From NCBI RefSeq assembly GCF_900095195.1, contig NZ_LT606950.1:727207-759206 (forward strand): a stretch of DNA of 32,000 nucleotides, written 5' to 3'. Each line of letters starts with the position of its first letter. Positions within the stretch are counted from its first letter, which is position 1. This stretch comes from Polynucleobacter necessarius. Its GTDB lineage: Bacteria > Pseudomonadota > Gammaproteobacteria > Burkholderiales > Burkholderiaceae. A program made the translations under genes and the position numbers. The notes below the pieces were generated by a model. The model saw nothing but the letters and a program-made list of their open reading frames with translations. It was not told the origin of the DNA and did no database searches. Of the stretch, positions 1 through 32,000 are shown in pieces.

Positions 1-1
1 T

Positions 2-367
2 AAGATTATCGACACCCTACTCGATGCACGCCAAATGTTCCCAGGAAAGCGCAATTCATTAGATGCGCTCTGCGATAGATTCAACATCAGCAATGAACAC
101 CGCACATTGCACGGCGCCTTATTGGATGCCCAACTGCTAGCAGAAGTTTATATTGCCATGACGCGAGGCCAAGAAGATCTATTGATTGATCTGATTGACT
201 ATACCGTTGGTGCCGATGTTGCCGGCAACAGCAAAGCATTGCCAGCTAATTTGAAAGTGCTGGCGGCTAGCGATGATGATCATGCACAACATGAGAAGAT
301 TCTTGCTGAAATCGCCAAGGCAAGCAAGAAGGATCCCGCCTGGAGTCCTGTCATAACAGTTTCTTAA
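2..367 (+). CDS. dnaQ: DNA polymerase III epsilon subunit (3'-5' proofreading exonuclease), C-terminal part; the 5' end lies outside the window
   Basis: Frame 2 is open from the window edge (KIIDTLLDARQMFPGKRNSLDALCDRF...HRTLHGALLDAQLLAEVY). This is the DnaQ ExoIII (H-x4-D) region followed by a low-complexity tail. Stop codon TAA at 365-367. Confidence 0.85.
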   Translation, partial: KIIDTLLDARQMFPGKRNSLDALCDRFNISNEHRTLHGALLDAQLLAEVYIAMTRGQEDLLIDLIDYTVGADVAGNSKALPANLKVLAASDDDHAQHEKILAEIAKASKKDPAWSPVITVS

Positions 368-1548
368 TTTACTGCTGTTTTTTCTTCGATTAATTTTTGA
401 TACAACGCTTCAAGATCGGTGACGTACTGTTTAGTGTCAAATAAAGGTGCGGATGTACGATTAGCCTCAAGCCTCTTCCTAAGATTCATCAGCAGCTGAG
501 GATTGCTGGCCAATTCAAAAAGTAATTAACTCAGGCAATCCCAAAGCGGATAATTGGCTTGCAGCAACCCTTCCAGCAAATGTTGAACCTATCTGCGTAA
601 GAACAGGAAGGCCAGCCCATAATGCATCAGCAGCAGTTGTATGAGCATTGTAGTTTGGTGCATCCAAAAATAAATCAGCTAGTCTAAGGCGCGAGAGATA
701 GACTGCTCTGCTTGGAACGAGCTCTGCAAAAATTAAGCGAGATGAATCAACGCCGCGTTTTAGCGCTTCGTTTACTAAATTTTTGGTTGCAACATCAGAG
801 AATTTTGACAGCCAAAGCACGCTGTGTGGAAACGACTTTAGCAATTTAATCCGGGTATCAAATACGGATGGCGTAATCTTGTAAAAATTATTGAAGTAGG
901 CAAACACCAGGCCATCTACTAGTAAGCCATGATCTTCTCTTTTGGGAAAAAGGCCTAGACTATCTATTGATATTGATGTGTCAGCAGAAAAAAAAGAATT
1001 GAGTAAATAAGAAACAAACTCAGTGTAATGAGGTCTGTCATTTGGCGGAAACACCACCTGATCAGCAATTAAACAGTCATAAAAATCTGCGCCTGAAGTG
1101 CCTGCAAAGCCAAGATAATTAACCTGAGGCGGTGCAATGCGGTTTGCAAACAATGCGGTTCTAGCTCCTGTAGTATGGCAATTTAAATCGATGGCGATAT
1201 ATCAATATCTAAGCTCCCTAATAAATCAAAGACTTCCTGATCACTCATATTATGAGTGTGATAGCAATGATCAAATAATGCCTTAAATTGCTCTTCGACC
1301 TCATCACCTGTTTCTCTATTCAAAAATACTCCAGATACTTCAAATCGTGATCTGTCATGCATTTTGACTATGTTTTTCATTAAAACGCCAACAGGATGAA
1401 ATTTAAAATCGGATGAAAAATAAGCAATTCTTATTTTTGAATCAGCCGATTTAGGTTTGATGACTAGTGTTTTATTTTTGGTAGTTAGATATTTGTTACG
1501 AACATACTGGATTGCACATTTTTTTGAAGCTCTAATGATGCTGGCGTA
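364..1548 (-). pseudogene. SPY/OGT-like (GT41 family) glycosyltransferase, catalytic half only, with multiple lesions
   Basis: Three frames together give KIRIAYFSSDFKFHPVG...HDRSRFEV...DIDI[A]IDLNCHTTGARTALFANRIAPPQVNYLGFAGTSGADFYDCLIAD...GLPVLT...GLPELIT //LFELASNPQLLMNLRKRLEANRTSAPLFDTKQYVTDLEALYQKL*. There is a 2-bp AT insertion at about 1197-1202 and a frameshifting deletion at about 518-530. The N-terminal TPR region is absent. The stop codon (364-366) overlaps the dnaQ stop. The upstream limit (1450-1548) is uncertain. Confidence 0.7.
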
Positions 1549-1551
1549 TTA

Positions 1552-2069
1552 AGCAAGATAAATGGCATGGCCACAGATTTATTTGCAGAAACGAGCTCTA
1601 GCTTCTGGATAGCCCAAATGATCAAGCATCATAGCGCCACTCCATATTTGCCCGATGGGGTTAGCGATCATTTTGCCGTAAATATCTGGCGTTGAGCTAT
1701 GGATGGGTTCAAATAATGATGGGAACTTGCCTTCAGGATTAATACTTCCAGACGGAGCAACGGCAATCGTCCCAGTACATGCCGGACCTAAGTCAGAAAG
1801 AATATCACCAAATAAGTTGCTCGCCACAACCACATCAAAGCGATCGGGATTCATCACAAAATGGGCCGCCAAAATGTCGATATGGTATTTATCGGTTCGC
1901 ACATCTGCAAACTGTTGAGCCATTTCTTCAACACGCTCATCCCAATATGGCATCGTAATAGCGATACCGTTTGACTTCGTAGCAGATGTTAGATGCTTCT
2001 TAGGCCGACTTTGAGCAAGGTAATATGCGTATTGCAATATGCGATCAACGCCCTGATGAGTAAATAAAG
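1552..2069 (-). pseudogene. ttuC: Tartrate dehydrogenase/decarboxylase (D-malate / 3-isopropylmalate dehydrogenase family), 3' half
   Basis: LFTHQGVDRILQYAYYLAQSRPKKHLTSATKSNGI...DILAAHFVMNPDRFDVVVASNLFGDILSDLGPACTGTIAVAPSGSINPEG...FEPIHSSTPDIYGKMIANPIGQIWSGAMMLDHLG. It continues seamlessly from the + strand fragment that ends at 6937. There is an in-frame stop at 1579-1581, and the C-terminal roughly 30 codons are missing. Confidence 0.8.
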
Positions 2070-2171
2070 CGATAGGATGCTTAAAAAGCAGAATAAACGA
2101 GACAGCGAAGTCCTGCAGGCGTGAGCGTCAGGTCTTTATTTACCCAAAATTCTAATAACTACACAGACAAT

Positions 2172-3062
2172 ATGAATGCTCCAAAATCCTTTGAATCCAA
2201 AGAAGATATCGGCCACTATGTTGGTGGATCTGTCATCAGCCCTAAAGATGGTCGCTTTGCCGACGTATACAACCCTGCCAAGGGTGCAGTAGCCCGCAAA
2301 GTTGCTTTGGCGAGCCGCAAGGAGGTTGATTCTGCCGTTGCTGTCGCTCAAAAGGCATTTGACTCTTGGAGTCAGACTAGCCCCCTGCGTCGCGCTCGCA
2401 TTCTGTTTAAGTACTTAGAGCTACTCAATGCCAATCGCGATGAATTAGCAGCCATCATTACCGCCGAGCATGGCAAGGTGTTTACCGACGCACAGGGAGA
2501 AGTAACCCGTGGCATTGAAATCCTGGAATTCGCCACAGGCATCCCCGAGCTGCTAAAGGGTGACTACACCGAGCAGGTTTTAACAGATATTGATAACTGG
2601 GTCATGCGTCAACCCTTGGGTGTTGTAGCCGGTATTACGCCATTTAACTTTCCCGTCATGGTTCCCATGTGGATGTTCCCAATGGCAATCGCCTGTGGCA
2701 GTAGATGCCTTAATTGAAAATCCCGATGTCAAAGCCATTAGCTTTGTAGGTTCAACACCTATCGCAAATTACATCTATGAGCGTTGCGCGCATTTTGGCA
2801 AGCGCTCTCAAGCACTGGGTGGCGCAAAGAACCACATGGTTATCATGCCGGATGCGGACATTGATAAAGCCATCGATGCATTAGTAGGAGCTGCCTATGG
2901 TTCTGCAGGCGAGCGTTGTATGGCGATATCTGTAGCGGTTCTGGTTGGTGATGTGGCGGATAAGATCATGCCGAAATTAATTGAACGTACCAAAACGCTC
3001 AAGATTAAGAATGGAATGGAGCTCGATTTTTCTTGGGCGGCACCCTATTTGACAATGTTGCC
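2172..3062 (+). pseudogene. mmsA: Methylmalonate-semialdehyde dehydrogenase (CoA-acylating), 5' two-thirds with two internal deletions
   Basis: [19 protein letters not shown]...[27 protein letters not shown] // [28 protein letters not shown]...[15 protein letters not shown]...[14 protein letters not shown]...KIKNGMELD // [11 protein letters not shown]. About 40 codons are missing at about 2699 and about 45-60 codons at about 3027, and both deletions shift the frame. The fragment joins OYE sequence at 3059-3062. Confidence 0.85.
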
Positions 3063-3865
3063 GGTCGCAAGGCCTCCAGTGCAACACCCTGGGATGGTGG
3101 CCAACTTCTGTCAATCGATCAAGGTGGTTGGGAAACATTGGCACCTTCAGCCATTCCACAATTAGACGGGGAGACGGGGAGCGTTTACCACATGAACTCT
3201 CTAAAGTTGAGCTAAAGGATTTGATCGATGTGTTTGTGACTGCCGCTAAGCGGGCTGATCGCATAGGTCTTGACGGCATTGAGTTGCATGGAGCGCATGG
3301 TTATCTTTTGCATCAATTTTTATCACCGATCGCCAATCAGCGAACGGATGAATACGGTGGTTCGTTTGAGAATCGCATTCGCTTTCCATTGGAATTGTTT
3401 GCAGCAGTAAGGGCAGCCTACCAGGGCGTGCTTGGTATCCGCATCTCAGCAAGCGATTGGGTTGAGGGTGGGTGGATTCCAGAAGAAACGGCGAATTTTG
3501 CAAAACAATTAAAGTCATTGGGCTGCGATTTTGTACATATTTCTTCCGGTGGTATTTCTCCAAAACAAAAAATTGCGCTTGGCCCAAATTATCAGGTTCC
3601 GTTTGCCAAGATTGTGAAAGAGCAATCGGGTTTACCGACTATGACTGTTGGATTGATCACTGATCCACACCAAGCAGAAGAAATTTTACAAAAGGGGGAT
3701 GCGGATCTGATTGCATTAGCGCGAGCATTCTTGTACAAGCCGCGTTGGGGCTGGGAGGCCGCTGCTGCACTCAATGCAACAGTCAATGCCAATGAGCGCT
3801 ACTGGCGTTGTTTACCCAGAGAAGCTCAGTCAGTATTTGGAAGCGTTAAAGTAGGACAACGATAA
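3059..3865 (+). pseudogene. NADH:flavin oxidoreductase (Old Yellow Enzyme family), 3' two-thirds
   Basis: (HA)[37 protein letters not shown][frameshift]RLPHELSKVELKDLIDVFVTAAKRADRIGLDGIELHGAHGYLLHQFLSPIANQRTDEYGGSFENRIRFPLE... runs to the native stop at 3863-3865. The frameshift is caused by an 8-bp tandem duplication at 3165-3180. Confidence 0.85.
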
Positions 3866-3885
3866 ATAGAAAATTAGGAGATCAA

Positions 3886-4380
3886 ATGAACACTCTTCAG
3901 CAAGCGTTGTTATCAACTAGAAAATTACTAATCATGATCAGCTGGCTTTCTGCAGTCACGTCAGCTTTCGCCCAATCGTTCCCAGATAAATCCATTACTT
4001 TGGGTGGTACCCAATCCTCCCGGGGGCCTGGTAGATACGTCAGCGCATCTATTAAGTGAGCCTTTGACAAGGGTCATTGGCCAACCCGTTGTGGTTGACA
4101 ACAAGCCTGGTGCCAGCGGCAATATTGCCCATCAATACGTTGCGAATGCTAAACTAAACGGTTACACCTTGTTGATCTCATACTCGGGGTATCACGTTGG
4201 TAATCCTGCCTTGATGGATAAACTGCCATGGGACCCTATTAAGGACTTTTCGCCAATCGCTTTGCTGACGGTCTCAACGAACGTCATTGCGGTTCACCCA
4301 TCAGTACCTGTAAATAATTTGAAAGAATTTATTGCTTACGCTAAGGCCAACCCAGGAAAGTTAAATTACGCTTCTCGTAA
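3886..4380 (+). pseudogene. Bug/TctC-family periplasmic solute-binding protein, N-terminal half only
   Basis: AGGAG lies 6 nt upstream of the ATG at 3886. A signal peptide (MNTLQQALLSTRKLLIMISWLSAVTSAFA) is followed by QSFPDKSITL, then a +1 G frameshift at 4002-4004, then VPNPPGGLVDTSAHLL...GQPVVVDNKPGASGNIA...KLPWDPIKDFSPIALL...ANPGKLNYAS. The C-terminal half is deleted, and the fragment abuts the 3' end of the amidase. Confidence 0.75.
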
Positions 4381-5478
4381 TACGGGGTCAGGCAATGCAA
4401 GCGCAAACGCTCTTGCAACGCTGAGTAGCAAATGATCTTTACCTGGGCCCGCAATTAATTGGACGCCGATGGGAAGTCCATTAACTCCAGTTGAGATATT
4501 CAAGTTAATGCATGGCAAACCGAGTAGTGTCCACATTCTGCAAAATATAGGATCTCCGGTGCCGTCTTTGAGTAATGGCGCCTCTCCAATTGCACTTTGG
4601 GCAATGAGAATGTCCACTTGATTTTGAAATAACTCAGCAATCGTTTTGCGTGCTATCTCAGTTGCCTGCAAATCTTTGGAATATTGCTGGTAAGTGATAC
4701 GCTTACCGTCATCTAGCTGTTTGCTCAATAGGGGGCTGAGTTTTTTCGCATACTGCTCACGCTCAAATGCCAGGCTGCGCGATATTTCGTTAACCATGAT
4801 GCGCGTTTGCGTCTCGCGTAACGTATCGAATGAATTTGGCAGCGATAAATCGTTTACCAAGCTTTTTGCAATTTTTTCTGCCGCGAAGCGCGCAAGAGCA
4901 ATTGCTGCTATAGAAGCTTGGCTTGCGCACTCCCAATCGGACGTTTTGCAAACAGCGATTTTGGGTTTGTAATGGAGTGATTCGATTGTGCCCATAGCGT
5001 GGTCGCCACTCATTGCGGCAACACCCAACGCAACATCTTCAACACTTCTGCCAAAGCATCCCAGGGTATCCAACGACGGCGCCAAGCTTTTTACGCCAGC
5101 AACACTAATTTTGCCCAGGCTCGGTTTAAATCCCACGACGCCACAGTAGGAGGCTGGTCGAATGATGGATTCCGCAGTTTGACTTCCAGTAGCCAGTGGC
5201 ACCATGAAATCCGCAACCTCAGCAGCAGAGCTGCTAGATGATCCGCCAGGCGTATGTTCTGCATCGAATGGGTTAGTTGTGGGGCCGCTATTGAATGAGG
5301 CAAATTCCGTGGTGACGGTTTTACCTAAAATAATGGCGCCTTGTTGGCGCATTAGGGCTACCGATACAGCATCCGTTTTGGGGTAATGATGCGCATAGAT
5401 TGAGGAGCCATAGGAGGTTGGGAGGTCATAGGTATCAAAAGGTCCTTGATGCCAATCGGCAAGCCATGCAAAAGGCCC
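4366..5478 (-). pseudogene. Amidase (amidase-signature family), 3' five-sixths
   Basis: LLHGLPIGIKDL[1-bp deletion in the T-run, 5437-5440]FDTYDLPTSYGSSIYAHHYPKTDAVSVALMRQQGAIILGKTVTTEFA...HTPGGSSSSSAAEVA...IIRPASYCGVVGFKPS...GLPIGVQLIAGPG... The signature GGSSGGS has degraded to GGSSSSS. The N-terminal 65 codons lie on the + strand at 5919-6117. Confidence 0.8.
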
Positions 5479-5845
5479 TTTACAGCCCCTTTCATCATCA
5501 GCTTCACAGTGAGCCCTTCAGTAGCATGAGCCATTCTTGCTGGCCCTTCTAACCCAACAGTTTGAGCTATTCCCTTGAAATCTTCGCCATGTCCACTAAA
5601 GCAATCATCAACGGCATGGCAAAGCTCATGTACTAAGGTATCTAATAATTGCACGGGATCGTCAATCCACCGCCTGAACGCTCTCTTGGCCAGCATTGGC
5701 CCAAGGTTGTTCGAGGACTACTCGATGCCGGAAATCCACAAGAAACTCTCACTGGAGGGATGGCATAGCCAGCTTTTGAAAATACTGGCTCAAGGTGTCT
5801 TACGGCGTCCTCAAGTTATGCTTCCGTGCAAGTATGTTGCTTCAT
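5474..5845 (-). pseudogene. SprT-like / ArdC-C-terminal-type zinc metalloprotease domain protein, 5' part
   Basis: The sequence is spread over three frames: MKQHTCTEA / LEDAVRHLEPVFSKAGYAIPPVRVSCGFPASSSPRTTLGQCWPRERS / IDDPVQLLDTLVHELCHAVDDCFSGHGEDFKGIAQTVGLEG... It has an HExxH motif (HELCH). At least two frameshifts are present. The reading frame runs straight into amidase sequence at 5474-5478. Confidence 0.6.
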
Positions 5846-5918
5846 TAAAGATTAGGGTAATTAAGATTAAATTTGGGCTAAATTACGATCATACGCCACG
5901 AAAAGTAGAATAGGCTCG
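5846..5918. promoter_or_regulatory. AT-rich divergent intergenic region between the SprT-like and amidase start codons; presumed divergent promoters
   Basis: This is a 73-bp AT-rich spacer (taaagattagggtaattaagattaaatttgggctaaattacg...) between two divergently oriented start codons. I could not assign a confident -35/-10 pair. Confidence 0.3.
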
Positions 5919-6117
5919 ATGAGGGATTTAGAAAGCCTTAGCGCTCACCAAGCGGTCCGAGCCCTTGCCAGAAGGGAGATCAACGCTCAAGGTTTACTGC
6001 TAGCCTGCCTGGATCGAATTGGGCAGCGAGATAGCGTTGTACGGGCTTGGTCCAGCTTTGGGAAGGAAAATGCCCTTGTTCGTGCTAAATCGCTTGATAA
6101 AGGTCAAGAGTTGGGCC
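5919..6117 (+). pseudogene. Amidase, 5' fragment (first ~65 codons), fused in frame to the SprT-like 3' part
   Basis: MRDLESLSAHQAVRALARREINAQGLLLACLDRIGQRDSVVRAWSSFGKENALVRAKSLDKGQELG is a typical amidase N-terminus. The expected continuation (L)LHGLPIGIKD is on the minus strand at 5478 and downward. Confidence 0.7.
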
Positions 6118-6380
6118 CATATCCACATCAAGCCATTGTGTTTCCTCCACTAAGACCCAGCAATGCGAGTCGCAGTAAGGCGAAGTGTGGTCAATGCGGA
6201 TATGAGGTTACCCTTCTAAAAAAATGGGCCAGATATGGTGCGCCCATCTGCCCCAAAGACAATATCCGTATGCAGGAAGATATTCCAGAGACTATTGAAA
6301 ATACCGAAAATTACAATAGCGACTCGGTTGATAAAGGCTTGAAACCAAGCCGTGATGAGATCCAACGAGCCATTAGCTAA
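6113..6380 (+). pseudogene. SprT-like metalloprotease, 3' part (zinc-ribbon tail)
   Basis: PYPHQAIVFPPLRPSNASRSKAKCGQCGYEVTLLKKWARYGAPICPKDNIRMQE... carries the CxxC...CP zinc ribbon typical of SprT-like protein C-termini, followed by the native stop. Confidence 0.6.
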
Positions 6381-6446
6381 AAAAACCAACGCGTAAAGTT
6401 ACATCTAGACTAAAGCACTATTAAACGAGAGACTAAGACATCATGA

Positions 6447-6937
6447 ATGCAAAAAATATTTAAAAATCCCAAAATTGCAGTAATTCCTGGCGATGGAATT
6501 GGTAAGGAGGTAATCCCTGAGGGGGTGCGTGCGTTAGAGGCGGCTAATCGAAAGTTTAATATCGGTATGCAGTTTGATCATTTCGATTTTGCGAGCTGCG
6601 ATTATTACCAAAAGCGGCAAGATGTTACCTGATGATTGGTTTGATCTGTTGATGAAATACGATGCTATTTTCTTTGGCGCTATCGGTATGCCGAATATTC
6701 TTCCGGACCATGTGTCATTGTGGGGTAGTTTGATTCAGTTCCGTCGCGGCTTTGATCAGTACGTCAATCTGCGTCCGGTACGACTATTACCAGGGGTGCC
6801 ATGTCCGTTAGCAAATCGCAAACCGGGCGATATTGATTTCTTTGTTGTCCGCGAGAATACCGAAGGTGAATATTTAAGCGTTGGTGGAAAGATGTTTCCG
6901 GACACTGATCGCGAGTTTGTAATTCAGGAATCTTTAT
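6447..6937 (+). pseudogene. ttuC: Tartrate dehydrogenase/decarboxylase family, 5' half
   Basis: MQKIFKNPKIAVIPGDGIGKEVIPEGVRALEAA...FDFASCDYYQK[frameshift within 6609-6616]GKMLPDDWFDLLMKYDAIFFGAIGMP...LWGSLIQFRRGFDQYVNLRPVRLLPGV...DFFVVRENTEGEY...REFVIQESL. It ends at junction 6932-6937, and its continuation is the minus-strand fragment ending at 2069. Confidence 0.85.
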
Positions 6938-6948
6938 AGCAATTTTCG

Positions 6949-6981
6949 TATTTTGACCAAGATTTATTGGATATTTTGACC
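6949..6981 (+). repeat. 10-bp direct repeat TATTTTGACC x2 (6949-6958 and 6972-6981) upstream of the OYE start
   Basis: The two copies are exact and start 23 bp apart, 26-58 bp upstream of the ATG at 7007. Each contains a TTGACC (-35-like) hexamer. They could be an operator or tandem -35 elements. Confidence 0.3.
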
Positions 6982-7006
6982 CCATATCGTCCTTAAAGGC
7001 ATCAGC

Positions 7007-7333
7007 ATGAGTCTATTATTTAGCCCATACACCCTCAATTCTCCCCGTGGACCCTTGGGGCTCGCTAACCGAATTGTGGTGGCACCGATGTGCCAATATT
7101 CGGCGTCCAACGGCGAGGCAACCGATTGGCATTTAATGCATTGGGGTAATCTTCTAAATAGTGGTGCAGCACTTTTCATTATTGAGGCTACCGGTGTCAC
7201 ACCGGAGGCGAGAATTACACCAGCTTGTTTAGGTTTATGGGATGACCGCACTGAAGCAGCACTTAGGGATAAATTGATTCGAGCGCGAAAGTTAGTTCCA
7301 GCAACACCTGTATTTATTCAATTGGCACATGCC
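7007..7333 (+). pseudogene. NADH:flavin oxidoreductase (Old Yellow Enzyme family), 5' third
   Basis: [80 protein letters not shown]...PVFIQLAHA stops exactly before the canonical GRK, which is found at 3063. It is fused in frame to the mmsA 3' end. Confidence 0.85.
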
Positions 7334-7703
7334 CCAAACATGAAGATCTATTTAGAAGAGATCTTTAGGCCCGTCTTGTCCTGTGTGCGTGTTGCCAACT
7401 TTACCGATGCATTGAATTTAGTCAACTTTTGCGAGTACGGCAATGGGGTTGCTTGTTTCACGAGCGACGGAAATATTGCCCGTGAATTTGCTCGCCGAGT
7501 TCAAGTTGGCATGGTTGGTATTAACGTTCCCATTCCAGCGCCCATGGCATGGCTTTGGCGGCTGGAAAAAATCGCTCTTTGGCGATATGCACGCTTACAG
7601 CAAAGAAGGTGTGCGCTTCTATACCAAACAAAAAAGTGTGATGCAACGCTGGCCAGAAAGCATCGCAAAAGGTGCTGAGTTTGTCATGCCTACCTCCAAG
7701 TAG
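7330..7703 (+). pseudogene. mmsA: Methylmalonate-semialdehyde dehydrogenase, 3' quarter
   Basis: (A)[73 protein letters not shown][5-bp deletion][51 protein letters not shown]. The conserved ALDH motif EEIFGPV reads EEIFRPV here. Confidence 0.85.
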
Positions 7704-7732
7704 GCATTATTTTTGTATGGTGCCCAACAATA

Positions 7733-8218
7733 TTACTGAAGAGTATTTTTAAAAGCAGGTATGATTGGAACTGCGAGCACCTCAATACCCTCTTCTCGCA
7801 ATGATTCTGCTTCATCTAAAGTGGTTTGACCACGAATGCTGCGCTCAGGGGCTTCCTTGTAATGAATCTTTCTAGCTTCCCCTGCAAAAGCAGGGCCAAC
7901 GTCCTCGGGTTTACCCATCAGCTCACGCATACCCTTCAAAAAGGCGGCCTGTACTTGAGCCTCTAGTTGTGAATGATCATTACCCGTCAAAGCCACAACC
8001 TCGCCACTCGAATTTCCAATGTCCTCGCTCGGCGCAGTTACCGCCGTAGACGAGGACTTTGCGATATGCGGCGCAGAAGGCATCCGACTGATTTGGGTGC
8101 TGTCACAAATTGGGCAAGCCAGTATCCCCCGCTTCTGCTGAGCAAGACAGTCCTCTTCAGAGGAAAACCACCCTTCAAAGCGGTGATCTAAGGGACATGC
8201 GAGGTTATAGACTTTCAT
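7733..8218 (-). CDS. DUF1178 family protein (zinc-ribbon-like N-terminus)
   Basis: Intact 161-aa ORF: MKVYNLACPLDHRFEGWFSSEEDCLAQQKRGILACPICDSTQISRMPSAP... It matches the DUF1178 pattern that, as I recall, commonly lies downstream of nuo in Burkholderiales. Confidence 0.75.
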   Translation of the reverse strand: MKVYNLACPLDHRFEGWFSSEEDCLAQQKRGILACPICDSTQISRMPSAPHIAKSSSTAVTAPSEDIGNSSGEVVALTGNDHSQLEAQVQAAFLKGMRELMGKPEDVGPAFAGEARKIHYKEAPERSIRGQTTLDEAESLREEGIEVLAVPIIPAFKNTLQ

Positions 8219-8279
8219 AAGACCTATATAGTGGCAAAAATACCAAATTCAATAATCCCTATTTTAATAGGAATTAAAG

Positions 8280-8885
8280 TTACCTATTTAATGGGCTTGG
8301 GAGTTTACCAGCCCTTCGGCGGTATCGGTCCAGCCAATACCCTGAAATGGTCGTTTTTACGTCCGTAATTTCACCTTCTTCGATCCACGTCAAGAGCTGC
8401 TCCAAAGGTGCCGCAAAAACATCCAAAAGCTCTTCGGCGTCAAGCTTACTTTTACCAGGCACTAAATCCTCAGCCAAATAAATATCGATGAACTCGGTCG
8501 AATAGGAAATCACAGGATGTATGCGGCGTATGTAGCTCCATTTCCTAGCGGTATATCCAGTCTCCTCTTCCAGCTCACGCTGGGCACAGAGCAGATGATC
8601 CTCTCCATGATCTAGCTTGCCAGCTGGAATCTCAATGCAGGCTTTGTCAACGGGGTAGCGATACTGACGCTCCAGCAATACCCTGCCATCATCTAACAAA
8701 GCCACAATCGCTACTGCACCAGGGTGTGTTAAATATTCTCGCGCTGCTATCTGCCCATCGGGTAACCGAACCTGATCACGCTTCATATTTAGGAATATTC
8801 CGCCATAAATATCCTCACCAGAAACACGCTCTTCCCGTAAATGCGTATCCCCACTTGGTAAATCGGCAAACGATTTTTCAGTCAT
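8280..8885 (-). CDS. NUDIX hydrolase (ADP-ribose pyrophosphatase-like)
   Basis: Intact 201-aa ORF with a Nudix box: GKLDHGEDHLLCAQRELEEETGY (G-x5-E-x7-REUxEExGU). Confidence 0.85.
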   Translation of the reverse strand: MTEKSFADLPSGDTHLREERVSGEDIYGGIFLNMKRDQVRLPDGQIAAREYLTHPGAVAIVALLDDGRVLLERQYRYPVDKACIEIPAGKLDHGEDHLLCAQRELEEETGYTARKWSYIRRIHPVISYSTEFIDIYLAEDLVPGKSKLDAEELLDVFAAPLEQLLTWIEEGEITDVKTTISGYWLDRYRRRAGKLPSPLNR

Positions 8886-8964
8886 GAATATACTTTCAAC
8901 GAACTATTTTTAATTGTACCTGAAAACCATGTCATTCAGGTGTCATCGAATTTATATCAGGCAG

Positions 8965-8994
8965 AAATTCAAAAGGCCCCCAAAGGAGCCTTTT
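8965..8994 (-). terminator. Rho-independent terminator downstream of nuoN (potentially bidirectional)
   Basis: Hairpin at 8971-8994: aaaaggcccc / caaa / ggagcctttt, a 10-bp stem with one mismatch and a 4-nt loop. On the minus strand it is followed by TTTTGAATTT. Confidence 0.55.
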
Positions 8995-9021
8995 GCTATC
9001 GAATCTCGCTTGGGATTCTCG

Positions 9022-10521
9022 TTATAAACCTAGCAATGTCCGACGCGACGCGTCCAAACAGATACTCATCAGGCTAGCCGGAACAATACCAATCACCAAA
9101 ACCAAAATCGTATTGAGGCTTAATAAGCCTTTTGCAAAACCCGAACCAGATACACTCGATTCATGGGCGGGCTCATCAAAGTACATAACTTTAACTACTC
9201 TGAGGTAGTAGAAAGCACCTACTAAAGAAGCGAGTACAGCAATAATAGCCAGGAATGTGTGTTCAGCGTCAACTAAAGCCCCAAGAACACCAAGCTTTGC
9301 GGCAAAACCAACCGTTGGCGGAATCCCAGCTAAAGAGAACATCATTACCAAGCCGATAAAGGCAAACCAGGGATGATTCTTGTTCAGCCCCTTTAGGCCT
9401 TCCAGTGTTTCACAATCGTACCCCTTGCGAGATAAGACCATCAACAATCCGAAAGTACCCAGCGTTGTTAGTACATAGGTGATGATATAAAACACCGATG
9501 CGCTGAATGCATGATCATCAAACACCGACAACATACCCAGCATGACAAAGCTCATCTGTGCAATCGCAGAATATGCCAACATACGCTTCACATTGGTTTG
9601 AGCAATGGCGGTAACGTTACCAACAACTAATGACAAGACCGCTAATAAGACCAACATCGGCTGCCAGTCACCCATCAACGGCAGCAAGGTATTTACTAAT
9701 AAACGGAATAAAAGTGCAAATGCCGCAATCTTAGGCGCACCGGCGATCATCAATGTCACTGCTGTTGGCGCACCTTGATAAACGTCTGGAACCCACATAT
9801 GAAAAGGTACAACGCCTAACTTAAATGCCAAGCCGGCTACGATAAATACCAAACCAAAAGCCATCACCAAATGATTGATGCGCGGATCAGCTACGGTTTT
9901 GAAAATCTCAATCAGATCAAGCGATCCAGTCACGCCGTACAACATTGACATGCCGTAGAGCAAGAAACCAGATGCCAGAGCACCCAAGACAAAATATTTA
10001 ATGCCAGCCTCAACACTACGTTCACTAGAGTGGCGCATGGCCACCAGGGCGTACATTGGCAAAGCCATTAATTCAAGACCGAGGTAGAGAGTCAGTAGAT
10101 TGGCGCCAGAAATCAATACCATTTGACCAAACAATGCCAAGAGGACCATCACAATAAAGTCGGGTCTGAATAATGCACGATCCGATAGATATTGTTTCGA
10201 GTACACCAAGCTGACCAATACAGCTGCGCAAGAGCATGCCTTCAGTAGATTGGATAAAGGGTCTGATTGGAACAAGCCATTCATGGCAACAATGGATACA
10301 TCACCCATTCTGCCCATGAAAGCAAAAATGAGATAGACCAACAATATTAATGAAAAGAAGTAGACAAACCCCACTCCACGTGGAGAATGGAAGATATCCT
10401 GCTCAACGCCAGGAGTTGAGGGAACTCTTTCACGAACATACACACTTGCAACCAACAATAAGCAAGTGGCAAGAAGTAAAACGAGTTCCGGCAGGATGGC
10501 GTATAGGTCGAATGCTTGCAT
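9022..10521 (-). CDS. nuoN: NADH-quinone oxidoreductase subunit N
   Basis: 499-aa polytopic ORF in the terminal position of the nuoA-N order, with antiporter-like motifs ([31 protein letters not shown]). Confidence 0.95.
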
Positions 10522-10531
10522 TTGCTTTTAC

Positions 10532-11998
10532 TCAGAGTTTGCTAACAGCAACATGCTGCAGCAGATTGATTACGGCTGGATGAATGATGTCGGTAAATGG
10601 CTTGGGATAGACGCCCATGCCAATCACGCAAATTGCCAACACCGTCATCATGAAATATTCACGGACATTGAGGTCTTTTAATTCGTCAACATGTGCGTTG
10701 TTGATAGCGCCAAAGAAAACACGCTTTACCATCCAGAGTGGATACGCTGCACCCAGGATCAAAGTAGTAGCAGCCAAAATACCGATGACAAAATCGTAGT
10801 CAACCGCAGCCAAAATGACCATAAATTCACCAACGAAGCCAGAAGTTGCGGGAAGACCGCAGTTCGCCATTGCCATCAAGACCGCAAAGGCCGTAAATGC
10901 TGGCATGCGATGCACTACGCCACCGTAATCAGCAATTTGACGGGTATGCATACGGTCATAAAGAACACCAATCGATAGGAACATAGCACCAGCCACAAAT
11001 CCGTGCGAGATCATTTGGACAATACCGCCCTCAATACCTAATGGGCTAAAGAGGAAGAAGCCTAGTGTCACAAAACCCATGTGCGCTACTGATGAGTAGG
11101 CAACCAGTTTCTTCATGTCTTTTTGTACGAGCGCTACTGCTCCAACATAAATCACAGCAACTAAGGATAAGAAGATCACGAATGGGCCAAGATATTGGCT
11201 GGCATCAGGCGCTATGGGCAACGAGAAGCGAAGGAAACCATAAGCACCCAGCTTCAACATAATCGCAGCCAGAACAACCGAACCGCCTGTTGGCGCTTCG
11301 ACGTGGACATCTGGCAACCAGGTATGTAGTGGCCACATCGGCACTTTGACAGCAAAAGCCATAAAGAATGCAAAGAACAAAAGAATTTGCTCAACAATAT
11401 CGGAGCGAGCATTTTGCCAAGCCAAGATGTCAAAGCTATTGGTCACGTTGTACAAGTACAGCATCGCAACCAACGTTAACAAGGAGCCCAGCAAGGCATA
11501 GAGGAAGAACTTAAATGCGGCGTAGATGCGGTTATGACCACCCCATACACCAATGATGATGTACATCGGAATCAAAGTGGCCTCAAAGAATACATAAAAC
11601 AGCAGCGCATCCAGTGCGCAGAAAACGCCGATCATTAATCCCGAGAGGATCATGAATGAGGCCATGTATTGCGATACCTTGGTATCAATGACCTCCCACG
11701 CTGCAATCACCACAAAGATATTGATGAATGCGGTCAACACAATAAACCATACGGAAATGCCATCTATACCGAGGTAATAGTTAATGTCGTAACGCGGAAT
11801 CCAACTAATCTTTTCAACAAACTGCATGCCAGGGTTGGCAATATCAAAGTTCGTGATTAGCGGCAATGTAGCGATAAAACCAATTACTGCACCTATCAGC
11901 GCTAACCAGCGCACTCCAGCCGATGGCTTCTCAGACCCATAAAACAGAATGATGAGTCCAAAAACAATCGGGGTCCAAATGGCGTAAGAAAGAATCAT
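10532..11998 (-). CDS. nuoM: NADH-quinone oxidoreductase subunit M
   Basis: 488-aa ND4-type ORF (KVPMWPLHTWLPDVHVEAPTGGSVVLAAIMLKLG). Confidence 0.95.
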   Translation of the reverse strand: MILSYAIWTPIVFGLIILFYGSEKPSAGVRWLALIGAVIGFIATLPLITNFDIANPGMQFVEKISWIPRYDINYYLGIDGISVWFIVLTAFINIFVVIAAWEVIDTKVSQYMASFMILSGLMIGVFCALDALLFYVFFEATLIPMYIIIGVWGGHNRIYAAFKFFLYALLGSLLTLVAMLYLYNVTNSFDILAWQNARSDIVEQILLFFAFFMAFAVKVPMWPLHTWLPDVHVEAPTGGSVVLAAIMLKLGAYGFLRFSLPIAPDASQYLGPFVIFLSLVAVIYVGAVALVQKDMKKLVAYSSVAHMGFVTLGFFLFSPLGIEGGIVQMISHGFVAGAMFLSIGVLYDRMHTRQIADYGGVVHRMPAFTAFAVLMAMANCGLPATSGFVGEFMVILAAVDYDFVIGILAATTLILGAAYPLWMVKRVFFGAINNAHVDELKDLNVREYFMMTVLAICVIGMGVYPKPFTDIIHPAVINLLQHVAVSKL

Positions 11999-12018
11999 AA
12001 TGGCGACTTAAGTAAGGC

Positions 12019-14073
12019 CTATCGAACAAAAGGCAAGTAAGCGTACAAAACCCAAGCTAGCAATACAGCCAAGCCTGCAATCATTGCAAATGCGTAGTGG
12101 TATACATAACCGGATTGCAAATGCCGAATTACTTCAGCAAAGCGCCCTACCGTATGGGCACTACCGTTAACAAAGAATCCGTCAATCACTTTTTGATCAC
12201 CGCGATGCCACAAGATGCTTCCAATCCAAATGAGGCCTTTAGCAAACACCGCTTGATTTAAGTCATCTAAGTAGTACTTGTTATCAAACAATGTTTTGAT
12301 AGGTGCAAATGCTTGCGCCACCTTTTCTGGGAGTTTTGGAGCCCAGAGATAACCAATCGCTGCGGTCAGAACACCCAACACTACCAAACCTAAAACGGGA
12401 GAAGTAAACGCATGAATTGCCATTGCCACAGGACCGTGGAACTCTTCGGCAAGTTCTTTCATGACAGGATGGCGAGCCAAATCAATAAAAATGGAGTCGC
12501 CAAAATAGGTGCCAAAGAGTAAAGGTGTGATGGTGTAGAAGCCAATGATCACTGACGGAATCGCCAACAGAATCAGAGGCAATGTAACCACCAACGGAGA
12601 CTCATGAGGCTTTTCTCCTGGAGCTAGGCCATGATGTGCGTGATCATCACCCTGCTCTGCATGTTGATGATGATGAGCGTGCGAATCCGCATGACCCCAA
12701 CGTGCCTTACCATGGAAAACCCAAAAATACAGACGGAATGAATACAACGCTGTTACAAATACGCTAGCCATCACTGCGAAGTAAGCAAAGCTCGAACCCG
12801 GAATATGACTTGCAGCTACGGCCTCAATGATGGAATCTTTTGAATAGAAACCTGAAAAGAATGGTGTACCGATTAGCGCCAAATTCCCCAACATCATCAT
12901 GAGACATGTGATCGGCATGTACTTCCATAGGCCGCCCATCTTACGCATATCTTGCTCATGGTGCATACCCAAAATAACGCTACCAGCAGCCAAGAACAAT
13001 AATGCCTTAAAGAATGCATGCGTCATCAAATGAAAGATTGCAACGGGATAAGCGGATACGCCTAGTGCAACAGTCATATAACCTAATTGCGATAGAGTGG
13101 AATACGCAACCACGCGTTTGATATCGTTTTGCACGATACCCAAGAAGCCCATGAACAGTGCAGTAATCGAGCCAATGACCAAGATGAAGCTCAACGCAAC
13201 ATCGGAAAGCTCAAATAAGGGTGACATGCGTGACACCATGAAAATACCGGCAGTAACCATCGTTGCCGCGTGAATCAACGCAGAGATTGGCGTTGGACCT
13301 TCCATGGAATCTGGCAACCAAACATGCAAAGGGAATTGGGCAGATTTACCCATGGCACCAATAAACAAGCAGATACAAGCCACGGTTAATAAATTCCAGC
13401 CGGTACCGGGAAGCGTCTGTGCTGCCAAAGCCGTATTCTGAGCAAAGATCACGTCATATTGCATCGAGCCAGCACTGGCTAACAAAAGGCCAATACCCAA
13501 GATAAATCCAAAGTCGCCAACGCGATTAACCAAGAATGCTTTCATATTGGCAAACACCGCAGATTGACGCTCAAAGTAGAAGCCAATCAACAAATAGGAA
13601 ACAACGCCCACTGCCTCCCAGCCAAAAAATAGCTGTAAGAGGTTATTACTCATTACCAACATCAACATTGCGAAGGTAAATAAGGAGATATATGAGAAGA
13701 ACCGATTATAGCCCTCTTCACCGTGCATGTATCCAATGGTGTAAATGTGCACCATGAGTGACACAAAAGTCACTACGCACATCATCGTTGCCGTTAGCGG
13801 ATCAATTAAGAAGCCAATATCTAAATTCAGTTCGCCCAACCGCATCCAACGGTACACCGTACCGTTGAAATAGAAACCATCCATTACTTGCGCCAAAACA
13901 TTGCAGGACAGTACAAAGGCAATGGTGACACCCAGGATAGTGAAAAACTGACTTGCGCCGTGATCAATACGATTACCACCCAATTTGGTTCCGAATAATC
14001 CAGCAATAATCGATCCAACAAGCGGAGCCAGTGGGATAGCACAAAGAACAAGAATAGTTAAGGTCAATTGCAT
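12019..14073 (-). CDS. nuoL: NADH-quinone oxidoreductase subunit L
   Basis: 684-aa ND5-type ORF (FGWEAVGVVSYLLIGFYF; KSAQFPLHVWLPDSMEGPTPISALIHAATMVTAG). It contains a His-rich loop. Confidence 0.95.
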   Translation of the reverse strand: MQLTLTILVLCAIPLAPLVGSIIAGLFGTKLGGNRIDHGASQFFTILGVTIAFVLSCNVLAQVMDGFYFNGTVYRWMRLGELNLDIGFLIDPLTATMMCVVTFVSLMVHIYTIGYMHGEEGYNRFFSYISLFTFAMLMLVMSNNLLQLFFGWEAVGVVSYLLIGFYFERQSAVFANMKAFLVNRVGDFGFILGIGLLLASAGSMQYDVIFAQNTALAAQTLPGTGWNLLTVACICLFIGAMGKSAQFPLHVWLPDSMEGPTPISALIHAATMVTAGIFMVSRMSPLFELSDVALSFILVIGSITALFMGFLGIVQNDIKRVVAYSTLSQLGYMTVALGVSAYPVAIFHLMTHAFFKALLFLAAGSVILGMHHEQDMRKMGGLWKYMPITCLMMMLGNLALIGTPFFSGFYSKDSIIEAVAASHIPGSSFAYFAVMASVFVTALYSFRLYFWVFHGKARWGHADSHAHHHQHAEQGDDHAHHGLAPGEKPHESPLVVTLPLILLAIPSVIIGFYTITPLLFGTYFGDSIFIDLARHPVMKELAEEFHGPVAMAIHAFTSPVLGLVVLGVLTAAIGYLWAPKLPEKVAQAFAPIKTLFDNKYYLDDLNQAVFAKGLIWIGSILWHRGDQKVIDGFFVNGSAHTVGRFAEVIRHLQSGYVYHYAFAMIAGLAVLLAWVLYAYLPFVR

Positions 14074-14075
14074 GA

Positions 14076-14384
14076 CTAGCCTTTTAGGTGGTCAAGATCT
14101 TCAGCATTGATGGTGTCAACCTTACGGAAGAGAACAACCAAAATTGCCAAACCAATAGCCGCTTCTGCAGCCGCCACAGTCAAAATAAAGAATACGAATA
14201 CCTGACCAGCCATATCTCCCAAGTAGTGAGAGAAGGCAACGAAGTTCATATTGACCGACAGAAGCATCAATTCAATCGCCATTAACAGCACGATGACATT
14301 CTTGCGGTTTAAGAAAATACCAATAATGCTCGCTGCAAACAAAATTGCGCTGAGGACTAAATAGTGGGCCAGAGTAATGGTCAT
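14076..14384 (-). CDS. nuoK: NADH-quinone oxidoreductase subunit K
   Basis: 102-aa ND4L-type ORF with three predicted TM segments. It overlaps nuoJ by 4 nt. Confidence 0.95.
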
Positions 14385-15028
14385 TTCTTCTCTCCTCTAG
14401 CATCCTGCTTGGCAGCCATATCCGCATCCATTTTGACAATTCGCATGCGATCAGCAGCTACCACATTTACCTGCTCATGAATATTTTGAGACTTCGAATC
14501 CTTGCGATTACGCAAGGTCAAGGCAACTGCGGCAATCATGGCGACCAATAGAATGACGCCGGCCACCTCAAATGCATAGACGTAGTCACCAAAAATTAAG
14601 ATGCCTAATGCTTGGGTATTGTTGGCTGCTACCTCTTTAGGCATCGGCTGCACTGGTGCATTAGTTCCGATAAAGCTACGAATAATCACAATCGATAACT
14701 CAAGAACGATGACAGCGGCCATTAAGAATGCTACGGGCAAAAATTTCTTGAAATCACGACGCAAATGTTCCAGATCTAGATCCAGCATCATCACTACGAA
14801 GAGAAACAGCACCATGACGGCGCCAACATAAACCAAAATCAACGCCAAACTTAAGAATTCTGCTTTGAGCAGCATCCATAGGCCAGAGGCACAAAAGAAA
14901 GCCAATACTAAGAAAAGGGCTGAATGCACAGGGTTGCGTGCCGTGGTCACACGCAAGGCTGAAACTACCAACAGGCCAGCAAAGCCGTAGAAGAAAACCG
15001 CAAACAATGTAGAAGGAGCGAATGTCAT
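14381..15028 (-). CDS. nuoJ: NADH-quinone oxidoreductase subunit J
   Basis: 215-aa ND6-type membrane ORF in the conserved operon position. Confidence 0.9.
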
Positions 15029-15049
15029 AGTAATGTGGGCTCGATTCGA

Positions 15050-15541
15050 TTAACGATAAGGCGCATCAATAGCGCGTTTTGCGGCAATATCTTTTTCATA
15101 CTTATCGCCTACAGACAAGAGCATTTCTTTGGTGAAATACAAGTCACCACGTTTGTCGCCAAAATACTCAAAAATATTTGTTTCTACGATTGCATCAACT
15201 GGACAAGCTTCTTCGCAAAAGCCACAGAAGATGCACTTCGTTAAATCGATGTCATAGCGCGATGTACGACGAGTACCATCATCACGCTCTGTCGTTTCAA
15301 TCGTAATGGCATAGGCTGGGCAAACCGCTTCACAGAGTTTGCAACCGATACAACGCTCTTCGCCATTCTCATAACGACGTAAAGCATGCAAGCCACGGAA
15401 ACGATTCGAAAGTGGTGTCTTCTCGTCTGGATATTGAACGGTGATCTTGGGCTTAAAGAGATAACGACCGGTAATGGACATACCAGTCAAGATGTCTTTC
15501 AGTATCAAGCTATCGAGGAATTGGGAAATTTTCTTAAACAT
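15050..15541 (-). CDS. nuoI: NADH-quinone oxidoreductase subunit I
   Basis: 163-aa ORF with two 4Fe-4S ferredoxin motifs, [12 protein letters not shown] and [12 protein letters not shown]. Confidence 0.95.
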
Positions 15542-15552
15542 GATAGGTCAAC

Positions 15553-16626
15553 TTATTTCCAAATATTCCATGGGGATACTACCCATGCACCGATAACAAC
15601 CACCCAAAATACGGGGATGGGAATAAAGATTTTCCAGCCCAAACGCATGATCTGGTCATAGCGATAACGCGGCAATGTGGCGCGCAACCAAATCACACAA
15701 GATAACAAGAAGAATGTCTTACCGAATAGCCAAAAGAAACCTGGAATATCACGCAGGATAGGTAAATCAACAATTGGCAACCAGCCGCCTAAGAACATGA
15801 TCGATGCAACAGCAGCAATCAAAATCATATTGGCGTATTCGGCCAAGAAGAACATGGCAAAAGACATGCCCGAGTATTCCACCATGTGTCCTGCAACGAT
15901 TTCCGACTCACCCTCTACAACGTCAAATGGATGACGATTGGTGTCTGCAACACCAGAAATAAAGTAGATCAGGAACATTGGTAACAACGGTAGCCAATTC
16001 CAGGACAAGAAATTGAGGCCCATGCTCGCAAAGTAACCCTGCTCTTGAGAGGCAACAATAGCGCTCAGGTTTAGCGAACCAGAAGTGATCAGCACAGTTA
16101 CTAATGCAAAGCCCATTGCAATCTCATAAGAGATCATCTGTGCCGATGCGCGCATGGCGCCAAGGAATGGGTATTTTGAATTGGATGACCAACCAGCTAG
16201 AATGACACCATATACACCGATGGACGAGATTGCCATGATGTAAAGAAGGCCCGCATTAACGTCTGCTAATACCATTTTAGCCTGGAATGGAATTACTGCC
16301 CAAGCTGCAAATGCGGGTGCAATCACCATCACTGGCGCAATGAAGTACAACACTTTGCTAGCTTGTGCCGGAGAAATAATCTCCTTCATCAACAGCTTTA
16401 ATGCATCCGCGATGGGTTGCAATAAACCCAAAGGACCCACGCGATTTGGTCCAAGACGAATATGCATCCAGCCAATTAACTTACGCTCCCAAAGGGTTAA
16501 GTAAGCAACGCAACCGAACATTGGCAGAACAATAACGACGATACGCACCAATGCCCAAACTAGAGGCCAAAGGGAGTCAAAGATCGCCTCGCCTTGAGTG
16601 GTGATGAGGTTCAAGAAATTATCCAT
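15553..16626 (-). CDS. nuoH: NADH-quinone oxidoreductase subunit H
   Basis: 357-aa ND1-type ORF ([24 protein letters not shown]...). Confidence 0.95.
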
Positions 16627-16634
16627 CTCGTCCC

Positions 16635-18947
16635 TTATGCCTTAATAACCGTTACGGGACCAAACATTGATCCCAATGATGCACTTACCACTGTGCCAGC
16701 AGAGAGTCTGACAACGCCAGACGCTAAATTGGCTTCTAAAGTTGCAGGCAATGTAACCGAGGCATTTCCTTGAGCCACGGTAACACTATCGCCCTCTTTA
16801 AGACCTAATTCCGCAAAGAGTGTTGAATTAATACCTGCTTGATTGCCGCGCTTAGCATCACGAGTCAACTGCAAGGCAGATGATCGGCGCACGATCGCAT
16901 CGCCTGCATAAATATTGACATCGGCTAAGCGCTCAAGACCAACCATAATTGAATGGTTATTACTTACACCCGCCGCTGAACTATCGTTATTCAAGCGGGT
17001 GCAATAGTTATCACCCAGCGCCTCACCAATCACCTCTTCTGGCAAGTTGTACAAGAAACCATCTAAGCCTAATAACCCACCAAGGACACGTAAGACTTTC
17101 CATGCGGGACGAGAGTCACCAAGAGGTTTTACAGAAGGCTGAATGGTTTGCACTCTTCCCTCTGCATTCACAAAGGTGGACACTGTTTCAGTAAATGGGG
17201 TAATTGGCAAGATAACGTCAGCCACTTCCAATAAGTCTGCCGACTTAAATGCGCTCAATGCAATCACCGTATTTGCTTTTGCTAATGCCTCTCTTGCCTG
17301 CTGAGGATTAGGTAGATCCGAATCCGGATCAATGTTCATTAACAGGACGGCGCGGCGCTCACCAGTCAATACTGACTCAACACCTGCGCCGTTTGCGTTA
17401 ACTAACGATGCACCAACGGCATTACCACCCTCTAGTAAAAATCCAAGGGTTGCGCCAGTCTGTTGTGCAATAAATTGCGCCAATACATGCAAATCAGCTG
17501 CTTGAGGATGGCTAGTTGCCGCAGAACCAATCAACACGGACACGTTTGAACCGGACAGCAGTGCATCAGCAATCTTCTGAGTTTGCGGAGAAACAGCAAT
17601 GTTTGGCGTTCCCGCTTGGGCAGCAACTGACTTCGCCTTTGCTACCGCTAGTGCAACTTGGCCTAATGTATTGACCCAGGCGCCGGGAGCCGCAGCAATA
17701 CCGAATGAAGGAATTAACCAATCATCGCCGCCAGCATCAATACGAGCAACTTGCAAGCCGCGCTTGACAACGGTCCGCAAACGTGCGGCAAGAATCGGTT
17801 GATCTTTGCGCAAGAAGCTACCAATAATCAAGACGCGATCCAGGTCGCTGAACTTAGCGATTGGCATACCCAACCATGGTGCTGGAGCAGCTCCAGAAAT
17901 ATTCACTTGGCGCAGACGGGTTTCGATTTGATTTGAGCCAAGGCCACGTACTAATTTTTGCAAAAGATAGAGCTCTTCAGTGCTAGAAATCGGATGCGCC
18001 AATGCGCCAACCGACTGCACACCACTCTCAGCGGAGATTTTCTGCAGAGAGCTTGCAACATAATCCAGCGCAGATTGCCAATCAGTTTCTAACCACTGTC
18101 CACCCCGCTTCACCATAGGTGCAGTGACACGGTCTGCGCTGTTTAATCCTTCGTATGCAAAGCGATCACGGTCGCTAATCCAGCATTCATTAATAGCTTC
18201 ATTCTCTAAAGCTACGACACGCATTACCTTGTTGTTTTTGGTTTGAACGGTTGTGTTTGAGCCCAGGCTATCGTGCGGGCTCACAGAGCGCTTACGACCC
18301 AATTCCCAAGTGCGCGCTTCATAGCGGAATGGCTTGCTGGTTAATGCACCAACTGGACACAAATCAATCATGTTTCCAGAAAGCTCTGAATCGACTGTTT
18401 GACCAACAAAAGTCGTGATCTCCGAGTGCTCGCCACGGTTGATCATGCCAAGCTCCATCACACCAGCAACTTCTTGTCCAAAACGAACGCAACGTGTGCA
18501 GTGAATGCAGCGACTCATCTCTTGCATAGAGATCAATGGCCCAGCATTCTTATGGAATACCACTCGCTTTTCTTCGTCATAGCGAGAATTGGATTTACCG
18601 TAACCCACTGCCAAATCTTGTAGTTGACACTCACCACCTTGATCGCAAATCGGGCAATCTAATGGGTGGTTGATCAATAAGAATTCCATTACGGAGCGCT
18701 GGGCTTCTACAGCTTTTGCGGAATGCGTAAAAACCTTCATTCCTTGAGTAACTGGAGTGGCACAGGCAGGCAATGGTTTTGGCGCTTTTTCTACTTCAAC
18801 AAGGCACATACGGCAGTTCGCCGCAATCGATAACTTCTTGTGATAGCAGAAGTGCGGCACATAAGTACCGAGCTTATTCGCGGCGTGCATCACCATCGAA
18901 CCTTGCGGAACTTCTACAGTCTTGCCATCTAATTCGATTTCTACCAT
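16635..18947 (-). CDS. nuoG: NADH-quinone oxidoreductase subunit G
   Basis: Fe-S motifs [37 protein letters not shown] and [11 protein letters not shown] chose the ATG at 18947 ([11 protein letters not shown], the conserved N-terminus). The ORF-track start at 18974 is a TTG 9 codons upstream. Confidence 0.93.
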
Positions 18948-18978
18948 ACTCACTTTAAGATGTCCCGTGCTCAATAAC

Positions 18979-20277
18979 TTACAAAGGTTTAGCAGAATCT
19001 AAGCAACGCTTATGTTCTACGTGATACGCAAATTCATCCATGTAATGTTTCAACATGCCACGCACTGGCATTGCCGCTGCATCACCCAAGGCGCAAATCG
19101 TACGACCTTGGATATTGGCTGCTACATCGTTGAGCAAATCCAAATCCTCAGGTCGACCTTGGCCATGTTCTATACGATGAACAATGCGCCACAACCAGCC
19201 AGTACCTTCACGGCAAGGCGTACATTGTCCGCAAGATTCTTCGTGATAGAAATACGATAAGCGTTCTAATGCGCGCACCATGCAACGCGTTTCATTCATA
19301 ACGATGACCGCACCAGAACCCAACATTGAGCCTGCCTTGGCAATACTGTCGTAATCCATGGTCAGATCCATCATCTGGGCACCTGGAATGACGGGGGCCG
19401 ATGAGCCGCCTGGGATAACTGCCTTGATAGCTTTTCCGTCACGCATGCCACCCGCCAACTTGAGAAGCTCAGCAAACGGTGTGCCTAGTGGAATTTCATA
19501 ATTACCGGGATGCACTACATCGCCAGAGACGGAGAAAATCTTCGTACCACCGTTATTAGGCTTACCAAGATCTAAGTACGCTTGCCCACCAATCGCCAAG
19601 ATAAATGGCACAGCAGCAAATGTTTCGGTGTTGTTAATGGTTGTTGGTTTGCCGTACAAACCAAAGCTGGCTGGGAATGGCGGCTTAAAGCGAGGCTGAC
19701 CCTTTTTACCCTCCAATGATTCCAGCAAAGCAGTCTCTTCACCGCAGATGTACGCACCCCAACATGGAGCTGCATGCAACTGGAATGAGAAGTCGCTGCC
19801 TAAAATTTTATCGCCCAGATACCCTGCAGCACGCGCTTCCTCCAAGGCCTCTTCAAAGCGGGAATAGACTTCCCAGATTTCGCCATGGATGTAGTTGTAA
19901 CCTGCTGAGATGCCCATAGTGTAGGCGCCGATAATCATGCCCTCAATCAATGCATGCGGGTTGTAACGCATGATGTCGCGGTCTTTAAATGTGCCGGGCT
20001 CACCTTCTTCGCTGTTGCATACCAAATATTTCTGGCCAGGGAACTGACGCGGCATAAAACTCCACTTCAATCCAGTCGGGAAACCTGCACCTCCGCGACC
20101 ACGCAGTGAAGAAGCTTTTAATTCCGCAATAATGGCGTCTGGAGCCACCTTGTCGTTAATCAAGCAACGTAACTGTTGATAGCCTCCACGACTTTCGTAA
20201 TCTTTTAAGCGCCAGTTCTCACCATTCAATCCCGCAAGAATCAATGGCTTAATGTGACGATCGTGCAAACTGGTCAT
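18979..20277 (-). CDS. nuoF: NADH-quinone oxidoreductase subunit F
   Basis: 432-aa ORF with [15 protein letters not shown] (NADH/FMN site) and [12 protein letters not shown] (4Fe-4S). Confidence 0.95.
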
Positions 20278-20780
20278 GCCGCCTTTCCTTCTGCACGCAA
20301 CTCATTCAAAAGAGCATCAATCTTTTCTTTACTCATAAAACTACACATACGCTTGTCATTAACCAACATGACTGGTGAGTCGCCGCACGCACCCATGCAC
20401 TCACCCTCTTTTAATGTAAAGGTACCGCAAGGCGTAGTTTCATTGAAACCAATGCCCAACGTTTCTTTGAGGTAAGTTGCCGCAGTTTCACCGTGCGTTA
20501 ATTGACACGGTAAATTTGTACAGATCACCAACTTGTACTTCCCAATGGGCTTGGTGTTATACATGTTGTAAAACGTTGCTACTTCTTCTACTGCAATCGT
20601 TGGCATTTCTAATATTTGCGCAACGGTAGCGATTACCTCAGGGGATACCCAACCCACTTCAGTTTGAGCGGCAATCAACGATGCCATTACAGCAGATTGC
20701 TTTTGCTCAGATGGATATTTAGCGACGTTACGGGCAATATCTGCCAGCGTTTTTTCGGATAGTTGAAGCGTTGTTGTCAT
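20274..20780 (-). CDS. nuoE: NADH-quinone oxidoreductase subunit E
   Basis: 168-aa ORF with thioredoxin-like 2Fe-2S cysteines (CTNLPC...CMGACGDSP). It overlaps nuoF by 4 nt. Confidence 0.95.
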
Positions 20781-20804
20781 GAAATCTTCCTTGGCACACT
20801 GTAA

Positions 20805-22058
20805 TTAGCGGTCAATTTCCCCGAACACAATATCTTGCGTGCCAATGATGGTCACTGCATCAGCCAACATATGGCCACGTGACATCTCATCCATAGCGGA
20901 GAGATGTACAAATCCAGGAGCACGAATCTTCATGCGGTATGGTTTATTGGCACCATCTGAAATGAGGTAAATGCCAAACTCGCCTTTAGGGTGCTCAACT
21001 GCTGAATAGGCTTCACCATCAGGCACATGAATACCTTCAGTAAATAGTTTGAAATGGTGAATCAACTCTTCCATATTGGTCTTCATGTCCACGCGTTTTG
21101 GTGGAGAAACCTTATGGTTATCACTCATGACTGGGCCTGGATTTGCTTTTAACCAAGCCACACATTGTTTGATGATCCGATTCGATTGGCGCATTTCTTC
21201 CATACGAACAAGATAACGATCATATGAATCACCGTTTACGCCTACTGGAATATCAAAGTCGAGACGGTCATACACTTCGTATGGTTGCTTCTTACGCAAA
21301 TCCCACTCGATACCGGACCCACGCAACATCGGACCAGTAAAGCCCAGTTGTAAAGCACGCTCCGGACTAACGATGCCAATATTGACTAAACGTTGTTTCC
21401 AAATACGGTTATCGGTTAGCAGGTTGCAGTATTCATCAACGCTGGCATCAAAGCCCTGCGTAAATTGTTCAATGAAATCAAGCAACGTACCGCTGCGGTT
21501 TTCATTCAACCGTCTTACAGCTGAAGCGCTACGAATTTTCGATTTATCGTACTGCGCCATTTGATCTGGCAAATCACGATAGACACCGCCAGGACGATAG
21601 TAAGCGGCGTGCATACGTGCGCCAGAAACAGCTTCATACATATCGAAGATGTCTTCACGATCACGGAAGGCATAAAGAAACACTGCCATTGCACCAACGT
21701 CGAGGCCGTGACAGCCAATCCAAAGCAAGTGGTTCAATAAACGGGTGAGCTCGTCATACATGACGCGAATGTATTGCGCACGCAATGAAACATCGATTTG
21801 CAATAACTTTTCAATAGCCAACACATACCCATGTTCGTTGGACATCATGGACACATAATCCAAGCGATCCATATAGGGAACGTTTTGAATCCAAGTACGT
21901 GTCTCAGCCAACTTTTCAGTTGCACGATGCAACAAACCAATGTGCGGATCCGCGCGCTGAATAACCTCGCCATCCAACTCCAATACTAGACGCAATACGC
22001 CGTGTGCCGCAGGATGCTGAGGACCAAAATTGAGGGTGTAGTTATTAATTTGTGCCAT
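20805..22058 (-). CDS. nuoD: NADH-quinone oxidoreductase subunit D
   Basis: 417-aa ORF: [31 protein letters not shown]... Confidence 0.95.
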
Positions 22059-22061
22059 GAC

Positions 22062-22664
22062 TTATACCGAACCTCCGTATTGCTCTTCGCGAACGATACG
22101 CGGCGTAATTTCACGCGCTTCAATCGTGACAGGCTGGTAGACCACGCGCTTTAATTCGGGGTCATAGCGCATTTCAACATTGCCACTGATTGGGAAATCT
22201 TTTCTGAATGGATGACCAATGAAACCGTAGTCGGTCAAGATGCGACGCAAATCTTGGTGACCTTCAAAAAGGATGCCATAGAGATCAAACGCTTCGCGCT
22301 CAAACCAGTTCGCACAGTTCCAAACTGGCGTAACCGAGGCCACAACAGGGTAACTATCGTCCGACGCAAACACGCGCACACGCAAACGCCAATTGTGCTC
22401 AAGCGATAATAAATGGCTAACCACACCAAAGCGCTGACCTGCCCAAGAGCCCTCGCGGAAATCTTGGTAATCAACACCACATAAATCAATTAATTGCGCA
22501 AATACCAGAGAGGGATCGTCGCGGAGCATTAAGGCAGTTTCGAAATAGGTATCTGCATTCAAAGCCACGGTAATTTCACCGAGTGCAATCTCCACTGAGT
22601 GAATGCGCTTTCCGAGAACTTTCTCTAGATTAGCTGCCAACTGAACTAAACGATCTGACATCAC
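22062..22664 (-). CDS. nuoC: NADH-quinone oxidoreductase subunit C
   Basis: 200-aa ORF ([27 protein letters not shown]). Confidence 0.95.
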
Positions 22665-23147
22665 TTATGCCTTCCGCGCAATCGTGCTGGTACGTGCGAT
22701 CTTCGATTGCAACTGAATAATTCCGTAGATCAACGCTTCTGCAGTTGGAGGACAGCCAGGAACATAAATATCCACTGGCACAATGCGGTCACAACCGCGA
22801 ACTACTGAATAGGAGTTGTGGTAGTAACCACCACCATTGGCGCATGAGCCCATTGAGATCACCCAACGGGGTTCAGGCATCTGGTCATAAACTTTGCGCA
22901 AAGCCGGAGCCATCTTGTTGCACAGCGTTCCTGCGACGATCATCAAATCAGACTGACGTGGCGATGGACGGAAAACTACACCAAAACGGTCTAAGTCATA
23001 ACGAGAGGCGCCAGCATGCATCATTTCGACCGCACAACAGGCAAGACCAAAGGTCATGGGCCATAAAGAACCATTACGCGACCAGTTAATCAACTGATCC
23101 GCAGTGGTAGTAACAAATCCTTCTTTGAGAACGCCTTCTAATGCCAT
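22665..23147 (-). CDS. nuoB: NADH-quinone oxidoreductase subunit B
   Basis: [18 protein letters not shown] and GCPP cluster-N2 motifs. I chose the start at 23147 ([11 protein letters not shown], the conserved N-terminus), 5 nt after the nuoA stop. The 193-aa track ORF is an upstream extension into nuoA. Confidence 0.93.
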
Positions 23148-23152
23148 ATCGA

Positions 23153-23512
23153 TCACTCCCAGTCGAGAGCGCCCTTTTTCCAGATATAAACAAATCCCAC
23201 AATGAATTCCAAGAGGAAGATCACCATAGAGGCGTAGCCAAACCAACCAAGATCACGCAACGCGACTCCCCATGGGAATAAGAACGCAGTTTCCAGGTCG
23301 AACAAAATAAAGAGAATGGCAATGAGGTAGTAGCGCACATCAAACTTCATCCGCGCATCTTCGAATGCTTCAAAACCGCACTCATAGGGGGAGAGTTTCT
23401 CAGCGTCAGGCTTCGAGGGAGCCAAAATTTTTCCAAGGAACATGGGGACTAAACCCACCCCAATGCCTGCGAGGATAAAAAGCAAAATAGGAAAGTAATT
23501 GGCGAGATTCAA
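23153..23512 (-). CDS. nuoA: NADH-quinone oxidoreductase subunit A
   Basis: 119-aa ORF: [12 protein letters not shown]...LSPYECGFE... The start codon is TTG (23510-23512), with AGGA 5 nt upstream. Confidence 0.92.
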
Positions 23513-23514
23513 AA

Positions 23515-23550
23515 TGGTCCTGAGTCGTTTATTGGTCCTGAGTCGTTTAT
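23515..23550 (-). repeat. Perfect 18-bp tandem duplication (ATAAACGACTCAGGACCA x2 on the minus strand) covering the nuoA Shine-Dalgarno sequence
   Basis: 23515-23532 equals 23533-23550 exactly (tggtcctgagtcgtttat on the + strand). The proximal copy ends 2 nt before the nuoA TTG start and supplies its AGGA. Confidence 0.9.
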
Positions 23551-23640
23551 CTAAACATTCATCAAAACTGCAAGTTATTCGTTATTTCACTACCCGCTCT
23601 ATTGATTAAGAGCAAAAACCCTAGCTTTATTTACTGCATA

Positions 23641-23725
23641 TTGGTGCCGACAGCGAGACTCGAACTCGCACAGCCTAAGCCACTACCCCCTCAAGATAGC
23701 GTGTCTACCAATTTCACCACGTCGG
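23641..23725 (-). tRNA. tRNA-Leu (anticodon GAG), class II with a long variable arm; CCA encoded
   Basis: The reverse complement is GCCGACGTGGTGAAATTGGTAGACACGCTATCTTGAGGGGGTAGTGGCTTAGGCTGTGCGAGTTCGAGTCTCGCTGTCGGCACCA. Acceptor stem GCCGACG/TGTCGGC, anticodon stem CTATC/GGTAG, anticodon loop TTGAGGG, T-loop GTTCGAGTC. Confidence 0.93.
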
Positions 23726-23814
23726 CATCTTGCAAAACCCATTAATTCTACTGCATTGCACCACTAAACTACCAAAAAAAAAGGGGGTAGCAAAATCCGT
23801 AAAAGCCTACTTTT

Positions 23815-24159
23815 TTACTTAGGAACTGCAGGCTTGCTAGGATTCTGGGAAGGAACAACCGGAGCTGCTGGAGCGGCAGCAGGAGCAACCGTACCAGAGA
23901 GCACCCCAGGACTGACCTCTTTTTTATTTCCCAGCCAGGTAATACCCAAAGTGCTAAGAAAAAATACCGCCGCAAAGATAGCCGTTGTGTGCGATAAAAA
24001 GTTCGCCGAACCACTGGCTCCAAAGAGGCTTCCTGAGGCACCAGAACCAAAAGCGGCCCCCATATCTGCCCCCTTACCCTGTTGCAAAAGAACAAGCAAG
24101 ATGACAGCCAATGCTGAGATCACTTGCAATACGATTAATAAGGTCTTAAACCATTCCAC
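23815..24159 (-). CDS. secG: Preprotein translocase subunit SecG
   Basis: 114-aa ORF: MEWFKTLLIVLQVISALAVILLVLLQQGKGADMGAAFGSGASGSLFGASGSANFL... with an Ala/Pro-rich tail. Confidence 0.9.
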   Translation of the reverse strand: MEWFKTLLIVLQVISALAVILLVLLQQGKGADMGAAFGSGASGSLFGASGSANFLSHTTAIFAAVFFLSTLGITWLGNKKEVSPGVLSGTVAPAAAPAAPVVPSQNPSKPAVPK

Positions 24160-24182
24160 AGTTACTCTCCAAATAAAAAATG

Positions 24183-24941
24183 TTATGCCTGACAGATGGC
24201 TAGAAAATCATTTGGGTTCAATGAAACGCCCCCAACTAATCCACCATCTATATCTGGCATGGCAAACAATTCCACAGCATTGTCGGGTTTGACACTGCCG
24301 CCATACAAAATGCCGACATGAGAAGCAACATCCTCATCAAACTCGGCGAGCTGTAAACGAATGTGGCGATGCATGTCCTGTGCTACTTGAGCGCTTGCGA
24401 CTTTTCCGGTGCCAATAGCCCACACGGGTTCATAGGCAATCAAACAGTCCACCAAACGGTCCTGCAGTACTGCAACTTGTTTCGTTATCTGACCACAAAC
24501 CACTTCTTCAGCACGACCAGAATTGCGCTCATCCGCAGTTTCGCCAACGCAAATCACCGGGGTCATGCCGTTATCCAGAACTTGCAAGGCTTTCGCGGCC
24601 ACCACTTCATCCACTTCATGATGTAGTTGACGACGCTCGGAGTGACCCAAAATCACATATCGACAACCCAATTCCTTGAGCATTGAAGCACTCGCTTCAC
24701 CGGTATAGGCACCACTCGATTGCGCAGAAGCATCCTGCGCACCCAAGCTTAAAAATGCTAAAGAATGTTCCTTAATAAGTTGTGCGCATTGCGCTAAATA
24801 CGGATGTGGTGGACACACCACATATTGACGATCTGCAGGCATGCCACTCTCCATGCCTCGAGCAACAGTTTTAATCCAATCCGCATTACTCGCCAGATTG
24901 CCATTCATTTTCCAGTTGCCAATAACGATGAGTGGTCGCAT
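24183..24941 (-). CDS. tpiA: Triose-phosphate isomerase
   Basis: 252-aa ORF: VIGNWKMNG...ILGHSERR...AYEPVWAIGTG...YGGSVKPDN. Confidence 0.95.
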   Translation of the reverse strand: MRPLIVIGNWKMNGNLASNADWIKTVARGMESGMPADRQYVVCPPHPYLAQCAQLIKEHSLAFLSLGAQDASAQSSGAYTGEASASMLKELGCRYVILGHSERRQLHHEVDEVVAAKALQVLDNGMTPVICVGETADERNSGRAEEVVCGQITKQVAVLQDRLVDCLIAYEPVWAIGTGKVASAQVAQDMHRHIRLQLAEFDEDVASHVGILYGGSVKPDNAVELFAMPDIDGGLVGGVSLNPNDFLAICQA

Positions 24942-24955
24942 ATGTAAACGAGAAA

Positions 24956-25954
24956 TTAAACCGTCAAAACAATTTTGCCAACGTGCTCAGAAGATTCCAT
25001 CAAGCGATGGGCTTCTGCTGCTTCATCAAGTGCAAAAGTTTTATAGATAGCAGGCTTAAGCTTGCCAGTATTGAGAAGTGGCCAAACGGTTTCATAAAGC
25101 TGTTTTGTAATTTGCTTCTTGAACGATACAGGGCGAGGACGCAAAGTAGAGCCAGTAATGGTTAAGCGACGGCGCAGAATTTGACCGGTATTCACTTCGG
25201 CTTTAGAGCCGCCCATTATTGCAATAATCACGATACGACCATCATCTGCAAGGCAATCAATCTCACGTTGGACATAAGCGCCTGTCACCATATCCAGGAT
25301 GACATTAACGCCTTTTCCGTCAGTCGCTTTCTTGACCTCTTCAACAAAATCCTGAGTCTTGTAGTTAATCGCCAAATCAGCGCCCAACTTCAAACATGCC
25401 GCACACTTTTCATCGGTACCAGCGGTTACAAATACTTTGTGTCCCAGCGCCTTGGCCAGCAAGATCGCGGTAACACCAATACCGCTAGAGCCACCCTGAA
25501 CTAAGAGCGTCTCACCCTCAGATAACTCGCCGCGCATGAAGACATTGCTCCACACGGTGTAGAACGCCTCCGGGAGAGAGGCTGCTTCTTGATCGGTAAA
25601 TCCAGTTGGATATGGTAGGCATTGAGCAATGGGTGCGGTGCAAAGCTCTGCATATCCACCGCCCTGCACCAATGCATAAACCTTATCACCGATTTTTAAA
25701 CCCAAGGAATTGTCGACATGCGATAAGTCGCCGCCAACAATCTCACCGGCAACTTCAAGGCCAGGAATATCGGATGCGCCAGGCGGTACGGGGTAATGAC
25801 CCTTACGTTGCAAAACGTCTGGGCGATTAATTCCTGCTGCCAAAACTTTGATCAGAATCTCGCCAGTACCAGCGCTGGGAATAGCCGGATCTGGACGAGT
25901 AGTTGGCACCAGCATCTCTGGTGCCCCGTATTCTTTGATCTCAATAACGCGCAT
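24956..25954 (-). CDS. NAD(P)H:quinone oxidoreductase, zinc-independent MDR (zeta-crystallin/PIG3-like) family
   Basis: 332-aa ORF: AAGINRPDVLQRKGHYPVPPGASDIPGLEVAGEIV...LVQGGSSGIGVTAILLAKALG... Confidence 0.85.
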   Translation of the reverse strand: MRVIEIKEYGAPEMLVPTTRPDPAIPSAGTGEILIKVLAAGINRPDVLQRKGHYPVPPGASDIPGLEVAGEIVGGDLSHVDNSLGLKIGDKVYALVQGGGYAELCTAPIAQCLPYPTGFTDQEAASLPEAFYTVWSNVFMRGELSEGETLLVQGGSSGIGVTAILLAKALGHKVFVTAGTDEKCAACLKLGADLAINYKTQDFVEEVKKATDGKGVNVILDMVTGAYVQREIDCLADDGRIVIIAIMGGSKAEVNTGQILRRRLTITGSTLRPRPVSFKKQITKQLYETVWPLLNTGKLKPAIYKTFALDEAAEAHRLMESSEHVGKIVLTV

Positions 25955-25984
25955 TGAAAACTCCGAAGAATTATTAGGTGCTGT

Positions 25985-28153
25985 TTAAGCAGTTTCGCCA
26001 TTGGTTGGTGCAACTTCGGCATTCGCCTCTGCAGTACCAGCCAATGGAGCAATCGTGCCCGCCCCTTCTGCCATGGCAGCTTTCAGAGAGAGACGCAAGC
26101 GACCGCGCTCATCAGCAGCGAGCAACTTCACGCGCACAACTTGACCTTCAGCTAGGTAGTCCTTAACTTCTTTCACACGCTCATTGGAAATTTCAGAGAT
26201 GTGCAAGAGACCATCCTTACCCGGAAGAATGTTCACTAAAGCGCCAAATTCAAGTAACTTTACCACTGGGCCTTCGTAAATCTTGCCAACTTCAGCTTCA
26301 GCAGTAATGCCTTCAATACGGGCTTTCGCTTGTGCTAGACCATCCGCATTAGTTGAGGCAATGGTAACGGTGCCATCGTCTTGAATGTCAATACTGCAGC
26401 CAGTTTCCTTGGTGAGCGCTTGGATGGTTGCACCACCCTTACCAATCACTTCGCGAATCTTGTCTGGATGAATCTTGAAAGACACCATACGTGGGGCGTG
26501 TGCTGATAACTCCGTACGCACAGATCCCATTGCTTCTTGCATTTTGCTCAAGATATGCAAGCGACCCTCTTTTGCTTGCGCCAAAGCAACCTGCATGATT
26601 TCTTTTGTAATGCCCTGAACTTTGATGTCCATCTGCAGTGCAGTAATACCGTTTGCAGTACCCGCCACTTTGAAATCCATATCGCCTAAGTGATCTTCAT
26701 CACCCAAGATATCGGTCAATACGGCAAAACGATTGCCATCCAAAATCAAGCCCATGGCTACACCAGCGACGTGTGCCTTAACAGGAACTCCCGCATCCAT
26801 CATTGCCAAGCAGCCACCACAAACAGAAGCCATCGATGAGGAGCCATTAGATTCCGTGATTTCGGAAACTACACGAATACTGTAAGCGAAGTCTTCTGGG
26901 CTTGGCAGCACAGGAATCAACGCGCGCTTTGCCAAACGTCCATGACCAATTTCACGGCGCTTTGGACTACTTACACGACCAGTTTCGCCCGTCGCAAATG
27001 GAGGCATGTTGTAGTGGAGCATGAAACGATCGCGGTATTCACCTTCGAGCGCGTCAATAATTTGCTCATCACGTGCAGTACCCAAAGTTGCCACAACAAG
27101 AGCCTGTGTTTCACCACGAGTAAAGAGTGCTGAACCATGAGTGCGCGGCAATAAGCCATTGCGAATTTCAATTGGACGCACTGTGCGAGTATCGCGACCA
27201 TCAATACGCGGCTCGCCATTCAAAATCTGGCTACGCACAATTTTTGCTTCGATTTCAAAGAGGATATTGCCAACAGCAACCTCATCCACTTCGCCCTCTT
27301 CAGCCAATTTTGCGATCACTTCTTTGGTAATCGCTTTTAACTTGTCGGAGCGAGCACCCTTTTGACGAATTTGGTATGCCTCACGCAATGGACCTTCAGC
27401 CAAAGCGCTCACCTTAGCAATCAATGGCTCATCTTTAGGGGCCGCTTGCCAATCCCACTCAGGTTTACCAGCTTCACGCACTAAATCGTTAATCGCATTA
27501 ATAGCGGTTTGCATTTGCTCATGACCAAATACCACAGCACCCAGCATTACTTTCTCAGAAAGTTGGTTTGCCTCAGACTCCACCATCAATACGGCTGCTT
27601 GAGTTCCGGCAACAATTAAATCCAACTCACTGGTTGTTTGCTCTGTGCGGGTTGGGTTCAAGAGATACTGGCCGTTGGCGTAACCAACACGGGCAGCACC
27701 AACTGGACCGCTAAATGGAATACCTGAAACCGCTAACGCAGCAGAAGCAGCGATCAATGCAGGAATATCCGATGGCACTTCTGGGTTGATCGACAACACA
27801 TGTACAACAACTTGTACTTCGTTATAGAAACCCTCTGGGAATAGCGGACGAATTGGGCGATCAATCAAACGGGAGATCAATGTCTCACTTTCAGATGGAC
27901 GGCCTTCACGACGGAAGAAACCACCAGGGATCTTACCGGCTGCGTAAGTCTTTTCTAAATAATCGACGGTTAAAGGGAAAAAGTCTTGGCCTGGCTTAGC
28001 AGACTTAGATGCTACGACAGTACCCATTACTACGGTGTCATCTACGTTAACGATTACAGCACCACCCGCTTGACGAGCAATCTCGCCGGTTTCCATCGTT
28101 ACTTGATGGTTACCCCATTGAAAACTCTTTACTGCTTTTCTAAACATGGTCAT
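25985..28153 (-). CDS. pnp: Polyribonucleotide nucleotidyltransferase (PNPase)
   Basis: Two RNase PH domains plus KH and S1 domains ([15 protein letters not shown]; [33 protein letters not shown]). I chose the start at 28153 ([14 protein letters not shown]), which has GGAGAA 7 nt upstream. The track ORF start at 28177 is an extension. Confidence 0.95.
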
Positions 28154-28254
28154 TCTGATCTTCTCCAAATTGTTCACACCATACTCACATGAGCATCGCG
28201 TTTGTCGTGGGATAACGCAGTGTCACGACAACACTGGAGCGATTTCAATTACAA

Positions 28255-28312
28255 GGGATGCCATTCCAGGGAGACTCTGAACCCAGAAGCTCATTGGAAT
28301 GACACGATCCCC
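28255..28312 (-). promoter_or_regulatory. Long imperfect stem-loop in the pnp 5' leader (candidate RNase III autoregulatory hairpin)
   Basis: gggatgccattcca (28255-28268) pairs with tggaatgacacgatccc (28295-28311) around an internal bulge. A second hairpin, ttgtcgtg/cacgacaa, lies at 28202-28231. The assignment is by analogy to the E. coli rpsO-pnp leader. Confidence 0.4.
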
Positions 28313-28333
28313 TACACAAATAATCGAAAAGCG

Positions 28334-28396
28334 CTCAAAAAACATGCCACCTTCTTAAGACTGTTTCTGTATAGAAACAACCCTAAGTAAGATGGC
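28334..28396 (-). terminator. rpsO terminator/attenuator: extended hairpin followed by a T6 run
   Basis: Minus strand: gccatcttacttagggttgtttctatacagaaacagtcttaagaaggtggc, then atg, then TTTTTT (A-run at 28337-28342 on the + strand). It starts 20 nt after the rpsO stop. Confidence 0.5.
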
Positions 28397-28415
28397 ATTG
28401 CAATACCGATAAGAA

Positions 28416-28685
28416 TTACTTACGGAGACCCAATTTGTCGATCAATGCGCGATAGCGATCCAGATCTTTGCCTTTGAGGTAATCCAAGAGGCGACGGCGA
28501 CGTGAAACCATCTTCAACAAACCGCGACGGCTGTGATGGTCTTTGGCGTTAGCCTTGAAATGGGGGATTAATTCATTGATGCGGGCGGTAAGCAATGAAA
28601 CTTGAACTTCAGGGCTACCCGTATCGTTTGCGCTGCGCGCGTTTTCTTTGACGATTTCCGCCGTTTTAATATCAGCAACTGCCAT
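28416..28685 (-). CDS. rpsO: 30S ribosomal protein S15
   Basis: 89-aa ORF: [71 protein letters not shown]... AAGGAG lies 8 nt upstream of the ATG at 28685. The track start at 28712 is an extension. Confidence 0.95.
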
Positions 28686-28786
28686 TTTAGTACTCCTTAC
28701 TTGCGAACACATGAGCTTTCACCCAGTTTGTGTCGTGCGTTATAAACAAAATAAAACAAAAAAGCTTTACAAATCAAAGCCATCGA

Positions 28787-28796
28787 ATTGTAGCAG
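28787..28796 (-). promoter_or_regulatory. Putative extended -10 element (TGcTACAAT) for rpsO
   Basis: The minus strand reads CTGCTACAAT about 100 nt upstream of the rpsO ATG. The identical 10-mer occurs upstream of tRNA-Pro. No good -35 was found. Confidence 0.3.
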
Positions 28797-28913
28797 ACCA
28801 GGACCAATCATCGTGCGACCTTGTGTGATTAGAAAGACTCAGATAACAGTTTAATACAAATTAATTCTTATAGATCAATGACTTAGGAAATTTTAGTAAG
28901 ACTTCGCTAAAAA

Positions 28914-28990
<77 letters not shown>

Positions 28991-29000
28991 ACAAGCGAAA

Positions 29001-29010
29001 ATTGTAGCAG
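29001..29010 (-). promoter_or_regulatory. Putative extended -10 element (TGcTACAAT) for tRNA-Pro
   Basis: The minus strand reads CTGCTACAAT, ending 10 nt upstream of the mature tRNA 5' end and 3 nt after the stop of the MerR-like gene. Confidence 0.3.
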
Positions 29011-29013
29011 TAA

Positions 29014-29358
29014 CTATTTAGACAGAATTTGCAGTACAGCCTGCAACTCCTCGCGCAAGCGTAATTCGTCACGCGCCTCTTCAAGACGTTTACGGGCACC
29101 GCTGATTGTGAAACCCTCTTCGTAAAGAAGTGCACGTATCTTGCGGATAAGCACCACTTCATGATGTTGGTAATACCGACGGTTACCACGGCGCTTTTGC
29201 GGGCTTAATTGGGTAAATTCTTGTTCCCAATAGCGCAGTGAACGTACACCACACAAATCCGCTACTTCACCGATCGTGAAATACCGTTTAGGGGGAATGG
29301 GAGGCAGTTGAGAGCTCGGTAATGCCGAGCTAACATCAAACTCGGTTTTCTCGAGCAT
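29014..29358 (-). CDS. MerR-family transcriptional regulator (the ihfA-linked type)
   Basis: 114-aa ORF: [69 protein letters not shown]. The start overlaps the ihfA 3' end by 23 nt. Confidence 0.8.
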
Positions 29359-29659
29359 GTGACTCCACTACATCTTTCAGCTTCTGACTGGCATGAAAAG
29401 TAACGACGCGTCTTGCCGCGATAGGAATCATCTGCCCTGTCTTTGGGTTTCGGCCAGGACGAGCCGATTTATTACGCAACTGAAAATTACCAAAGCCGGA
29501 GATCTTCACTTCAGTACCAGCTTCTAAAGATTGACCAATGCGATCGAAAAATGCATCAATCATATCTTTGGCTTCACGTTTATTCAGACCGATTTGATCG
29601 ATGAGCGCTTCAGAGAGTTCGTTTTTAGTAACGGTATCGTTGGTGTTGATGTCGCCCAT
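29336..29659 (-). CDS. ihfA: Integration host factor subunit alpha
   Basis: 107-aa ORF: [96 protein letters not shown] chose the start at 29659. The track start at 29740 runs into pheT. Confidence 0.93.
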
Positions 29660-29718
29660 GGATAGTCTTTTCAGTATCGATGTCTCTAAGTATTTTTGGT
29701 AGAGCCGTAATAGCAAAC

Positions 29719-32000
29719 CTAGCGCAGACGGGCTGCACACTTTTTTTCTACCGCACCCAATAAAGCCGCCATAACAGCGTCAATTTGGGCATCTTGCAAG
29801 GTTTCCTGGGTATTCAGCAGCGTGGCGCGGAACGCCAAGCTCTTTTCATCTTCGGCCATGCTACTAGAACCTGCTTTTGGCTTAAATTCATCAAATAATT
29901 CAATCGTACGCACAAAATTCTGCTTGGAAGCAGTCATTGCATCCAACAAGGATTGAGCCGAAACATTCTGTTTCACCACTAGCGCTAAATCGCGTTGCAC
30001 CGCAGGAAATTTACTTAACTCTTCGGGAGCTGGTAGACCCAGATCACGAATCCACTCTAGATCCAACTCAAATAGCACTGGTGCTTGAGGCAATTCATAG
30101 GATTGCTGAATACCAGGATGTAGTTCACCAATCCAACCTACCTCAACTCGATTTTTGCCAACCTGCAAAAATACCTTGGCACTACGTCCAGGATGCAGAG
30201 CAGGATGTTGTGCAGCTTCAGTAATAAAGTGCAGCGGATCTAATACCCGCTCTAGATCACCTTTCACATCAAAAAAATCGACTGCTTTTGATGGGCTTGC
30301 CCACTGCTCTGGAACGGCCGCACCATATGCTAATCCGCCAATCTTTTGGGGCTGTTCAAAGCCCGCAACTTTGCCAGCTTGCTCGGCAATCGCAGCATCG
30401 CGTTTAAATATTCTGCCAGTCTCAAATAGGCGCACTCGCCCTGCACCGCGGTTCAAATTCGACTTAAGCTGCGAAAGCAGACCGCCCCAGAGGGTGCTGC
30501 GCATGACGCCATACTGATTAGCGATTGGATTCAGTACACGTATTAAATTTTGCTCAGTTGCGCCAGTAAGTCGTTGTTCGCTCTCTTGATCTGTAAAACC
30601 AAAATTCACTGCCTCTTGATAGCCCTGTAATGCAAAACGCTGACGGAGCAAATGAATACCGCGTTTTGCTTCGGCTTTTGCACTCATTTTGAGCGACGCC
30701 ACTGGCGGCTTATCGGAAATGTTTTCAAATCCATACATCCGCACAACTTCTTCAATCAAATCTTCTTCGATCTCGATATCAAAGCGGTAGCTTGGCGGTG
30801 TCACAACAAAAACATCAACCGCTTTCTTAAACTCAAAACCTAAACGTCTAAAAACATCGGCAATCACTTCATTTGTCAGCGGAATGCCAATTACCTTTTC
30901 AGCACGAGCAAGACGCATTTTCACATTCTTACGCTCTGGTACATTGAGGATCTGATCATCTACCGGACCGGCCTGCCCACCACAAACCTCGAGAATGAGT
31001 GAGGAAAGATATTCCAGACAATTCACTGTATTTTGCGGATCGACACCACGCTCAAAGCGATGCGCAGCATCGGTACTGAAATTGAAACGACGTGCTCGTC
31101 CTTGAATCGCCGAAGGCAACCAATAGGCGGCTTCTACATAGATATTGGTTGTTTGGTCGCCAACTACGCAATGATTACCGCCCATAATGCCTGCGAGAGC
31201 TACGGGACCATTCTGATCGGCCACTACACCCGCTTCTTGAACTTTGCCTGACGAATCAGGGCCAACCAGAGTAACGGTTTGACCATTGAGAAGCTCTAGG
31301 GTCTCACCGGCTTTGGCCCAACGTACCGCAATATCACCTTGGAATTTATCAATATCAAACACATGGGTTGGCTGACCCATTTCTAACATCACGTAGTTTG
31401 ATAAGTCGACTAATGCTGAAATACTGCGTTGGCCTGCACGATTTAAACGCGTCACAACCCAGTCTGGGGTTTTGGCTTTGGGGTTTACACCACGAATCAC
31501 GCGACCAGCAAAGCGACCGCACAAATCCGTATTTAAAACGCTAACTCTGCGTTTGTCATCGATGGATACCGCCGGAGAATGCCAACTCGGTTTACACAGA
31601 GAGGAGCCCGTAATTGCCGATACTTCTCTTGCCATGCCTAACAGCGACAAACAATCGGCTTTGTTTGGCGTTAATTTGATCACATAGATCTGATCATCCA
31701 AATCAAGATATTTGCGAATATCTTCGCCTACAGGTGCATCAGCAGGTAACTCCAAAATGCCTTCATGGTCATCACCAAGCCCAAGCTCGCGCCCAGAGCA
31801 CAACATACCCTGGCTCTCTACGCCACGGAGCTTGCCAACCTTAATTAGGAAAGGCTTGCCACCTGCCTCCGCAGGAGGCAATTCGGCACCTACCAGAGCA
31901 CATGGAATCTTAATGCCAGCACGCGCATTCGGTGCACCACAAACAATTTGCAGCTCTTGACCAGTACCGGCATCGACTTTACAAACACCTAAACGGTCCG
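29719..32000 (-). CDS. pheT: Phenylalanine--tRNA ligase beta subunit; the 5' end lies outside the window
   Basis: The frame is open to the window edge. It covers the end of the tRNA-binding domain ([26 protein letters not shown]...), the B3/4 and B5 domains (GIMGG...; RFERGVD) and the FDX-ACB C-terminal domain. Confidence 0.93.

Follow-up and report, generated by a model that had tools for sequence, protein, structure and literature searches.

Probable nested inversions at short inverted repeats in a decaying gene block of a Polynucleobacter genome

In bacteria, illegitimate (short-homology, RecA-independent) recombination is known to invert DNA between short inverted repeats, as in the E. 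coli work of the 1990s on lac and on plasmids, in which the classical selected cases involved repeats of roughly 12–23 bp. The locus described here shares with those cases reciprocal, conservative inversions with both breakpoints in a short inverted repeat and no mobile element or dedicated recombinase, but its repeats are only 4–6 bp long, three inversions are nested within 5.3 kb, and they appear to have been fixed neutrally in dead DNA rather than selected. Small plastome inversions are reportedly flanked by short inverted repeats too. In organelles, whose genomes derive from endosymbionts, microhomology-mediated inversion junctions, including U-turn-like rearrangements, are documented at short inverted microhomologies (mostly 5–9 bp in wild-type plastids), with a replication-linked origin proposed and suppression by RecA (PMC4417113). 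The organelle U-turn junctions are single, non-reciprocal, mostly <50 bp in span and found in low-frequency molecules (PMC4417113), whereas at the present locus the genome carries both reciprocal junctions in fixed form, and the inverted segments are 0.6–4.9 kb long.

In young symbionts such as Sodalis and Serratia symbiotica, inversions and gene disruption also build up early after host restriction but are IS-driven (PMC4285135), in contrast to the present locus, whose breakpoints carry neither IS nor repeat copies. A close described setting is the reductive evolution of the Euplotes endosymbionts assigned to P. necessarius (Boscaro et al. 2013, through the summaries in PMC5632650 and PMC4285135), which belong to the same genus and share a reduced genome size, accessory metabolic pseudogenes beside intact housekeeping neighbours, and a lack of mobile elements. 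The summaries report ~18% pseudogenisation, no mobile elements, and erosion by pseudogenisation and loss; scrambling by nested inversions goes unmentioned in them (PMC5632650; PMC4285135).

The window analysed here, a stretch of 32 kb, comes from a reduced Polynucleobacter genome (host contig 1.55 Mb), most likely that of a Euplotes endosymbiont. Its accessory block, a 7-kb run of dead genes, is anchored on the left by dnaQ, of which only the last 121 codons fall within the window, in an open frame, and on the right by a DUF1178 gene with zero indels relative to the L089 orthologue. The first-pass annotation had read the DNA between them as a block with no functional gene and five genes split into complementary halves, and both statements held: tblastn with the intact P. 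yangtzensis proteins (L001) located the halves of all five, and each split gene has, in addition, one or more frameshifts or deletions (Table 1). Independent inactivating lesions, beyond the splitting, are in fact present in every gene of the block. Pfam recovered the families Iso_dh, Aldedh, Oxidored_FMN, Amidase, TctC, SprT-like, Glyco_transf_41 and DUF1178, and the intact orthologues are recognised at the NCBIfam cut-offs as tartrate dehydrogenase (TIGR02089) and as methylmalonate-semialdehyde dehydrogenase (TIGR01722). The OYE N-terminus is now fused in frame to the mmsA C-terminal part, giving a spurious 223-aa ORF (7007-7678) that is found in a public protein set (P0121).

Table 1. Anchors, gene remnants, blocks and junction repeats in the window; amino acid (aa) ranges are tblastn matches of intact L001 proteins.
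Feature	Position	Strand	Evidence and remarks
dnaQ 3′ part (DNA polymerase III epsilon)	2..367	+	aa 134-254, 83% identity; weak Pfam RNase_T match; left anchor
GT41 (TPR, SPINDLY-like glycosyltransferase) remnant	364..1550	-	Pfam Glyco_transf_41, E = 5e-49; several frameshifts and stops; N-terminal ~third gone
ttuC (tartrate dehydrogenase) C-terminal half	1552..2069	-	aa 178-334 at 2070-1600(-), 91% identity; Iso_dh profile 168-311; end of block 1, ancestral orientation; 3′ end eroded
Junction repeat ATAAAG	2064..2069	.	inversion B left arm; block 1/6 junction; pairs with 6932-6937
Block 6	2070..3058	+	ancestral orientation, displaced; mmsA-proximal OYE-mmsA intergenic region and mmsA N-terminal two thirds
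mmsA N-terminal two thirds	2166-3027	+	aa 8-335; reaches 3062 via a short 12-residue stretch seen in the DNA alignment; 122-bp and 133-bp deletions
Junction repeat TGCC	3059..3062	.	inversion A arm; block 6/-4 junction; pairs with 7330-7333
OYE C-terminal part	3059-3865	now +	block 4; aa 127-391 at 3060-3862(+); 8-bp tandem duplication at 3166-3181
Block 4	3063..5473	-	inverted; three gene remnants (OYE, tctC, amidase)
tctC remnant	3886 to about 4390	now +	block 4; C-terminal half deleted
Amidase C-terminal part	5478-4366	now -	block 4; aa 59-437 at 5507-4372(-); frameshifted
Junction repeat GGCCC	5474..5478	.	inversion C left arm
sprT-like N-terminal part	5845-5474	-	block 3; aa 1-127 at 5845-5493(-); 25-bp deletion
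Block 3	5479..6112	+	back in ancestral orientation after two flips; includes sprT-amidase intergenic region
Amidase N-terminus	5919-6117	+	block 3; aa 4-65 at 5919-6104(+)
Junction repeat GGGCC	6113..6117	.	inversion C right arm; inside palindrome GGGCCC, 6113-6118
sprT-like C-terminal part	6113-6380	now +	block 2; aa 130-220 at 6105-6377(+)
Block 2	6118..6931	-	inverted; sprT-like C-terminal part and ttuC N-terminal half
ttuC N-terminal half	6447-6937	now +	block 2; aa 7-179 at 6420-6936(+); 2-bp frameshift near 6616
Junction repeat CTTTAT	6932..6937	.	inversion B right arm
Block 5	6938..7329	-	inverted; OYE-proximal OYE-mmsA intergenic region and OYE N-terminus
OYE N-terminus	7007-7333	now +	block 5; aa 1-127 at 6932-7333(+)
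Junction repeat TGCC	7330..7333	.	inversion A second arm; block -5/7 junction
mmsA C-terminal part	7334..7703	+	aa 392-515 at 7334-7700(+); Pfam; 5-bp deletion near 7543
DUF1178 gene	7733..8218	-	full-length Pfam DUF1178, E = 7e-45; intact; right anchor

The ancestral arrangement can be read directly from relatives. The order and orientations predicted from the window alone match exactly those of >20 relatives (12 Polynucleobacter species loci, 10 contigs from metagenomes, and LT615228, a symbiont genome), which share dnaQ(+), [TPR-GT41(-)], ttuC(-), sprT-like(-), amidase(+), tctC(-), OYE(-), mmsA(+), DUF1178(-); the alignment against free-living relatives that had been proposed as a check returned intact orthologues in the expected arrangement. 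The genes are unsplit and in this one order in every relative examined, with GT41 between dnaQ and ttuC in four loci only (L006, L010, L012, and L087, the LT615228 locus, where the intact orthologue of 687 aa lies at the equivalent place). With the three inversions undone, the sequence is collinear with all 18 compared loci, and single HSPs span the healed junctions. The halves had been described as abutting seamlessly at the protein level, and this extends to the nucleotides: MAFFT alignments that set the reconstructed ancestor against ten relatives place no indel at the six healed junctions. In LT615228, from another Euplotes symbiont, the same block is decaying yet collinear, without any inversion, indicating that the block is dispensable in symbionts and that the inversions are specific to the lineage studied here.

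Relative to this order, the blocks of the window form the signed permutation [+1,+6,-4,+3,-2,-5,+7]. By brute-force search the reversal distance is 3, exactly as first proposed, and there are three minimal histories, all of which use one identical set of three inversions and place the OYE/mmsA inversion before the ttuC/intergenic one. Only 35 of the 2121 six-breakpoint arrangements can be sorted by three reversals, so random rejoining would rarely yield such a pattern. The partly forced order of events had been argued from the 6-bp homology used by the ttuC/intergenic inversion, and the reconstructed ancestor bears this out, with the two ATAAAG copies lying there as direct repeats that become inverted only once the first inversion has taken place; the order holds in all three minimal histories, though only as long as histories are limited to inversions. 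Three independent rare events in 5.3 kb would amount to a high local density, which weighs against separate inversions.

The three inversions have perfect short inverted repeats at their ends (TGCC/GGCA, ATAAAG/CTTTAT, and GGCCC/GGGCC), at the positions originally given. Among 200,000 random breakpoint pairs drawn from the same sequence, inverted repeats of at least 4, 5 and 6 bp occurred with P = 0.018, 0.0056 and 0.0015, respectively; the junction microhomologies are therefore far longer than chance predicts. Homology extending past the repeat cores was not found at the breakpoint pairs. As the relatives are only 72–78% identical at the nucleotide level, the microhomologies are read from the two present copies and not from the true ancestor, and the alignment shows TGCC in mmsA and CTTTAT in ttuC to be variants specific to this lineage. 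The microhomologies support the original proposal of short-homology illegitimate recombination, with the enzymology itself inferred.

Inversions could also be catalysed by a mobile element or a site-specific invertase, through IS-mediated inversion or a switch of the shufflon or phase-variation type. In young symbionts they usually arise in this way (PMC4285135), and nothing else was found in favour of it here. Pfam and ORF searches detected no IS, transposase, integrase, invertase or recombinase within the 32 kb, in line with the first-pass annotation's remark on transposases, IS ends and recombinases, and long repeats are absent as well, with none of at least 12 nt at the breakpoint pairs and no long inverted repeat at any breakpoint. 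The three repeat pairs share no common motif, and all genes involved are dead. The window contradicts such a cause, whose probability we regard as negligible.

A further concern is that the arrangement might be an artefact of misassembly or of chimeric molecules from whole-genome amplification. The scrambled order is known from one assembly, the sole database match to a chimeric ORF being the same 1.55-Mb contig, and inverted joins at microhomology are common among amplification chimeras. However, assemblers do not misjoin at 4–6-bp repeats, and chimeric reads are individually unique and carry single junctions, as opposed to three nested inversions with both reciprocal junctions and no base lost. 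The flanking 24 kb is, moreover, colinear and intact, and we consider an artefact very unlikely.

A succession of conservative short-homology inversions in dead, selectively neutral DNA is, in our assessment, the probable and best explanation. The seven-gene accessory block (TPR-GT41, ttuC, sprT-like, amidase, tctC, OYE, and mmsA), conserved in free-living relatives, would have become dispensable and decayed through frameshifts and deletions, together with three conservative, reciprocal inversions in the dead tract, each by a crossover within a 4–6-bp inverted repeat. Inversion A (~1.39 kb) would have joined GGCA in OYE with TGCC in mmsA; inversion B (~4.86 kb) would have paired ATAAAG of ttuC with CTTTAT of the OYE-mmsA intergenic region, by then already inverted; and inversion C (~0.63 kb), which may have preceded, followed or fallen between A and B, would have paired GGCCC of sprT-like with GGGCC of the amidase gene. 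Such crossovers probably arose by RecA-independent or replication-associated short-homology recombination and were presumably fixed because the DNA was selectively neutral.

That the events were separate and sequential is likewise probable, although the sequence alone is compatible with one concerted partner exchange, a conservative, chromoplexy-like rearrangement, e.g., at a collapsed replication fork, in which six breaks or three simultaneous crossovers within one cell generation let the three microhomology pairs swap partners. Reasoning from the block map, all six junctions amount to one partner swap per repeat pair (a-e', f-d, c'-b', c-b, a'-e, d'-f'), and no particular event order is needed; the parallel symbiont L087 has no inversion in this block, against three within 5.3 kb here, which hints at a single burst. 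We nevertheless judge it unlikely, since we know of no bacterial mechanism that makes six staggered breaks and rejoins them with no sequence lost, models of replicative template switching normally predict duplications or deletions, of which none occur at the junctions, and sequential inversions in neutral DNA require no special assumption.

The direct ancestral orientation of the ATAAAG copies also admits a route through excision, in which blocks 2-5 leave as a 4.3-kb circle and are reinserted inverted at TGCC/GGCA, with inversion C separate; by our reasoning this likewise takes three double-cut-and-join steps. A non-replicating circle of dead genes would, however, have to reinsert via a 4-bp match before its loss, with no selection for doing so. 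Intramolecular inversion is far likelier, and we hold the excision route to be highly improbable.

The successive inversions favoured here bear a formal likeness to the germline genes of spirotrich ciliates, where scrambled MDS segments are joined via short 'pointer' repeats: segments are permuted and inverted, and each pair to be joined shares a 4–6-bp repeat. The ciliate system is eukaryotic and micronuclear, with spacer IESs and a programmed unscrambling machinery, whereas the present segments adjoin one another directly in a bacterial chromosome, where no process unscrambles them; the resemblance arises because any inverted-repeat-mediated inversion produces it.

The observation made in the first-pass annotation is confirmed in full, and its interpretation is supported. 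The locus provides a clean record of unused DNA scrambled without mobile elements, mechanistically ordinary, and a new example of a known process.

Scanning the genome collection with the amidase fragment as the query gave 13 loci from Polynucleobacter, with flanking sequence of at most 10 kb, and the ORFs of one of these, from P. yangtzensis (L001), were compared with the window by tblastn. The P. yangtzensis order, dnaQ(+), ttuC(−), sprT-like(−), amidase(+), tctC(−), OYE(−; an Oxidored_FMN-family gene), mmsA(+), DUF1178(−), and nudix(−), is common to all 13 loci, with L013 ending inside the amidase gene, and is also kept in ten metagenome contigs whose genes were called at full length. Intact genes are called in the compared loci L081–L085 and L089–L092, and intact orthologues score above the NCBIfam cut-offs for tartrate dehydrogenase and methylmalonate-semialdehyde dehydrogenase. 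A GT41 gene (TPR/SPINDLY-like glycosyltransferase) lies between dnaQ and ttuC in only three of the 13 loci (L006, L010, and L012); in the Euplotes symbiont LT615228 (L087), the order is likewise kept, and an intact 687-aa TPR-GT41 gene occupies the same position. The Polynucleobacter loci, metagenome contigs, and LT615228 confirm the ancestral order proposed in the first-pass annotation, including its minus-strand glycosyltransferase gene, with intact orthologues aligning in the predicted order and orientation. Each of the five genes it had described as split matches its P. yangtzensis protein in two complementary pieces, at coordinates agreeing with that description (tblastn).

Among free-living Polynucleobacter, the block is variable. 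We noted that L008 is without tctC, that L009 holds ~3 kb of additional DNA between mmsA and DUF1178, and that in L010 and L011 DUF1178 does not come after mmsA, with two distant tctC paralogues found 3–4 kb downstream instead. The closest free-living contig found was L089, from a metagenome, with 94% identity in OYE and a DNA identity of only 72–78%, and the best DUF1178 relative was 92% identical. No sister strain with an intermediate arrangement was found among DUF1178 relatives, protein matches to the chimeric ORF of the block, or metagenome contigs.

The window represents the signed permutation (+1, +6, −4, +3, −2, −5, +7) of the order common to all relatives, with blocks numbered in ancestral order. 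Against L089, blastn resolved nine segments of alternating orientation whose ends abut in L089 coordinates. When the rearrangement was undone in silico (in order, 5479–6112, 2070–6931, and the OYE/mmsA segment), the restored sequence was collinear with 18/18 relatives tested, with the repaired junctions in ttuC, sprT, amidase, and OYE each crossed by single HSPs. The only breaks in collinearity are deletions in the window, namely of the C-terminal half of tctC and of 122 bp and 133 bp in mmsA. None of the six healed junctions showed a gap when aligned to ten relatives (MAFFT, ±45 nt per junction), indicating that the rearrangement neither lost nor gained bases. Both reciprocal junctions of each inversion are present with no fragment missing, and all of the DNA in 1594–8886 aligns to relatives, indicating that nothing was inserted. 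An artefact, either of misassembly or of chimeric reads, is an unlikely source of this arrangement, given that assemblers make no misjoins at repeats of 4–6 bp and that chimeric reads do not yield three nested inversions with both reciprocal junctions.

Features of the scrambled block and its immediate neighbours in the window
Feature	Position (nt)	Strand	Details
dnaQ 3′ end	2–367	+	left neighbour of 364–7703
Block 1	1–2069
Block 6	2070–3058
Block 4	3063–5473
Block 3	5479–6112
Block 2	6118–6931
Block 5	6938–7329
Block 7	7334 onward
DUF1178	7733–8218	−	intact; right neighbour of 364–7703
Inversion A			blocks 5–6; breakpoints in OYE and mmsA; 4-bp perfect inverted repeat GGCA/TGCC
Inversion B			blocks 2 to −6; breakpoints in ttuC and the OYE–mmsA intergenic region; 6-bp perfect inverted repeat ATAAAG/CTTTAT
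Inversion C			block 3; breakpoints in sprT-like and the amidase gene; 5-bp perfect inverted repeat GGCCC/GGGCC
13-nt inverted repeat	2057–2069 / 2134–2146		TGAGTAAATAAAG / CTTTATTTACCCA; 92%
OYE-proximal intergenic DNA	~6945–6965		~20 additional bases relative to all aligned relatives; ancestral position 6305–6325
Chimeric ORF	7007–7678	+	223 aa, in frame; OYE N-terminus joined to mmsA C-terminus
mmsA lesions			deletions of 122, 133, and 5 bp
OYE lesion	3166–3181		perfect 8-bp tandem duplication, ACGGGGAG ACGGGGAG; frameshifts the remnant
tctC lesions			frameshift; codons from ~165 to the end lost
Amidase gene lesion	near 5439		frameshift
sprT-like lesion			25-bp deletion
ttuC lesions	near 6616		2-bp deletion; 3′ end eroded
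GT41 lesions			multiple frameshifts; approximately the N-terminal third absent

An exhaustive search over signed permutations gave a reversal distance of three and exactly three minimal histories, which share one common set of inversions (A–C). Three reversals sort only 35 of the 2121 six-breakpoint arrangements (1.65%), that of the window among them. The pairing of the short inverted repeats at the junctions is that of the three inversions required by parsimony, and for 200,000 breakpoint pairs drawn at random from this sequence, the frequency of repeats reaching at least 4, 5, and 6 bp was 0.018, 0.0056, and 0.0015, respectively. The search and the paired repeats together bear out the first-pass reading of three reversals, each using one junction pair. 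Inversion A precedes B in 3/3 minimal histories and C is free in order in all of them, in keeping with the proposed independence of the amidase/SprT inversion. In the reconstructed ancestor, both ATAAAG copies lie on the same strand and become inverted relative to each other only after A, which agrees independently with the order given by parsimony.

Other routes would lead to the same junctions. Were the three repeat pairs to swap partners at once in a concerted event, exactly the six junctions present would result, and there is some room for such a single burst, given three events within 5.3 kb compared to none in the parallel symbiont L087. Excision of blocks 2–5 at direct ATAAAG repeats, with inverted reintegration at TGCC/GGCA, would also create the identical six junctions. 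As concerted exchange or excision–reintegration gives an identical end state, the A-before-B order holds for inversion-only histories only; the proposal that the OYE/mmsA inversion came before the ttuC/intergenic inversion stands within such histories and falls as an absolute claim.

Around the breakpoints, no further or imperfect homology was found beyond the 4–6-bp cores, no repeat of at least 12 nt linked any breakpoint pair, and no motif was common to the ATAAAG, GGCCC, and TGCC pairs. No transposase or recombinase is encoded in the 32-kb window according to ORF listing and Pfam scans, and the earlier statement that transposases, IS ends, and recombinases are lacking was upheld within this span. 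IS- or transposon-mediated inversion was rejected given the lack of transposase ORFs, breakpoint repeats of at least 12 nt, and inserted DNA, and a site-specific invertase switch (Hin/Gin, shufflon, or phase variation) was rejected given the absent recombinase and the lack of a common motif. Chromothripsis-like shattering with random rejoining was likewise discarded on account of the sortable arrangement (1.65% class), the lack of fragment loss, and the paired junction microhomology. The scrambled genes of ciliates (MDS/pointer/IES) have non-coding IES spacers and belong to a eukaryotic germline, whereas here the blocks abut directly and the flanks are bacterial (intact nuo operon, tRNAs, pnp, and pheT).

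The left arm of the 13-nt inverted repeat ends exactly at junction 2069, and the two arms now form a potential hairpin with a 64-nt loop. This repeat was rejected as the cause of the junction, since an inversion or template switch there predicts another junction sequence; the chance expectation for coincidences of this type is ~0.1, and its position is probably a coincidence. Direct-repeat microhomology at the two mmsA deletions would be a sign of the process behind the inversions; at this level of divergence, one deletion has a possible 3-bp GCA repeat and the other has no clear one.

The outcome at this locus is reciprocal exchange inside 4–6-bp inverted repeats, three times, without loss. 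This rules out simple end joining at microhomology, in which one copy of the repeat is removed, and speaks against template switching during replication, normally a source of duplications or deletions. The lossless reciprocal outcome is compatible with crossover in ultra-short homology or with religation of staggered breaks, and the candidates for the enzymology are RecA-independent short-homology recombination, a type II topoisomerase carrying out the exchange, and strand exchange at the replication fork. In plastids and mitochondria, microhomology-mediated inversion junctions are replication-stress dependent and RecA-suppressed (PMC4417113). Selection is not needed for fixation, as the tract had already lost its use or went on to do so. 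Both the first-pass observation and its interpretation are supported. Decaying symbiont DNA is already known to undergo inversion at short inverted repeats; this locus exemplifies that process cleanly, can be reconstructed in full, and does not constitute a new kind of system.

Via ORF listing and Pfam scans, we found fragments only in 364–7703, belonging to the Glyco_transf_41, Iso_dh, Aldedh, Oxidored_FMN, TctC, Amidase, and SprT-like families, and every gene of the block is damaged further, beyond being split. For GT41, tctC, and the amidase gene, many of the listed nucleotide lesions are small indels that compensate one another and amount to alignment noise at ~66–76% identity; the lesions used for these genes are only large deletions and those frame changes that tblastn also showed. 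The OYE duplication is a slippage-type lesion. DUF1178 has no indel compared to its orthologue, and in the nudix gene only two alignment gaps of one base each occur, close to the 3′ end, with the ORF open and full length. All seven genes of the block carry inactivating lesions and have intact orthologues in free-living relatives, consistent with the initial view that the block lacks a functional gene. The other 24 kb of the window comprise intact housekeeping genes, including nuoA-N, secG, tpiA, a quinone oxidoreductase, pnp, rpsO, a MerR regulator, a HU/IHF protein, pheT, and two tRNAs.

Positions 8900–32000 form an unbroken minus-strand series (nuoN to nuoA, tRNA-Leu, secG, tpiA, a Zn-dependent dehydrogenase, pnp, rpsO, tRNA-Pro, MerR, HU/IHF, and pheT) with no evident pseudogenes, in sharp contrast to 364–7703. 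In a second symbiont lineage, P. necessarius LT615228 (L087, 10561–19668), the block has decayed independently: mmsA, tctC, and the amidase gene are frameshift-split and sprT-like is truncated, with ttuC, OYE, and TPR-GT41 still open and the order collinear. Decaying yet collinear, this copy indicates that the block is dispensable in symbionts and that the inversions are particular to the lineage of the window. According to reviews, P. necessarius symbionts have genomes of ~1.56 Mb that lack mobile elements and contain pseudogenes in the hundreds (PMC5632650; PMC4285135), and the window probably comes from such a symbiont.

The chimeric ORF was produced by inversion A. It is represented in the public protein collection by one entry (P0121; 100% identity, two Pfam domains), no other protein in that collection spans both of its halves, and a 28-mer across junction 7330 has no match among metagenome contigs. 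Gene callers make plausible chimeric proteins of the junctions in scrambled pseudogenes, by which databases may gain apparent multidomain proteins, and pseudogene counts based on colinear alignment would miss split genes or count each twice.

As a natural record of illegitimate recombination, the locus is unusually clean, with all ancestral bases at the six breakpoints kept, an ancestral state known independently from many relatives, and a history that is uniquely reconstructible within inversion-only histories. It is improbable, in our estimation, that the three exchanges were not independent, whether as one rearrangement with multiple breaks and a conservative outcome (chromoplexy in a bacterial form) or as the local trace of a regime acting throughout the genome, in which a symbiont free of IS elements, having lost a suppressor of short-homology recombination, would scramble its dead DNA by microhomology inversions. 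If such a regime were true, pseudogenes would regularly erode by inversion as well as by deletion, a mode that has been overlooked until now, and if many such events occurred genome-wide, the relative rates of inversion and deletion during genome erosion would become measurable. The locus shows that, once selection on a tract is lifted, local rearrangement via 4–6-bp inverted repeats can still take place in a symbiont genome lacking mobile elements.
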